The notes under the pieces were generated by a model. The model did not search any database, had not been told where the DNA came from, and worked only from the letters and a program-made list of their open reading frames with translations. This document shows positions 1-64,000 of a stretch of DNA of 64,000 nucleotides, piece by piece. The DNA comes from Solirubrobacterales bacterium (GTDB taxonomy: Bacteria; Actinomycetota; Thermoleophilia; Solirubrobacterales; 70-9): contig DATAEW010000034.1 of assembly GCA_036257815.1 (NCBI GenBank), positions 1,484 to 65,483 of the forward strand, given 5' to 3'. How positions within the stretch are numbered: the stretch's first letter is position 1; the number at the start of each line of letters is the position of its first letter. A program made the position numbers and the translations under genes.

Positions 1-770
1 AGATCTCCTGCCAGTTCCTGACCTACAACGCGACCCTCGACTTCGACCTCGCCGCCGCGCTCTCACCGGTCGATTGCGGCGACTGCCAGCTCGCCCTCGC
101 CAACCCGGCGGTCACCTTCGAGCGGGCCAAGGCGGACCTGCTGGAGATCCTCCGCGCCGGCGCCCTGCCGGTCACGCTCGGCGGCGACCACTCGGTGACG
201 ATCCCCGCCGTCTGGGCGGTCCGCGAGCACTTTGCGAACCCCGGCCTGGTCCTGATCGACACCCACCTCGACACCGCGGCCGACGTCGGTGGCGAGGAGC
301 TGAACCACAGCTGTCCGATCGCCCGCGCGATCGACTGCGGCTTCGACCCGGAGCGCACGGTGCTGATCGGGATGTCCGGCTGGATGAACCCGCGCAGCGA
401 GATCGAATACTGCCGCGAGCGCGGCATCCGGGTGATCTGGCTGGAGGAAATCTGGGAGCGGGGGACCGCCTGGGCGGTCGAGACCGCGAGCTCGATCGTC
501 CGCGACGGCACCGACGGGGTCTACCTCACCTTCGACGTCGACTCGATGGACGCGGCCCATGCCGCCGGGACCTGCGCCCCCACCCCCGGTGGGCTGAGCA
601 GCCGCGAGGCGATCGAGCTGGTCCGTGGAATCTCCAGCGGCGGCCTGCTCGGAGTCGACGTGGTCGAGGTCGCCCCCAGCCTGGAGACGACCGCCAGCTC
701 GGCGACCAGCCTGATCGGCGTCCGCATCGCCCTCGAGGCGATGGCCTTCCACGCGGGAGCCTCCACCTAG
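1..770 (+). CDS. Ureohydrolase (agmatinase/arginase family), 5' end cut by window edge
   Basis: Frame 3 is open from nt 3. LGGDHSVTIP is encoded just upstream of the tracked start at 195, followed by DTHLD and FDVDSMD motifs typical of the Mn-binding arginase/agmatinase fold. Stop TAG at 768-770. Confidence 0.8.
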   Translation, partial: ISCQFLTYNATLDFDLAAALSPVDCGDCQLALANPAVTFERAKADLLEILRAGALPVTLGGDHSVTIPAVWAVREHFANPGLVLIDTHLDTAADVGGEELNHSCPIARAIDCGFDPERTVLIGMSGWMNPRSEIEYCRERGIRVIWLEEIWERGTAWAVETASSIVRDGTDGVYLTFDVDSMDAAHAAGTCAPTPGGLSSREAIELVRGISSGGLLGVDVVEVAPSLETTASSATSLIGVRIALEAMAFHAGAST

Positions 771-1571
771 GTGGTGGCGCTGCTCGCACAGCTCTGCCCG
801 GCGCCGGCGGCGCCGATCGCCAATGCCGCGCGGGCCGCGCACACGATCGGCGAGTATCCCGAGGCCGACCTCGCGGTCTTCCCCGAGCTGTTCGTCAGTG
901 GCTACCGGCTCGACCACCTCGACCAGGTCGCGGTCGAGATTGACGGGCCCGAGCTGGGTTTCGTCGCCCGGGCGGCCGCCGAGGCGGGGACGGCGGCGAT
1001 CGTCGGCTTCGTCGAGCGCTCTGGGCGCGACTTCTACAACGCCGTCGCCTGCTTCGACGAGCAGGGGGAGCTGGCGGGCGTCTACCGCAAGCTGAAGCTG
1101 TTCGGGGAGGAGACCGCGGCCTTCCTGCCGGGGCGCCGGATGCTGCTGGTGGAACTGGCCGGCCGCACAGTCGTGCCGATGGTCTGCTTCGACATGGAGT
1201 TCCCGGAGCTGGCGCGCGCGGCGGCGCTGGCCGGCGCCGACCTCTTCGTCACCGTGGCCGCCAACATGGAGCCCTACGGTCGCGAACACCGGGTCCACGC
1301 CCTCGCCCGGGCGCTGGAGAACCGCATCCCTCATCTCTACCTGAACCGCGTCGGGCAGGAAAGCGGGTTCGCCTTCACCGGCGAAACCTGCTCGATCGAC
1401 GCCGACGGCGTCGTCCTCGCCCAGGCCGACGGCCGCGAGGAGCGTTTCCTGCTGGCCGAGGTCGGTCGCGCCGGCGCGACCGACACGCGCGTTGAGTACC
1501 TGGCCTTCGAACCGTCCCGTCCCAGTGTTGAAGTACAGGCGAAGAGTCACTCTCGAGGAGGAGCAAGATGA
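771..1571 (+). CDS. Carbon-nitrogen hydrolase (nitrilase superfamily amidase)
   Basis: GTG start abuts the previous stop. Glu-Lys-Cys triad context is present: FPELFVSGY, YRKLKLF, MVCFDMEFPE. ATGA overlap with the next gene. Confidence 0.8.
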   Translation: MVALLAQLCPAPAAPIANAARAAHTIGEYPEADLAVFPELFVSGYRLDHLDQVAVEIDGPELGFVARAAAEAGTAAIVGFVERSGRDFYNAVACFDEQGELAGVYRKLKLFGEETAAFLPGRRMLLVELAGRTVVPMVCFDMEFPELARAAALAGADLFVTVAANMEPYGREHRVHALARALENRIPHLYLNRVGQESGFAFTGETCSIDADGVVLAQADGREERFLLAEVGRAGATDTRVEYLAFEPSRPSVEVQAKSHSRGGAR

Positions 1572-3199
1572 GCAATGGGGAGGCAGGGGTGCTGGGCAGG
1601 TCAGCGCCCCAGGTGTTCACGAGGAAAGCGACCGGGCTGGTCCGCGAGGGGCGGACCGCCGACGCGCTCTTCTACAACGTCATGTGGTCGAGCGTGGCGC
1701 TCACGTTCGCCTTCTTCTGGCTCCTCTACTCCTTCTACTACAACGGGTCCAACGCGATCCTCGCCGCCCTGATCGCGGCGCTGCTGGGCCTTCCCGGCGC
1801 CTTCCTCTACGCGATGCTGGCCCAGACGATGCCCCGCACGGGCGGCGACTACGTCTTCAACAGCCGCGCCCTGCACCCGGCGATCGGCTTCGCCGCCAAC
1901 GCCAGCTACTGCTTCTGGCTGGCCGTCGTCTACGGCCTCTACACGACCCTCTTCGCCACCTACGGGATCGGCGCCTTCGCCAACATGATGGCCGGCTACA
2001 CGGGCGCGCACGGATGGATCTCCTTCGGCGAATGGTTCTCCACCGACGCCGGCCTGTTCATCACCGGCACCGCGGTGATCCTGATCTCGGTGGCGGTCTT
2101 CGTGCTCGGTGGCCTGCGCCTCTTCTTCCGCCTTCAGGTCGGCGGCTTCGTCCTCTACATGGTCGGCGCCTTCCTGCTGCCGATGCTGATCGGCCTCTTC
2201 GGCTCGGAAGCCGGCTTCATCTCCAACTTCAACGAATACGGCGCCAACCTCGGCGTCCCCCACGCCTTCGCGGCGATGCAGCGCTCGGCGACCGAAATCG
2301 GCTTCGAGCCATCGGGATTCAGCTTCGAGGCGACGCTGAAATCGGTCTCGGTCTTCTGGTTCATCTTCGGCTTCGTCTACGCGAGCAACTACTTCGCCGG
2401 CGAGGTGAGGCTGAAGAAGCGCACCCACATGCTCTCGATCCCGGGGGCGCTGGCGATCGCCCTCCTCGTCCTGCTGATCCTCACCCCGCTCTACAACCAT
2501 GTCGTCGGCTACGGGATCAACGGCGCGCTCGGGTTCGCCGAACCGTCCTCCTACGGGTTCGCCGAATACCCCGCCTACCCGGAGCTGATGGCGATCGCCT
2601 CCGGCAGCCCGGTCCTGGGCGGGATCACGATCCTCGGCTTCTCCGTCGGCCTGCTGCTCTGGTTGCCGCAGACGATCCTGCTGATCAGCCGCAGCATGTT
2701 CGCCTGGTCGTTCGACCGGATCATGCCGCAGCGGCTCTCCTACGTCGAGCCGCGCTCGCACTCGCCGGTTGTGGCAATCGGCATCGTCACGGTGCTGGGC
2801 ATCGCCAGCACCGCGATCTACGCCTTCACCGATTGGTTCAGCACCCTCTCGATCCTGCTCGGCCTGACCTTCACGCTGGTGATCACCGGGATCGCCGGGA
2901 TCGCGCTTCCGTTCACCCAGAAGGCGATGGTCGAGAACTCCCCCTACAACCGCCGGGTCGCCGGCATCCCGCTGCTCTCGCTGGTCGGCGGGCTCTCGGT
3001 CCTCGGCTTCTGCGGCGCGATCGCGATCCTGCTCTGGGACCCGGGGTCGGGCACCAGCCTCGCCCACAACCCGGGCAAGCTGTGGCTGGCGATCGGCGTT
3101 TTCGTCGTCGCCTTCGCCGTCTACTTCATCTCCCGGCAGGTCCGCCGCGCGCAGGGAATCGACATCGAACTCGCCCACGCCGAACTGCCGCCGGAGTAG
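1568..3199 (+). CDS. APC-family amino acid/polyamine permease
   Basis: 543 aa with about 12 hydrophobic segments; TGGDYVF motif near TM2. Translationally coupled to the upstream hydrolase. Confidence 0.8.
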   Translation: MSNGEAGVLGRSAPQVFTRKATGLVREGRTADALFYNVMWSSVALTFAFFWLLYSFYYNGSNAILAALIAALLGLPGAFLYAMLAQTMPRTGGDYVFNSRALHPAIGFAANASYCFWLAVVYGLYTTLFATYGIGAFANMMAGYTGAHGWISFGEWFSTDAGLFITGTAVILISVAVFVLGGLRLFFRLQVGGFVLYMVGAFLLPMLIGLFGSEAGFISNFNEYGANLGVPHAFAAMQRSATEIGFEPSGFSFEATLKSVSVFWFIFGFVYASNYFAGEVRLKKRTHMLSIPGALAIALLVLLILTPLYNHVVGYGINGALGFAEPSSYGFAEYPAYPELMAIASGSPVLGGITILGFSVGLLLWLPQTILLISRSMFAWSFDRIMPQRLSYVEPRSHSPVVAIGIVTVLGIASTAIYAFTDWFSTLSILLGLTFTLVITGIAGIALPFTQKAMVENSPYNRRVAGIPLLSLVGGLSVLGFCGAIAILLWDPGSGTSLAHNPGKLWLAIGVFVVAFAVYFISRQVRRAQGIDIELAHAELPPE

Positions 3200-3229
3200 G
3201 TGCCGGTCCGGATCGGCGACCGCTGAGCG

Positions 3230-4216
3230 ATGGGCCTGTTCGGGAGGAAGGGAGACGGCGAGCAGGGGGAGCGGCTGCGGCTCTACTACGCCTCCGACAT
3301 CCACGGCACCGAGGTGCTGTGGCGGAAGTTCCTGCGCGCCCCGGAGGTCTACCAGGCCAAGGTGCTGGTGATGGGCGGCGACCTCACCGGCAAGGCCGTG
3401 GTGCCGCTGGTCGAGGCGGGAGGCGAGCGGCGGCAGGCGCAGCTGTTCGGCGAGACGGTCACGGTCGAGGGCGAGGAGGAAGCGCGGGCGCTGGAAGACC
3501 GGGTGCGGGCCAACGGGATGTACCCGTACCGGATGAGCGGCCCCGAGCTGGAGCGGGTCTGGGGGCTGGCCGAGCCGGAGCGCGAAGCGTGGTTCGAGGG
3601 CGTGATGCTCGAGACCCTCTCGCGCTGGCTCGCCCTGGCCCCGGAGCGTCTGGCCGGCAGCGCGGCCCGCTGTTTCGTGATGCCCGGCAACGACGACCCG
3701 CTGGGGGTCGACGGGGCGATCGAGGAGGCGACCGGAATCGAGGCTTGCGACGACCGGGTGGTGGAGTTCGGCGACTACACGATGCTCTCGCTCGGCTACT
3801 CGAACCCGACGCCGTTCGACTCCCCGCGCGAGCTCTCCGAGGAGGAGCTGGGGGAGCGGATCGAGGCGCTCGCCGGGCAGGTCGAGGAGATGGGTCGCTG
3901 CGTCTTCAACCTCCACGTGCCGCCCTACGACTCCGGCCTCGACACTGCGCCGGAGCTCGGGGAGGACCTGACCGTGGTCACCGTCGCCGGGCAGGTGAGC
4001 ATGGCGCCCTGCGGCTCGACCGCGGTGCGCGAGGCGATCGAACGCCACCAGCCGCTGGTCTCGCTGCACGGCCACGTCCACGAGTCGCGCGCCGCCACCC
4101 ACATCGGCCGCACCCTCTGCATCAACCCCGGCAGCGACTACCACACCGGTCGCATCTCCGGCTGCCTGGTCCACCTGAACCGCGAGAAGGCGAACTACCA
4201 GTTCGTCGTCGGGTAG
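3230..4216 (+). CDS. Metallophosphoesterase (calcineurin-like)
   Basis: Motifs SDIHG, GGDLTGK, MPGNDD and LHGHVHESR. Confidence 0.7.
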   Translation: MGLFGRKGDGEQGERLRLYYASDIHGTEVLWRKFLRAPEVYQAKVLVMGGDLTGKAVVPLVEAGGERRQAQLFGETVTVEGEEEARALEDRVRANGMYPYRMSGPELERVWGLAEPEREAWFEGVMLETLSRWLALAPERLAGSAARCFVMPGNDDPLGVDGAIEEATGIEACDDRVVEFGDYTMLSLGYSNPTPFDSPRELSEEELGERIEALAGQVEEMGRCVFNLHVPPYDSGLDTAPELGEDLTVVTVAGQVSMAPCGSTAVREAIERHQPLVSLHGHVHESRAATHIGRTLCINPGSDYHTGRISGCLVHLNREKANYQFVVG

Positions 4217-4219
4217 CGC

Positions 4220-5029
4220 ATGGGCGCCCCCGGCGACCCCCTGGTGCTGGATCATCCGGGAATGGAACCCGAGCCGGACCTGGCCGCGGAGGCGCTGCGC
4301 CTGCTGGCGAGCATCGAGGCGGCGGAGATCGAAGCGCGGCTGATCGGCGGCATGGCGATCCGGCTGCTCGCCGGAGAGCGCTTCGACCCCATCTTCGAGC
4401 GCGAGATCGCCGACCTCGACTTCTTCTCCGTCCGCGGCGCGGGCCGCCGCCTGGGGGAGCTGCTCGCCGGCAACGGCTACGAGCCCGACGAGCGGTTCAA
4501 CGCGCTCAACGGCGCCCGGCGGCTGCTCTTCCTCGACCCCGTGCACGGTCGCCAGGTCGATGTCTTCGTCGGCAGCTTCGAGATGTGCCACACGCTGCCC
4601 CTGGCCGAGCGAATCGCCGTCCGTCCCCACACCCTGCCGGCGGCCGAGCTGCTGATGACCAAGCTGCAGATCGTCGAGCTGAATGAGAAGGACCGCGGCG
4701 ACACCTTCGCCCTGCTGCTCGCGCACGAGGTCGCCGAGGCCGACCTCGACCCGGCCGGCGCCGACGCAATCGACGCCACCCGGATCGCCGCCCTGACCTC
4801 GCGCGACTGGGGACTGCAGCGGACCTTCGAGCTGAACCTCCAGCGCCTGCGCGAGGCGGCCCCGGGGCTGCCGCTCGGGGAGGATCGGCGAGCGGCGATC
4901 GCGGACCGGATCGATCGCCTCGCCGCGACGATCGAGACGGCGCCGAAGAGCCGCAGGTGGAAGCTCCGCGAGCGGGTCGGCGAGCGGGTGCGGTGGTATG
5001 AGGAGCCTGAAGAGGTGGACCGGGGCTGA
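4220..5029 (+). CDS. Hypothetical protein, possible nucleotidyltransferase fold
   Basis: LIGGMAIRLL...DLDFF resembles the GG...D.D minimal nucleotidyltransferase signature. Begins 4 nt after the metallophosphoesterase stop. Function not established. Confidence 0.45.
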   Translation: MGAPGDPLVLDHPGMEPEPDLAAEALRLLASIEAAEIEARLIGGMAIRLLAGERFDPIFEREIADLDFFSVRGAGRRLGELLAGNGYEPDERFNALNGARRLLFLDPVHGRQVDVFVGSFEMCHTLPLAERIAVRPHTLPAAELLMTKLQIVELNEKDRGDTFALLLAHEVAEADLDPAGADAIDATRIAALTSRDWGLQRTFELNLQRLREAAPGLPLGEDRRAAIADRIDRLAATIETAPKSRRWKLRERVGERVRWYEEPEEVDRG

Positions 5030-5055
5030 GCTGAGAGCCGAGTCGCTTCGGCGGA

Positions 5056-5180
5056 CCTGGGAGGCCGGTCCCGGCAGGGGTTCCGCTTAACTTTTCCGAG
5101 GATTGCCTCCTGCTAACGCCCGGAGCGCGACGGCGGAAAAGTACAAGACGCTCCACCCCTGCCGGGACCGGCCTCCCAGG
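5056..5180. repeat. Long hairpin element: 26-bp perfect arms, 73-nt core
   Basis: cctgggaggccggtcccggcaggggt (5056-5081) is the exact reverse complement of 5155-5180. The core has the CCTCC-N10-CGGAGCG-N21-CGCTCC skeleton shared with the elements at 52084-52545. Confidence 0.7.
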
Positions 5181-5234
5181 TCTTCCAGGGACCGGCTCGG
5201 GTCGGCGCGGGGCCAGAGCTTGTGCCTGGGGGCG

Positions 5235-5297
5235 GAATTCAGCGGGCGCTGAAAAGGTGCCGCTATAGGGGGCAAATTTCAGCGGGCGCTGAATTTT
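5235..5297. repeat. Double-palindrome intergenic element (TTCAGCGGGCGCTGAA twice around a ctataggggg centre)
   Basis: Two copies of the 16-nt near-palindrome lie about 40 nt apart. About 75% identical by eye over 65 nt to 26218-26283. Lies between two convergent gene ends. Confidence 0.7.
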
Positions 5298-5309
5298 CCC
5301 TGGCGTCGC

Positions 5310-6281
5310 TCAGGCGAGTGCGGTCCAGAGGGCGCGCTCGGCGTGCTCGACGGCCCCCGCGTTTTCGGCTACCGCCTGCCATAGCCGGGGCTCGGGGTCG
5401 TCGTCCTCGCTTGCCGCGCGGAAGGCCTCGGCCAGCTCGGTCCAGCGGGCGCCGGCCTCGCTGGCCAGGGGGGCGTTGGGGTTGTCGACCTCCTCCAGGA
5501 AGCGCGCGTACATCGGGCGGAAGGCGCCGCCGCCGGTGCCGCGGCGCTCGATCACCTGATAGGCGAAGCGGGCGCACCACTGCCAGTCGTCGGCCGTCTC
5601 GGGCCAGGAGCCTGCCTCGGCGGCGAGGCGGGCCAGTGCCGGCAGGCCGGCGAACTCGCCCCAGATCGGTTCCAGCATTTCCTTCGCCGCGCGGGCGATC
5701 GCCCTCGGCGCGGCGGCCAGCAGCCGCTCGCGGTCGACCTGGTCCGCGACGGTGAACATGTGGCCTTCCATCGGGTAGGCGGGGTGGCCGCTGTGCCGGG
5801 CCTTGGCGAGGTGATCGAGCCGGGTCGTCTGCAGCTCCTCGAAGGCGGTGTCGGAGAGGTAGGCGACTTCGTCGTCATAGCCGGCGAGGACGACGGCATG
5901 GCCCGGAAAGTGGGCCGAGTTGCCGTAGTGATCGAGGTGGTAGAGGTCGGTCAGCAGCAGCGCCGGGCTGCCGCCGTCGACCTCGGCCCGCGCCGCCTCC
6001 CAGGCCGCGCCGTCGCCGGCGGCGAAGGTCCGCATCTCCAGCGCCGCGCCGGTCAGCTCGCGGAAGCTCTCCTCGAGCCGGGCGGTGCGGCCGTTGAACC
6101 AACGGCTCGGCGAGGAGTCGGGCATCGTCAGGTAGTAGAAGCAGGCGCCGGCGCCGAGCCCAAAGGCCAGCTCCTCGCTGACCTCGATGCCGTGGAAGGC
6201 GAGCAGGTTGCGCAGCGCCGTCGAGCCGCAGTGGTGGCCGGGCGTGTGGACGTATCCGGGAACCGTTGGCATCGCAGGCAA
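5310..6281 (-). CDS. BtrH N-terminal domain / DUF4872-like protein (C39-like peptidase fold)
   Basis: HTPGHHCGSTALRNLLAFHGIEVSEELAFGLGAGACFYY matches my memory of the BtrH_N signature. Start is TTG 6281 or ATG 6272. Confidence 0.6.
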   Translation of the reverse strand: MPAMPTVPGYVHTPGHHCGSTALRNLLAFHGIEVSEELAFGLGAGACFYYLTMPDSSPSRWFNGRTARLEESFRELTGAALEMRTFAAGDGAAWEAARAEVDGGSPALLLTDLYHLDHYGNSAHFPGHAVVLAGYDDEVAYLSDTAFEELQTTRLDHLAKARHSGHPAYPMEGHMFTVADQVDRERLLAAAPRAIARAAKEMLEPIWGEFAGLPALARLAAEAGSWPETADDWQWCARFAYQVIERRGTGGGAFRPMYARFLEEVDNPNAPLASEAGARWTELAEAFRAASEDDDPEPRLWQAVAENAGAVEHAERALWTALA

Positions 6282-6298
6282 ATTATCCTGGCCCGGCG

Positions 6299-6793
6299 AT
6301 GCGGAGCCTCGACCTCAAGCTGCTGCGCCTGCTGCGGACCCGCGGCCACTCGCCGGGGCTCGAGGAGGCGGCGAAGGCGCTCGGCAAGGCCGGCAACAAC
6401 GGGCTGATCTGGCTGATCCTCGGGCTGGCGCTGGCGCTGATCGACTCCGAACGGCGCGAATCGTGGCTGATCTGCGCCGCCCTCGGCCCGGTCGCGATCG
6501 CCCTCAACTACGGGATCAAGCTGGTCGTGCGGCGCCCGCGGCCGGTGCTCGAGGGCCTGCCGCCGCTCGGCGGCGCCCCCAGCTCGCTCAGCTTCCCCTC
6601 CGCTCACGCCCTCTCCTCCTTCGCGGTGGCGACGGCGATGTTCCGGGTCGACCCGGCTACCGCGGCAAGCTTCGCGGTCGCCCTCGCGCTCTCGCTCGGC
6701 CGTCCCTATCTCGGGATGCACTACCCCTCCGACGTCCTCGCCGGCGCCCTGCTGGGCGTCGTCCTCGGACTGATCGTTCCTCTCTCCCTGTGA
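6299..6793 (+). CDS. PAP2-family phosphatase (membrane)
   Basis: Acid phosphatase motifs KLVVRRPRP, SFPSAH and HYPSDV, plus several TM helices. ATG 6299 is preferred over the tracked TTG 6266, which overlaps the divergent gene. Confidence 0.75.
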   Translation: MRSLDLKLLRLLRTRGHSPGLEEAAKALGKAGNNGLIWLILGLALALIDSERRESWLICAALGPVAIALNYGIKLVVRRPRPVLEGLPPLGGAPSSLSFPSAHALSSFAVATAMFRVDPATAASFAVALALSLGRPYLGMHYPSDVLAGALLGVVLGLIVPLSL

Positions 6794-6824
6794 GCGGCAT
6801 CTTCGAGAACGGCGGGGAGGGGCG

Positions 6825-7898
6825 ATGAAGGTCGGGATCGTCGGGTTGCCGAACGCCGGCAAGTCGACCCTGTTCAACGCGCTGACCAAGGGCGGTGCCC
6901 AGACCGGCGACTATCCCTTCACGACGATCGAGCCCAACGTGGCGATCGCCCAGGTGCCGGACGAGCGCCTGGAGAAGGTCGCCGAGACGGTCGGCAGCTC
7001 GAAGCTGGAACCGGCGACGATCGCCTTCCACGACATCGCCGGCCTGGTCAAGGGGGCCTCGGAGGGGGAGGGGCTGGGCAACCAGTTCCTTGCCTCGATC
7101 CGGGAGACCGACGCGATCTGCCACGTCGTCCGCTGCCACCAGGACGGCGGCGTCCCGCACCCCGACGGCCGCGTCGATCCCCTGGCCGACATCGAGACGA
7201 TCGAGACCGAGCTGGTCCTCGCCGACTTCGAGCAGCTGGAGCGGCGGCTGGGACGGGTCGGCAAGGGCGCGAAGTCGGGCGACAAGGAGGCGATCGCCGA
7301 GCTGGCCTGGCTGGAGGCGGTCAAGGAGGCGCTAGCCGGCGGCCGCCCGGCGCGCTCGATCCCCGTGCCCGACGCGGCCCCCGACGCGGCCCGCAACCTG
7401 CAGGCGCTGACCAGCAAGCCGATCCTCTACGTCGCCAACGTCGACGAGGGCGACGCCGAGCCGCCCGCCGACGTCGTCGCCCACGCGGCTTCGGTGGGGG
7501 CGGGGGTGGTCGCGGTCAGCGCCCGGATCGAGGGCGAGCTGGCCGAGCTCGACCCTGCCGAAGCGGAGGAGATGCGCGAGTCCTACGGGGTCGAGGGCTC
7601 GGGCCTGGCGCGCCTGGTCCGCGCCGCCTACGACCTGCTGGAGCTGATCACCTTCTTCACCGCCGGCGAGGGCAAGGAGGCGGTGGCGCGGCCGCTGCGC
7701 CGCGGCGCCACCGCGCTGGAGGCGGCGGGGACGATCCACACCGAGATCATGGAAGCGTTCGTCAAAGCCGAGGCGATCGGCTGGGAGCAGCTGGTCGAAT
7801 GCGGCGGCTACGCTGCCGCCCGCGACCGCGGCCTGCTGCGGATCGAGGGGCGCGATTACGTAGTGCGTGACGGCGACGTGATCACGATCAAGGTCTGA
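6825..7898 (+). CDS. ychF: Ribosome-binding ATPase YchF
   Basis: MKVGIVGLPNAGKSTLFNALT P-loop and FHDIAGLVKGASEGEGLGNQFL, with a TGS-like C-terminus. Confidence 0.95.
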   Translation: MKVGIVGLPNAGKSTLFNALTKGGAQTGDYPFTTIEPNVAIAQVPDERLEKVAETVGSSKLEPATIAFHDIAGLVKGASEGEGLGNQFLASIRETDAICHVVRCHQDGGVPHPDGRVDPLADIETIETELVLADFEQLERRLGRVGKGAKSGDKEAIAELAWLEAVKEALAGGRPARSIPVPDAAPDAARNLQALTSKPILYVANVDEGDAEPPADVVAHAASVGAGVVAVSARIEGELAELDPAEAEEMRESYGVEGSGLARLVRAAYDLLELITFFTAGEGKEAVARPLRRGATALEAAGTIHTEIMEAFVKAEAIGWEQLVECGGYAAARDRGLLRIEGRDYVVRDGDVITIKV

Positions 7899-7964
7899 GT
7901 CCAAGGTCTGAGTCGCCGATGATGCGTTTTCCCCGGCCTACCGAGGAAAATGCGTCGAGCGTCC

Positions 7965-8415
7965 TCAGTCGAGCGGAAGGCCACGCCGCCCGGCGTCGAG
8001 GACCATCGCCTCGTGTTCTTCGACCGAGCGGTGGGCGTCGCCGTCGAGCCGCCAGGCGATGCTCTGGCGAGGAAGCGCGGCGCGCCCGCCGCCTCGGCGG
8101 CGGCCAGCAGGTTGCGCGTCCCCTCGGTGCGGATGCGCGCGTTGGCGGCGCTCATCTCCGGGATCCGCTCGACCTCGTCGGGCAGGTCGGTGAGCTGGTG
8201 CATGAGCAGGTCAGGCTCGAAGGCGACGGCGGCGTCGCGCAGCGCCGCGGCGTCGTAGACGTCGACCACGATCGGCTCGGCGCCCAGCTTGCGCAGCAGC
8301 TCGGCCTTGCCCGGCGAGCGCGTCATTCCGGCGACCCCATGCCCCTGCGCGGCCAGCAGCGGAACCAGCCGCGCCGGCCGATCACACCGCTCGCTCCCGC
8401 GAGGAAGATCCGCAC
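7965..8415 (-). pseudogene. Decayed NAD(P)-dependent epimerase/dehydratase-family gene (two frameshifts plus C-terminal loss)
   Basis: GTG 8415 gives VRIFLAGASGVIGRR (Rossmann GxxGxxG). The frame then shifts (apparent extra GC) into LVPLLAAQGHGVAGMTRSPGKAELL...QLTDLP...APRFLA. It shifts again (apparently a missing C) into QSIAWRLDGDAHRSVEEHEAMVLDAGRRGLPLD-stop at 7965. Total is about 150 codons, against about 290 expected. Confidence 0.6.
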
Positions 8416-8550
8416 CGTCTGAACCTAACGAACCGAGCCTCCCCACCCCGCACCCCCATCGGGTGGTAGCCGTTTGGGACGGATAGCGACCGAAATGACA
8501 ACCACCGGGGTTCCGGTTGGTCGGGGTCACAACTCATCTAGAGTCCCCGC

Positions 8551-19162: not shown

Positions 19163-22036
19163 ATGGCGTTGCTGACCCGCAAGCCCGAGGTCCCGGCTCC
19201 GCCGCCGGTCGAGCAGGCGGCCGACCGGGCGCCCGACGAGCTCGCCGGCGGAGTCGCCCAGCCGCTGCGCGGCGAGCTGGAGTCGCTGCTCGGCCCGGGC
19301 CGCGTCCTGGGACGGGTCAGTGACCTGGTCAGCTACGCCTCCGACGCCAGCCCCTACCGGCTGTTCCCGCGGGCGGTGGTGATGGCGCGCGACGGCGCCG
19401 ACGTCGCCAAGGTCCTCGCCTTCGGCCGCGAGAAGGGGATCCCGGTCACCTTCCGCGCCGGCGGCACCAGTCTCAACGGCCAGGGCCAGACCGCCGGCAT
19501 CCTGGTCGACGTGCGGCGCCACTTCCGCGGCGTCGCGGTGGAGGAGGAGGGGATGCTGGCCCGGGTCAAGCCGGGGACGATCCTCGGCCACGCCAACCGG
19601 GTCCTGGCGCCGCTCGGCCGCAGGCTCGGCCCCGACCCGGCGAGCACCGACGTCGCCACGGTCGGCGGCGTCGTCGCCAACAACTCGGGCGGCATGCGCT
19701 GCGGCGTCACCAAGGACTCCTACTCGACCGTCCGCTCACTCACCTTCACCCTGCCCTCGGGGACGACGATCGACACCGCTTCCCCCAACGCCGCCGAGCG
19801 CTTCGCCGCCGAAGAGCCCGAGCTGGTGGCCGGCCTGGAGGCGATCCGCGAGGAGATCCGCGCCGACGCAGAGCTGAGCGAGCGGATCCGGCGCAAGTTC
19901 GCGATCAAGAACACGACCGGCTACCGGCTCTGCGCCTTCCTCGACGCCGAGCAGCCGCTGGAGATCTTCCGCCGGCTGCTGATCGGCTCCGAGGGCACGC
20001 TCGCCTTCGTCTCCGAGGTCGTCTTCGAGACCGTGCCGCTGCCGGCGCGGACGACCACCGCCTGGGTCCACTTCCCGAGCATCGACGAGGCGATCGAGCC
20101 GGTCACCGAGCTGGTGCGCAGCGGCGCCACGGCGGTCGAGCTGATGGTCGCGCCGGCGCTGATCACCGCGGCCTGGAACATGGTCGGGGCGCCGGAGGAG
20201 TGGAAGGAGCTGCCGCCGGAGTCGGCGGTGCTGCTGGTCGAGTACGGCGGCGAGAGCGACGCCGAGCTCGACGAGCAGGTCGCCGCGGCCGGCGAGATCC
20301 TCGCCCCGCGCCAGACGATCCGGCCGATCGACTTCACCCGCGACCCGGAGGAGGTCGAGCTCGCCTGGCGAGTCCGCGAGGGCCTGCACGGGCTGATCGG
20401 CCGCCTGCGGCTGCCGGGCACGGCGCTGATCGTCGAGGACGTCTGCGTGCCGCCGGAGCGGATCGCCGAGGGGGCGCGCGACCTGCAGGCGCTGCTCGGC
20501 GAGCACGGCTTCCTGCCCGGGGTCGCCGGCCATGCCTCGGTCGGGAACCTCCACTTCATGCTGACCCCGGACTTCTCAAAGCAGGAGGACCTCGAGCGCT
20601 ACGACGCCTTCATGAACGGCCTCGTGGAGCTGATCGTCGACAAGTACGACGGCCCGCTGAAGGCCGAGCACGGGACCGGGATCAACATGGCCCCGTATGT
20701 CGAGCGCGAGTGGGGCCAGAAGGCGACCGAGCTGATGTGGCGGGTCAAGGAGCTGGCCGACCCCGACGGCGTGCTCGCCCCCGGCGTCGTCCTCAACCGC
20801 GATCCCGGCGTCCACCTGCGCAACCTGAAAACGACGCCGGCGATCGAGCAGTCGGCAACGACCTGCGTCGAGTGCGGCTTCTGCGAGCCGGTCTGCCCGA
20901 GCCGCGACCTGACGACGACGCCGCGTCAGCGGATCGTCCTGCGGCGCGAGATGGCGCGCCAGCCGGAGGGCTCCCCGGTGCGGCGAGCGCTGCTCGAGGA
21001 GTACCCCTACGACGCGGTCGAGACCTGCGCCGCCGACGGCTCCTGCCAGCTCGCCTGCCCGGTGGGGATCGACACCGGCCGCCTGGTCAAGGAGCTGCGC
21101 CACGCGAGCCACGGCGAGGCCGCCGAACGGAGGGCGCTGAAGCGGGCCCAGCGCTGGGCCTCGCTCGAGGGCGCGAGCCGGGTCGGCCTGCGCTTCGGCG
21201 GCCCGCTGGCGCGACGCACGAAGCGCGGTCGTGGCCTCCCCCGGGCGGCCTCCTCGAACCTGCCGCCGACCCTCCACACCGGCGCCGCCGCGGTCTACCT
21301 ACCGTCCTGCACCAACCGCATCTTCGCTGGCTCCGGCGGCGACGGCGGAGCCTGGGTGGTCGAGGCGATGGTCGAGGTCTCGGCCCGCGCCGGGCTGCCG
21401 GTCTGGATCCCGGAAGACGTCTCCGGCAGCTGCTGCGGTCTGCCCTGGAGCTCAAAAGGCTTCGCCGAGGCGCACAGCCACAAGGCGAACGAGTTCGTCG
21501 AGAAGCTCTGGACCTGGAGCGGCGAGGCGGCGCTGCCGGTGGTCATCGATGCCGCCTCCTGCACCAACGCCGCCGCCGAACCGGGTCCGGGGGTGCTGAG
21601 CGAGGAGAACGCCGAGCGCCTCACGCAGCTGGAGATCCTCGACTCGGTCGCCTGGGCCCACGACCGTCTGCTGCCCTGGCTCGAGGTCGCCGAGAAGGTC
21701 GGCTCGGCGACGGTCCACCCGACCTGCGCGACCCGCCGCATGGGCCTGGCGCCGCGCCTGCGGGCGCTTGCCACCGCCCTCGCCGAGGAGGTCTACGTGC
21801 CGCCGACGGCAACCTGCTGCGGCTTCGCCGGCGACCGCGGGATCTCCCACCCCGAGCTGACCGAGTCGGCCACCCGCCCGCAGGCCGCCGAGCTCGCCGC
21901 GGCCGAGCCGGCCGGCCACGACTTCGACGCCCACCTCTCCAGCAACCGCACCTGCGAGATCGGCCTGCAGCGCGCCACCGGCGCCCCCTACGAGTCGGTC
22001 GTAGTCCTGCTCGAGCGGCTGACCCGGCCGAGCTGA
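19163..22036 (+). CDS. FAD-binding oxidase fused to 4Fe-4S and CCG domains (YdiJ/GlcD-GlcF-like)
   Basis: N-terminal FAD PCMH domain (RAGGTSLNGQ); CxxCxxCxxxCP cluster (CVECGFCEPVCP) plus a second cluster; Cys-rich C-terminal repeats. Confidence 0.85.
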   Translation: MALLTRKPEVPAPPPVEQAADRAPDELAGGVAQPLRGELESLLGPGRVLGRVSDLVSYASDASPYRLFPRAVVMARDGADVAKVLAFGREKGIPVTFRAGGTSLNGQGQTAGILVDVRRHFRGVAVEEEGMLARVKPGTILGHANRVLAPLGRRLGPDPASTDVATVGGVVANNSGGMRCGVTKDSYSTVRSLTFTLPSGTTIDTASPNAAERFAAEEPELVAGLEAIREEIRADAELSERIRRKFAIKNTTGYRLCAFLDAEQPLEIFRRLLIGSEGTLAFVSEVVFETVPLPARTTTAWVHFPSIDEAIEPVTELVRSGATAVELMVAPALITAAWNMVGAPEEWKELPPESAVLLVEYGGESDAELDEQVAAAGEILAPRQTIRPIDFTRDPEEVELAWRVREGLHGLIGRLRLPGTALIVEDVCVPPERIAEGARDLQALLGEHGFLPGVAGHASVGNLHFMLTPDFSKQEDLERYDAFMNGLVELIVDKYDGPLKAEHGTGINMAPYVEREWGQKATELMWRVKELADPDGVLAPGVVLNRDPGVHLRNLKTTPAIEQSATTCVECGFCEPVCPSRDLTTTPRQRIVLRREMARQPEGSPVRRALLEEYPYDAVETCAADGSCQLACPVGIDTGRLVKELRHASHGEAAERRALKRAQRWASLEGASRVGLRFGGPLARRTKRGRGLPRAASSNLPPTLHTGAAAVYLPSCTNRIFAGSGGDGGAWVVEAMVEVSARAGLPVWIPEDVSGSCCGLPWSSKGFAEAHSHKANEFVEKLWTWSGEAALPVVIDAASCTNAAAEPGPGVLSEENAERLTQLEILDSVAWAHDRLLPWLEVAEKVGSATVHPTCATRRMGLAPRLRALATALAEEVYVPPTATCCGFAGDRGISHPELTESATRPQAAELAAAEPAGHDFDAHLSSNRTCEIGLQRATGAPYESVVVLLERLTRPS

Positions 22037-22053
22037 GGCCACCGGCGTGGTCT

Positions 22054-22905
22054 CTACTCCACCCCGCCCAGCGCCTTCGCGTCGAGGTCGCGAACCAGCG
22101 CCTGGGTCTTGGCGTCGTTCTCCATCCGCTTGTCGAGCAGGGGGTTGATCAGGCCGCGCAGGGCGGCGACGTAGCGCCACCATCTGGGGACGAAGACGCG
22201 GGGGGCGCGTTCTTCGATCCCGCGGAGCAGGCCGGCGGCCGCCTCGTCGGGGGTGATCCGTTTGAGCAGGAAGTCGGGGCTGAGATCGCGGACGCGCTCG
22301 GCGTCGGGCTGGGCGAAGGCGTCCTGGACCAGTTTGGTGTCGACCCAGCCGAAGTAGGCGACGCTGGCGCTGGCGCCGTGCGGCGCCAGCTCGACCCGCA
22401 GCGCCCGGCCCAGCGACTCGACCCCCGCCTTTGCCACCGCGTAGGGCGTGTTGCCGAAGCCGTTGGCGAAGGCGTAGACCGAGGAGACGACCACCATCTG
22501 GCCCCGGCGCTCGACCAGCTGCGGCAGCGCCGCCCGCACGGTCCGCCAGACGCCCAGCAGGTCGACCTCGAAGACGCGTTCCCATTCCTCGCCGGAGATC
22601 CCCCGCGCCGTGGCGAAGCTCTGCTGGGCGATGCCGGCGTTGGCGACCGCGACGTCGAGCCCGCCGAGTTTCTCCACCACCTCGGCGACCGAGGCCATCA
22701 TCGCCCCCTGGTCGGTGACGTCGGCGCCGACGCCGATCGCCCGCGGGCCGATCCGCTCCGCCGCCTCGCCGGCCTGGCCGGGGTCGAGATCCAGCACCGC
22801 CACCGAGGCGCCGCGCATGTGCATCTGTCGCGCCGTCTCGAAGCCGATCCCGCGGGCAGCCCCGGTGACCAAGGCGACCTTTCCGTTCAGGTCATAGCGC
22901 TCCAT
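22054..22905 (-). CDS. Short-chain dehydrogenase/reductase
   Basis: MERYDLNGKVALVTGAARGIG; YAVAKAG (YxxxK). ATG 22905 is preferred over the tracked upstream start. Confidence 0.85.
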   Translation of the reverse strand: MERYDLNGKVALVTGAARGIGFETARQMHMRGASVAVLDLDPGQAGEAAERIGPRAIGVGADVTDQGAMMASVAEVVEKLGGLDVAVANAGIAQQSFATARGISGEEWERVFEVDLLGVWRTVRAALPQLVERRGQMVVVSSVYAFANGFGNTPYAVAKAGVESLGRALRVELAPHGASASVAYFGWVDTKLVQDAFAQPDAERVRDLSPDFLLKRITPDEAAAGLLRGIEERAPRVFVPRWWRYVAALRGLINPLLDKRMENDAKTQALVRDLDAKALGGVE

Positions 22906-22997
22906 CGGTCGCCACCCTAGTGGTCTCACCTCCTCGCCGCACCGACGGCTCGATCGACAGTCACGCTTTCATGGGCGCTCATAGAATCGTCAGCTTC

Positions 22998-25900
22998 ATG
23001 CCCGGATTCGAGCCAGTCGATCCCAAGCAGTCGTTCCCCCAGATGGAGGAGCGGGTGCTGGAGCGCTGGCGCGAGGAGGACGTCTTCCGGCGCTCGCTGG
23101 AGAACCGCGAGGGGGCCGAGGTCTGGAGCTTCTACGAGGGGCCGCCGACCGCCAACGGCCGCCCCGGCTCCCACCACGTGTTGGCGCGCGTCTTCAAGGA
23201 CGTCTACCCGCGTTACAAGACGATGTGCGGCTACCGGGTGCCGCGCAAGGCAGGCTGGGACTGCCACGGCCTGCCGGTCGAGCTGGAGGTCGAAAAACAG
23301 CTCGGGATCTCCTCCAAGCAGGAGATCGAGGAGTACGGGATCGCCGAGTTCAACGCCCGCTGCCGCGAGTCGGTCTTCGAGTACGTCGAGGAGTGGAACC
23401 GGCTGACCGAGCGGATCGCTTTCTGGATCGACCTCGACGATCCGTATGTGACCCTCGAGGACCCCTACATCGAGTCGGTCTGGTGGTCGCTGCGAAAGCT
23501 CTGGGACGAGGGCCGGCTCTACGAGGGCCACAAGGTCGTTCCCTACTGCCCGCGCTGCGGCACCGCGCTCTCCTCCCACGAGGTGGCGCTGGGCTACGAG
23601 GACGTCGAGGACCCCTCGATCTACGTGCGTTTCCCCTTGCTGGGCGAGGACGGGAGCGAGAGCGGCGAGGCGCTGCTGGTCTGGACGACGACGCCCTGGA
23701 CGCTTCCCGGCAACGTCGCCGTCGCCGCCAACCCCGCGGTCACCTACGTTCGGGCGCGGTTGGAGGACGAGGTGCTGGTGCTCGCCGAGCCGCTGGCCGA
23801 GCGGGTGCTCGGGGAGGAGGCGGAGGTGCTGGACAGCTTCCCGGGGACCGAGCTGGTCGGCCGCCGCTACCGCGGACCGGTCTTCGCGCTCTCCGACGGC
23901 GGGCCGGGCGTCGGCGCAGCGGAGCCGTTCCCGGTCCTCGCCGGCGAGTTCGTCACCACCGAGGACGGGACCGGCCTGGTCCACATCGCCCCGGCCTTCG
24001 GCGAAGACGACTACACGGTTGCCGCCTCCAACGGCATCTTCGACCCGACCGACCACCGCAGCCTCTACAACCCGGTCGGCCTCGACGGCCGCTTCACCGC
24101 CCAGGTCAGCGGCTTTGAGGGCGAGTTCGTCAAGGCCCCCGAGGTGACCAGCGCGCTGATCGCCGACCTCGAGCGCCGCGGCCTGCTGTTCCGCGAGCAG
24201 GTCTACGAGCACGCCTACCCGCACTGCTGGCGCTGCGGCACGCCGCTGCTCTACTACGCGAAGTCGAGCTGGTACGTCGCCACCTCGCAGGCCCGCGACC
24301 GCCTGCTCGCCAACAACGAGGCGATCGGCTGGCACCCCGAGCACATCAAGCACGGCCGCTTCGGCCGCTGGCTGGAGAACAACGTCGACTGGGCGCTCTC
24401 GCGCGACCGCTACTGGGGGACCCCGCTGCCGGTCTGGGAGTGCGGCGGCGAGGGCTGCGAGGAGCGCTTCTGCGCCGGCTCGGTGGCCGAGCTCGCCGCG
24501 CGGGCAAAGGGCGAGGTTCCCGACGACCTGCACCGCCCCCACATCGACGAGGTCGTCCTCGAGTGCGCCGCCTGCGGCGGCGAGATGCGGCGCGTCGAGT
24601 CGGTGATCGACACCTGGTACGACAGCGGCGCGATGCCGTTCGCGCAGTTCCACTACCCCTTCGAGGGGCAGGCCGAGTTCGAGCAGCGCTTCCCGGCCGA
24701 CTACATCTGCGAGGCGATCGACCAGACCCGCGGCTGGTTCTACACCCTGCTCGCCGAGTCGACGCTGCTGTTCGACACCTCGAGCTTCCGCAACTGCGTC
24801 TGCCTCGGCCTGATCCTCGACCCCGAGGGGCAGAAGATGTCGAAGAGCCGCGGCAACGTGGTCGACCCCTGGGACGTGATCGCCGCCCACGGCGCCGACG
24901 CCTTCCGCTGGTACTACCTGACCTCGCAGCAGCCCTGGTCGGGCTACCGCTTCTCGGTCGAGACGGTCGGCGAGTCGGTGCGCCAGTTCCTGCTCACGCT
25001 CTGGAACACCTACTCCTTCTGGGTGCTCTACGCGAACGCGGAGGATCTGGGGCCACTCGACCTTCGCGGCGAGCCGCAGCCCGCGACCGACCTCGACCGC
25101 TGGGCGCTCTCGCGGCTGCAGGCGACGATCGCCACGGTCCGCGAGCGGATGGATGCCTTCGACTGCACGACCGCCGGGCGGGCGATCGCCGAGTTCGTCG
25201 AGGAGCTCTCGAACTGGTACGTGCGGCTCTCCCGCCGCCGCTTCTGGGACGGGGACCAAGCGGCCTTCGCGACGCTGCGCCATTGCCTGCTGGAGACGGC
25301 GGCGATGCTGGCCCCGTTCACGCCCTTCCTCGCCGATGAGATCCACCTCAACCTGGCCGGCGGCGCCGCTGGCAAGGTCCCCTCGGACACCGGGAGCACC
25401 TCGCCACGCCCCCTCTCCGACTCGGTCCACCTGCGCGACTTCCCGCAGCCCGACCCGGCGCTCGCCGACCCCAACCTGGAGGCGGCGATGGAGGCCGTGC
25501 GGCTGACCGTCGAGCTCGGCCGGGCCGCCCGCGCGCAGGCGAAGGCCAAGGTGCGCCAGCCACTGCGCCGGGCGGTGATCGTCGCCAACGAGGCCGAGCG
25601 GGCGGCGATCGAAGCCCGCGCCGGCCTGGTCACCGCCGAGCTCAACGTCAAGGAGCTCGACTTCGTCACCGAGACCTCGGAGCTGGTCAGCTACACGGCG
25701 AAGCCCAACTACCGGGCGCTCGGGCCGCGCTTCGGCAGCAGGATGCCGCAGGTGGCGGCGGCGGTCGAGGCGCTCGACCCCGCGCACGTCGCCTCGGTGC
25801 TCGCCGCAGGGGGAGAGATCGGGATCGCGATCGACGGCGTCGACCACGGCCTCGGCCCGGAGGACATCACCCTCGCCCTGCAGCCGCTGGAGGGGTACGA

Positions 25901-26210
25901 GGTCGAGGCCGAGGCCGGCCACGCGGTCGCCCTGCAGCTCGAGCTCGACGACGAGCTGCGCCGCGAGGGCCTCGCCCGCGAGATCGTCCACGCCGTGCAG
26001 ATCGCCCGCAAGGACGCCGGCCTGGAGATCACCGACCGGATCGAGCTGACGCTGGGCGGCGACCCCGACCTGCTCGAGGCCGCCCGCGCCCACGAGGACT
26101 ACCTGGCCGGCGAGGTTCTCGCCACCGCCGTCGCCTACGAGGGCACTGGCAATGGCGCCGCGACGACGATCGACGGCCGTGACCTGCGGATCGCCGTCAC
26201 CCGCGCCTGA
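22998..26210 (+). CDS. ileS: Isoleucine--tRNA ligase (type 2)
   Basis: PPTANGRPGSHHV (HIGH region), KMSKSRGN (KMSKS), and conserved MPGFEPVDPKQSFPQMEERVLERW N-terminus at ATG 22998. Confidence 0.95.
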   Translation: MPGFEPVDPKQSFPQMEERVLERWREEDVFRRSLENREGAEVWSFYEGPPTANGRPGSHHVLARVFKDVYPRYKTMCGYRVPRKAGWDCHGLPVELEVEKQLGISSKQEIEEYGIAEFNARCRESVFEYVEEWNRLTERIAFWIDLDDPYVTLEDPYIESVWWSLRKLWDEGRLYEGHKVVPYCPRCGTALSSHEVALGYEDVEDPSIYVRFPLLGEDGSESGEALLVWTTTPWTLPGNVAVAANPAVTYVRARLEDEVLVLAEPLAERVLGEEAEVLDSFPGTELVGRRYRGPVFALSDGGPGVGAAEPFPVLAGEFVTTEDGTGLVHIAPAFGEDDYTVAASNGIFDPTDHRSLYNPVGLDGRFTAQVSGFEGEFVKAPEVTSALIADLERRGLLFREQVYEHAYPHCWRCGTPLLYYAKSSWYVATSQARDRLLANNEAIGWHPEHIKHGRFGRWLENNVDWALSRDRYWGTPLPVWECGGEGCEERFCAGSVAELAARAKGEVPDDLHRPHIDEVVLECAACGGEMRRVESVIDTWYDSGAMPFAQFHYPFEGQAEFEQRFPADYICEAIDQTRGWFYTLLAESTLLFDTSSFRNCVCLGLILDPEGQKMSKSRGNVVDPWDVIAAHGADAFRWYYLTSQQPWSGYRFSVETVGESVRQFLLTLWNTYSFWVLYANAEDLGPLDLRGEPQPATDLDRWALSRLQATIATVRERMDAFDCTTAGRAIAEFVEELSNWYVRLSRRRFWDGDQAAFATLRHCLLETAAMLAPFTPFLADEIHLNLAGGAAGKVPSDTGSTSPRPLSDSVHLRDFPQPDPALADPNLEAAMEAVRLTVELGRAARAQAKAKVRQPLRRAVIVANEAERAAIEARAGLVTAELNVKELDFVTETSELVSYTAKPNYRALGPRFGSRMPQVAAAVEALDPAHVASVLAAGGEIGIAIDGVDHGLGPEDITLALQPLEGYEVEAEAGHAVALQLELDDELRREGLAREIVHAVQIARKDAGLEITDRIELTLGGDPDLLEAARAHEDYLAGEVLATAVAYEGTGNGAATTIDGRDLRIAVTRA

Positions 26211-26217
26211 GTTCGGG

Positions 26218-26283
26218 GAAAAATCAGCGCATGCTGAAAACGACCCCTCATAGGGGGAGAAAATCAGCGAGCGCTGAATTTTC
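26218..26283. repeat. Second copy of the double-palindrome element (aaatcagcgcatgctgaaaa ... cataggggg ... aaatcagcgagcgctgaatttt)
   Basis: Aligns along its length with 5235-5297. Again lies between convergent 3' ends (ileS and the tautomerase gene). Confidence 0.7.
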
Positions 26284-26298
26284 GGGCCGGGTCGCCGC

Positions 26299-26478
26299 TC
26301 ACTCCCCGGCCGGCTCGGGGATGATCAGGTCCGACTTCTTCGAGTCGGAGAACTTCACCCAACAGTGCTCGGGCGGGACGCCGGCGACCTCGCCGAGCGC
26401 CTCCTCGATGCGCTTGGCGATTTCGGCCTTCTGCTCGTCGCTGCGGCCCTCGTACCAGTGGATGTGGACGAACGGCAT
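26299..26478 (-). CDS. 4-oxalocrotonate tautomerase-family protein (59 aa; absent from the ORF track)
   Basis: Hand translation: MPFVHIHWYEGRSDEQKAEIAKRIEEALGEVAGVPPEHCWVKFSDSKKSDLIIPEPAGE. Pro-1 after Met and the beta-alpha-beta pattern are typical of the family. Confidence 0.7.
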   Translation of the reverse strand: MPFVHIHWYEGRSDEQKAEIAKRIEEALGEVAGVPPEHCWVKFSDSKKSDLIIPEPAGE

Positions 26479-26500
26479 GGGGCGAGGAGGGCGTCGCCGC

Positions 26501-26827
26501 TCAGGCGAGCGCCGGCTCCAGCTCGGCCTCGAGGCGGCGCTTCGGCATCGCCCCGACGATCTTCTTGGCGATCGCGCCGTCCCTGAAGAGGATCATCGTC
26601 GGGATCGAGAGGACCTCGTACTGGGTGGCCGTCTGCTGGTTCTCGTCGACGTTGATGCTGACGATCTTCAAATCGGCGCGCTCGGCGTCGATCTCCTCGA
26701 GGACCGGATGGACGACGCGGCAGGGACCGCACCAGGGCGCCCAGAAGTCGACGAGAACGGGTCCCTCGGCCTCGAGCACGTCCGCCTTGAAGGTTGCGTC
26801 GGTTACGTCAGTCAGTTTGCCGGTCAC
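26501..26827 (-). CDS. trxA: Thioredoxin
   Basis: 108 aa with the WAPWCGPCR active site. Confidence 0.95.
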   Translation of the reverse strand: MTGKLTDVTDATFKADVLEAEGPVLVDFWAPWCGPCRVVHPVLEEIDAERADLKIVSINVDENQQTATQYEVLSIPTMILFRDGAIAKKIVGAMPKRRLEAELEPALA

Positions 26828-27597
26828 TGGATATCGGTCTCCCGAGTCGAAGTTTCGTCCCTCAATACTTCAGAAAGTATAGCGCCGCCGAAGCGGAGGC
26901 GCGGCACCTGCCAGATCGCCTCGGCGACGATCGTGCCGTCCATCTTCGAGCTGCCCGCCTGGCGCTCGCGGAAGACGATCGGCACCTCGGCTACGCGGAA
27001 GCCGGCGCGAATCGTCCGGTAGGTCATCTCCACCTGGAAGGCGTAGCCGCGGGCCTGGATCGAGTCGAGGTCGATCGCCTCGAGGACCTCGCGGCGGAAG
27101 CACTTGAAGCCGCCGGTGAGGTCGCGAACGTCAACCCCGAGGACCATTCGGGCGTAGGCGCTGCCGCCGCGGCTGATCGCCCGCCGCAGCGGACCCCAGT
27201 CGCTGACCCCCCCGCCGGCCACGTAGCGGGAGCCGAGCACCAGGTCGGCGCGCTCGGCCGCCTCCAGCAGCCGCGGCAGGTAGGCGGGATCGTGAGAGAA
27301 GTCGGAGTCCATCTCCAGCACCAGCCCCGCCCCGCCGGCGAGGGCGCGGCGGAAGCCGGCGATGTAGGCGGGGCCCAGGCCTTCCTTGCGCGGCCGGTGC
27401 AGGACGCTGACGTTTTCCAGCCCCGCGGCGATCCGGTCGGCGATCCTCCCCGTGCCGTCGGGCGAGTTGTCGTCGACGATCAGCACCCGCGCCGAGTCGG
27501 GCAGCTTGGCCCGCGCCGCCGCGACGAAGGGCTCGATGTTGTCGGCCTCGTTGTAGGTGGGCAGGACCAGCCAAGCCGGTCCCCTGTCCGCTGACAT
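26824..27597 (-). CDS. GT2 polyprenol-phosphate mannosyltransferase (Ppm1/DPM1-like)
   Basis: PTYNEADNIE, VDDNSPDGTG and DSDFSHDP motifs; 4-nt overlap with trxA. Confidence 0.85.
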   Translation of the reverse strand: MSADRGPAWLVLPTYNEADNIEPFVAAARAKLPDSARVLIVDDNSPDGTGRIADRIAAGLENVSVLHRPRKEGLGPAYIAGFRRALAGGAGLVLEMDSDFSHDPAYLPRLLEAAERADLVLGSRYVAGGGVSDWGPLRRAISRGGSAYARMVLGVDVRDLTGGFKCFRREVLEAIDLDSIQARGYAFQVEMTYRTIRAGFRVAEVPIVFRERQAGSSKMDGTIVAEAIWQVPRLRFGGAILSEVLRDETSTRETDIQ

Positions 27598-27656
27598 CGG
27601 GAGGATGCTATTCCGGTTCGGAAAGCGGGCCTAAAGCGACCGGTTAAGTTGCTCCG

Positions 27657-29381
27657 GTGACCAACGCCGAGATCGCCGCCGCGCTGGAAGAGCTGGGCAT
27701 CCTCTACGAGCTCGACGGGGCGGTCAAATATCGCGTCCTCGCCTACTCGACCGCGGCCAAGGCGATCCGCGAGAGCCCCATCTCGGTGGCCGAGCTGGCA
27801 GCGCAGGGCCGGGCGACCGAGGTTCCGGGGGTCGGCAAGACGCTGGCGGAAAAGATCGACGCGCTGCTGACGACCGGGGAGATCCCCGCCGCGGTGAAGC
27901 TGAAGGCGAAATTCCCCCCGACCCTGATCGAAGTCACGCGGGTCCCGGGAGTCGGCCCGAAAACCGCGCGACGCCTCTTCGAGGAGCTCGAGATCTCCTC
28001 GATGGAGGACCTGAAGACGGCGGCCGAGGCGGAGAAGATCCGCCACGTCAAAGGGCTCGGGCCGAAGGCCGAGGAGAACATCCTCGCGGCGCTCGAGCGG
28101 CTCGGCGAGCCGGGGGAAGGGCCCGGGCGGCTGCTGCTCTCGAAGGTCAAGCCGGTGGCCGAGGAGCTGGCGGCGGCGCTGCGCGAGCACCCCGCCGCCA
28201 ACCGGGTCGAGGTCGCGGGCTCGGTGCGGCGCTGGGCCGAGACCTGCAAGGACATCGACCTGATCGCCACCGCCGAGGAGCCGGCCGCGCTCGCCGAGCA
28301 CCTGGTCTCCCACCCGCTGATCGCCGCCGCCGGCAACCCCGGCCCCAACGGCGTTCGCGCCCAGACCCACAACGGGATCTCGGTCGACCTGCGGATCGTC
28401 CCGCCGGCCGCCTTCGGCAACCTGCTGCAGCACTTCACCGGCTCCCAGGCGCACAACGTGCAGCTGCGCGAAGAGGCGGTTGCCCGCGGCCTCTCGGTCT
28501 CCGAGCACGGGATCACCGAGGCCCGTAGCGGCGAGGTCGAGCTCTGCGAGAGCGAGGCGGCGGTCTACGAGCGGCTCGGCTACGCCTACGTGGAGCCCGA
28601 GCTGCGCGAGAACCGCGGCGAGCTGAAGGCGGCGCGGGAAGGCAAGCTGCCCGAGCTGATCGAGCTGGACGACGTCCGCGGCGACCTGCACTCCCACACC
28701 ACCCTCTCCGACGGCCGCAACACGCTCGAGGAGATGGCCGAGGCGGCCCGCGAGCGCGGCTACGAGTACCTGGCGATCACCGACCACTCGGCGACCCACG
28801 GCTTCGGCGACGACGTCAGCGCCGAGCGGCTCTGGCAGCGGATCGAGGAGGTCGGCGCCTGGAACAAAGGCAGACGCGCCTTCCGCCTGCTCGCCGGCTC
28901 GGAGATCAACATCGGCCTCGACGGCTCGCTGGACTACCCGGACGATCTCGTCGAGGCGCTCGATTGGGTGGTGGCCAGCGTCCACACCTCCTTCGCGATC
29001 TCGGAAAAGGCGATGACCGAGCGGGTCCTGACGGCGATCGAGAACCCGCGGGTCAACTGCATCGGCCACCTCACCGGCCGGTTGATCGGCCGCCGCGAGC
29101 CCTACGGCATCGACATCGAGGCGGTGGCCGAGGCGGCGGCCCGGACCGGCACGATGCTGGAGATCAACGGCAACCCCAACCGCCGCGACCTCTCCGACCG
29201 CCACGCCCGGCTCGCCGCCGAGGCCGGCGTGACGATCATCCTCAACACCGACGCCCACGGCGTCGACACGCTCGCCAACATGGCCTACGCGGTGGCGACC
29301 GCCCGGCGCGCCTGGCTGACCGCCGCCGACGTCGCCAACACGCGGCCCTGGAGCGCGTTCAAGAAGCTGCTGCGATCTTAG
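27657..29381 (+). CDS. polX: Family X DNA polymerase with C-terminal PHP domain (PolX)
   Basis: N-terminal HhH (GVGKTLAEKI, VPGVGPKTA), GSVRRW..TCKDIDL palm, and PHP motifs DLHSHT and ITDHS. Confidence 0.9.
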   Translation: MTNAEIAAALEELGILYELDGAVKYRVLAYSTAAKAIRESPISVAELAAQGRATEVPGVGKTLAEKIDALLTTGEIPAAVKLKAKFPPTLIEVTRVPGVGPKTARRLFEELEISSMEDLKTAAEAEKIRHVKGLGPKAEENILAALERLGEPGEGPGRLLLSKVKPVAEELAAALREHPAANRVEVAGSVRRWAETCKDIDLIATAEEPAALAEHLVSHPLIAAAGNPGPNGVRAQTHNGISVDLRIVPPAAFGNLLQHFTGSQAHNVQLREEAVARGLSVSEHGITEARSGEVELCESEAAVYERLGYAYVEPELRENRGELKAAREGKLPELIELDDVRGDLHSHTTLSDGRNTLEEMAEAARERGYEYLAITDHSATHGFGDDVSAERLWQRIEEVGAWNKGRRAFRLLAGSEINIGLDGSLDYPDDLVEALDWVVASVHTSFAISEKAMTERVLTAIENPRVNCIGHLTGRLIGRREPYGIDIEAVAEAAARTGTMLEINGNPNRRDLSDRHARLAAEAGVTIILNTDAHGVDTLANMAYAVATARRAWLTAADVANTRPWSAFKKLLRS

Positions 29382-29896
29382 GCCCCGTAGGTCAGCCGGT
29401 CGCTGCGCAACCCCGGCGTCCGCACCAGCTCGATCGGACGCAGGGCCGAGCTGGGCACGACGTAGAACTTGACGCCGTCACGCTGCTCGATCCCGAGGAC
29501 GGCGGCCTCGCGGGTGTGCCAGGCCAGCGAGACGATCAGGGCGTAGCCGGCGCCGATCACGGCGACGCCTGGGAAGAAGACGCCGAGGCCGCCGGCGATC
29601 ACCGCGGTGACCCCGATCGGCCAGAGGCGGCCGAGGGCAATACGGGACGGCGACTCGGCCGGCAGCGAGGTCGCGGTGCGGGCGTGCGCCAGGGCGTCGC
29701 GGACGCCGTCGGGGGCACGCGAGGGGCGGCCGAGGTAGAGGCCGGTCGCCAGCGAGGCCAGCCACCAGGCGGCGGCGACGAGGATCGTCGTCGCGTCGTC
29801 GTTACGGCCTGCCGCCAGGGCGCCGATCGTCCCGAGGGCGGTCGCCTCGGCGCCGGTGAGGAAGACGGTGACTCGGAGCAGATCGGTGTAGGGCAC
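29378..29896 (-). CDS. Hypothetical membrane protein
   Basis: 172 aa with 4 predicted TM segments; abuts the otsB stop. Confidence 0.55.
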   Translation of the reverse strand: MPYTDLLRVTVFLTGAEATALGTIGALAAGRNDDATTILVAAAWWLASLATGLYLGRPSRAPDGVRDALAHARTATSLPAESPSRIALGRLWPIGVTAVIAGGLGVFFPGVAVIGAGYALIVSLAWHTREAAVLGIEQRDGVKFYVVPSSALRPIELVRTPGLRSDRLTYGA

Positions 29897-30724
29897 CTAT
29901 GCAGCCAGCCACTCGAGGATGCGCAGCCAGCCCGCCGGTCCCTCGACCGTCAGGTCCGACTCTTCGCCCAGCTCGGCCGGCGCCTCGGAGGAGACGATGC
30001 CGACGCAGACCGTGGCCGCCAGCTCGTCGCGCTCGCGCAGCTCGCGCAGGCGGCGGAAAGCGTCGAGGTCGGTGCGGTCATCGCCCGCGTAGACCACGCG
30101 ATCGACGCCGTCGGCGGCCAGCAGCGCGGCGACCGCCTGGTCCTTGCCACCGCCGCCGAGCGGGCGCAGCTCCAGCACCTTGCGACCCCAGCGCGGCTCC
30201 AGCCCCGCCTTGCCGGCCTCGACGGCGATTTCGTGCGCTCGCTTCTCCGCCCTCGCCTCGTCGCCGGCGCCGCGCCAGTGCAGCGCCTGGATCGGTCCCT
30301 TGTCCTCGCGCCGCAAGCCGGCGGCGCCGAGGCGGTCGGCCGCCAGACCCTCGAGAAAGGTGGAAGCGTCGCGCTCGCGGCCCGCCAGCGAGGGGTCCCG
30401 CTGGGGCTCCCGCTCACCCGGGAACAGCAGCTCGAGGCCGTGGTTGCCCGCGTAGGCGAGGCCGTCGAGGCCGACCAGCCGCCGCGCCTCAAGCGCCTGC
30501 CGCCCGGAGACGCAGCCGACCAGGCCGAAGCGCTCGCTCAGCGTCGCCAGCGCCTCGCGCGCCGCCCCCGGCACCGTCGCCTCCTCGGCCCGCGCGGCGA
30601 TCGGCGCCAGCGTCCCGTCGACGTCGGTGAGGACCGCCGCCCGGGCGGGGGCGCTGCGCAACGGCTCGAGCAGCGTGCGCCAGGCGCCCTCCCCCGTCTC
30701 AGCGCGCTCAAATTCGCGAGGCAC
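29897..30724 (-). CDS. otsB: Trehalose-6-phosphate phosphatase (HAD family)
   Basis: LTDVDGTLAPI (DxDGT), GCVSGR and YAGDDRTD. GTG 30724 chosen as start; the tracked ORF over-extends. Confidence 0.8.
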   Translation of the reverse strand: MPREFERAETGEGAWRTLLEPLRSAPARAAVLTDVDGTLAPIAARAEEATVPGAAREALATLSERFGLVGCVSGRQALEARRLVGLDGLAYAGNHGLELLFPGEREPQRDPSLAGRERDASTFLEGLAADRLGAAGLRREDKGPIQALHWRGAGDEARAEKRAHEIAVEAGKAGLEPRWGRKVLELRPLGGGGKDQAVAALLAADGVDRVVYAGDDRTDLDAFRRLRELRERDELAATVCVGIVSSEAPAELGEESDLTVEGPAGWLRILEWLAA

Positions 30725-30742
30725 AGCACTTAGTATCGCCGC

Positions 30743-31129
30743 ATGTCGTCCCTGGCCGGCGCGCAGCGATCGCACCAGACGCTGAAGCTGGCCGCGATCG
30801 GCAGCCTGGCCGGCGCCTTCAGCGGCCTCTTCGGGGTCGGGGGAGGCACCGTGATCGTCCCTCTGCTGATCTTCTGGTTCGCCTACGGCGAGCGGCTGGC
30901 CACCGGGACCAGCCTGGCGGCGATCGTCCTCATCGGGCTGCTCGGCGCGCTCGCCCAGGGCGGCATCTACGGCAACGTCCACGTCCTCACCGGGCTGCTG
31001 CTGGCGATCCCGGCGATCGGCGGCGTCGTCCTCGGCACGGCGATCCAGCAGCGCATCCCCCAGCGTGCCGTCTCCTACCTCTTCGCCGGCCTGCTGGTCG
31101 CGATCGCGATCGAGTTGATCCTCAAATGA
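30743..31129 (+). CDS. TauE/SafE (TSUP) family, half-size 4-TM protein 1
   Basis: GLFGVGGGTVIVPLL motif; about 4 TM; 128 aa. Confidence 0.75.
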   Translation: MSSLAGAQRSHQTLKLAAIGSLAGAFSGLFGVGGGTVIVPLLIFWFAYGERLATGTSLAAIVLIGLLGALAQGGIYGNVHVLTGLLLAIPAIGGVVLGTAIQQRIPQRAVSYLFAGLLVAIAIELILK

Positions 31130-31494
31130 GCGAGCTTGCCGCGGCGCTGATCGCCGCTGCCGGCGGGCTCGCGGGCGGGCTCGTCGGGGTCGGCGGCGGC
31201 GTCCTCTTCGTTCCCGCCCTGACCGTCTGCCTCGGCCTCAGCCAGGTCGAGGCAGAGTCGACCTCGCTGCTGATGATCGTGGTCGTCGCCCTGGCCGGCG
31301 CCTACCGGCAGAACCGCTACGGCAACGTGCGGATCCGCGAGGCGATCGCGATCGGCGCTCTCTCACCGCTCGGAGTGCTGGTCGGCGTCGGGATCGCCAA
31401 CCACGTCTCCGAACGCGTCCTGCAGCTCTCCTTCGCCGCCCTGGCGCTGTTCATGGCGATCCAGCTCGTGCGCCGCGCCCGGGCGGCTCCCTGA
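31126..31494 (+). CDS. TauE/SafE (TSUP) family, half-size 4-TM protein 2
   Basis: GLVGVGGGVLFVPAL motif; about 4 TM; 122 aa; ATGA overlap with the first half. Confidence 0.75.
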   Translation: MSELAAALIAAAGGLAGGLVGVGGGVLFVPALTVCLGLSQVEAESTSLLMIVVVALAGAYRQNRYGNVRIREAIAIGALSPLGVLVGVGIANHVSERVLQLSFAALALFMAIQLVRRARAAP

Positions 31495-31535
31495 AGGGCC
31501 TTCGGTCGCGAGCCGCATGCTCTACGCTCAAAAGC

Positions 31536-32405
31536 GTGGATTCGCTCACCTGGGAAGGCGACCTGCCGCACCTGCGATCGCCCATCCTGGTCTGCGCCTT
31601 CCGTGGCTGGAACGACGCCGCCGCGGCCGCCTCGACGGCGCTGGCGACGGTTGCCAACGCGCTCGATTCCGAGCTGATCGCCCACGTCGACCCGGAGGAG
31701 TACTTCGACTTCCAGTCGACGCGGCCGACGATCAGCATGGACGAAGGGCAGACGCGGCGGATCGATTGGCCGGAGAACAACCTGATTGCGGTTCGCGTGC
31801 CGACCGCCGACCGCGACCTGGTGCTGCTCGACGGCACCGAGCCGAACCTTCGCTGGCGGACCTTCTCGGAGACGATCGCCACCGCGGCCGACGCGCTCGG
31901 GGTCGAGCTGGTGATCACGCTCGGCGCCCTGATCGCCGAGGTCTCCCACACCCTGCCGGTTCCAATCACCGGCCTCGCCACCAGCGCGGAGCTGGTCGAG
32001 GAGCTGGAACTGGAGCGCTCGAGCTACGAAGGCCCGACCGGGATCGTCGGCGTCGTCCACGACCTCTGCCGCCAGGCCGACATCGACTCCGCCTCGCTGT
32101 GGGCGGCGGTTCCCCATTACGTCGCCGCGGTGCCGAACCCGAAGGCGGCGCTGGCTCTGCTGCGCCGGCTCGAGGGGTTGACCGGGATCGCCGTCGAGGC
32201 CTCCGAGCTGGAAGAGGAAACCAACGACTACGAGGAGCAGATCGGCCGCGCGGTCGCCGCCAACCCGGAGATCGAGGAGCTGGTCGCTCGGATCGAGGCC
32301 GAACAGGCCGACCTGCTCGGCGACGAGGGCGAGGAGCTGCCCTCCGCGGACACGATCGCCCGCGAGTTCCAGCGCTTCCTCAAGCAGCGCGGCGACGGCC
32401 GCTGA
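31536..32405 (+). CDS. PAC2 (proteasome assembly chaperone 2-like) family protein
   Basis: LRSPILVCAFRGWNDAAAAAS..., EYFDFQSTRP, GPTGIVGV; acidic C-terminus. Confidence 0.8.
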   Translation: MDSLTWEGDLPHLRSPILVCAFRGWNDAAAAASTALATVANALDSELIAHVDPEEYFDFQSTRPTISMDEGQTRRIDWPENNLIAVRVPTADRDLVLLDGTEPNLRWRTFSETIATAADALGVELVITLGALIAEVSHTLPVPITGLATSAELVEELELERSSYEGPTGIVGVVHDLCRQADIDSASLWAAVPHYVAAVPNPKAALALLRRLEGLTGIAVEASELEEETNDYEEQIGRAVAANPEIEELVARIEAEQADLLGDEGEELPSADTIAREFQRFLKQRGDGR

Positions 32406-32414
32406 GGGCCGGCG

Positions 32415-32909
32415 TCACGGCCTCCCCGGCTGAGCCTCGCGGAGGCCGACCCAGAAATCCGCGTCCCCTTGGTCGTCCGCGTATTCAACGGAGACGTCGA
32501 GGACGTTGCCCGTCATCAGGTCGCGCGGCAGCTTCGTTACCCAGGTCCCGCGTCGTGGCGAAGCGGGGTTGGACCTCAACCTCGCGAGGGCATCTTCAGC
32601 TTCACCGGCAACGTGGAGGAGCGAGACCGCGACCCGTGCCGCGGGGGCCCCGATCCGCAGCGACACCCTGTCGCCAGCCGAAACGCTGAGCCGCTTGCGA
32701 ACCGGCAGCGGATAGCCGGCGTCCAGGCATAGCGCGGAGGAGGAGCCGTTCCAGCAGTAGGTGCCCAAGGATGCCGTCACGGCCGCATCGCCCCGCTGGG
32801 CCGAAAGCGGCGGCGGGCTGCCCGCCCTCAGGTCCGATGCCGATGCCCCACTCGAGAAGGCAAGCAGGCATCCAAGCGCGATCACAACCGATCTTCCATA
32901 TCTCGTCAT
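32415..32909 (-). CDS. Hypothetical secreted protein
   Basis: N-terminal signal peptide (VVIALGCLLAFSSGASA); 164 aa. Confidence 0.5.
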   Translation of the reverse strand: MTRYGRSVVIALGCLLAFSSGASASDLRAGSPPPLSAQRGDAAVTASLGTYCWNGSSSALCLDAGYPLPVRKRLSVSAGDRVSLRIGAPAARVAVSLLHVAGEAEDALARLRSNPASPRRGTWVTKLPRDLMTGNVLDVSVEYADDQGDADFWVGLREAQPGRP

Positions 32910-32952
32910 GCCCGGCTGGTACGTCAGGCGCCCGCCCCGAGTTCAGGCCGAA

Positions 32953-35907
32953 CTAAGACTCGGCGGCCGGGCAGATCAGCCGGTAGTCGCACCAGCCGCA
33001 GACCGTGGGGGAGGGACGGGGCTCGAAGTCCTGGCCGAGGATTCCCTCGCCGACCTGGAGCACGGTGCGCTCGACCCGCTCGGCGTCGTCGGGCTTGGTC
33101 GGCGCGACGACCTTGTCGGCGTCGAGCACGTAGTAGTAGCTGCCGCTGGCCGCCTCGACTTCCCAGGCCTCGCGGGCGGCGAGGCGGTAGAGCGCCAGCT
33201 GCAGGTCGCTCTCCAGCTCGACCTCGCTCTTGCGCTCGCCGGTCTTGTAGTCGATCAGCTCGTAGTCGCCGTCGGGCAGGCGGTCGACCCGGTCGACGCG
33301 GCCGCGGACGTGGTGCTCGCCGACCTTGAAGTCGAACTTGCGCTCCAGCCACACCGGTTCCCCCTCGGCGATTCGCTCGCGCTCCCAGTAGAGGCGCAGC
33401 GCCTCGCGGGCGCGGTCGCGGAACTGCAGCTCGTCGTCGCTGGAGCCGAAGCCGCTGCGACGCCAGCCGGCCTCGAAGAGCCGGTTGAGCTGGCGCAGAC
33501 CGTCGTCCTCGTCTCCCGGCGGCTCCTTGTGAAAGCGCTCGAGCACGTTGTGGATCAGGATCCCGAAGCGCTGGTTGATCGTCGGCTCCTGCGGGATGCC
33601 GAAGACGCGCGCGAACTTGTACTTCAGCGGGCAGGTCAGGTAGAGGGTCAGGTCGGAGGCCGAGAGGCTGAGCCGGCCGTCGCCGCGGCGCGGCAGAAAG
33701 GCCTCCAGCGAGGGCTCCTCGCGGGCGGCGATCAGCTCCAGGCGGCGGCCCCGCTCGTGCTCGGAGTCGAGCAGGTAGGCGTCGAGTGAGGAGGCGTCGA
33801 GCTCGGCCTGCTGCTCGGGCGTCGCGACCTGGCGCAGCAGCCCGTTCACCGCCGCGATCGCCTCCGCGGTCGGCTCGTCACCCGGTCGCTGGGCGAGCGC
33901 CGCCAGCTTCAGCAGCTCCAGGTAGCGGGCGATCGCCCGGTTGACGTCGATCGCCGTGTCCAGGCGCGGCTCGGAGAGCTCGCGCCCCGCCCGCCAGGAG
34001 GCCTCCAGGACCTGCTCGCGCAGCGTCCGGTAGGTCGCGTGCAGGCCCTCCGCCGGGCCGAACAGCTCCTCCTCGTGGATCTCCTCATCGACCCCGGCGG
34101 CCGCCAGCGCCTCGGTGTAGAAGCGCGAGGGCACCGCCTCGCCCTCCTCGCCGCGGGCCAGCCGCGAGAAGACCAGCCCGCTGCGCGCCGGCCAGCCGAT
34201 CCGCGACCATTCCCCCTCCGCCTCCAGGCCGAGCACGAAGACGTGGTCGAAGCCGATTCCCTTGACCGCGTCGGGGGCCATCGCCTGCACCGCCCCGACC
34301 GAGCGCGGCTCCTCGCCGCCCGCCGGCTCGACCCCGGCCTCGGCCACAGCGCTCAGGTAGGCGACGAAGCCCCGGGTCGAGCCGTGGGGTTCGCGGCGCG
34401 CCCAGGCGGTCGCCAGCTCGGCCAGGCGCGAGAGTCCGAGCAGCCGCTCGGCGACCTCCGGCTGGGCGGCGAAGAGCCGCTGCCGGCGCAGGCCGACAGC
34501 CTCGATCAGCCGCCGCACGAAGACGTCCGCCCGCCGCTCCTCCATCACCGCCGAGGCGGTGTTGTAGAGCTTGAGGAAGGTCCCGATCCGCTCGCGCGCC
34601 TCGGGTTGAAACTGCGGGCTGTCGAGCGCCGCCTCGCAGGCCGCGACCATGTCGAGCTTGCGGCGCCGGGCAATCGTCGTCAGCCGTGCGAGGTCGCCGG
34701 AGCGCAGCTCGACCGGCGGCCGGGTCAGCGCCCGCGCCGAGGCGGCCGAGTCGTCCGGATCGGCGAGGACGCGCAACCAGGCGACCGCGTCGCGCACCTC
34801 CGGCCGCTGGAAGAGCGCCGCCGAGCCGGCGAGGTGGAAGGGGATCCCGCGCTCCTCCATCGCCGCCGCAACCGCTCCGCCGTCGCGGCCGGGGTCGCCG
34901 ACGACGACGCAGATCTGCTCCGCGGCGGTGCCGCTCGCGACCAGGTGCTCGACCTCGCGGGCGACCGCCTGCGCCTGCGCCCGCTCGTTGCCGCAGCGCC
35001 AGAACCGCTGCGCGGGGACCCGGAAGCGCTCCTCGAGCCGGACCGCTCGGGCGCCGGGGTGGAGCTCCTCGAACCAGGATTCGAGGAGCGGCGCGGCCTC
35101 CTCGAGCGCGTAGAGATGGTTCGGGTTGTCGGCCGCGAGCGTCTCGAGGATCGCCCGCTGGGCCCTCGTCGTCTCCTCCAGCTCATCGACCATCAGGTGC
35201 TCGAACCGGGTGGCGATCTCCGACCGCACGTCCGGCCGCTCGACGAACAGGCAGTCGAGGGCGAGGAAGACGTCGCCGCGGTCGAGGCTGCCCGCCTCGG
35301 CGAGGATCCGGTCGTGGGTCGAGAAGAACTCGGCGAACTCGAGCTCGCGCCGCGCCGCCTCGCGCTCGGCCTCCTCGGTGGCCGCCTCCTCGCGGGCTTG
35401 GGCGCGCCCCTGCAGCGTCGTCGGACCGACCGATTCGGCCTTCAGCCCATCGATCCGGGCCAGCAGCCGGGCCAGCAGGCCGGCCGGGTTGCCGCGGATC
35501 TCGTGCCGGCGCAGCGGCAGGCCGTCGAGCCGGTCGAGCATCATCGCCAGCCGCTCGGCTGGCCCGAGGACGTCGAAGAACGGGTCCAGGCCGGCGGCGT
35601 CGCAGTACTCGCGCAGCAGTCGCTCGCCGATCGTGTCCCAGCTGCCGATCCACAGCTCCTCGAACGGCCCCTCCAGCATCGCCTCGGAGCGTTCGCGCAG
35701 CCGCCGCGCCGTGGCTCTCGTCGAGCCGATCGCCAGGACGCGCTCCGGCCCCGTGCCGCGAGCGGCGAGCTCGGCCAGGCGGCGGGCGATCAGCTCGGTC
35801 TTGCCGGTGCCGGCGGCGCCGAGCAGCAGCAGCGGGCCGGCGTCATGGACGGCGACGGCATCCCTTCGCTGCGCCCGCGAGGCGGCCTCGGTGGGGTGGT
35901 CGGGCAT
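32953..35907 (-). CDS. UvrD-like helicase fused to PD-(D/E)XK nuclease with Cys4 cluster (AddB/AdnA-like)
   Basis: GAAGTGKT Walker A; C-terminal nuclease (D..DYK) bracketed by C(PLKY) and CGWCDYRLICP (C-x2-C-x5-C). ATG 35907 chosen as start. Confidence 0.8.
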   Translation of the reverse strand: MPDHPTEAASRAQRRDAVAVHDAGPLLLLGAAGTGKTELIARRLAELAARGTGPERVLAIGSTRATARRLRERSEAMLEGPFEELWIGSWDTIGERLLREYCDAAGLDPFFDVLGPAERLAMMLDRLDGLPLRRHEIRGNPAGLLARLLARIDGLKAESVGPTTLQGRAQAREEAATEEAEREAARRELEFAEFFSTHDRILAEAGSLDRGDVFLALDCLFVERPDVRSEIATRFEHLMVDELEETTRAQRAILETLAADNPNHLYALEEAAPLLESWFEELHPGARAVRLEERFRVPAQRFWRCGNERAQAQAVAREVEHLVASGTAAEQICVVVGDPGRDGGAVAAAMEERGIPFHLAGSAALFQRPEVRDAVAWLRVLADPDDSAASARALTRPPVELRSGDLARLTTIARRRKLDMVAACEAALDSPQFQPEARERIGTFLKLYNTASAVMEERRADVFVRRLIEAVGLRRQRLFAAQPEVAERLLGLSRLAELATAWARREPHGSTRGFVAYLSAVAEAGVEPAGGEEPRSVGAVQAMAPDAVKGIGFDHVFVLGLEAEGEWSRIGWPARSGLVFSRLARGEEGEAVPSRFYTEALAAAGVDEEIHEEELFGPAEGLHATYRTLREQVLEASWRAGRELSEPRLDTAIDVNRAIARYLELLKLAALAQRPGDEPTAEAIAAVNGLLRQVATPEQQAELDASSLDAYLLDSEHERGRRLELIAAREEPSLEAFLPRRGDGRLSLSASDLTLYLTCPLKYKFARVFGIPQEPTINQRFGILIHNVLERFHKEPPGDEDDGLRQLNRLFEAGWRRSGFGSSDDELQFRDRAREALRLYWERERIAEGEPVWLERKFDFKVGEHHVRGRVDRVDRLPDGDYELIDYKTGERKSEVELESDLQLALYRLAAREAWEVEAASGSYYYVLDADKVVAPTKPDDAERVERTVLQVGEGILGQDFEPRPSPTVCGWCDYRLICPAAES

Positions 35908-35941
35908 CTGCCCAACGCTAGCGCGCCATACGATCCCGCCG

Positions 35942-36760
35942 ATGGACGTTTTCTCCGCAGACTGGCTGGGAATCTGCCGCCGCGCGGTGGCGGCGCAGCG
36001 GGCCCTGTTCGCCGCCACGGCGAGCAGCGAGGAACGCACGGTCTACGACGGGATCGGCGAGGGGGGCGACCACACCCTGGTCGTCGACCGCCAGTGCGAG
36101 GACATCGTCTTCGCCGAGCTGGAGGGGCTGGCGGCCCAGGGCGCCTCCTTCGTCGCCGTCTCCGAGGAGCGCGGCGAGGTCGCGTTCGGCTCCGGCGGCG
36201 AGACGCGGGTGGTGATCGACCCGATCGACGGCTCGCTCAACGCCCGCCGCACGATCCCCTCGCACAGCCTCAGCATCGCCGTCGCCTCGGGGGCGACGAT
36301 GGCCGACATCGAGTTCGGCTTCGTCCACGACTTCGGCGCCGAGGAGGAGTTCACGGCCCGCCGCGGGGACGGGGCGAGGCTCGGGGAGGCGCCGGTCGGG
36401 GTTGCCGCCGAAGCCGAGCGCCTGGAGGTGGTGGGACTGGAGTCGGCGGAGCCGAAGCGCGCGCTGCCGGCGCTGGCGGCGCTGGCGGACCGGGCCTACC
36501 GGTTGCGGGTGGTCGGCTCGATCGCGCTCACCGCCGCCTACGTCGGCGCCGGCCGCTTCGACGCGATGCTGAGCCTGCGCGAGTGCCGCTCGGTCGACGC
36601 CGCGGCGGCGCAGCTGATCGTCCGCGAGGCGGGGGGCGTCGTCGCCTTCGGCGAGCTCTCTCTGCCGGAGGCCTCGCTCGGACTCGACGCCCGCTATCCG
36701 ATTGCCGCCGCGCGCGGCGAGGCGGCCCTGGCGACGGTGCGGTCGGCCCAGACCGCCTGA
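35942..36760 (+). CDS. Inositol monophosphatase / FBPase-family phosphatase
   Basis: VSEERGE, VIDPIDGSLN and the WDAAAA-like SVDAAAAQLIVREAGG motif. ATG 35942. Confidence 0.85.
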   Translation: MDVFSADWLGICRRAVAAQRALFAATASSEERTVYDGIGEGGDHTLVVDRQCEDIVFAELEGLAAQGASFVAVSEERGEVAFGSGGETRVVIDPIDGSLNARRTIPSHSLSIAVASGATMADIEFGFVHDFGAEEEFTARRGDGARLGEAPVGVAAEAERLEVVGLESAEPKRALPALAALADRAYRLRVVGSIALTAAYVGAGRFDAMLSLRECRSVDAAAAQLIVREAGGVVAFGELSLPEASLGLDARYPIAAARGEAALATVRSAQTA

Positions 36761-36785
36761 GCGGGGCTGAACCTGCGGGGCTGGC

Positions 36786-36822
36786 CCTGCACTTTGTAGC
36801 CCAGAGGGTTACAAAGTGCAGG
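36786..36822 (+). repeat. Hairpin cctgcactttgtagccc-aga-gggttacaaagtgcagg (related to 16621-16661)
   Basis: 17-bp stem with one position that is a G-U pair only if read on the plus strand. Followed by gatggggg, as in the other copy. A further GTAACCC / GGGTTTACAAA half-site pair lies at 36838-36870. Confidence 0.7.
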
Positions 36823-36883
36823 ATGGGGGCCGGCGGCGGCTGTAACCCGGCTCGCGGAGGGGTTTACAAACATGTGTTCGCAG

Positions 36884-36897
36884 AGAACGTATGTTCG
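36884..36897 (+). promoter_or_regulatory. Candidate LexA (SOS/Cheo-type) box aGAACgtatGTTCg overlapping a TAGACT -10
   Basis: Perfect GAAC-N4-GTTC dyad 2 nt upstream of tagact (36899-36904), about 45 nt upstream of ATG 36947. Confidence 0.4.
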
Positions 36898-36946
36898 TTA
36901 GACTCGGGCTCGCCGAGGAAGCCCACGATCAAGGGAGTCTCACCCC

Positions 36947-37471
36947 ATGGCATCGCATAACAGCAGCAGCAAAGACAAGGCGCAAGCCAAGCGCGCCACG
37001 ACCGAAGCGAAGACCTCCGCCAGCGCCACCGCCAGTGCCGGCAAGCGCGCGGCGACGAAGACCGCCGCCGCGGAGAAGAGCCAGGTGCTGAGCGCCGCCG
37101 AAGCCGCCGTCGACTTCCCGGTCGGGGTCGTGCTCACGGTCAGCGACCGGGTATCCGATCTGGTCGAGCCGTGGACCGATCGCGGCAGCGCGGAGAAGCA
37201 GATCAAGGCGTACCGCACGCAGCTGCGGAAATCGATCAAACGCACCGAGCGCCGGGGCGCCAGCGCCCGTCGCCGCGCCACCAGCGAGGCCCGCAAGACC
37301 CGCAACCGCGTCGAGCGCGAAGCCCGCAAGCGGCAGCGCTCGGTCGAGACGACGCTGAAGCGCAACCGCAGCGAGGTCGAGCGGCGCGTGCGCCAAACGA
37401 TCGACGAGCAGACCTCCCGTGCCCAGGGCCTGGTGGAGACGGTTACCGATCAGCTCGCGGCCCTGCGCTGA
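36947..37471 (+). CDS. Hypothetical basic protein: Lys/Ala/Thr-rich N-terminus, Arg-rich coiled-coil-like C-terminus
   Basis: AAGGGAG SD 10 nt upstream; 174 aa; followed by a strong terminator. Confidence 0.6.
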   Translation: MASHNSSSKDKAQAKRATTEAKTSASATASAGKRAATKTAAAEKSQVLSAAEAAVDFPVGVVLTVSDRVSDLVEPWTDRGSAEKQIKAYRTQLRKSIKRTERRGASARRRATSEARKTRNRVEREARKRQRSVETTLKRNRSEVERRVRQTIDEQTSRAQGLVETVTDQLAALR

Positions 37472-37505
37472 GAGCACCCAGAACCGGCGCGGATGCGCCA
37501 CCTCA

Positions 37506-37545
37506 AAGGGACCCGCATGCAACCAGCATGCGGGTCCCTTTTCGT
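37506..37545. terminator. Bidirectional intrinsic terminator
   Basis: aagggacccgcatgc-aacca-gcatgcgggtccctt: 15-bp perfect stem flanked by A-run and T-run, between convergent genes. Confidence 0.8.
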
Positions 37546-37596
37546 CGTCGCCCCGCTTGGTTCTGAGCACTCTCAGCTTCAGCGATCGCCGATTCT

Positions 37597-39672
37597 CTAG
37601 CGACCGGTGACGAAGACGGGGCGGGAGATGCCGGTTTCGTAGGGCCAGCCCTCGGCGCTTGGGGCGACGGCGCGGAACTGGAAGCGGACGTCGCGGCTGT
37701 CGTCGTCGGTGAAGGCGTAGGCATAGCGGAAGCGGCCGTGGGCGTCCGTCTGCACGGTGCGGAATTCGCTCCAGGGCATTCCCGGGACCCGGAACTGCAG
37801 CTCCACCGGCCGGCCGCCGGACGGCAGCCTCGCGCCGGGTCCCTCGACGCGGCCACTGAAGAGGACCGGCCGGCCGCCGACGGTCGCCATGGCCGCGGAG
37901 GCGCGCATCCGCACCGCGGCGAGGACCGCCAACCGCAGGAGGGGTCCGGCGGCTCGCGAGAGGGACGGGCCGCCGGCGAAGACCGCCTCGACGCGCCGGT
38001 TCGGCCCAGGCGCCAGCCGGGTCGCAAAGCCGCCCTCGGAATCGGTTCGGACCGTGGTCGTCCGGGTCTCCGCAAGCGAACCTCGGTCGAAGGTCTCCAC
38101 GACCTCGACCGCCATTCCGGCGAGCGGCGTGCCGGTGGCGGAGAGCAGGCGCCCGGAGACCGGGATCGCGTGTCCGCAGCGGATCGACCGCGCCGTCGGT
38201 CGCTCGCCGAAATCCTTGATGGTTCGGCGCCGGCAGCGGTGCCCGGCCGCGGTTCGCCTGCACAGCCGCGACTGCAGGCGCCGCCCTCCGTAGCCGAACT
38301 CCAGCTCCGCCGGCTGCTTCAGCGGATTCGGAAGGATCATCCGGGCGCCGTCGGCGCGGCGCGTGCCGGCGGCCGAGTTACCGACCCGGTCGTAGCCGGT
38401 GGCGCGGAATTCGTAGCTCCCGGGCGGGAAGGAGCCGGAGTCCCAGATCGCGGTCAGGCGCCCGGCCGCGGTCATGGTTGGCAGAGGCTGGAAGGCGGCT
38501 CCGGAGCCGGCCTGCCGAACCGCGATCGCGCCGCGGTCGGCGCTGGGGCCGGAGAGCGAATCGCCGATCAGCACTTCGATCCGCTCGGGTTCGCTCGGGT
38601 CCTGTGCCTTGGCGAAGAGGACCTGGGGCGGGCTTTCGTCGATCCGCACCAGCGCCACGGCGGGAGCGGGTGCGCGGTCGTTGCCAGCGCTCGAGTTGCC
38701 CGCCGCGTCGCGCGCCCAGTAGGCGACGCGGTGAGTCCCGTCGCCGCTCACCGTGGTCGTCACCGAGTCCCCGTTGGCGACGGCCGCGGCGCCGCCATCG
38801 ACGGCGATCGTCGTGCGGGGCCCCGGCGGCCCGGCGGCCGCCATGCCGGACAGGGCGTCCCGTGCCTTCGCCGTCAGTCGCACCGGTCCGGCGGCCCAGC
38901 CGGCGGGCTGTCCCAGCAGCTCAACCGACGGCGGCGTCAGGTCGACGCGGACCTCGACCGCGGTGTTTGCGGCGGAGCGAACGCCGGAGCCCGACACCGT
39001 CGCGACCCGGATGGTGCTCACTCCCTCCGGCAGGGCGCCGAGGCGGACCGCTCCGGGCGCGGCGCTCGCCGGCAGGTCGATCTCGGAGTCGGCGCAGCGG
39101 TCGCTCAGCGAGCAGGGAGAGCTGGCGCCTTCTTGATCGACGGAGACCGCGTAGCCGCGAAGCCCGGAGATCGGGGTCGGCTGATCGGCCCCGGCGATCG
39201 CGATCCGCGGTTCCGTGTCCCCGCCGAACCAGCTCTCCGGGACGGTGACGCGCGGCGCACCCGGTCGGGCGCCGTCGAAGAGCAGGGGCGCGGTCACGTG
39301 CGGGCCCTGCTCCCCGGTGCTCGCCTCCAGCCAGATCTCCGCGGTGTAGCGGCCGGGGACGGGGGGCACCGGCAGCTTTTCGAGGAAATCGCCCACCCAG
39401 CGCTGCCCGCCGGCTGGGATCACGACGTCGCCAGCCGCGTCGCGGACCAGGTAGACGATGGTCGCCGGCTTTGGTTCCGATGCGGTGCCGAGCATCGTCC
39501 GCGTCCAGCTGACCCCGAACTCGGGGTCGGGATGCCATGCGTCCGCTCCGCCGGCGACTTTGACCTCGCGCGGTTCGAGGAACTGGGGGTCGAACGCGAG
39601 TGCTCGGAAAGGGCCGAGGAGCGAACAGCCCACCAGGATCGCCAGCGGGGAGAAGAACAGCAGCCGCTTCAC
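37597..39672 (-). CDS. Large secreted protein with Ig-like/carboxypeptidase-regulatory-like beta domains
   Basis: GTG start overlaps the sigma gene stop (GTGA). Signal peptide [19 protein letters not shown]; 691 aa of beta-rich sequence. Confidence 0.7.
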   Translation of the reverse strand: MKRLLFFSPLAILVGCSLLGPFRALAFDPQFLEPREVKVAGGADAWHPDPEFGVSWTRTMLGTASEPKPATIVYLVRDAAGDVVIPAGGQRWVGDFLEKLPVPPVPGRYTAEIWLEASTGEQGPHVTAPLLFDGARPGAPRVTVPESWFGGDTEPRIAIAGADQPTPISGLRGYAVSVDQEGASSPCSLSDRCADSEIDLPASAAPGAVRLGALPEGVSTIRVATVSGSGVRSAANTAVEVRVDLTPPSVELLGQPAGWAAGPVRLTAKARDALSGMAAAGPPGPRTTIAVDGGAAAVANGDSVTTTVSGDGTHRVAYWARDAAGNSSAGNDRAPAPAVALVRIDESPPQVLFAKAQDPSEPERIEVLIGDSLSGPSADRGAIAVRQAGSGAAFQPLPTMTAAGRLTAIWDSGSFPPGSYEFRATGYDRVGNSAAGTRRADGARMILPNPLKQPAELEFGYGGRRLQSRLCRRTAAGHRCRRRTIKDFGERPTARSIRCGHAIPVSGRLLSATGTPLAGMAVEVVETFDRGSLAETRTTTVRTDSEGGFATRLAPGPNRRVEAVFAGGPSLSRAAGPLLRLAVLAAVRMRASAAMATVGGRPVLFSGRVEGPGARLPSGGRPVELQFRVPGMPWSEFRTVQTDAHGRFRYAYAFTDDDSRDVRFQFRAVAPSAEGWPYETGISRPVFVTGR

Positions 39673-40964
39673 GGGCCGAACTCCCCAGCCGCGTTGCCGC
39701 TGCCGGAATCGCCGCCGGCGGAGGCGCTGCCGGAAGGCGCCGCCGCGGGTTCCGGTTCGGGCGCCGGGACGTATTCGACCGCGCCGCCTGAAATCGGTGG
39801 GGCGGTGGCCGCCGGCGGCGCCGGGTGGGCCGCTTGGTGGTCGGGGCTGGGCTTCGGTTGCGGTTCTGGATCGTTGGCCGGCGGGGCAGCTTCGTAGTCG
39901 ACGACGGGCGCTTCCGCGCTTGCGGCCGCCGCCGGCTCACCCGCCCGCTCGAGTTGGTGCCGGGTTGCCGGGTCGGTGCCGAGCCCGAGCGGCGCCGGCA
40001 CGACACCGGTCGCCACGCATGCGGCCGCTCCGCCGATCGTCCCGGCGCAGACCGCCAGGGCCTTGGCGAGAACCGCCATCCCGGCGCCGCGGGTGCCTCC
40101 GCTCGCCGCGACCTGCGAGAGCGCGGATTCGCCTCCGGCCGAAACGCCAAAGCGCGAGGCCAGCCCCGTCACAGCCTCCTGAGCGCGTTCCAGCAGCGAG
40201 CGCCCGGCGGGCAGTGCCGGCGCCAGGGCTGCGGCGGCGGCGGGGGCGGCGCGGTAGGAGCGCAGGGTGGCCCGGCAATGGGCGCAGGCGCGCAGGTGCT
40301 CGCGCACCCGCACCGCGTCCTCGGCGCCGGCCTCGCCGTCGCAAAAGGCCGAGAGCAGCGGGCCCATCTCCGCGCAGCGCCGGCCATCCTCGCTGCGCGC
40401 GATCAGGCTCCGGAACCGCTCCCGGCCCTCCGCCAGGCAGCGGTTGATTTTGGTCCTGCTGTAACCGGTGATCTCGCCGATCTCGGCGTAGGAATAACCC
40501 TCGGCGAGCAGCCCGAGCGCCCGCAGCTCCTGCGGCTTCAGCTCCTGCAGGGCCTCGCGACTGCGGGCGACCGCTTCCTGGCGCTCCAACCGCTCCGCCG
40601 GGCCGTCGGCCGGCGCCGGGATCAGGGCCAGCCAGTCCTCGACGCCGGAGCCAGCTGGGGCCGCGGCCGGGCCGGCGAGGATCCGCTCCCGTTCCTGGCG
40701 CACCGCCAGCGCCTCGTGCTTGACGACCGTCTGCGTCCAGCGGATCAGTTCCCGTTGGTCGGTGGTCGGCGCCTTGGTGAGGAGGATCTCGAGACCCCGC
40801 TGCAGCGCGTCCTCGGCGTCGTCGGCGCAGATCGAGTAACGCCGGGCGGTGCGTCGCAGCGCCGCCTCGTGCCTGGCGTAGGTCTCGACGACGGCCCGCT
40901 TGCGCGCCGCCGCGCTCACTCCGGCCACCGCCGCGCCCGCCGCCCTCCCCTCACTTCGACTCAC
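39669..40964 (-). CDS. ECF sigma factor fused to a zf-HC2 anti-sigma domain, TM helix and Pro-rich extracytoplasmic tail
   Basis: Sigma region 2 ([14 protein letters not shown]) and region 4 HTH ([22 protein letters not shown]), then HLRACAHC (H-x3-C-x2-C), then [28 protein letters not shown]. Confidence 0.8.
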
Positions 40965-41137
40965 CGCTCAGCCTCCCCGCCCCGCTTCAGATTTCCAATC
41001 CAAAAAACATGCCAGCGCAAGTCACGACTTCCGCGCTTCTCTCCCCCCTTTTGGACGTTTCTCCGGCGTCGTTCGCCGGAAATTGCAGAGATGGCATCGC
41101 GATTCGGTCGCGGCTCTGTCCCGATAGGATCGAGACG

Positions 41138-42085
41138 ATGACGACCTGCGTGGTCACCGGCGGGGCGGGGTTCCTCGGCTCCCACCTCTGCGAACACCTG
41201 CTCGGCAAGGGCCATCGGGTGATCTGCCTCGACAACCTCGAGACCGGCTCGCTGGAGAACATCGCCCACATCCGTGAGGCGTCCTTCGAGTTCCGCAACG
41301 TCGACATCACCAGCTTCGTCGAGATCCCCGAGGAGGTCGACTTCGTCTACCACCTTGCCTCGCCGGCGAGCCCGATCGACTACCTGCGGCTGCCCCTTCA
41401 CACCCTGAAGGTCGGCTCGCACGGCACGCACCACATGCTCGGCGTCGCCAAGTTCAAACGGGCCCGCTTCCTGCTCGCCTCGACCAGCGAGGTCTACGGC
41501 GACCCGCAGGTGCACCCGCAGCGCGAGGACTACTGGGGGCACGTCAACCCGATCGGCCCGCGCGGCGTCTACGACGAGGCAAAGCGCTACGCCGAGGCGC
41601 TGACGATGGCCTACCACCGCCAGCAAGGCCTCGACACCGGCATCGTCCGCATCTTCAACACCTACGGGCCGCGGATGCGCCCGCATGACGGCCGCGCGAT
41701 CCCCACCTTTTTGCGCCAGGCGCTGCAGGACCGGCCGCTGACCGTGTTCGGTGACGGCAGCCAGACGCGCAGCTTCTGCTATGTCGACGACCTGATCCGC
41801 GGCATCGTCGCCCTGGCCGAGTCCGACGTCCACCTGCCGGTCAACATCGGCAACCCCAGCGAGTTCACGCTGCTGGAGCTGGCGAAGGCGGTGATCGAGG
41901 TCACCGGTTCCCGCTCGGAGATCGTCCACGAGGCACTGCCGGTCGACGATCCCCAGCAGCGCCGCCCCGACATCGCCCGCGCCCGCGACCTGCTGAGCTG
42001 GGAACCGACCGTAGAGCTGATCGACGGCCTGCGCAAGACGATCGACCAGGCCGGCGTCGAGAGCCTGGTCGGCGCCAAGGACTGA
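41138..42085 (+). CDS. UDP-glucuronate decarboxylase (UDP-xylose synthase) family SDR
   Basis: [36 protein letters not shown] 41138. Confidence 0.85.
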
Positions 42086-42133
42086 GGCATCGCGCGAGCC
42101 GGAGCGGGCCCGCCGGGCGCTGCTCGCGGCCAA

Positions 42134-42162
42134 ACGAAAAGGGGCGGCCCGAAGGCCGCCCC
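42134..42162 (-). terminator. Intrinsic terminator for the minus-strand gene ending at 42195
   Basis: ggggcggcc-cgaa-ggccgcccc; on the minus strand it is followed by ttttcgttt. Confidence 0.75.
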
Positions 42163-42194
42163 TGATGCTGCTCCCGTAACGGGAATTGCTGCTG

Positions 42195-43517
42195 TTATTC
42201 GCCCTGCGCGGTGAAGGCGAAGGTGCCCAGGCCTTCTCCGGCGGAGATGTGGTTTTTTTCGACTTTTTCGCCTTCTTCTTTGGCTTTTGCGGCAGCGATT
42301 TCTTTTTCGCCTTGGGTGGCGCAGTGCCCCGGTAGTGCTTCACACACTTTGAGGGTGGTGCCGCCTTCGACATACCCCCTGTAGACGCTGACGAAGCCCT
42401 GGAGGACTTCAGCGGCGACAGCCTGAAGGTTCGCGGAGGCGTTCACGCCCACGGTGAGAGCCGTCGGGTTGGGGGTGATGCTGCTCACCGTCAGGTCGGC
42501 GATCGAGCTGCGCCCCAGGTTGCCCAGGTTGAGCGGTTCTTTACCTTGCGAGTCTTTCGCGTTCGATTCCCCGACCACTTCCACCGAGACGGTTTTCGCC
42601 CCGAGATCTACGTACATCGCCGCGAGGGTGATTTTCGTCGTGATCGCGGTCGTCGGACTGGTCGGCAGAACCTGGACGAGCCGCAGGCCGCCGCCACTCT
42701 GCACGACCCCGGCGGTCCCGGTCGGACCGATGGTGCCGCCGGTGATCGGCGAGGTGAAGACGTTCGCCGCCGCGCTGGTCGGCGGGATCGTTTCGACTTG
42801 GACTTCCACGTTTTTCAGTTTTTCCAGCAGCGTCGGGTTGCCCGCGAAGGTCAGGTTCCCCACCGGTTTGACGGCCACCGTGCTCGGCTGCACTTCGCTC
42901 GAGCCGGTGCCCAGGACCTGGTTGCCCTTGAACGGAGGCTGAACCACCTTGCTCGCGGAAGCCCGCTTGTGACCTTTCGCTTTGCTCTCGCCGGTGAAGC
43001 CGAGCTTCTTGTTCAGCTGCTTGGCGGCCGAGCCGGTGAGCTTCAGCGTCTTCAGCGTCAGGTTGACGCCGAAGCCGTTGCGGGTGGCGGTGAAGCTCTT
43101 GATCGCCGCGACCTTCATCTTCTTGCCGGCCACGTTGCCCTTCAGCGCCTTCTTGCTCGTGTCGAGAGACAGGCTCTTCACCGTGGCGCTCTTCTTGCCG
43201 GCCTTGAACTTGAGGCCGCCGCCGAGGGTGACGGTGCCGATCCCGGTGGTGGGGTCGATGGTGCCGCTGGTGACGGTGAAGGTCGCCTTCTTGCCCTTCA
43301 ACTTCGCCGGGCTGACCTTGGCGATCTTGACCCCCGACTTCTTCAGCTTGTTGAACAAGCCGCTGTTGATGGTCAGGGTCGTCGAGCCGCTGGCGACCGG
43401 GTCGGACGCGGCGGAGGCCAGGGGAGCGAGCGCGAGCAGCGCGATCAGCGCCGCCGCCGCGAACCCGGCGATCGGCGTCTTCCCCCGAGCCATCGGTGGC
43501 TGGGTTGGTTCAGTCAT
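42195..43517 (-). CDS. Secreted Lys/Thr/Gly-rich repetitive protein
   Basis: Signal peptide ([17 protein letters not shown]); 440 aa with internally repeated beta-strand-like units (TLTINSG..., [15 protein letters not shown]...). Family unknown. Confidence 0.7.
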
Positions 43518-43712
43518 CTGCTTCCTCCGTTGTCTGCCGCCCCCTGCTGTCCCTTTGGGCGACTTACGGCAAAGTCGATTGGTTCAAGCCTATCTCGGCT
43601 ATTCCCCTTAACAACCCGGCTGGCCAGCCAAGGTTCCGGTTGGGCCGTGTCATGCAGGCACCGCGCTGGCCGTCCCGCACCTGGCGGTGGCCTCCCAATA
43701 TCCTCCCAAGGG

Positions 43713-45356
43713 ATGGCGAGCACCGACAGGTCGGCGGCCTCGGAGGCCCACCGCACGATTGCCCCGCTCGTGGGGCCGGAGGACGAGCGCGTCTTCACCG
43801 ACTCCGGGATCGAGATCGAGCCGCTCTACACCGAGGACGACGTCGCGCCAGGCCTCGAAGAGCGCCTCGGCACCCCCGGCGAGCCGCCCTTCACGCGCGG
43901 CATCCACGAGGGGATGTACCGGGACCGGCTGTGGACGATGCGCCAGTACGCGGGCTTTGCCTCCCCTGAGGACACCAACGAGCGCTACCGCTACCTGATC
44001 GAGCACGGCTCGACCGGCCTCTCGATGGCCTTCGACCTGCCGACCCAGCTCGGTCGCGACTCCGACGACCCGCTCTGCAACGGTGAGGTCGGCCGCACCG
44101 GGGTGCCGATCGACACGATCGAGGACATGCGGATCTGCTTCGACCAGATTCCCCTCGACGGCGTCTCCACCTCGATGACGATCAACGCCCCGGCGGCGAT
44201 CCTGCTGTTGCTCTACGAGCTGGTCGGCGAGGAGCAGGGTGTGGCCTCCGAGAAGCTCCGCGGCACGGTCCAGAACGACGTGTTGAAGGAGTACATGGCC
44301 CGCGGCAACTACATCTATCCGCCGGAGCCGACGATGCGGCTGACCACCGACATCTTCGAGTACTGCCGCGAGAACGTGCCGAAATGGAACACGATCTCGA
44401 TCTCCGGGTACCACATCCGCGAGAAGGGCTGCTCGGCGGTGCAGGAGGTGGCGTTCACTCTCTCCAACGCGATCGCCTACGTCGAAGCGGCGCTCGAGCG
44501 GGGGCTGAAGATCGACGAGTTCGCGCCTCGCCTCGCCTTCTTCTTCAACGGGCACAACAACGTCTTCCAGGAGATCGCCAAGTTCCGCGCGGTGCGGCGG
44601 ATGTGGGCGAAGATCGTTGCCGAGCGCTTCGGGGCGCAGGACCCGAACTCGATGAAAATCCGCTTCCACACCCAGACCGGCGGCGTCACCCTGCAGGCGC
44701 AGCAGCCCGAGGTGAACATCATCCGCGTCGCCCTGCAGGGCTTCGCGGCGGTCTGCGGCGGGACCCAGTCGCTGCACACCAACGGCTTCGACGAGGCGCT
44801 GGCGCTGCCGACCGAGCGCTCGGCCCGGATCGCCCTGCGCACCCAGCAGGTGATCGCCTACGAGTCGGGCGCCGCGGATACCGTCGACCCCTTCGCCGGC
44901 TCCTACTTCGTCGAGTCGCTGACCGACGAGATCGAAGCGCGCTCCTGGGAGCTGATGGAGAAGGTCGAAGAGCTCGGCGGCTCGGTCGAGGCGCTGGAGT
45001 TCATGCAGCGCGAGATCGAGGAGTCGGCGCTCAGCTACCACGAGCGCTACAAGAGCGGCCAGGATGTGATCGTCGGGGTCAACAAATTCGTCACCGACCA
45101 GGTCGACGACGTCGACATCCTCAAGGTCGACCCGGAGGCCGAGCAGCGCCAGCTGACTCGCCTCGAGGCTTTCAAGGAGTCGCGGGACAAGGCCACGGTC
45201 GAGGAGAAGCTGGAGTCCCTGCGCGACGTCGCCCGCGGCGACGGCAACCTGCTGCACCCGATCCGCGCCGCCCTCAAAGCGAACGCCTCGATCGGCGAGG
45301 TTTGCGGCGCGATGCGCGACGTCTTCGGCGAGTACAAGGGCGGCAGCTTCTTCTAG
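43713..45356 (+). CDS. Methylmalonyl-CoA mutase family, catalytic (TIM-barrel) subunit without a B12-binding domain
   Basis: PFTRGIH..MYR...[38 protein letters not shown]. Ends before any DxHxxG B12 domain. Confidence 0.9.
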
Positions 45357-45407
45357 CCGGGACCGCTTGGGCACCGCCGACGCGCTCGCGACATTGACCT
45401 ACGTCAG

Positions 45408-45719
45408 GTGTGGTCAATGTCGGAAGCGCCCTGGGTTCTCCCCCCTGAACGGACTCTCCCATGGGCGAGGCGGGGAAGGAACAGGGCGCTGATGGTTGAA
45501 CCGGCCAGCATGATCGAGGTTTCCAGGACTCTGATGAAGTCCGAGCCGGAGCTGGCCGCGCTGGTCAGGGAGGTCGAGGGGGTCGAGGTGACGATGGCTG
45601 AGAAGGGTTTCGGGACGCGGGTCGAGATCCGTGCCGCCGAGGGGTCCGGCCTCGTCGTGGCGGATCTCGAGGCCGTCCTCGACCGGCTAGCCGAGCCGCA
45701 GCGCCGCCCGTTCAGCTAA
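45408..45719 (+). CDS. Hypothetical small protein (start uncertain; a later in-frame ATG is possible)
   Basis: Only ORF support. The tracked GTG start lies inside a 10-bp inverted repeat (45390-45421). Confidence 0.35.
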   Translation: MWSMSEAPWVLPPERTLPWARRGRNRALMVEPASMIEVSRTLMKSEPELAALVREVEGVEVTMAEKGFGTRVEIRAAEGSGLVVADLEAVLDRLAEPQRRPFS

Positions 45720-45728
45720 TCGGACCTT

Positions 45729-45781
45729 CCGAACTGCATCAAATTTCCGACCTGCTAGGGAGGAAATTTGATGCAGTTCGG
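45729..45781. repeat. Perfect 20-bp hairpin ccgaactgcatcaaatttcc-N13-ggaaatttgatgcagttcgg
   Basis: Exact inverted repeat. The loop gacctgctaggga resembles the ctataggggg centre of the 5235 and 26218 elements. Confidence 0.7.
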
Positions 45782-45825
45782 CATTGGGGCGCGCGGGCGC
45801 TTGGGGAAATAGACTCTCGCGCCGA

Positions 45826-47394
<1,569 letters not shown>

Positions 47395-47473
47395 GACTCG
47401 AACATCCGTCCAGGTCGGGCAAGGCTCGCCGTATCACCGGCGTCCTATTCATGCCATTTAAGAAGGAGGCTCG

Positions 47474-48022
47474 ATGAGAGTCCTGCAAACGAAGGCGACC
47501 CTGGGAGTGGTCGCGGTCCTCATGGCATTCGTCCTGCCGGCCGCTGCCGACGCCGCCCTGATCGTTCCCAAGCCGCCCACGGTCATCGTCCCGAAGGCGA
47601 CGGCATCATCACACCCGGCGCAAAGCGGCAGTTCGGCCGGGTCCGGCCCGGCTTCAGAAGGGTCTCCTCCTCCTGCGGTATCCGCGATCGCCGGCGATCC
47701 ATCGCCGATTGAGGTCAGCGACCCAGGGGCCGCGAGTGCCGACGACAGCCAGGGGTCGGGGAGCGGGAGTGCTGCGGGCGACGCTGCGCGTCGGCCGGTC
47801 GGCGGTTCCGCCGGCGAGAGTCAGCAGCCCAGCGTTCTCGGCTGGCTCGGTCAGCAGTTCGCGCAAGCGCGAGCAAATGAGCAGATCATCATGGCGGTCA
47901 ATTTCGCCAACTGGGTGATCAGCGTGAGCGACGACAATTTGGCCCGGTTCTGCCCCTCGTTCAACAGCTCGCAGCAGGACGAGCACATCAACAACAACAT
48001 CCGCACCATCGGCTGCTTCTGA
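47474..48022 (+). CDS. Hypothetical secreted protein
   Basis: AAGGAGG SD; signal peptide; Ser/Gly/Pro-rich middle; C-terminal ~60 aa globular with 2 Cys. Confidence 0.55.
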   Translation: MRVLQTKATLGVVAVLMAFVLPAAADAALIVPKPPTVIVPKATASSHPAQSGSSAGSGPASEGSPPPAVSAIAGDPSPIEVSDPGAASADDSQGSGSGSAAGDAARRPVGGSAGESQQPSVLGWLGQQFAQARANEQIIMAVNFANWVISVSDDNLARFCPSFNSSQQDEHINNNIRTIGCF

Positions 48023-48026
48023 GCCG

Positions 48027-48896
48027 TCAGTGAGCCGCGGTGGCCTCGGCCTGGGCGAGCGCCGCCGGGGCTGAGGCACGGCCGCCCCCGCGGCCCGGGG
48101 TGAGGCCGGCGTCGTCGCTGGAGAGGCGGTGGGCGATGTAGACCGGGATGATCGAGAGCAGGACCAGGATCACCGCCACCGCGTCGACGATCGGCAGCTG
48201 GTTGGGCCGGAAGAGGTTGCGGAAGATCCAATACGGGACCGTTTCTTCGCCGGCGCCGATCGTGAAGATGGTGACGATGATCTCGTCGAAGGAGAGGGCG
48301 AAGGCGAGCAGGGCGCCGGCACCGAGGGCGCTGCGGAGGCTGGGGAAGGTGACGAAGCGGAAGGTCTGCCAGGTGTCGGCGCCGAGGTCGGCCGACGCCT
48401 CCTCGAAGGAGCCGGAGGTGCGGCGCAGGCGGGCGACGACGTTGTTGTAGACGACGACCACGCAGAACGTGGCATGGCCGATGATCACGGTGATCAGGCT
48501 GAGGCTGACGCCCAGCACCTGGGTGAAGGTGTTGGAGAGGGCGACGCCGGTGACGATGCCGGGGAGGGCGATCGGCAGGACGACGAGGAAGGAGATCGCT
48601 TCGCGGCCGAAGAAGTGGCGGCGGCCTACCGCGAGGGAGATCAGGCTGCCGAGGACGATCGCGATCAGGGTCGCGACCAGCCCCGCCTCGATCGAGGTGA
48701 GGAGCGCTTCGCGGGCGCTTTCGCTTTCGAACGCCTTCTGGAACCAGTCGAGGGTGAAGCCCGGCGGCGGCCATTTGAGGATCTTGCTGGCGTTGAATGC
48801 CTGGATCGCGATCACCAGCAGCGGGATGTAGATGAAGGCGAGGCCGAGCCCGACGGCGATCCCGAGCAAGGCCTTGGCGCGCCGCGAGAGGCGCAT
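48027..48896 (-). CDS. ABC transporter permease (PotC-like)
   Basis: 6 TM; EAS-loop region (EEASADLGADTWQTFRFVTFP). Confidence 0.85.
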   Translation of the reverse strand: MRLSRRAKALLGIAVGLGLAFIYIPLLVIAIQAFNASKILKWPPPGFTLDWFQKAFESESAREALLTSIEAGLVATLIAIVLGSLISLAVGRRHFFGREAISFLVVLPIALPGIVTGVALSNTFTQVLGVSLSLITVIIGHATFCVVVVYNNVVARLRRTSGSFEEASADLGADTWQTFRFVTFPSLRSALGAGALLAFALSFDEIIVTIFTIGAGEETVPYWIFRNLFRPNQLPIVDAVAVILVLLSIIPVYIAHRLSSDDAGLTPGRGGGRASAPAALAQAEATAAH

Positions 48897-49783
48897 CAGA
48901 CGTGCTCGAAGGCGCCGAGCTTGCGGGCGACGCCGAGGTAGGCGATGACAACGACGATCGGAACCATGGCCAGCGCCGCCGCGAAGGGCTGGTTGTTGGT
49001 GATCGAGGCGCGGATCGTGGTGCCGATGAACTGGTCGTTGGAGACCAGTGCGGGGGCGATGTAGTCGCCGAGGGTGAGCGAGAAGGTGAAGATCGAGCCG
49101 GCGACGACGGCCGGGAAGGCGAGGGGCAGGATGACCCTGCGGAAGGTCGTGAAGGGGGCGCCGCCGAGGTCCTCGGAAGCGCTGATCAGCGAGTTCGGGA
49201 TCCGCTCCAGCCCGGCGAAGATCGGCAGGATCATGTACGGGAGCCAGAGGTAGCTCATCACCAACCAGACCGCGACCAGGCCTTCGCCCGGGCCGTGGAT
49301 TCCGAGCGGGGCGAGCACCCAGTTGACGATCCCGTGTTCAGCGATCATCTCTCGCCAGGAGAGCACCTTGACCAGGTAGCTCGACCAGAGCGGCATCAGC
49401 ACGGCGACGACCAGCAACGCTTTCGTGCGCCGGCTCGCCACCTTTGCCATGTAGAAGGCGATCGGGAAGGCGATGATCGCGTCGGTCAGCGTGACGAGGA
49501 CCGCGGTGCGGACGGTGCGCCAGACGATCTCGCGGTAGACGGGGACTTCGACGAGCTGTTCGAAGTTTTCGAAGCTGAGTTCCTTGATCACGCTGCCGCT
49601 GAGCGGATCGACCGTCCAGAACGCGGTGATCAGGAGAGCGACCAGCGACCCCAGGTAGAGGATCACCAGCCAGGCCGTCGGCGCCGCCAGGAGCGAGCCG
49701 ACCTGCAGTCGGGGACGGCCGTGGAAGAGGCCGGCGAGCTTGCGACCCGCCGACCTCCTCACCGCGACTGCTTCAGTGGACAT
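48896..49783 (-). CDS. ABC transporter permease (PotB-like)
   Basis: 6 TM; SASEDLGGAPFTTFRRVILP. Confidence 0.85.
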   Translation of the reverse strand: MSTEAVAVRRSAGRKLAGLFHGRPRLQVGSLLAAPTAWLVILYLGSLVALLITAFWTVDPLSGSVIKELSFENFEQLVEVPVYREIVWRTVRTAVLVTLTDAIIAFPIAFYMAKVASRRTKALLVVAVLMPLWSSYLVKVLSWREMIAEHGIVNWVLAPLGIHGPGEGLVAVWLVMSYLWLPYMILPIFAGLERIPNSLISASEDLGGAPFTTFRRVILPLAFPAVVAGSIFTFSLTLGDYIAPALVSNDQFIGTTIRASITNNQPFAAALAMVPIVVVIAYLGVARKLGAFEHV

Positions 49784-49801
49784 GCCTCGGGAGCGGCGCG
49801 C

Positions 49802-51010
49802 CTAGCCTTTGATTTCGGTCCAGGCGCGGACCCAGTCGTTGTAGTCCATGCATTCGCTTGGCCCGCCTTCTTCGCATTCGGCCAGCGGCGTCTGCCAGTA
49901 GTAGACGCGCTTCCAGAATTCCGGTTCTTCGGCGTGGTATTCCGCGCAGAAGTTCGGGTTTTCGGTTTCTCTGCAGGCCAGTTCCTGAGCCGGCGCCTCG
50001 CCGAAGTATTCCGCCACCTGGGCGTTCGCTTTCGGCGAGACGATGTAGTTCATCCACATGTACATGCAGTTGGGATGTTTGGCTTCCGAGCCGATCATCC
50101 AGGTGTCCGACCAGCCGGTCGCGCCCTCTTCGGGCAGGAAGCCCTGGCTGGCGGGGCTCGCCGCCACCGGTTCGCCTTCGCCTTTCAGGGCGAAGTACTG
50201 GTACTGCCAGGTCGTGCCGACGAGGTTCGAGCCGCTGGAGAAGCCGGCGATCTGTTCTTCGGCGCTGCCCCAGTATTCGCCGACGTTCGGCTTCTGTTCC
50301 TTCATCAGTTCGACCGCGGCGTCGAACTGTTCTTCGGTCAGCTCGTAGGGGCCTTCGATCCCCAGGCTCGGTTCATGCGCTTTCAGGTAGACCGCCGCTT
50401 CGGCGATCGACATCGGGTCGTCGTACTGGCTGATGTGGCCCTTGAATTTTGAGGCCACTTTCGGGTCCAGGGTGACGTTCCAGGACTTCGGCCCCGGCTT
50501 CACTTTGTCGGAGTTCCACATCAGGAGGTTGGCGCCACGGCCGTGCGGGATCCCGTAGGGGACGCCTTCGAAGGTGTTGTAGGGCTGTCCCTTGAGGTCG
50601 GCGAAGACCGTCTTGTAATTCGGCACCAGGTCCGTGTTGACCGGGGATACCAAGCCGGCCGCCCAGAGCCGGGCCGAGGCGTTGCCCGAGGCCGAGACCC
50701 CGTCGTACTGGCCGGTTTTCATCAGCTGGACCATTTCGTCAGAGGTGTTGCCGATCTTGTTGTTGACCTTGCATCCGGTTTCTTCTTCGAACGGCTTCAC
50801 CCATTCGGGTTCGACGTAGCCTGCCCAGGAGATCAGGGAGACTTCACCCTCGCCCTTGCCGAGCTTCTGCAGTTCTTCGCCCCCGCCGGAGCCGCCCCCG
50901 CCTGAGGTGTCGCTGCCCCCTCCGCAGGCGCTGAGAACGAGCATGAACGCGACCAGGCCGGTAACCGCCAGCCAGGCCGTTCGGGCGGGATGAGCTCCCC
51001 TTCCCCTCAT
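49802..51010 (-). CDS. Polyamine-type ABC substrate-binding lipoprotein (PotD/PotF-like)
   Basis: ATG 51010 preceded by AGGAGG; lipobox LVLSACGGG; ATGA overlap with the ATPase stop. Confidence 0.85.
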   Translation of the reverse strand: MRGRGAHPARTAWLAVTGLVAFMLVLSACGGGSDTSGGGGSGGGEELQKLGKGEGEVSLISWAGYVEPEWVKPFEEETGCKVNNKIGNTSDEMVQLMKTGQYDGVSASGNASARLWAAGLVSPVNTDLVPNYKTVFADLKGQPYNTFEGVPYGIPHGRGANLLMWNSDKVKPGPKSWNVTLDPKVASKFKGHISQYDDPMSIAEAAVYLKAHEPSLGIEGPYELTEEQFDAAVELMKEQKPNVGEYWGSAEEQIAGFSSGSNLVGTTWQYQYFALKGEGEPVAASPASQGFLPEEGATGWSDTWMIGSEAKHPNCMYMWMNYIVSPKANAQVAEYFGEAPAQELACRETENPNFCAEYHAEEPEFWKRVYYWQTPLAECEEGGPSECMDYNDWVRAWTEIKG

Positions 51011-52020
51011 GGTGCTACCTCCTGTTTCGTTGGCTTCCCCCGGATGGCGGCCGCGTGCTCGGGACGCCACCCGACAAGTACTTCGTCCCCCGCGCGAGGC
51101 GACGCGCCCTGCGACGCGGCGCCGACGTTCTGCCTCACCAGCTGCAGCTCTCCTCCCGCCTCCAGGGCGACGGTAAAGCGGGTGATCATGCCGGCGTAGG
51201 AGACGCCGACGATCCGACCACGCTCGCTGTGCATGCCGTCGGCTGAAGCTTCCCCGGTGAGCAGCTCGATCTTCTCCGGCCGGATCGTCATCCGCTCGCC
51301 GTCGCGTTCGATCACGTTCGAGACGCCGACGAAGCCGGCGACGAACTCGTTCAGCGGGTGCTCGTAGAGGTCGACCGGCGGGCTGACCTGCTCGATCCGC
51401 CCTTCGTTGAAGACGGCGATCCGGTTGCTCATCGTCAAGGCCTCGTCCTGGTCGTGGGTGACGTAGACGAAGGTGATCCCGACCTCGCTCTGGATCGTCT
51501 TCAGCTCGCTCTGCATCTGCTCGCGCAGCTTCAGGTCCAGCGCCCCGAGCGGCTCGTCGAGCAGCAGCACCTTCGGCCGGTTGACGATTGCCCGCGCCAG
51601 CGCGACCCGCTGGCGCTGACCGCCGGAGAGCTCACCGGGCTTGCGGTCGCCGTAGCCGGGCAGCCGCACCATCTCCAGCGCCTCGTCGCGCCGGCGCGTC
51701 CGCTCCTCCCTGGACACCCTGGCGATTCGCAACCCGTATTCGACGTTTTGTCCCACGCTCATATGCGGGAACAGCGCGTAGTCCTGGAAGACCGTGTTGA
51801 CCGCGCGGTCATACGGCGGCACGCCGCTGACCTCCTCGCCAGCCAGCTCGATCGCGCCGGTGGTCGGGTCCTCGAACCCGGCGATCATTCGCAGGGTCGT
51901 GGTCTTGCCGGAGCCGGAGGGTCCGAGCAGGGTGAAGAACTCGCCGCGCTGGATCTCCAGGTCGATTCCGGCAACCGCGACTACCTCACCGTATTTCTTC
52001 GTGAGGCCTTGGAGTCGGAT
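51007..52020 (-). CDS. ABC transporter ATP-binding protein (PotA-like); start codon unresolved
   Basis: Hand translation upstream of the tracked Met (51888) gives, in the same frame, DIRLQGLTKKYGEVVAVAGIDLEIQRGEFFTLLGPSGSGKTTTLRMIAGF (Walker A). LSGGQRQR and LLLDEPL lie downstream. There is no ATG/GTG/TTG between the in-frame TGA (52153-52155) and 51888. Confidence 0.75.
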   Translation of the reverse strand: MRLQGLTKKYGEVVAVAGIDLEIQRGEFFTLLGPSGSGKTTTLRMIAGFEDPTTGAIELAGEEVSGVPPYDRAVNTVFQDYALFPHMSVGQNVEYGLRIARVSREERTRRRDEALEMVRLPGYGDRKPGELSGGQRQRVALARAIVNRPKVLLLDEPLGALDLKLREQMQSELKTIQSEVGITFVYVTHDQDEALTMSNRIAVFNEGRIEQVSPPVDLYEHPLNEFVAGFVGVSNVIERDGERMTIRPEKIELLTGEASADGMHSERGRIVGVSYAGMITRFTVALEAGGELQLVRQNVGAASQGASPRAGDEVLVGWRPEHAAAIRGKPTKQEVAP

Positions 52021-52083
52021 GTCGGGCGGTGAAGCGGCTACGCCTCGGACGTTATCCGAGGCGGCTGGGAAAACAAGGACAAT

Positions 52084-52294
52084 CTGGCCGGGTGGGCTTA
52101 GACGGGGTGGAGTACGGGGGTGGGTGGGGCCGGGGCGGGTGGTGGGGCCTCCTCACTGCACTTCGGAGCGAGGAAGGTGGGTGGGGCTTACGCCCCGGAG
52201 CGGTGGACGCTCCGAATGCTGAAACGTTCGGAGGCCCACCACCGCCCCGGCCCAGCATTACGCGCACCACTCCACGGAAAGCCCACCCGGCCAG
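52084..52294. repeat. Large hairpin element A (arms of about 65-70 nt around an 84-nt core)
   Basis: ctggccgggtgggctt (52084-52099) pairs 16/16 with 52279-52294. The inner arm ggggccggggcgggtggtggggcctcc pairs with ggaggcccaccaccgccccggcc. Core is 52151-52234. Confidence 0.7.
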
Positions 52295-52321
52295 TGGCGC
52301 AAGCTTCAAGTTGAGTGCCGA

Positions 52322-52545
52322 GAAGGCTTCATCGCGCGGCACCCGGCTGGGCTGTGCGGCTGATGGGGCCGCAGGGTCTCGGATACTCCCTCCGAACGTA
52401 TCAGCACGGAGCGGGGATGGCCGCTTGCGGCGCTAGCCCGACCACGCCAATTCCCGCGGAGGTGCAGTGAGGAGGGGGTATCCGAGACCCTGCGGCCCCG
52501 ACCCCGACCTCAGTACCCAGCCGGGTGCCGCGCGATGAAGCCTTC
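52322..52545. repeat. Large hairpin element B (inverted relative to A); the right arm is the 3' end of the C40-like peptidase CDS
   Basis: 52322-52351 is the exact reverse complement of 52516-52545 (30/30). 52364-52386 pairs with 52477-52499 over a 22-nt run. The core 52389-52472, reverse-complemented, aligns with core A (52/84 ungapped by hand; both ends identical). Confidence 0.75.
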
Positions 52546-53067
52546 GTTGGAGAGGAGTTCGGTGTGCCAGCGCGGCCCGGTCCCATCGGCGTCTCCCGCG
52601 GTGTCCCAGCGGACGCCGGCGATCACGGCGTAGGCGTGGCCGGCGTTGGCGTAGACGGTGATCCAGCGCCCTTCGCCCGCCAGGCCCCATTTCTCCAGCG
52701 ACCCGGACGGCTCCGGGCTTTCGAGGAATTCGCCGCCGTGGAGGGCGTAGCTGACCGAGCCGGAGCAGTCGTAGCCGCGGTCCCACCAGCGGGCGTGGCC
52801 GCCGCCGAAGATGTAGGGCTTGGTGCGGATCCGGTTCGCCGCTTCGATCACCGCCTTGACTTTGGCGGGAGCGCTCTTCGGCGGGATCAGTTCGCCGCTG
52901 GCCAGCAGGCGCGCTTTCGCGGTCGGGGTGCATTCGTCGACTTCGGCCGGGGTCAGGCCACCGGTCGTGCAGCGAGCGGAGGCGCCGGCGGGTGCGAGCA
53001 GGGCGACCGCGAGCAGGGCCCCGGCGAATGCCAACGCCATCTTCAGCTTGTGGGTGCGCGACAGCAA
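52510..53067 (-). CDS. Secreted NlpC/P60 (C40)-like cell-wall peptidase
   Basis: TTG start with AAGGAG 8 nt upstream; signal peptide; PYIFGGGH..GYDCSGSVSYAL (Cys) and GHAYAVIAG (His). Preceded by a c-di-AMP riboswitch. Confidence 0.6.
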   Translation of the reverse strand: MLSRTHKLKMALAFAGALLAVALLAPAGASARCTTGGLTPAEVDECTPTAKARLLASGELIPPKSAPAKVKAVIEAANRIRTKPYIFGGGHARWWDRGYDCSGSVSYALHGGEFLESPEPSGSLEKWGLAGEGRWITVYANAGHAYAVIAGVRWDTAGDADGTGPRWHTELLSNEGFIARHPAGY

Positions 53068-53079
53068 ACCAATCTCCTT

Positions 53080-53211
53080 CGTCGGCCTACGGGGTTAGCT
53101 GTCGGGCTGGCGCGAAAGGAGCTTGCGCCCCCACCTCAGCTCGGTGGGTTAGCCCCGAAAACGTGGTTCCCCCGCTCCCGGCGCGCCCTTGGGCGCTTGG
53201 GATTCGGCGTC
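53080..53211 (-). promoter_or_regulatory. Cyclic-di-AMP riboswitch (ydaO-yuaA class)
   Basis: Minus-strand read: GCCGAAUCCC...GCGGGGGAACCAC..UUUUCGGGGCUAACCC...GCCAGCCCGACAGCUAACCCCGUAGGCC. This is block-for-block similar to the remembered T. tengcongensis aptamer (GCCGAAUCC, ACGGAGGAACC, UUUGGGGUUAAUC, CACCCGACAGCUAACUCCGGAGGC). It ends at the SD. Confidence 0.75.
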
Positions 53212-53343
53212 CCGGTATTTCGGACCGGCGGCAATCTACACCATCGGCCGGCGTTTTGCTTACGAAACACACATATTTGGCTGGAATTCGCCGCAGCATC
53301 CTCGATCCCTGTCGGCAGCACGGCTGGTAGCTTGCGCTTTGGG

Positions 53344-54147
53344 ATGGAGATTTCGGGCCGCACCGCACTGCTCACCGGCGCCACCGGCGGCCTCGGCCGG
53401 GCGATCGCCAAGGCGCTCGCCGCGCGCGGCGCGACGCTCGTGCTCAGCGCCCGCAAGGCGGAGGCGCTGGAGGCGCTGGCGGCCGAGCTGCCCGGCTCCG
53501 GTCACCGGACCGCGCCCGCCGACCTCGCCCAGCCCGGCGCGGCGGAGGCCCTGGCCGCGGCGGTCGGCGAGGTCGACATCCTGGTCGCCAACGCCGGGCT
53601 GCCCGCCGCCGGCAGCGTCACCGACTTCAGCGCCGAGCAGGTCGCCCGGGCCCTGCGGGTCAACCTGGAGGTCCCGATCCTGCTCGCCCGCGCCCTCTAC
53701 CCGGCGATGGTCGAGCGGGGCTCCGGCCACCTGCTTTTCGTCTCCTCGCTCTCCGGCAAGGCCGCCAGCCCGCGCACCTCGATCTACAACGCGACCAAGT
53801 TTGGGCTGCGGGGCTTCGCGCTCGGCCTGCGCGCTGACCTCGCGCCGCACGGCGTCGGCGTCTCCATCGTCAGCCCGGGCTTCGTCCGCGAAGCGGGCAT
53901 GTTCGCCGACTCGGGCGCCAAGCCGCCGCCGGGGATGGGAACCACCAGCCCCGAGCGGGTCAGCGCCGCCGCCGTCAAGGCGATCGAGAGCAACCGCGTG
54001 GAGATCGCGGTCGCCCCGCTCCCCCAGCGTCTCGGCGCCCATTTCGCTCTCATGAGCCCGGCCCTCGGGATCAAGGCGCAAAGCGGCGCGGCAGGCCAAA
54101 AGGCAGCTCAGGCGATCGCGGACGGCCACTCAGCCGACAAGCGCTGA
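53344..54147 (+). CDS. Short-chain dehydrogenase/reductase
   Basis: [26 protein letters not shown] (YxxxK). ATG 53344. Confidence 0.85.
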
Positions 54148-54179
54148 TCCCGCACTCACGATTGCCTAGGATGGCTTTC

Positions 54180-56981
<2,802 letters not shown>

Positions 56982-57017
56982 GCGCAGCGGGGCCGCGGGA
57001 GGCAGGGGGGTCCGCGC

Positions 57018-57075
57018 GACCCTCACTGCACCTGCGCGTCGGTAGCCAGGGAGGGATGCCGACGCGGCCGTTCCC
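57018..57075. repeat. Partial copy of the core of the 52084-52545 elements
   Basis: ccctcactgcacctgcgcg...gcggccgttcccc parallels cctcactgcacctccgcgg...gcggccatcccc of element B. I found no long flanking arms. Confidence 0.4.
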
Positions 57076-57156
57076 CTAGACGGGACTGCCCAGAAGAACA
57101 GTCAACGGTTAGCTATACAGCTTGGACAGCGGTGGGTCAAGCGCTATCGACCGGTT

Positions 57157-57522
57157 TTACGGCCGATCTGGGGCGGTTTGCGCGGGATCGACCTCCTGAA
57201 CGTCAGGGTGGGCGATTCCCCAGCCCTTGCGCTCGATCAGTTCGATCCCGATCACACTCCCAACCGGTCCGACCGGGGTGAGGGTGGCGGCGAGCAGGGT
57301 GTAGGGGGCCTGACGGCGAACGCAGGCGATCCAGATCACCACGCAGAGGGCCACGAAGCCGAGTCCATGTGCCCAACCGAACACCATCGTCTCGGTCTCG
57401 AAGCCAGGCAGCACCCAGAAGGCGATCAGCGCCGCGAAGATCGCCAGCTCGACCCAGGAGAATCGCTTCACCCAGGTGAACAGGGGGCCGGGTACGGGCT
57501 TCTCGAACGGTCGCCCGGCCAT
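57157..57522 (-). CDS. DUF3817-like integral membrane protein
   Basis: 121 aa, 3-4 TM, with the WVELAIFAALIAFWV...GWAHGLGFV pattern. Confidence 0.65.
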   Translation of the reverse strand: MAGRPFEKPVPGPLFTWVKRFSWVELAIFAALIAFWVLPGFETETMVFGWAHGLGFVALCVVIWIACVRRQAPYTLLAATLTPVGPVGSVIGIELIERKGWGIAHPDVQEVDPAQTAPDRP

Positions 57523-57531
57523 CGCCGTCGC

Positions 57532-60500
57532 TCAGGCGCCGGGGGTGAGCGCGGTGAGGATGATCCGTTCCTGCTCGCGCGCGTGGGCCCCGGAGTAACC
57601 CTCGCCCGTGCTGGCACGCCCCGGGCGGCCGATGTAGGTGAGCGCCACGCCCTCGGGCAGGACGTCCGGCAGCCGACGCGACATCACCTTCCAGGCGCCC
57701 ATGTTGCGCGGCTCCTCCTGGACCCAGGCGATCTCCTTCAGGTTCGGGTAGGAGGCGATCACGCCCTGCAGCTGCTCCTTGGCGAACGGGTAGAGCATCT
57801 CGACGCGGGCGATGGCGACGTTCTCGGCGGCCTCGCGGCGCTCGCTGGCGTCGATGTCGAAGTACACCTTGCCGGTGCAGAGAACGAGGCGCTCGACCTT
57901 CTCGCGCCGCGCCGCGGTTCTCGTGTCGTCGAGGATGAAGTGGAAGTGCTCGCCGGTCAGTTGCTCGATGTCGGCGGTGGCGCGGTCGAGGCGCAGCAGC
58001 CCCTTGGGGGTGAAGACGATCAGCGGCCGCGGCTTGCGGATCAGCGCCTGGCGGCGCAGCAGGTGGAAGTACTGGGCGGCGGTGGTCGGGTAGGCGATCC
58101 GGACGTTCCCCTCGGCGCCGAGGGCGAGGAAGCGCTCGATGCGGGCGCTGGAGTGCTCCGGCCCGGAGCCCTCGTAGCCGTGCGGCAGCAGCAGGGTGAG
58201 GCGGCTGCTCTGGCCCCACTTCGACTCGCCGGAGACGATGAAGCTGTCGATGATCACCTGGGCGGCGTTGGCGAAGTCGCCGAACTGCGCCTCCCAGAGG
58301 ACGAGGGCGTTCGGGGTCGCGGTCGAGTAGCCGTACTCGAAGCCGAGGCAGGCGGTCTCCGAGAGCGGGCTGTTGTAGAGCTCGAAGGGGGCGGAGGCGT
58401 CCTGCAGGTGCTGCATCGGCGTGTACTCGAGGCCGGTGTTCTCGTCGTGCAGGACGAGGTGGCGGTGGGAGAAGGTGCCGCGCTCGGTGTCCTGGCCGGT
58501 GAGCCGGATGTGAACGCCCTCGGTGAGCAGCGAGCCGAAGGCCAGCGCCTCGGCGTGCCCGAAGTCGATCCCGCCCTGCTCGAGCGTCTCGGTGCGGCGG
58601 GCGAGCGGGCGCCGCAGCTTGCGGTGCACGTTGAAGCCCTCCGGGGTCCGCAGCAGTTCCCCGTTGAGGCCGCGCAGGCGAGCGGCCGGGACCGCGGTGT
58701 CGACCGGCGGGCTGGCGGTGCGGTCGAGCAGTTCGCCGGTGCTGGTCGTCGCGCCGGTCACGGTCGGGTCCTCGTACTCGCCCGCCTCCATCTTCCGCCG
58801 CAGTTCCTTCAGCGCCGCCGCCATCTCCTCGCGCCGCCGCTCGCCGGCCTGGCCGGCTGCCTCGGCCGAGACCGTGCCCTCCTTCATCAGCTGCTCGGCG
58901 TAGATCTCGGAGACCGGTCGGTGGGCCTTGATCTTCGCCGCCATCGTCGGCTGCGTGTAGGCCGGCTCGTCGGTCTCGTTGTGGCCGAAGCGGCGGTAGC
59001 CGATCACGTCGATCACGATGTCGCGGCCCCAGCGCTCGCGGTAGGCCATCGCCAGGCGGATCGCGGCGCTGCAGGCCTCGACGTCGTCGGCGTTGACGTG
59101 GACGATCGGCACGTTGTAACCCTTGGCCATGTCGGCGGCGAAGGGGGTGGAGCGGGCCTCGTCGGGGTCGGTGGTGAAGCCGACCTGGTTGTTCTGGATG
59201 ATGTGGACGGTGCCGCCCGTCGTGTAGCCCTTCAGCGCCTGCAGGTTGAAGGTCTCGGCGACCACTCCCTGGGCCGGGAAGGCGGCATCGCCATGGAGCA
59301 GCACCGGCACCGCCCGGGCCGTGTCCTGGTTGATCGTCGGTCCGTCGAACTCCGATTGCAGGTAGCGGGCGCCGCCGGTGACCACCGGGTCGACAAACTC
59401 GAGGTGGCTCGGGTTCGGGTAGAGGCGGACCGAGATCTTCTCGCCCTCGCTGGTCTCGTAGATCCCGCGGTGGCCGTAGTGGTACTTGACGTCGCCGGTG
59501 CCGCCGTGCGGGATCGCCGCCACCGCCTTCACCGCCTCGAGTCGCTTGGAGCCCTCGAACTCGGCGAGGATCGACTGGACGGAGCGGCCGAGGTTGTGGG
59601 CGAGGACGCTGAGCCGGCCGCGGTGGGCCATCCCGAAGACGACCTCCTCGGCGCCGGCACGGTGCGCTAGCGTGACCAGCTCGTCGAGCATCGGCACGAT
59701 CACGTCGAGCCCCTCGATCGAGAACATCTTCTGTCCCAGGTAGGCCCTCTCGAGGAAGCGCTCGAACTCGAAGACGTCGATCAGCCGGTCGAGCAGGCGC
59801 TTTTTCTCCTCACCGCTGAGCGGCTGGCGGTGGGCGCCGGTCTCGATCATCTCGCGCAGCCAGATCCGCTGCTGGTGCGAGGAGAGGTGCTCGAACTGGT
59901 AGCCGATCGTCCCGCAGTAGGCGGTGCGCAGCCGGGGCAGCGCCTCCAGCAGCGTTTCGCCCGGGACGCCGACCCGCAGGATCGAGGCGGGGATCCGCGA
60001 CATCAGCTCCGGGGTGAGGTTGACGTTCTCCGGCTGCAGCGCCGGGTCGCCCTTGGGCTCGGAACCCAGCGGATCGAGCTGGGCGGCGAGGTGGCCGTGG
60101 GTCCGGTAGGCCTTGAGGATCGAGGTCGCGGCCTGGACCGCCTGCAGCAGCTCCTCGTCGACCTGGCCCGGGGCGGTGCTCGGTTCGGCGCTCGCGCCGG
60201 GGGCGCCGAGCGGCGGCGCCGAGGCGGAGGCGGGGTGGGCGGCGGCGACCGGGCCGGCGTCGATCCCGAGGTCGGCGGCCACCGACTCGTAGAAGCCGTC
60301 CTCGCCCTGCAGCAGCTGCTCGACCCGGCGCAGGAAGGCGCCGGACTCGGCGCCCTGGATCACCCGGTGGTCGTAGGTCGAGGTCATCGTCATCACCTTC
60401 GAGACCCCGAGTTGCTTCAGCCGGTCCGGCGAGGCGTGCGCCCACTCCGGCGGGTAGGCGATCGAGCCGGTGGCGACGATCGCGCTCTGGCCGGCGAGCA

Positions 60501-61932
60501 GCCGCGGCACCGAGGCGACCGTGCCGATCCCGCCCGGGTTGGTGAGCGAGATGTTCGTGCCCTGGAAGTCGTCGGCGGTCAGCTTGTTCTCGCGCGTCTT
60601 CGCGATCAGCTCCTCGTAGTGAGAGTGGAAGGAGCCGAAGTCGAGGTCCTGCGCGTTCTTGATCGCCGGCACCATCAGGCTGTGCGAGCCGTCCTTGCGT
60701 TCGACGTCGACGGCGATGCCGAGGTTGACCGGGCCGTTCTCGATCGCGTAGGGCTTGCCGTCGCGCTGCTCGAATACCCGCACCATCACCGGAAACTCCC
60801 TGGTCGCCTGGACGATCGCCCAGGCGATGAGGTGGGTGAAGGAGACCTTCAGGCCGCGCTCCTTGAGCAGCGGGTTGATCGCCCTGCGCTTGGCGTCGAG
60901 GGTGTCGACGGCGATCGTCCGGAACGAGGTCGCGGTCGGGACCGCGCGGCTCTCGTCCATCGCCTTGGCCAGCATCGCGGCGGGCCCGCGCAGCTGCTTC
61001 TCCGCGCCGGCGAGGGCGGGGGCGGCCGAGGCGCCGTTGCCGGCATTGAGCACGTCCTCCTTGGTCACCTTCGATCCAGGACCGGTGCCCTGCACCGAGG
61101 TGAGATCTACACCGTTGGCGGCAGCGACCCGGCGAGCCACAGGGGTGGCGCGAACGTCGGCGGACGGGGCGCCGTTGCCGGCGGGTCCTGCCGCCGCAGG
61201 GGACCCCCCACCCCCTCCGGTAGCTAAAGCTTCCTCGGGGGTGGGCCCCCCTACGGCGTCACCCGCCGGAGACGCCGCACCAGCAGACGTTTCCATTTCC
61301 GCCAGCGGCTGACCGACCTTGACCTCGTCATCGACTTGGGCCAAGAGCTTGGTAATCAGCCCGCTCGCGGGGGCTGGTACCTCGGCATCGACCTTGTCCG
61401 TGGACACCTCGACGACGGTGTCGCCCTCGCTGACCGCATCCCCCTCAGCTACATGCCACTCCAGGACGACGCCCTCGGTCACGGACTCGCCCATCTCCGG
61501 CATCGCGATGACAAGCTTTTCGCCGGCGGTTCCGTTGCCGTCGCCGGAGCTTTCGTCGGACCCGGACGCTTCTCCCGCGGGTGGCGCGGTAGGGGGGACC
61601 CCCCCTGAGGAAGCTTTAGCTACCGGAAGGGGGGGTGGGTCCCCTGCCGCGACAGGACCCGCGGGTGATGCGCTTGGTCCTTCCCCGGCTTCCATCTCCG
61701 CCAAAGGGGCACCCACGGCAATCTCGTCATCGACCTGCGCCAGGATCCTGGTGATCACGCCGTCGGCCGGCGCCGGCACCTCGGCGTCGACCTTGTCGGT
61801 GGAAACCTCGACCACCGTGTCGCCCTCGCTGACGCTGTCGCCCTCCGCCACGTGCCACTCGAGGACGATGCCCTCGGTCACCGACTCGCCCATCCCGGGC
61901 ATCGCTATCTGCACGGTGGCCGTGTCTGGCAT
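57532..61932 (-). CDS. kgd: Fused 2-oxoglutarate dehydrogenase: two lipoyl domains, E3-binding domain, E2o acyltransferase core and E1o
   Basis: Two copies of MPxMGESVTEG.VLEWHVAEGD..VSTDKVDAEVPAP; PSBD ATPVARRVAAANGVDL; E2 core DHRVIQGAESGAFL; E1o region (RGRLSVLAH, HGDAAF, YGH..GPEHSSARIERFL). 1466 aa. Confidence 0.9.
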   Translation of the reverse strand: MPDTATVQIAMPGMGESVTEGIVLEWHVAEGDSVSEGDTVVEVSTDKVDAEVPAPADGVITRILAQVDDEIAVGAPLAEMEAGEGPSASPAGPVAAGDPPPLPVAKASSGGVPPTAPPAGEASGSDESSGDGNGTAGEKLVIAMPEMGESVTEGVVLEWHVAEGDAVSEGDTVVEVSTDKVDAEVPAPASGLITKLLAQVDDEVKVGQPLAEMETSAGAASPAGDAVGGPTPEEALATGGGGGSPAAAGPAGNGAPSADVRATPVARRVAAANGVDLTSVQGTGPGSKVTKEDVLNAGNGASAAPALAGAEKQLRGPAAMLAKAMDESRAVPTATSFRTIAVDTLDAKRRAINPLLKERGLKVSFTHLIAWAIVQATREFPVMVRVFEQRDGKPYAIENGPVNLGIAVDVERKDGSHSLMVPAIKNAQDLDFGSFHSHYEELIAKTRENKLTADDFQGTNISLTNPGGIGTVASVPRLLAGQSAIVATGSIAYPPEWAHASPDRLKQLGVSKVMTMTSTYDHRVIQGAESGAFLRRVEQLLQGEDGFYESVAADLGIDAGPVAAAHPASASAPPLGAPGASAEPSTAPGQVDEELLQAVQAATSILKAYRTHGHLAAQLDPLGSEPKGDPALQPENVNLTPELMSRIPASILRVGVPGETLLEALPRLRTAYCGTIGYQFEHLSSHQQRIWLREMIETGAHRQPLSGEEKKRLLDRLIDVFEFERFLERAYLGQKMFSIEGLDVIVPMLDELVTLAHRAGAEEVVFGMAHRGRLSVLAHNLGRSVQSILAEFEGSKRLEAVKAVAAIPHGGTGDVKYHYGHRGIYETSEGEKISVRLYPNPSHLEFVDPVVTGGARYLQSEFDGPTINQDTARAVPVLLHGDAAFPAQGVVAETFNLQALKGYTTGGTVHIIQNNQVGFTTDPDEARSTPFAADMAKGYNVPIVHVNADDVEACSAAIRLAMAYRERWGRDIVIDVIGYRRFGHNETDEPAYTQPTMAAKIKAHRPVSEIYAEQLMKEGTVSAEAAGQAGERRREEMAAALKELRRKMEAGEYEDPTVTGATTSTGELLDRTASPPVDTAVPAARLRGLNGELLRTPEGFNVHRKLRRPLARRTETLEQGGIDFGHAEALAFGSLLTEGVHIRLTGQDTERGTFSHRHLVLHDENTGLEYTPMQHLQDASAPFELYNSPLSETACLGFEYGYSTATPNALVLWEAQFGDFANAAQVIIDSFIVSGESKWGQSSRLTLLLPHGYEGSGPEHSSARIERFLALGAEGNVRIAYPTTAAQYFHLLRRQALIRKPRPLIVFTPKGLLRLDRATADIEQLTGEHFHFILDDTRTAARREKVERLVLCTGKVYFDIDASERREAAENVAIARVEMLYPFAKEQLQGVIASYPNLKEIAWVQEEPRNMGAWKVMSRRLPDVLPEGVALTYIGRPGRASTGEGYSGAHAREQERIILTALTPGA
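61183..61262. repeat. 80-nt palindromic element inside kgd (linker after lipoyl domain 2)
   Basis: Reverse complement of 61581-61660 (70/80 identical by ungapped hand count). Internally palindromic G/C runs flank ccggtagctaaagcttcctc. Confidence 0.8.
61581..61660. repeat. 80-nt palindromic element inside kgd (linker after lipoyl domain 1), opposite orientation
   Basis: See 61183-61262. Centre reads gaggaagctttagctaccgga on the plus strand. Confidence 0.8.
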
Positions 61933-61992
61933 CTCTTCCCCTCAGTCTATGAAACCGGGCGTATCGGCAAGGTGCCAGGTACCCTGCTGTGG

Positions 61993-63984
61993 GTGAGCTT
62001 TTTCGTCACCGGAGCAACCGGGTTCATCGGCCGCAATCTGGTCGAGCGGCTGCTCCAGCGCGAGGGCACGATCTACGCCCTGGTCAGGGCCGGTTCGCGG
62101 GGTCGCCTGGAGGAGCTGCGGACGAGCTGGGGGGCGGACGGAGCGCGGATCGTCCCGGTCGCCGGCGACCTCACCCAGCCCGGGCTGGCGGTCGCCGAGG
62201 AGGACCTGGTGGCGATGCGGGGACAGATCGACCACTTCTTCCACCTGGCGGCGATCTACGACATCACCGCCGGCGCCGACGTGCAGCAGGTCGCCAACGT
62301 CGAGGGCACGCGCCACGCGCTCGAGCTCGCCGGCGCGCTCGACGCCGGCTGCTTCCACCACGTCAGCTCGATCGCCGTCGCCGGCCTCTACCGAGGTGTC
62401 TGGCGCGAGGAGATGTTCGATGAGGCCGAGCGGCTGGACAACAACCCCTACTTCCGCACCAAGCACGAGGCGGAGCGGCTGGTCCGCGAGGAGTCGCCCC
62501 GGCCCTGGCGCGTCTACCGGCCGGGGATCGTGGTCGGGGACTCGCGCACCGGCCATATCGACAAGGTCGACGGGCCCTACTACTTCTTCAAGGCCCTGCA
62601 ACGGGCGCGCCGGGTGCTCCCGTCCTGGCTGCCGACCGTCGGCATCGAGGGCGGCGAGATCAACATCGTCCCGGTCGACTACGTCGCCTCGGCGATCGAC
62701 CACATCGCCCACGAGCCGGGGCTCGACAGCCGCGCCTTCCATCTCACCGATCCCCAGCCGAAGACCGCCGGCGAGGTGATCAACCTCTTCGCCAAGGCGG
62801 CCGACGCGCCGCAGATGGCGCTGCGGCTGGACACCGACGTGACCGAGCCGGCGACCGGGGCGGTGCGGACGGCGCTGCGGCTCTTCCCGCCCGGCAAGGC
62901 GGTGGTCAAGCGGGTGCTCGCCGAGCTCGGCCTGCCGGCCTCCGTGCTCACCTACGTCGATTACCCGACCAGCTTCGACTCCAGCGGCGCCCAGGCGGCG
63001 CTGGCGGGGTCGGGGATCGAGGTGCCGCCGCTGGAGACCTACGCGGCCCGGATCTGGGACTACTGGGAGCGCAACCTCGACCCCGACCTGTTCAAGGACC
63101 GTTCGCTGGCGGCCGCGGTGCGCGGCAAGGTGGTGTTGATCACCGGCGCCTCTTCGGGAATCGGCAAGGCGACCGCGGTCAAGGTGGCCGACGCGGGGGC
63201 GACCGTCCTCCTCGTCGCCCGCTCCCTGGACAAGCTCGAGGAGACGAAGGAGGAGATCCTCGCCGCCGGCGGCACCGCGCACATCCACCAGTGCGACATG
63301 TCCGACGTGCAGGACATCGAGCGGATGGCCGAGGAGGTGCTCGCCTACCACGGCCACGTCGACATCCTGGTCAACAACGCCGGCCGCTCGATCCGCCGCT
63401 CGATCGCCCTCTCCTACGACCGCTTCCACGACTTCGAGCGGACGATCCAGCTCAACTACCTGGGCTCCTTGCGGCTGATCCTGGCGCTGCTGCCGACGAT
63501 GCGGGCGCGCAAGTCGGGCCACATCGTCAACGTCAGCTCGATCGGAACCCAGACCAACCCGCCGCGTTTCTCCGCCTACGTCGCCTCGAAGGCGGCGCTC
63601 GACGCCTTCAGCCGGGTCATCGCCTCGGAGGTGGTCGACGACGGCGTCCACCTGACGACGATCCACATGCCGCTGGTGCGGACGCCGATGATCGCCCCGA
63701 CGCGGATGTACGACATGTTCCCGGCGATCACCCCCGAGGAGGCGGCGGAGATGATCGCCAAGGCGATGGTCGGCCGGCCGAAGAAGGTCGCGACCCGCCT
63801 CGGCAACTTCGGCGAGCTGCTCTACGCGGTCGCCCCGAAGGCCAGCGATTCGATCCTCAACACGGCCTACAAGCTCTTCCCCGATTCCCAGGCGGCGAAA
63901 GGCAAGGGCGAGGAGGCGCGGGACAAGGCGCCGTCCACCGAGGCCGTCGCCTTTGCGCACCTGATGAAAGGGGTTCACTGGTAG
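61993..63984 (+). CDS. Two-domain fatty acyl-CoA reductase-like protein (NAD-binding thioester-reductase domain plus SDR domain)
   Basis: VSFFVTGATGFIGRNLVERLL at GTG 61993; second Rossmann VVLITGASSGIGKATA with YVASKAA. Architecture resembles mycobacterial AcrA1-type reductases (from memory). Confidence 0.8.
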   Translation: MSFFVTGATGFIGRNLVERLLQREGTIYALVRAGSRGRLEELRTSWGADGARIVPVAGDLTQPGLAVAEEDLVAMRGQIDHFFHLAAIYDITAGADVQQVANVEGTRHALELAGALDAGCFHHVSSIAVAGLYRGVWREEMFDEAERLDNNPYFRTKHEAERLVREESPRPWRVYRPGIVVGDSRTGHIDKVDGPYYFFKALQRARRVLPSWLPTVGIEGGEINIVPVDYVASAIDHIAHEPGLDSRAFHLTDPQPKTAGEVINLFAKAADAPQMALRLDTDVTEPATGAVRTALRLFPPGKAVVKRVLAELGLPASVLTYVDYPTSFDSSGAQAALAGSGIEVPPLETYAARIWDYWERNLDPDLFKDRSLAAAVRGKVVLITGASSGIGKATAVKVADAGATVLLVARSLDKLEETKEEILAAGGTAHIHQCDMSDVQDIERMAEEVLAYHGHVDILVNNAGRSIRRSIALSYDRFHDFERTIQLNYLGSLRLILALLPTMRARKSGHIVNVSSIGTQTNPPRFSAYVASKAALDAFSRVIASEVVDDGVHLTTIHMPLVRTPMIAPTRMYDMFPAITPEEAAEMIAKAMVGRPKKVATRLGNFGELLYAVAPKASDSILNTAYKLFPDSQAAKGKGEEARDKAPSTEAVAFAHLMKGVHW

Positions 63985-64000
63985 CGGCGGACGGGCGGCA

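Follow-up and report, generated by a model that had tools for sequence, protein, structure and literature searches.

A family of hairpin repeats with an invariant internal loop and covarying stems in uncultured Solirubrobacterales

The two giant hairpins, elements A and B, that lie next to a 185-aa gene in the window (the whole 64,000-nt stretch of Solirubrobacterales DNA analyzed here) represent a hitherto undescribed family of ~125-nt hairpins from an uncultured Solirubrobacterales lineage, within which they are two diverged copies. This family is called type 1. Each copy has an asymmetric, nearly invariant internal loop (5' CTGCACCTCG / 3' CTCATGCTGA[T/G]ACG), a variable apical hairpin region, and a G+C-rich carried stem of 22–28 bp around an interior of ~75 nt. 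Approximately 40% of copies have additional outer arms that are specific to their locus. We consider it probable that type 1 is a new REP/ERIC-like family of 3'-end hairpins whose stems are maintained and extended by fold-back template switching.

The hairpin pair in the window

The initial annotation described two hairpins with complementary arms, cores that are homologous in opposite orientation, and an arm that is a 30-nt copy of a gene end. All of these features were recovered at the same positions (Table 1). Elements A and B align over 138 nt with 67% identity in blastn (E = 4.5e-9). Folding of the 501-nt region gives z-scores of -13.1 and -15.2 for the two strands relative to shuffled sequences, and none of 100 shuffles is equal. 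Beyond the 30-nt outer arm of B, weaker pairing continues across the last codon and the stop of the 185-aa gene.

A and B are the most divergent members of the family. Element A has the most degenerate stem and loop among the 49 copies, and many mismatches are visible in its stem. The CCTCC-N13/15-CGGAGCG skeleton, given in the annotation as a feature of the elements, is peculiar to these two divergent copies and does not occur family-wide. The arms of A and B, described there as unrelated, do differ from each other, but the inner arms of 22–28 bp are related across the family through a loose G-rich consensus (e.g., GGGGAGGGGcGGGTACCCCCTT) and are common to paralogues.

The sense strand of element B is the minus strand, and the element starts 14 nt past the stop codon of the co-oriented 185-aa gene. 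The sense strand of element A is the plus strand. Element A is antisense to both neighboring genes and has no co-oriented gene upstream. The label "C40-like peptidase" for the 185-aa gene is unsupported because a Pfam search gives no match. The start codon of the ABC-transporter ATPase gene is uncertain, with conserved coding beginning at ~52020. A terminator scan of positions 51900–52700 returned no terminator-like sites. A further hairpin in the window (hairpin C, positions 5054–5182) has similar G-rich arms and a different core.

Table 1. Hairpin elements and neighboring genes in the window.
Feature	Position	Strand	Evidence or remark
Hairpin A, entire	52084-52294
Hairpin B, entire	52322-52545
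Element B, type 1 (internal loop, apical region and ~24-bp carried stem)	52369..52495	-	R1 covariance model, 102.4 bits, E = 1.4e-18
B internal loop, 5' strand: CTGCACCTCC (family consensus CTGCACCTCG)	52458..52467	-	motif identical in 47/49 copies
B internal loop, 3' strand: TCCGTGCTGATACG (family consensus CTCATGCTGA[T/G]ACG)	52397..52410	-	consensus in 45/49 copies
B inner arms	52365-52393 and 52471-52499		29 nt, 97% complementary
Native outer arm of B: EGFIARHPAG codons (-11 to -2) in the 185-aa gene	52516..52545	-	30 nt, 100% complementary to derived side; same coding sequence at empty sites L006, L024, L025, L029
Derived outer arm of B: exact inverted copy (30 nt) of gene 3' end	52322..52351	-	absent at empty orthologous sites
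Element A, second type 1 copy	52127..52253	+	R1 covariance model, 90.8 bits, E = 3.3e-16
A loop motifs CTGCACTTCG and CGAATGCTGAAACG	52156-52165 and 52213-52226	+	degenerate
A inner arms	52128-52146 and 52235-52253		19 nt, 79% complementary
Native outer arm of A, AAGCCCACCCGGCCAG: host DNA upstream of ABC ATPase gene	52279..52294	+	16 nt, 100% complementary to derived side; homologue beside ..ATTGTCCTTGC.. in L006, L026, L001
Derived outer arm of A: exact inverted copy (16 nt) of host flank	52084..52099	+	weaker pairing inward to ~68 nt
A/B core homology, first block	52148-52194 and 52429-52475		opposite orientation, 47 nt, 70%
A/B core homology, second block	52217-52234 and 52389-52406		opposite orientation, 18 nt, 94%
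Spacer between hairpins, contains AAGCTT (52301-52306)	52295..52321	.	instance of the family's downstream tail motif
185-aa gene, 3' end forms B outer arm	52510..53067	-	Pfam: no match
c-di-AMP riboswitch RF00379, upstream of 185-aa gene	53069-53200	-	54.3 bits
ABC-transporter ATPase gene, downstream of hairpin pair	51007..52032	-	PF00005, PF08402 in orthologues

Loop, stem and genomic position of type 1 copies

The family was found by a pattern scan followed by a covariance model (R1). The exact pattern has 23 matches in 17 stretches, all from MAGs of Solirubrobacterales or "Actinomycetes", with one to four matches per genome. The covariance model adds partner copies and, among the matches listed, 20 metagenome copies. 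Further copies, anticipated in the initial annotation, thus bring the family to 49 members, all from Solirubrobacterales MAGs or soil metagenomes. Most of the listed metagenome pattern loci (60 of 80) are chance matches and were dropped after the model search. Copies from orthologous loci of different species group together, a sign of long retention by vertical descent.

The window region has only spurious matches to plant miRNA precursors, far below threshold, in Rfam 15 at permissive thresholds. Five loci with canonical copies have no Rfam family match, and a scan of viral contigs returned no matches to the family. Literature searches covering the loop motifs and repeats of Solirubrobacter or Thermoleophilia gave no relevant paper. 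Some cores contain an ATG, but it is not conserved, and a reading of the core as a small ORF or a Shine-Dalgarno sequence was rejected. Hammerhead, twister and K-turn motifs, hinted at by CUGAUA and CUGA, lack their defining nucleotides as judged by eye.

The loop motifs are identical in 47 (5' strand) and 45 (3' strand) of the 49 copies, and copies that only the model detected are among these. The stems flanking the loop vary in a coordinated manner, as expected from the suggestion in the annotation that the closing stems covary. In the 25-bp stem, 24 of the 25 pairs have changed on both sides, and pairing is kept in 94% of cells. None of 500 shuffles reaches the observed covariation score, and slid controls are also far below it. 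The 6-bp P3 helix covaries too. The four nucleotides beside the loop covary as AACG/CGTT, CGAA/TTCG, CCGG/CCGG and CGGG/CCCG. A helix "P2" in the first structure (TCA..GCA with TGC.TGA) was dropped because, in metagenome variants without TCA, the four nucleotides outside the loop pair with the four nucleotides after ACG.

The stems consist almost entirely of Watson–Crick pairs. At stem positions 5–24, 959 of 980 cells are Watson–Crick, two are G-U, ten are A-C and nine are other combinations. This pattern points to a constraint at the DNA level.

In 34 of the 49 copies, a co-oriented ORF ends 5–48 nt upstream. These ORFs belong to at least 15 different gene families. The end of an opposite-strand gene lies beside a single copy (1/49). 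Where genes are convergent, each has one copy, and the two copies form a head-to-head pair. Element A and its orthologue in L001 depart from this 3'-UTR rule, being antisense to every neighboring gene and upstream of a gene. Their placement suggests that pairs can arrive as a unit or that local inverted duplication occurs. The 3' arms of the family are not followed by a T-run, and with no U-tract type 1 is unlike a canonical intrinsic terminator. A tail motif (AAGCT/AGCTT) occurs within 45 nt downstream in 24 of the 49 copies and upstream in three (background 6.5%).

Outer arms at filled and empty sites

For 13 of the 30 copies scored, the outer-arm score exceeds the control's 95th percentile. 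The view in the initial annotation that the flanks form locus-specific inverted duplications holds for the ~40% of copies mentioned above, but not for the remaining ~60%, which have no outer arm. Direct repeats between left and right flanks have a median score of 13, which equals that of controls, so no target-site duplication is seen. Apparent direct repeats at the locus of a Zn-ribbon gene did not generalize to other copies.

Syntenic loci that lack the element are available in L006, L024, L025 and L029. At these empty orthologous sites the gene end and the downstream flank are present and the inverted copies are absent. This bears out the annotation's proposal that the outer arm of B is manufactured from flanking DNA. 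Its general design of a conserved interior with locus-specific arms does not extend to the family. The inner stem of ~24 bp travels with the element, as in the paralogues L016_4421 and L022_42 of one genome, which have a variable core that is 94% identical, arms of ~24 bp in common, and unrelated flanks.

The reach of the outer arms differs among orthologues. In the window, the arm of element A spans ~68 nt. Its counterpart in L001 measures 88 nt and extends 24 nt further into the host flank. The empty sites and the lineage-specific arm lengths show the outer arms to be host flank that was copied in inverted form once the element was in place. An insertion mechanism that itself generates the inverted duplication, as the annotation had suggested, agrees less well with the frequency of copies without an outer arm and with the differing reach in orthologues. 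Copying after insertion fits these patterns better than copying at insertion.

Compared with the gene arm of the window, that of L001 differs at four of 30 positions and that of L028 at two of 30. The two arms of the window itself are identical at 30 of 30. In L001, the coding change from TTC ATC to TAC GTC is mirrored in its own inverted copy. By these comparisons, the perfect 30-nt arm of the window arose after its lineage had separated from its relatives, a further point in favor of copying after insertion. The patatin locus has an old outer inverted copy whose divergence is alike in four species, which suggests that homogenization is episodic and not continuous. The case for arm-to-arm conversion rests on few substitutions: two mirrored changes, and zero of 30 differences where a few would be expected.

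Proposed maintenance of the stems, alternatives and related systems

In the proposed explanation, a unit composed of the invariant loop, the variable apical region and the perfect 22–28 bp stem would be inherited and now and then copied elsewhere. The element would be transcribed as the end of an mRNA. By analogy with REP and ERIC, the hairpin may be a barrier that marks or shields the 3' end, or a protein may recognize it through the conserved loop; its roles as a 3'-UTR RNA element or a protein site are putative. The element lies a few bases after the stop in gene orientation, and convergent genes receive one copy each, which gives the head-to-head pairs. Pairing in the stem would be kept by intrastrand, fold-back template switching during DNA replication or repair, not by slow compensatory selection at the RNA level. 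A nascent strand that folds back on the hairpin and takes the opposite arm as its template would turn mismatches into Watson–Crick pairs in one step. Synthesis past the end of the stem would go on to copy the host flank and leave it, inverted, beyond the other arm. Copies that overwrite a gene end or a neighboring promoter would be lost, and the survivors would be those in the spacer. The 30-nt copy of the last codons in B and the 16-nt copy of the ABC upstream flank in A would both come from such an over-run. The AAGCT-containing tail motif is left unexplained by the template-switch model.

Hairpin-directed template-switch mutation is known from quasipalindrome correction in E. coli. For RNA hairpins, it has also been proposed that perfect stems arise and are maintained through template switching (Monttinen and Loytynoja 2022, PMC8794818). 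Type 1 resembles such hairpins in that adjacent sequence is copied inverted in one event, "compensatory" changes of several nucleotides appear without intermediates, and the stems are perfectly Watson–Crick. New arms in the window are the inverted adjacent sequence (30/30 and 16/16) and are absent from empty sites. Changes on both arms are lineage-specific and occur without G-T or A-C intermediates in the main, given the counts above. Described cases come mainly from rRNA, eukaryotic genomes and reporter assays, whereas here the process is apparently recurrent on one natural bacterial family, with arms of 16–100 nt that include coding sequence.

Among known repeats, REPs are 20–40 nt long, with stems of 8–9 bp, tiny loops, a conserved stem and an unpaired GTAG/CGTC tag; they occur in hundreds of copies, often with a RAYT gene (PMC3733652). 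Like REP, BIME and REPIN elements, type 1 copies are hairpin repeats in intergenic DNA, most of them a short way past an ORF where the neighboring genes are unidirectional or convergent, and often form head-to-head dimers (PMC3733652). Some relatives in both cases lie inside genes, including repair genes, and both are thought to be transcribed 3' hairpins. Unlike REPs, type 1 is ~125 nt long, its conserved part is the internal loop, and its 22–28 bp stem is variable. It is also low-copy, its stems reach into the host flank, and no RAYT gene was found in 233 kb of DNA. Type 1 has no terminal tag; its conserved motifs lie inside the large stem. CGTC occurs only within the cores of types 2 and 3, on the antisense strand, a resemblance to the REP tag and not a match.

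ERIC-type MITEs lie in transcribed intergenic regions and affect mRNA ends and stability. This background is also given in PMC3733652. Type 1 shares with ERIC/IRU, NEMIS/Correia, RUP and other bacterial MITEs a size class of ~70–300 nt and a long imperfect hairpin when transcribed. It has no sequence similarity to ERIC, NEMIS or RUP, and it occurs in a different phylum. MITEs have conserved terminal inverted repeats (TIRs) and target-site duplications and decay at fixed sites. In contrast, type 1 has no target-site duplication, has compensating arms, and has a loop that is invariant across species.

The hairpin follows a co-oriented gene as an imperfect palindrome whose structure is kept over its sequence, as in integron attC sites. 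That attC functions as a single-stranded DNA hairpin is counted here among the likenesses. Unlike attC, type 1 lacks RYYYAAC/GTTRRRY boxes (ACGTTCG borders the stem, with C at the fourth position), and neither cassette arrays nor an integrase are present; its neighbors are syntenic housekeeping genes.

An unlikely alternative is that type 1 is a selfish, non-autonomous transposon (MITE- or REP-like): a transposase from another locus (HUH/Y1 RAYT-like or DDE) would recognize the stem as its TIR and bind or cleave at the loop or the AAGCT tail. The position after genes would reflect target preference or tolerance, and the flank copies would be by-products of hairpin-mediated insertion. IS200/IS605 ends have cleavage sites that resemble a tail motif a short distance 3' of the hairpin, as is present here. 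The near-identical paralogues with common arms and different flanks agree with such mobility. So do several further hairpin families with like G-rich arms and other cores (including window hairpin C), of which type 1 is apparently one in a superfamily of structured repeats, and a different element at the same intergenic site in L026. The shared genomic distribution with REPs (PMC3733652) is in line with it as well. Stems of Watson–Crick pairs only would be expected of single-stranded DNA hairpins and, on their face, fit a function as DNA hairpins as well as the two-level model proposed here. However, direct-repeat scores are at control level, and copy number is low. The arms are only loosely G-rich and vary freely with compensation, unlike TIRs bound by a transposase. 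The loop is invariant at orthologous loci across species, which argues for purifying selection at fixed sites and not neutral decay, and orientation to the gene is strict (34 to 1). A tblastn search of 233 kb of DNA with IS200 TnpA and E. coli RAYT queries, a weak test, gave no Y1 transposase hit below E = 0.8. A parent IS was likewise not seen: the L016 pair has an IS481-like transposase between its members, but this is an unrelated insertion.

It is improbable that type 1 is purely an RNA-level element (a cis-acting 3'-UTR RNA or a small RNA) with ordinary compensatory selection and incidental flank copies. The annotation had offered a structured RNA as one reading, and in favor of it two strongly covarying helices surround an invariant internal loop, the element is strictly co-oriented with the upstream gene, and it is kept at orthologous loci. 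The main objection to an RNA-only reading is the rarity of G-U, which at two in 980 stem cells is no more frequent than A-C, unlike in RNA stems. In addition, point mutation cannot yield a perfect 30-nt inverted copy of coding sequence, and element A and its L001 orthologue are antisense to all neighboring genes.

A third alternative, that cores were inserted into the loops of pre-existing terminator hairpins and that all arms are native host sequence, is very unlikely. The elements do lie where terminators are expected, and the empty sites of L029 and L024 hold a plain native hairpin (CCACCCCGGCC-AACC-GGCCGGGGTGG, then GTTTGTCC). However, inner arms with a family consensus are common to paralogues at unrelated loci, the inverted copies of the coding end and the ABC flank are absent from four of four empty sites, and the length of the outer arm varies among orthologous filled sites. 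For the inner arms, core insertion is already largely refuted.

An assembly artefact from fold-back chimeric reads can practically be dismissed: three short-read contigs (L002, L004 and L028) end inside B, as if assemblers struggle here, but at least five independent JGI metagenome assemblies (L001–L005, L028) show the same architecture, which is read through in L001, L003 and L005, the 49 members come from many projects and include MAGs assembled as multi-megabase chromosomes, and the covariation is coherent across copies.

We also raise, as an improbable and speculative idea, that a dedicated protein (for example a nickase, HUH enzyme or polymerase-associated factor) docks on the conserved loop and primes snap-back synthesis on the extruded DNA hairpin. 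If so, the superfamily (including types 2 and 3 and in-frame intragenic copies) would count as a mobile or self-maintaining element of a new kind, with a stem rebuilt from any flanking DNA by active "palindromising" and not by passive replication error.

On the practical side, type 1 hairpins break short-read assemblies, as in the three short contigs that end inside the element. For the biology of the group, type 1 is a new structured-repeat family in a major uncultured lineage of soil actinobacteria, with a clean signature of an invariant loop between Watson–Crick-only covarying helices. It offers a natural bacterial system in which the birth and growth of hairpin stems can be read from filled and empty orthologous sites, and it bears on the origin of long perfect stems and terminator-like hairpins and on "compensatory" evolution without intermediates. 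Because the inverted copying reaches coding sequence, maintenance of the hairpin could in principle rewrite the C-terminus of a protein.

Conservation and genomic position of the type 1 hairpins

Elements A and B, two neighbouring hairpins in the window, belong to a family of ~125-nt hairpin elements, here called type 1. The arm pairs of both elements and the inverted homology of their cores, as described in the initial annotation, were reproduced by the repeat finder; the cores match over 47 nt at 70% and 18 nt at 94%, and blastn aligns 138 nt of A and B (E = 4.5e-9). Folding predicts two giant hairpins on either strand (z = -13 and -15 compared with shuffles). One genome per species was scanned for the exact pattern, which gave 23 matches in 17 stretches, one to four per genome; all came from MAGs of Solirubrobacterales or 'Actinomycetes'. 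A covariance model trained on 27 copies recovers A (90.8 bits) and B (102.4 bits) and also finds partner copies missed by the pattern. A looser metagenome scan followed by the model confirmed 20 further copies on 14 contigs, and pattern, model and metagenome copies together total 49. The viral contigs scanned contain no type 1 copies, Rfam holds no matching family, and literature searches on the element found nothing. The motif CCTCACTGCACC also occurs in sense orientation 40 nt past the aconitase gene (stop at 56981). This occurrence adjoins an unrelated small hairpin, is not scored by the model, and may be chance or a decayed remnant.

The conserved part of the element is an asymmetric internal loop. 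Its 5' strand, CTGCACCTCG, is identical in 47/49 copies and its 3' strand, CTCATGCTGA[T/G]ACG, is present in 45/49; both motifs hold in copies found by the model and not by the pattern. Outside the loop is a stem of 22-28 bp, and inside it are the 6-bp P3 helix and an apical region that varies but in which GGCTGnCGCC recurs. The closing stems had been suggested to covary and they do, with both-sided changes in 24 of 25 pairs and 94% of cells paired. P3 covaries as well (GGAGGG/CCCTCC, GCAGAG/CTCTGC, GGCGCG/CGCGCC and others). The stem and P3 values are approached by none of 500 shuffles and by no slid control. The four bases next to the loop covary (AACG/CGTT, CGAA/TTCG, CCGG/CCGG, CGGG/CCCG), and in the canonical CTCA/TTCG a T-C plus C-T mismatch remains. 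At stem positions 5-24, the 49 copies contain 959 Watson-Crick, 2 G-U, 10 A-C and 9 other cells.

In 34 of the 49 copies, a co-oriented ORF ends 5-48 nt upstream of the 5' arm (typical gap about 13 nt), a count from an ORF filter that missed several further obvious cases. These ORFs represent at least 15 gene families, including patatin-like lipase, acyl-CoA ligase, RNase J, citrate synthase and carboxyl transferase. A gene end on the opposite strand adjoins just one of the 49 copies. Convergent gene pairs carry one element per gene, which explains the frequent head-to-head pairs. Copies cluster by orthologous locus across species, not by genome, and are therefore old and retained. The exception is A and its orthologue in L001 (L numbers denote retrieved loci or contigs), which are antisense to the ABC-transporter ATPase gene and upstream of it. 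The window's A is more degenerate in stem and loop than any other copy.

The sequence AAGCT/AGCTT, often as cGGAAGCTTc, occurs within 45 nt downstream of the 3' arm in 24/49 copies, compared with 3/49 upstream and a background of 6.5%, and is thus enriched downstream. In copies with outer arms, the motif is located outside these arms. At the patatin/acyl-CoA-ligase locus of one genome, an IS481-like (rve-type) transposase gene lies between two hairpins; this insertion is unrelated to them.

Coordinates of hairpins and neighbouring features in the window and in retrieved loci
Feature	Sequence	Coordinates	Strand	Details
Type 3 hairpin	window	5054-5182		third giant window hairpin; 28-bp perfect arms, 73-nt core
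ABC-transporter ATPase gene	window	conserved coding sequence starts near 52020	-	neighbour of hairpin region; no obvious canonical start codon (GTA where relatives have GTG)
Leader hairpin CTCGGATAACGTCCGAG	window	about 52040-52062	-	ABC ATPase leader
A outer arms	window	52084-52099, 52279-52294		16 nt, 100%
A inner arms	window	52128-52146, 52235-52253		19 nt, 79%
AAGCT/AGCTT	window	52301-52306
B outer arms	window	52322-52351, 52516-52545		30 nt, 100%; 52516-52545 = codons -11 to -2 of 185-aa gene
B inner arms	window	52365-52393, 52471-52499		29 nt, 97%
185-aa gene	window	52510-53067	-	neighbour of hairpin region
c-di-AMP (ydaO/yuaA) riboswitch	window	53069-53200	-	directly upstream of 185-aa gene
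CCTCACTGCACC	window	57021-57031
Kgd/OdhA-like gene	window	57532-61932	-	1466 aa
~98-nt element	window	61178-61275, 61568-61665		inverted copies, 87%
~98-nt element	L022	1394-1490		89% over 99 nt
Type 3 hairpin	L014	4384-4497
Type 3 hairpin	L007	5599-5719
Other-family hairpins	L007	949-1077, 5375-5498
Other-family hairpin	L018	7832-7932
Other-family hairpin	L008	809-919
Other-family hairpin	L010	3589-3716
Other-family hairpin	L013	3795-3902
Other-family hairpin	L022	826-950		within helicase ORF
Nested hairpin element	L026	2058-2332		at A/B site
Plain hairpin	L029	2058-2120		empty site
Plain hairpin	L024	2058-2110		empty site
IS481-like transposase gene	L016	4602-5585

Origin of the arms

The inner ~24 bp of the stem belongs to the element. 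The copies L016_4421 and L022_42, from one genome (OY970074.1), share 94% identity across the variable core and also have their arms in common, but nothing beyond them. A loose G-rich arm pattern, e.g. GGGGAGGGGcGGGTACCCCCTT, is shared by most copies. The general design first proposed, a conserved interior with unrelated locus-specific arms, is not congruent with the inner ~24 bp travelling with the element in this pair. A and B are the most divergent of all copies, and their arms therefore looked unrelated.

Of 30 copies, 13 continue past the inner stem with additional locus-specific arms whose scores exceed the 95th percentile of the control. These outer arms are inverted copies of host flank. 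The source is the last codons of the 185-aa gene for B and sequence upstream of the ABC gene for A. For the outer arms at the loci of patatin, RNase J and acyl-CoA ligase, it is the 3' end of the respective coding sequence with its stop codon. The proposal that the outer arms were manufactured from flanking DNA is upheld by four empty sites (L006, L024, L025 and L029), where the native sequences are present and the inverted copies are absent. Direct-repeat scores of the flanks are not raised over the control, and there is therefore no target-site duplication.

A Solirubrobacterales MAG encodes a protein with 100% identity to the 185-aa protein. L001-L005 (87% amino-acid identity in this protein) and L028 (88%) contain A and B, or at least B, in the same place and orientation. 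The sites are empty in L006 (80%), L024/L025 (82-83%) and L029 (79%), where the intergenic region is 115-210 nt long with at most one small plain hairpin. In L026 (81%), a different hairpin element occupies the A/B site, which suggests that the intergenic site between the 185-aa and ABC genes is a recurrent landing place. The L026 element is nested, and here too the outer arm (GCGGCTTAGC...GCTAAGCCGC) repeats native downstream flank in inverted form. The plain hairpin in L029 and L024 (CCACCCCGGCC-AACC-GGCCGGGGTGG, then GTTTGTCCTTGC) may be a terminator-like hairpin that arose through inverted copying of this type; L006 has the C-rich half only, around the mini-palindrome CCGGCCGG. Three short-read metagenome contigs (L002, L004 and L028) end inside element B. 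Hairpins of this kind are assembly breakpoints.

Among the neighbouring features, the riboswitch scores 54.3 bits, above the gathering score, in a match cut at the edge of the searched stretch. A Pfam search with the 185-aa gene, called C40-like peptidase in the initial annotation, gave no match. The ABC ATPase leader hairpin is kept in all relatives (L001, L006, L024, L026 and L029 equivalents) with a covarying stem, and may have a regulatory role.

The A arm is 68 nt long in the window and 88 nt in L001, where it reaches 24 nt farther into host sequence. The gene-side arm of B in the window differs from L001 at 4/30 positions and from L028 at 2/30; despite these lineage differences, the window's two B arms are identical at 30/30. 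In L001, TTC ATC has become TAC GTC, two coding changes present in L001 and in none of the other relatives read (L006, L024-L026 and L028), and both are mirrored in its own inverted copy. These three patterns indicate that copying or arm-to-arm conversion went on after the lineages split and is not a one-off footprint of insertion. The earlier suggestion of an insertion-coupled inverted duplication is left unsupported, as arm reach and mirrored changes differ by lineage (window vs L001). The outer copy at the patatin locus is an old one and has diverged from the gene in the same manner in four species; the copying process is therefore episodic.

Other hairpin families

Weak model matches and a hairpin census yielded more families with 20-28 bp G-rich perfect stems and different ~70-80-nt cores. 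The other-family hairpins of the table, among them 'type 2' (..GGGATTTTTGCCGGGAGCC..GGCACTGCAAAAATCAGGACGCC), have similar stems of 20-29 bp and unrelated cores. These suggest a superfamily that includes type 1 in these genomes. The type 3 hairpin of the window lies between convergent genes, 25 nt past the stop of the + strand gene 4220-5029, and represents a separate conserved family (..CTTAACTTTTyy...rrAAAAGTACAAGACGyTCC).

Both window copies of the ~98-nt hairpin element are inside the Kgd/OdhA-like gene, where they encode two Pro/Gly/Ala-rich linkers flanking the second lipoyl domain. The L022 copy, from another genome, is in frame within an Lhr-like helicase ORF. The element's behaviour resembles that of an RPE-type intragenic palindromic element open in both orientations. 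It recalls the Rickettsia palindromic elements and also intragenic REPs.

Proposed function and maintenance

Strict co-orientation with the upstream gene and loop invariance at fixed loci argue for a type 1 function tied to transcription. In the simplest case, the element would be a 3'-UTR hairpin that sets or protects the end of the mRNA, or one that binds a protein. Action of this kind has been proposed for REP and ERIC elements (PMC3733652). The type 1 hairpin is no canonical terminator and has no U-tract.

Two features, the near absence of G-U pairs and perfect multi-nucleotide copying of flank, are DNA-level signatures. In a two-level model, selection would act on the loop and on possession of a long stem, and perfect pairing and stem growth would come from intrastrand fold-back template switching in replication or repair. 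Quasipalindrome correction in E. coli is a known case of fold-back template switching. Both the creation and the upkeep of hairpins have been proposed to result from template switching (PMC8794818). A transposase-driven MITE- or REP-like element ranks below the two-level model and is unlikely. A structure selected purely as RNA and cores dropped into native terminator loops rank lower, as does an assembly artefact.

The type 1 element falls within the known class of intergenic palindromic repeats, as a new variant. Its evolutionary behaviour is unusually legible.

Follow-up and report, generated by a model that had tools for sequence, protein, structure and literature searches.

Inverted in-frame copies of a dispersed palindromic repeat probably form both lipoyl-domain linkers of a Solirubrobacterales kgd gene

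Our results indicate that both linkers flanking the second lipoyl domain of a kgd gene are probably members of a non-autonomous family of hairpin repeats that is dispersed through Solirubrobacterales and behaves like the Rickettsia palindromic elements (RPEs). The family as a whole consists of protein-coding palindromic repeats that are probably mobile. The sequence-only reading had suggested an RPE-like element, in frame and translated both ways, and this is supported by copy number, by the coding copies and by the orthologues. All coordinates refer to the window, i.e., the 64,000-nt stretch of contig DATAEW010000034.1 (Solirubrobacterales bacterium, GCA_036257815.1) that we analyzed.

Two inverted copies in the linkers of kgd

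The host gene is a kgd/odhA-like ORF of 1466 aa on the minus strand (57532-61932), and its translation contains the Pfam domains Biotin_lipoyl, E3_binding and 2-oxoacid_dh. The product is a "multifunctional 2-oxoglutarate metabolism enzyme", and NCBI and JGI both list an annotated protein (P0001) that is identical to it. The fusion runs in the order lipoyl 1, linker 1, lipoyl 2, linker 2, E3-binding, E2 catalytic and E1o. Lipoyl domain 1 is encoded at 61690-61908 and lipoyl domain 2 at 61291-61509 (Biotin_lipoyl at about aa 142-213), both on the minus strand, and together they form the direct repeat D1 (219 nt, 79% identity, 399-nt spacing).

Covariance model R1 places element copy A at 61162-61292 on the plus strand (120.9 bits, E=1.9e-29) and copy B at 61551-61681 on the minus strand (133.9 bits, E=8e-33), and the coding DNA of lipoyl domain 2 sits between them. 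A repeat search defined the inverted-repeat arms as 61178-61275 and 61568-61665, each 98 nt long, 87% complementary and 292 nt apart. The two segments had been described as inverted rather than direct copies of an 80-nt unit with 70 of 80 positions identical. The inversion holds, as ungapped comparison gives 85/98 identical positions in the inverted register and at most 53/98 in any direct one. The figure of 70/80 gives way to 85/98 over the longer arms, and the unit of 80 nt is too short, as conservation in the family spans about 120 nt. Each copy is an imperfect palindrome, and folding as ssDNA confirms a hairpin in both, with minimum free energies of -41.6 to -48.9 kcal/mol; relative to shuffled sequences, the z-scores are -3.3 to -6.3.

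The longest stretch that the copies share without a mismatch, 21 nt (TCCGGTAGCTAAAGCTTCCTC), is the core of the apical module in copy A (61216-61236, plus strand) and recurs in copy B (61607-61627, minus strand). This core contains a small GGTAGC-TAAA-GCTTCC hairpin tip. A 20-nt core occurs twice in the window against 0.01 expected occurrences. No further element copy was found in the 64 kb by blastn (word size 7) or by the covariance model with filters off, and the best window score beyond the two kgd copies was 15 bits (E=0.07). An inversion of lipoyl domain 2 by recombination between the copies is no more than possible, given that the arms share no identical run above 21 nt.

Both copies lie inside the kgd ORF and are translated through in frame in opposite orientations, as had been claimed. 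We denote the two strands of the element o1 and o2. For copy B the minus strand is o1, so that kgd reads the o1 frame; the resulting peptide, ..SPAGPVAAGDPPPLPVAKASSGGVPPTAPPAGE.. (about aa 89-122), is linker 1, which joins the two lipoyl domains. For copy A the plus strand is o1, and kgd therefore reads the o2 frame; here the peptide is ..SPAGDAVGGPTPEEALATGGGGGSPAAAGPAG.. (about aa 221-254), the linker 2 that joins lipoyl domain 2 to the E3-binding domain. The codons that had looked rare in the elements are indeed rare in this gene, as GC3 drops from 0.942 elsewhere in kgd to 0.632 within the elements; in the gene outside the elements TTA is absent and AAA, TCA and CTT occur once each.

The source is a metagenome-assembled genome (MAG), and assembly errors can produce inverted repeats, so a chimeric or mis-joined contig might in principle have made this one. 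However, the ORF is unbroken over both copies, the arms differ at 13/98 positions, mostly as compensated pairs, and independent assemblies share the arrangement, with an o2 element in linker 2 of P0003-P0014 and an o1-type element in linker 1 of P0007 and P0004. We therefore regard an assembly artefact as hardly credible.

A modular hairpin family dispersed across Solirubrobacterales

An exact scan of GTDB species genomes for a 19-nt apical core returned, among the matches listed, at least 119 stretches with at least 130 copies in about 85 assemblies, a sample of MAG assemblies whose loci were all selected by their match to this one core. The carriers are nearly all Solirubrobacterales among the matches listed, and several copies can occur per genome (at least 5 in OY969915.1 and at least 5 in CAWGOE01). 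The kgd gene hosts only 4 of the 128 listed copies from outside the window. Other genomic copies were predicted by the sequence-only reading, and they are found in other Solirubrobacterales at these stretches. The opposite outcome, the same sequence in orthologues with no other copies, is contradicted by the many unrelated loci that carry the element.

This distribution bears directly on a purely local origin, in which tandem duplication of a lipoyl domain and its linker was followed by template switching that inverted the quasi-palindromic linker at its site, with no repeat family involved. The 399-nt spacing of the lipoyl direct repeat would suit such a history. In addition, the element ends encode P-A-G both ways, so an in-place flip keeps the frame, and linkers rich in Pro, Ala and Gly tolerate their own reverse complement. 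The recurrence of this sequence of about 120 nt at more than 119 unrelated loci, in genes and genomes other than this one, nevertheless refutes local origin as a complete explanation, and the linkers of single-lipoyl kgd orthologues (L006, L002) already contain the element. We consider this origin very improbable, while a flip of an existing copy may have been the last step.

The family alignment and the flank profile give a unit of about 115-131 nt, conserved over some 115-125 nt from approximately GGCC..GCGGGTCCTG through CCACCCGC..GGAGAGGCG, where the right tail GGAGAGGCG is short and conserved. The basal stem, [GC]GCGGGTCCTGTC...GCCACCCGC[GC], is constant and includes an asymmetric internal loop that is conserved. 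On top of this stem sits one of several apical hairpins, which are interchangeable, and the type present in the window is "GGTAGCTAAAGCTTCC". The covariance model recovered about 30 more copies with the same basal stem and different apical hairpins, including the linkers of the kgd proteins P0004 and P0027. In a 128-copy alignment (A2) the consensus hairpin has 28 bp, and 17 of the pairs show compensatory changes. Paired cells in this alignment amount to 96.6%, compared with 84.3% after shuffling and about 50% after sliding, and double-change cells number 407 compared with 123 in shuffles; the observed values were reached by 0/500 shuffles. A scan of Rfam 15 gave no match at gathering score, and the generic miRNA-hairpin matches of 16-22 bits lie far below threshold.

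The element has about 75% G+C in a genome of 70% G+C. Exactly one frame of o1 is stop-free (..AGPVAAGDPPPPAVAKASSG.VPPTAPPAGE..), and the apical core of copy A provides TAG/TAA stops in 2/3 of the o1 frames. The opposite strand, o2, is stop-free in the wobble-sharing frame (..SPAGGAVGGT.PEEALATGRGGGSPAATGPAG..), and both peptides are rich in Pro, Gly, Ala and Ser. A profile of the o1 peptide found one match in a database of 5.8 billion proteins, other matches having probably been removed by composition-bias filtering.

Many copies lie in frame within unrelated coding sequences, as had been anticipated. Assigning the coding context by a GC3-GC2 call of the flanking frame and by Pfam on the spanning ORFs, we found above half of the copies among the matches listed (about 70/128) inside ORFs. 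The great majority of flanking coding frames are o1f1 or o2f0, which share wobble positions, and relative to transcription 43 copies are read as o1 and 28 as o2. The 69 spanning ORFs encode 14 E2 acyltransferases, 10 DnaX, 5 PyrK-PyrD, 3 S2, 3 S5, 2 FtsZ, 2 Maf and 2 MMPL proteins, plus others. Pfam domain families occur in matching numbers N-terminal and C-terminal of the element in these ORFs, and therefore the reading frame is kept across it. The occupied sites are ones that tolerate a Pro/Gly/Ala/Ser peptide, namely inter-domain linkers, surface or membrane loops and protein termini. Several other copies lie immediately 3' of stop codons.

Close pairs of copies have a preferred arrangement, with 17/19 convergent and 0 divergent, and a convergent doublet in another E2 gene encloses the E3-binding domain. 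The spacers of intergenic doublets are mutually unrelated, and shared cargo inside them was thus rejected. A plasmid collection gave no match, and viral contigs gave 0 core matches and 1 match to the basal-stem pattern, unconfirmed by the covariance model.

Strand-specific folding and turnover of the element

The o2 strand folds more stably than o1 in 128/128 copies with DNA parameters and in 126/128 with RNA parameters. In genes that read o1, A.C on o1 (equal to G.T on o2) outnumbers G.T on o1 by 24:2, and in genes that read o2 the same ratio is 8:1. As o2 folds better irrespective of the direction of host transcription, these data point to a hairpin that acts at the DNA level in a strand-specific manner.

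The comparison of kgd orthologues proposed on the basis of the sequence was informative, as relatives show clean in-frame indels and element replacement. P0007 and P0013 differ by a clean 72-nt in-frame indel, and orthologues that are 96-98% identical over the last 1000 aa carry differing modules or deletions, which shows that turnover is fast. In linker 2 of kgd the basal stem is retained while the apical module is swapped. The apical stems are more similar within a genome (0.843) than between genomes (0.773; 0/2000 permutations), and this excess is absent for the middle and outer stems in the same comparison. The "empty" linker-1 allele of P0013 was considered as a virgin target and rejected, as the outer element flanks remain and the allele looks like a 72-nt hairpin deletion; no virgin empty site was seen among the kgd alleles compared.

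A systematic scan over boundary offsets revealed no direct target-site duplication above the chance level for GC palindromes, and inverted complementarity reaches about 5 nt beyond the constant stem. Any target motif may be a short GC palindrome, e.g., CCGCGG or CCCGGG. Within 1.08 Mb around copies, tblastn at E<0.1 with IS200 TnpA and RAYT (YafM), which are approximate queries and make this a weak search, gave no transposase or recombinase, and no parent IS sharing the element ends was seen in the same DNA. The 89 neighbouring ORFs of non-internal copies are housekeeping genes by Pfam and include no recurrent mobile-element family. Neither CGTC nor GTAG is conserved as a terminal tag in the flank profile.

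These searches, made with neither a transposase nor a target-site duplication as their outcome, leave some room for a motif that is useful to the host, i.e., a binding or processing site maintained by selection rather than selfish mobile DNA. Candidates are sites for a nucleoid, gyrase-like or repair protein, an RNase site, or a transcription or translation pause. Gene conversion would then account for spread and uniformity, and in-frame copies would be tolerated or exapted, e.g., as inter-domain pause sites. In favour of such a motif are the very strong covariation and the strict conservation of the basal stem with its asymmetric loop, and among kgd orthologues the nucleotide conservation of the element (0.79-0.90) equals or exceeds that of the adjoining lipoyl-domain DNA (0.72-0.84). 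The copies right behind stop codons also occupy a terminator-like position, and copies are enriched at inter-domain boundaries in housekeeping genes. On the other hand, both orientations relative to transcription occur, no Rfam family matches, the apical modules are interchangeable, and the hairpin is lost in close relatives without apparent consequence. A role at the mRNA level is further opposed by the wobble asymmetry, which tracks the element and not the mRNA. Collectively, we consider selection for a host motif unlikely as the explanation of the family, although the element may still act as a DNA-binding site.

In the favoured reading, a dispersed repeat family, the kgd copies probably reached their sites through insertion or through ectopic gene conversion by copies elsewhere in the genome, and not by local duplication. 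The element might be recognised or propagated as a folded single DNA strand, o2, by a putative enzyme. Gene conversion across the conserved basal stems would homogenise apical modules within a genome, and in-frame deletions would remove the hairpin again. Direct repeats would favour deletion of the duplicated lipoyl domain, which the opposed orientation of the kgd copies may therefore help to retain. Gene conversion and deletion alone, without true transposition, could explain both the presence or absence of elements and the module swaps.

The convergent pairs (17/19), the module swaps in near-identical orthologues and the better folding of one strand throughout also permit another reading, in which the elements are sites of a structure-specific single-strand recombination system inside genes and the basal stem is att-like. 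We regard this as improbable, and to the same degree we doubt that apical modules and the DNA enclosed by convergent doublets (in this kgd gene, lipoyl domain 2) are exchanged or mobilised as cassettes. If true, this reading would describe a bacterial mechanism that shuffles linkers and domains.

Significance and comparison with known systems

Protein-coding palindromic repeats have so far been treated as a peculiarity of Rickettsia, with its AT-rich, intracellular and reduced genomes. Their occurrence in free-living, high-GC soil Actinomycetota would make the phenomenon more general. To our knowledge, coding in both orientations through wobble-sharing frames and swappable hairpin tips have not been reported for RPEs, and we likewise know of no report of rapid turnover in essential genes or of a strand-specific folding signature in them. 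The essential genes with rapid element turnover include kgd, other E2s, dnaX, rpsB, rpsE and ftsZ, and the folding signature offers a concrete handle on the responsible enzyme. The elements lengthen the linkers of 2-oxoacid dehydrogenases and DnaX and make them more diverse. Alignments and predicted domain boundaries can be led astray by the elements, and the inverted repeats that they create may destabilise MAG assembly. The sequence-only reading knew of no precedent in high-GC actinobacteria, and the searchable literature yielded no description of such elements from Thermoleophilia or Actinomycetota.

By analogy, the elements resemble integron attC sites in being hairpins defined by structure, seemingly recombination-site-like, in which one strand folds better, the base is conserved with asymmetric unpaired bases, and the tip varies, also in length. 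In contrast to attC, with its RYYYAAC / GTTRRRY core sites, the consensus ends in GCGGGTCC.. and ..CCACCCGC without a GTTRRRY R/L-box consensus, and the copies are dispersed inside genes rather than arrayed as cassettes, with no intI context. Unlike the terminal inverted repeats of IS-derived MITEs, the element is not flanked by a direct target-site duplication.

REPs and REPINs with their RAYT transposases are structure-defined palindromes without target-site duplications for which strand-specific recognition of a single strand has been proposed; inverted doublets are common and some REPs are intragenic, including in replication and repair genes (Di Nocera et al., 2013; PMC3733652). Our elements share these traits. 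However, REPs lie mostly outside genes, measure 20-40 bp and have a GTAG or CGTC tag, whereas the present unit consists of one hairpin, about 120 nt long, whose internal loop is conserved. More than half of its copies are in ORFs, and it contains GTAG only within the arms and loop.

Translated inverted repeats within protein-coding sequence are also known from the coding palindromes of Nematomorpha mitochondria (PMC6649704), and QMITE of Coxiella is an intragenic MITE that is embedded in protein-coding sequence and translated (PMC5896051). These systems differ from ours in genetic system, composition and copy dynamics, and have no sequence relationship to it.

The closest likeness is to RPEs (Ogata et al., 2000, Science; Ogata et al., 2002, Genome Res.). 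As far as the summary in PMC10969869 extends, RPEs and the present elements are both dispersed, multi-copy hairpin repeats of about 100-150 bp, with many copies in frame in unrelated, functional housekeeping genes, to which they add a conserved peptide, with additional intergenic copies and with no known transposase. The long hairpins described here likewise lie in unrelated intact genes. Sequence homology to RPE-1 to RPE-10 is unlikely because of the G+C content of about 75%, and we therefore do not file the element as a member of an RPE family. The host phylum is unrelated, Rickettsia is AT-rich, and the elements are likened by behaviour and not by sequence. Beyond this, the Solirubrobacterales element differs from RPEs in coding in both orientations through two wobble-sharing frames, in combining a constant basal stem with swappable apical hairpins, and in concentrating in Pro/Ala/Gly inter-domain linkers, where close pairs are almost always convergent.

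Inverted coding palindromes in kgd

The kgd ORF (57532..61932, minus strand, 1466 aa) encodes a protein with the order lipoyl 1, linker 1, lipoyl 2, linker 2, E3-binding, E2 catalytic and E1o, according to Pfam and the translation. Linker 1 is encoded by copy B of the element (61551..61681, minus strand) and reads ..SPAGPVAAGDPPPLPVAKASSGGVPPTAPPAGE.., and linker 2 by copy A (61162..61292, plus strand), which is read from the opposite strand as ..SPAGDAVGGPTPEEALATGGGGGSPAAAGPAG... We refer to the plus strand of copy A and the minus strand of copy B as o1, and to the other orientation as o2. A repeat search returned a single outstanding inverted repeat in the region, with 98-nt arms at 61178-61275 and 61568-61665 that are 87% complementary and separated by a 292-nt spacer. 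The sequence-only reading had described these as inverted copies, and in ungapped comparison 85 of 98 positions are indeed identical when inverted, against at most 53 of 98 in any direct register, so that direct copies, the refuting condition it named, are excluded. In the window the 20-nt core CCGGTAGCTAAAGCTTCCTC is present exactly two times, against an expectation of 0.01. The same reading held that each copy is an imperfect palindrome and that both are read in frame inside kgd. Both points are borne out, the former by long, imperfect hairpins with ssDNA minimum free energies of -41.6 to -48.9 kcal/mol (z-scores -3.3 to -6.3). Lipoyl domains 1 and 2 form a direct repeat (219 nt, 79% identity, 399-nt spacing), and the linker elements between and after them are inverted.

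The codon usage of the elements is foreign to kgd, in line with the rare codons initially noticed. GC3 is 0.632 in the elements compared with 0.942 in the rest of the gene, where TTA is absent and AAA, TCA and CTT are found once each. Inversion of lipoyl domain 2 by recombination between the arms is only theoretical, the longest identical run between them being 21 nt. The observation is thus confirmed and its interpretation supported.

The protein and its homologues (P0001-P0120) combine a complete E2o part, i.e., one or two lipoyl domains, E3-binding and catalytic domains, with E1o. Lipoyl domains are not known from the fusion proteins OdhA of Corynebacterium and Kgd of Mycobacterium. A search of the window with R1, the covariance model of the family, found only the two kgd copies. 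Separately, the window holds near-perfect short hairpins at 16617-16665 (CCACCCCCTGCCTTTTGTAACCC/GGGTTACAAAAGGCAGGGGGGGG) and 36786-36822 (CCTGCACTTTGTAGCCC/GGGTTACAAAGTGCAGG) with a common GGGTTACAAA/TTTGTAACCC-like motif, which may belong to a further small family of repeats or terminators, and another strong, AT-richer hairpin at 45729-45781.

A dispersed and modular family

The kgd homologues come from Solirubrobacterales MAGs and have single-lipoyl (~1350 aa) or double-lipoyl (~1420-1468 aa) forms. The o1 reading ..AGPVAAGDPPPPAVAKASSGVGPPTAPPA.. is found in the sole linker of many single-lipoyl orthologues and the o2 reading in linker 2 of many double-lipoyl ones, as confirmed at the nucleotide level for P0031, P0004 and P0027. 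Decisive evidence came from scanning one genome per GTDB species for the core CGGTAGCTNAAGCTTCCTC, which returned at least 119 stretches, with ~85 assemblies among the matches listed and several copies per genome. The element is therefore a dispersed family and more than a local curiosity; among the matches listed, just 4 of 128 copies from outside the window reside in kgd, and nearly all carriers are Solirubrobacterales or Thermoleophilia MAGs. Plasmid and viral collections were essentially negative; one IMG/VR contig (L126, IMGVR_UViG_2933023708_000001) matches the basal-stem pattern, with no confirmation by the covariance model at E<=1e-4. A contig binned as a Chloroflexota MAG (L048, JBLMYD010000083.1) holds three clustered copies, and its label may reflect mis-binning or horizontal transfer.

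Alignment of the 128 copies gave a consensus 28-bp hairpin with compensatory double changes at 17 pairs (RNAalifold). Pairing holds for 96.6% of cells in this structure, compared with 84.3% in column shuffles and ~50% with slid partners, and 407 cells carry double changes compared with 123 in shuffles; the observed values were reached in 0 of 500 shuffles. Family-level conservation runs from approximately GGCC[CG]GCGGGTCCTG to CCACCCGC[GC]GGAGAGGCG and ends there, which defines a unit of ~115-125 nt. The repeated palindromic element first described as an 80-nt unit thus stands, but its length is corrected to ~120 nt. R1 adds ~30 copies in the fetched loci, including those in linker 1 of P0004 and in the P0027 linker, that have in common the basal stem [GC]GCGGGTCCTGTC...GCCACCCGC[GC] and an asymmetric internal loop. 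Their apical parts are quite different, at 40-110 nt, and each is a perfect hairpin; the family is thus modular, with a constant base and interchangeable tips. Rfam contained no family matching the element.

Both strands can be translated. On o1, TAG and TAA in the tip close two of three frames and the third gives an 'AGPV..VAKASS..PPAGE' peptide, and the o2 frame with the same wobble positions gives 'SPAGG..PEEALAT..GPAG'. Coding frames of the 240-nt flanks, as judged from GC3-GC2 periodicity, are overwhelmingly one of these two peptide frames (15 copies o1/o1, 18 o2/o2), and the remaining copies mostly have one flank in such a frame and one weak flank. Counting copies at least 40 codons from either end of a protein-like ORF, ~70 of 128 are ORF-internal, with the o1 reading in 43 and the o2 reading in 28. 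Pfam analysis of 69 of these host ORFs identified real proteins with domains on either side of the element. The hosts include E2 acyltransferases (Biotin_lipoyl, E3_binding, 2-oxoacid_dh; 14 of 69), DnaX (domain III and C-terminal domain; 10), PyrK-PyrD fusions (5), ribosomal proteins S2 and S5 (3 each), FtsZ, Maf and MMPL (2 each), and S1, S17, NuoC, DD-carboxypeptidase, a ParA-like ATPase, Lhr and GT2 (1 each). The insertions fall in linkers between domains, in loops of membrane proteins and in N- or C-terminal tails; other copies lie immediately past stop codons or are intergenic.

The dnaX copies are read as o1 at seven loci (L042, L043, L045, L074, L100, L110, L117) and as o2 at three (L031, L082, L108). 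Those in o1 follow immediately after domain III (..RIERLEQ..), at about the point at which gamma, the shorter product, terminates in other bacteria. It is pure speculation that the strong hairpin and the out-of-frame TAG/TAA stops might cause frameshifting and so give rise to a truncated product.

Strand-specific folding, convergent doublets and turnover

Variation in the stem nearly always replaces one Watson-Crick pair with another. The leftover mismatches are asymmetric, as A.C on o1 (equivalent to G.T on o2) exceeds G.T on o1, at 24:2 in genes with o1 mRNA, 8:1 with o2 mRNA and 28:12 elsewhere. The asymmetry tracks the element whichever way the host gene is transcribed; therefore, the constraint is not on the mRNA. 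The o2 strand has the more stable fold in 128 of 128 copies with DNA parameters and 126 of 128 with RNA parameters. The asymmetry points to a putative strand-specific single-stranded DNA form, which would resemble those of IS200/IS605 ends, REP-RAYT substrates and attC sites.

Doublets, defined as two copies less than 500 nt apart, comprise 17 convergent, 2 direct and 0 divergent pairs, and all nine in which both members exceed 100 bits are convergent, the window pair (61162-61681) among them. The other loci with close pairs are L021, L054, L055, L056, L084, L085, L100, L119, L124, L003, L042, L043, L074, L076, L048 and L110. Doublets in E2 genes bracket a whole small domain, namely lipoyl domain 2 in the window and the E3-binding domain in L055, and those in dnaX enclose linker sequence; the spacers are mutually unrelated. 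Few direct pairs are to be expected, as direct repeats favor deletion, and this may explain why the duplicated lipoyl domain persists between copies that are inverted and not direct.

Between kgd orthologues sharing 96-98% identity over the last 1000 residues, elements have differing apical modules, are truncated or are missing (P0010 vs P0013; P0030 vs P0035; P0027 vs P0040; P0006 vs P0016). The clean in-frame indels to be looked for among relatives are represented by linker 1 of P0007 and P0013, which differ by 72 nt with identical flanks and 2-nt microhomology. Since the shorter P0013 allele keeps the element's outer flanks, we rejected it as a virgin site and interpret it as having lost the hairpin by deletion. 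Linker 2 of these two orthologues retains the basal stem but has a replaced apical module, and one outer pair changes from C-G to G-C. Truncated elements in the linkers of P0002, P0012, P0016 and P0036 (e.g., ..SAGDAVGGTTPEEARAPAGNG.. and ..AAGPVAEASTPPAGG..) miss the tip or one arm with the frame intact, which suggests decay through in-frame deletions inside the hairpin. In multi-copy genomes, apical stems are more alike within (0.843) than between genomes (0.773; 0 of 2000 permutations), and middle and outer stems are not. Two explanations fit this pattern, namely gene conversion through the conserved base, or a recent spread that started from a master copy specific to each genome. In kgd orthologues the element is conserved no less than the adjoining lipoyl-domain DNA, which is unusual for a linker.

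Probable mobility and comparison with known repeats

A tblastn search of 1.08 Mb with approximate IS200 TnpA and RAYT queries returned no transposase, and the neighbors of copies outside ORF interiors are housekeeping genes. As no candidate enzyme was found in the 1.08 Mb sampled or among neighboring genes, we only infer transposition, from dispersal, lineage-specific sites and turnover. The flank scan revealed no direct target-site duplication, only inverted complementarity extending ~5 nt past the constant stem. Classification as a MITE was accordingly rejected, as were REP, on size, the missing end tag and genic location, and attC, as core sites and arrays are lacking.

The searchable literature held nothing relevant on palindromic, repetitive or MITE elements in Solirubrobacter, Thermoleophilia or Conexibacter. 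Rickettsia palindromic elements (RPE) are dispersed hairpin repeats of ~100-150 bp that occupy in-frame positions within unrelated housekeeping genes (Ogata 2000, 2002, as outlined in PMC10969869), and the present element matches them in all these respects; intragenic REPs (PMC3733652) are a looser match. Actinobacteria are mentioned in neither account. The likeness to RPE is one of behavior; homology to RPE sequence families is unlikely, and we do not place the element among them. The family is best described as protein-coding palindromic repeats, distinguished by dual-orientation coding, modular tips, linker preference, strand-specific folding and convergent doublets.
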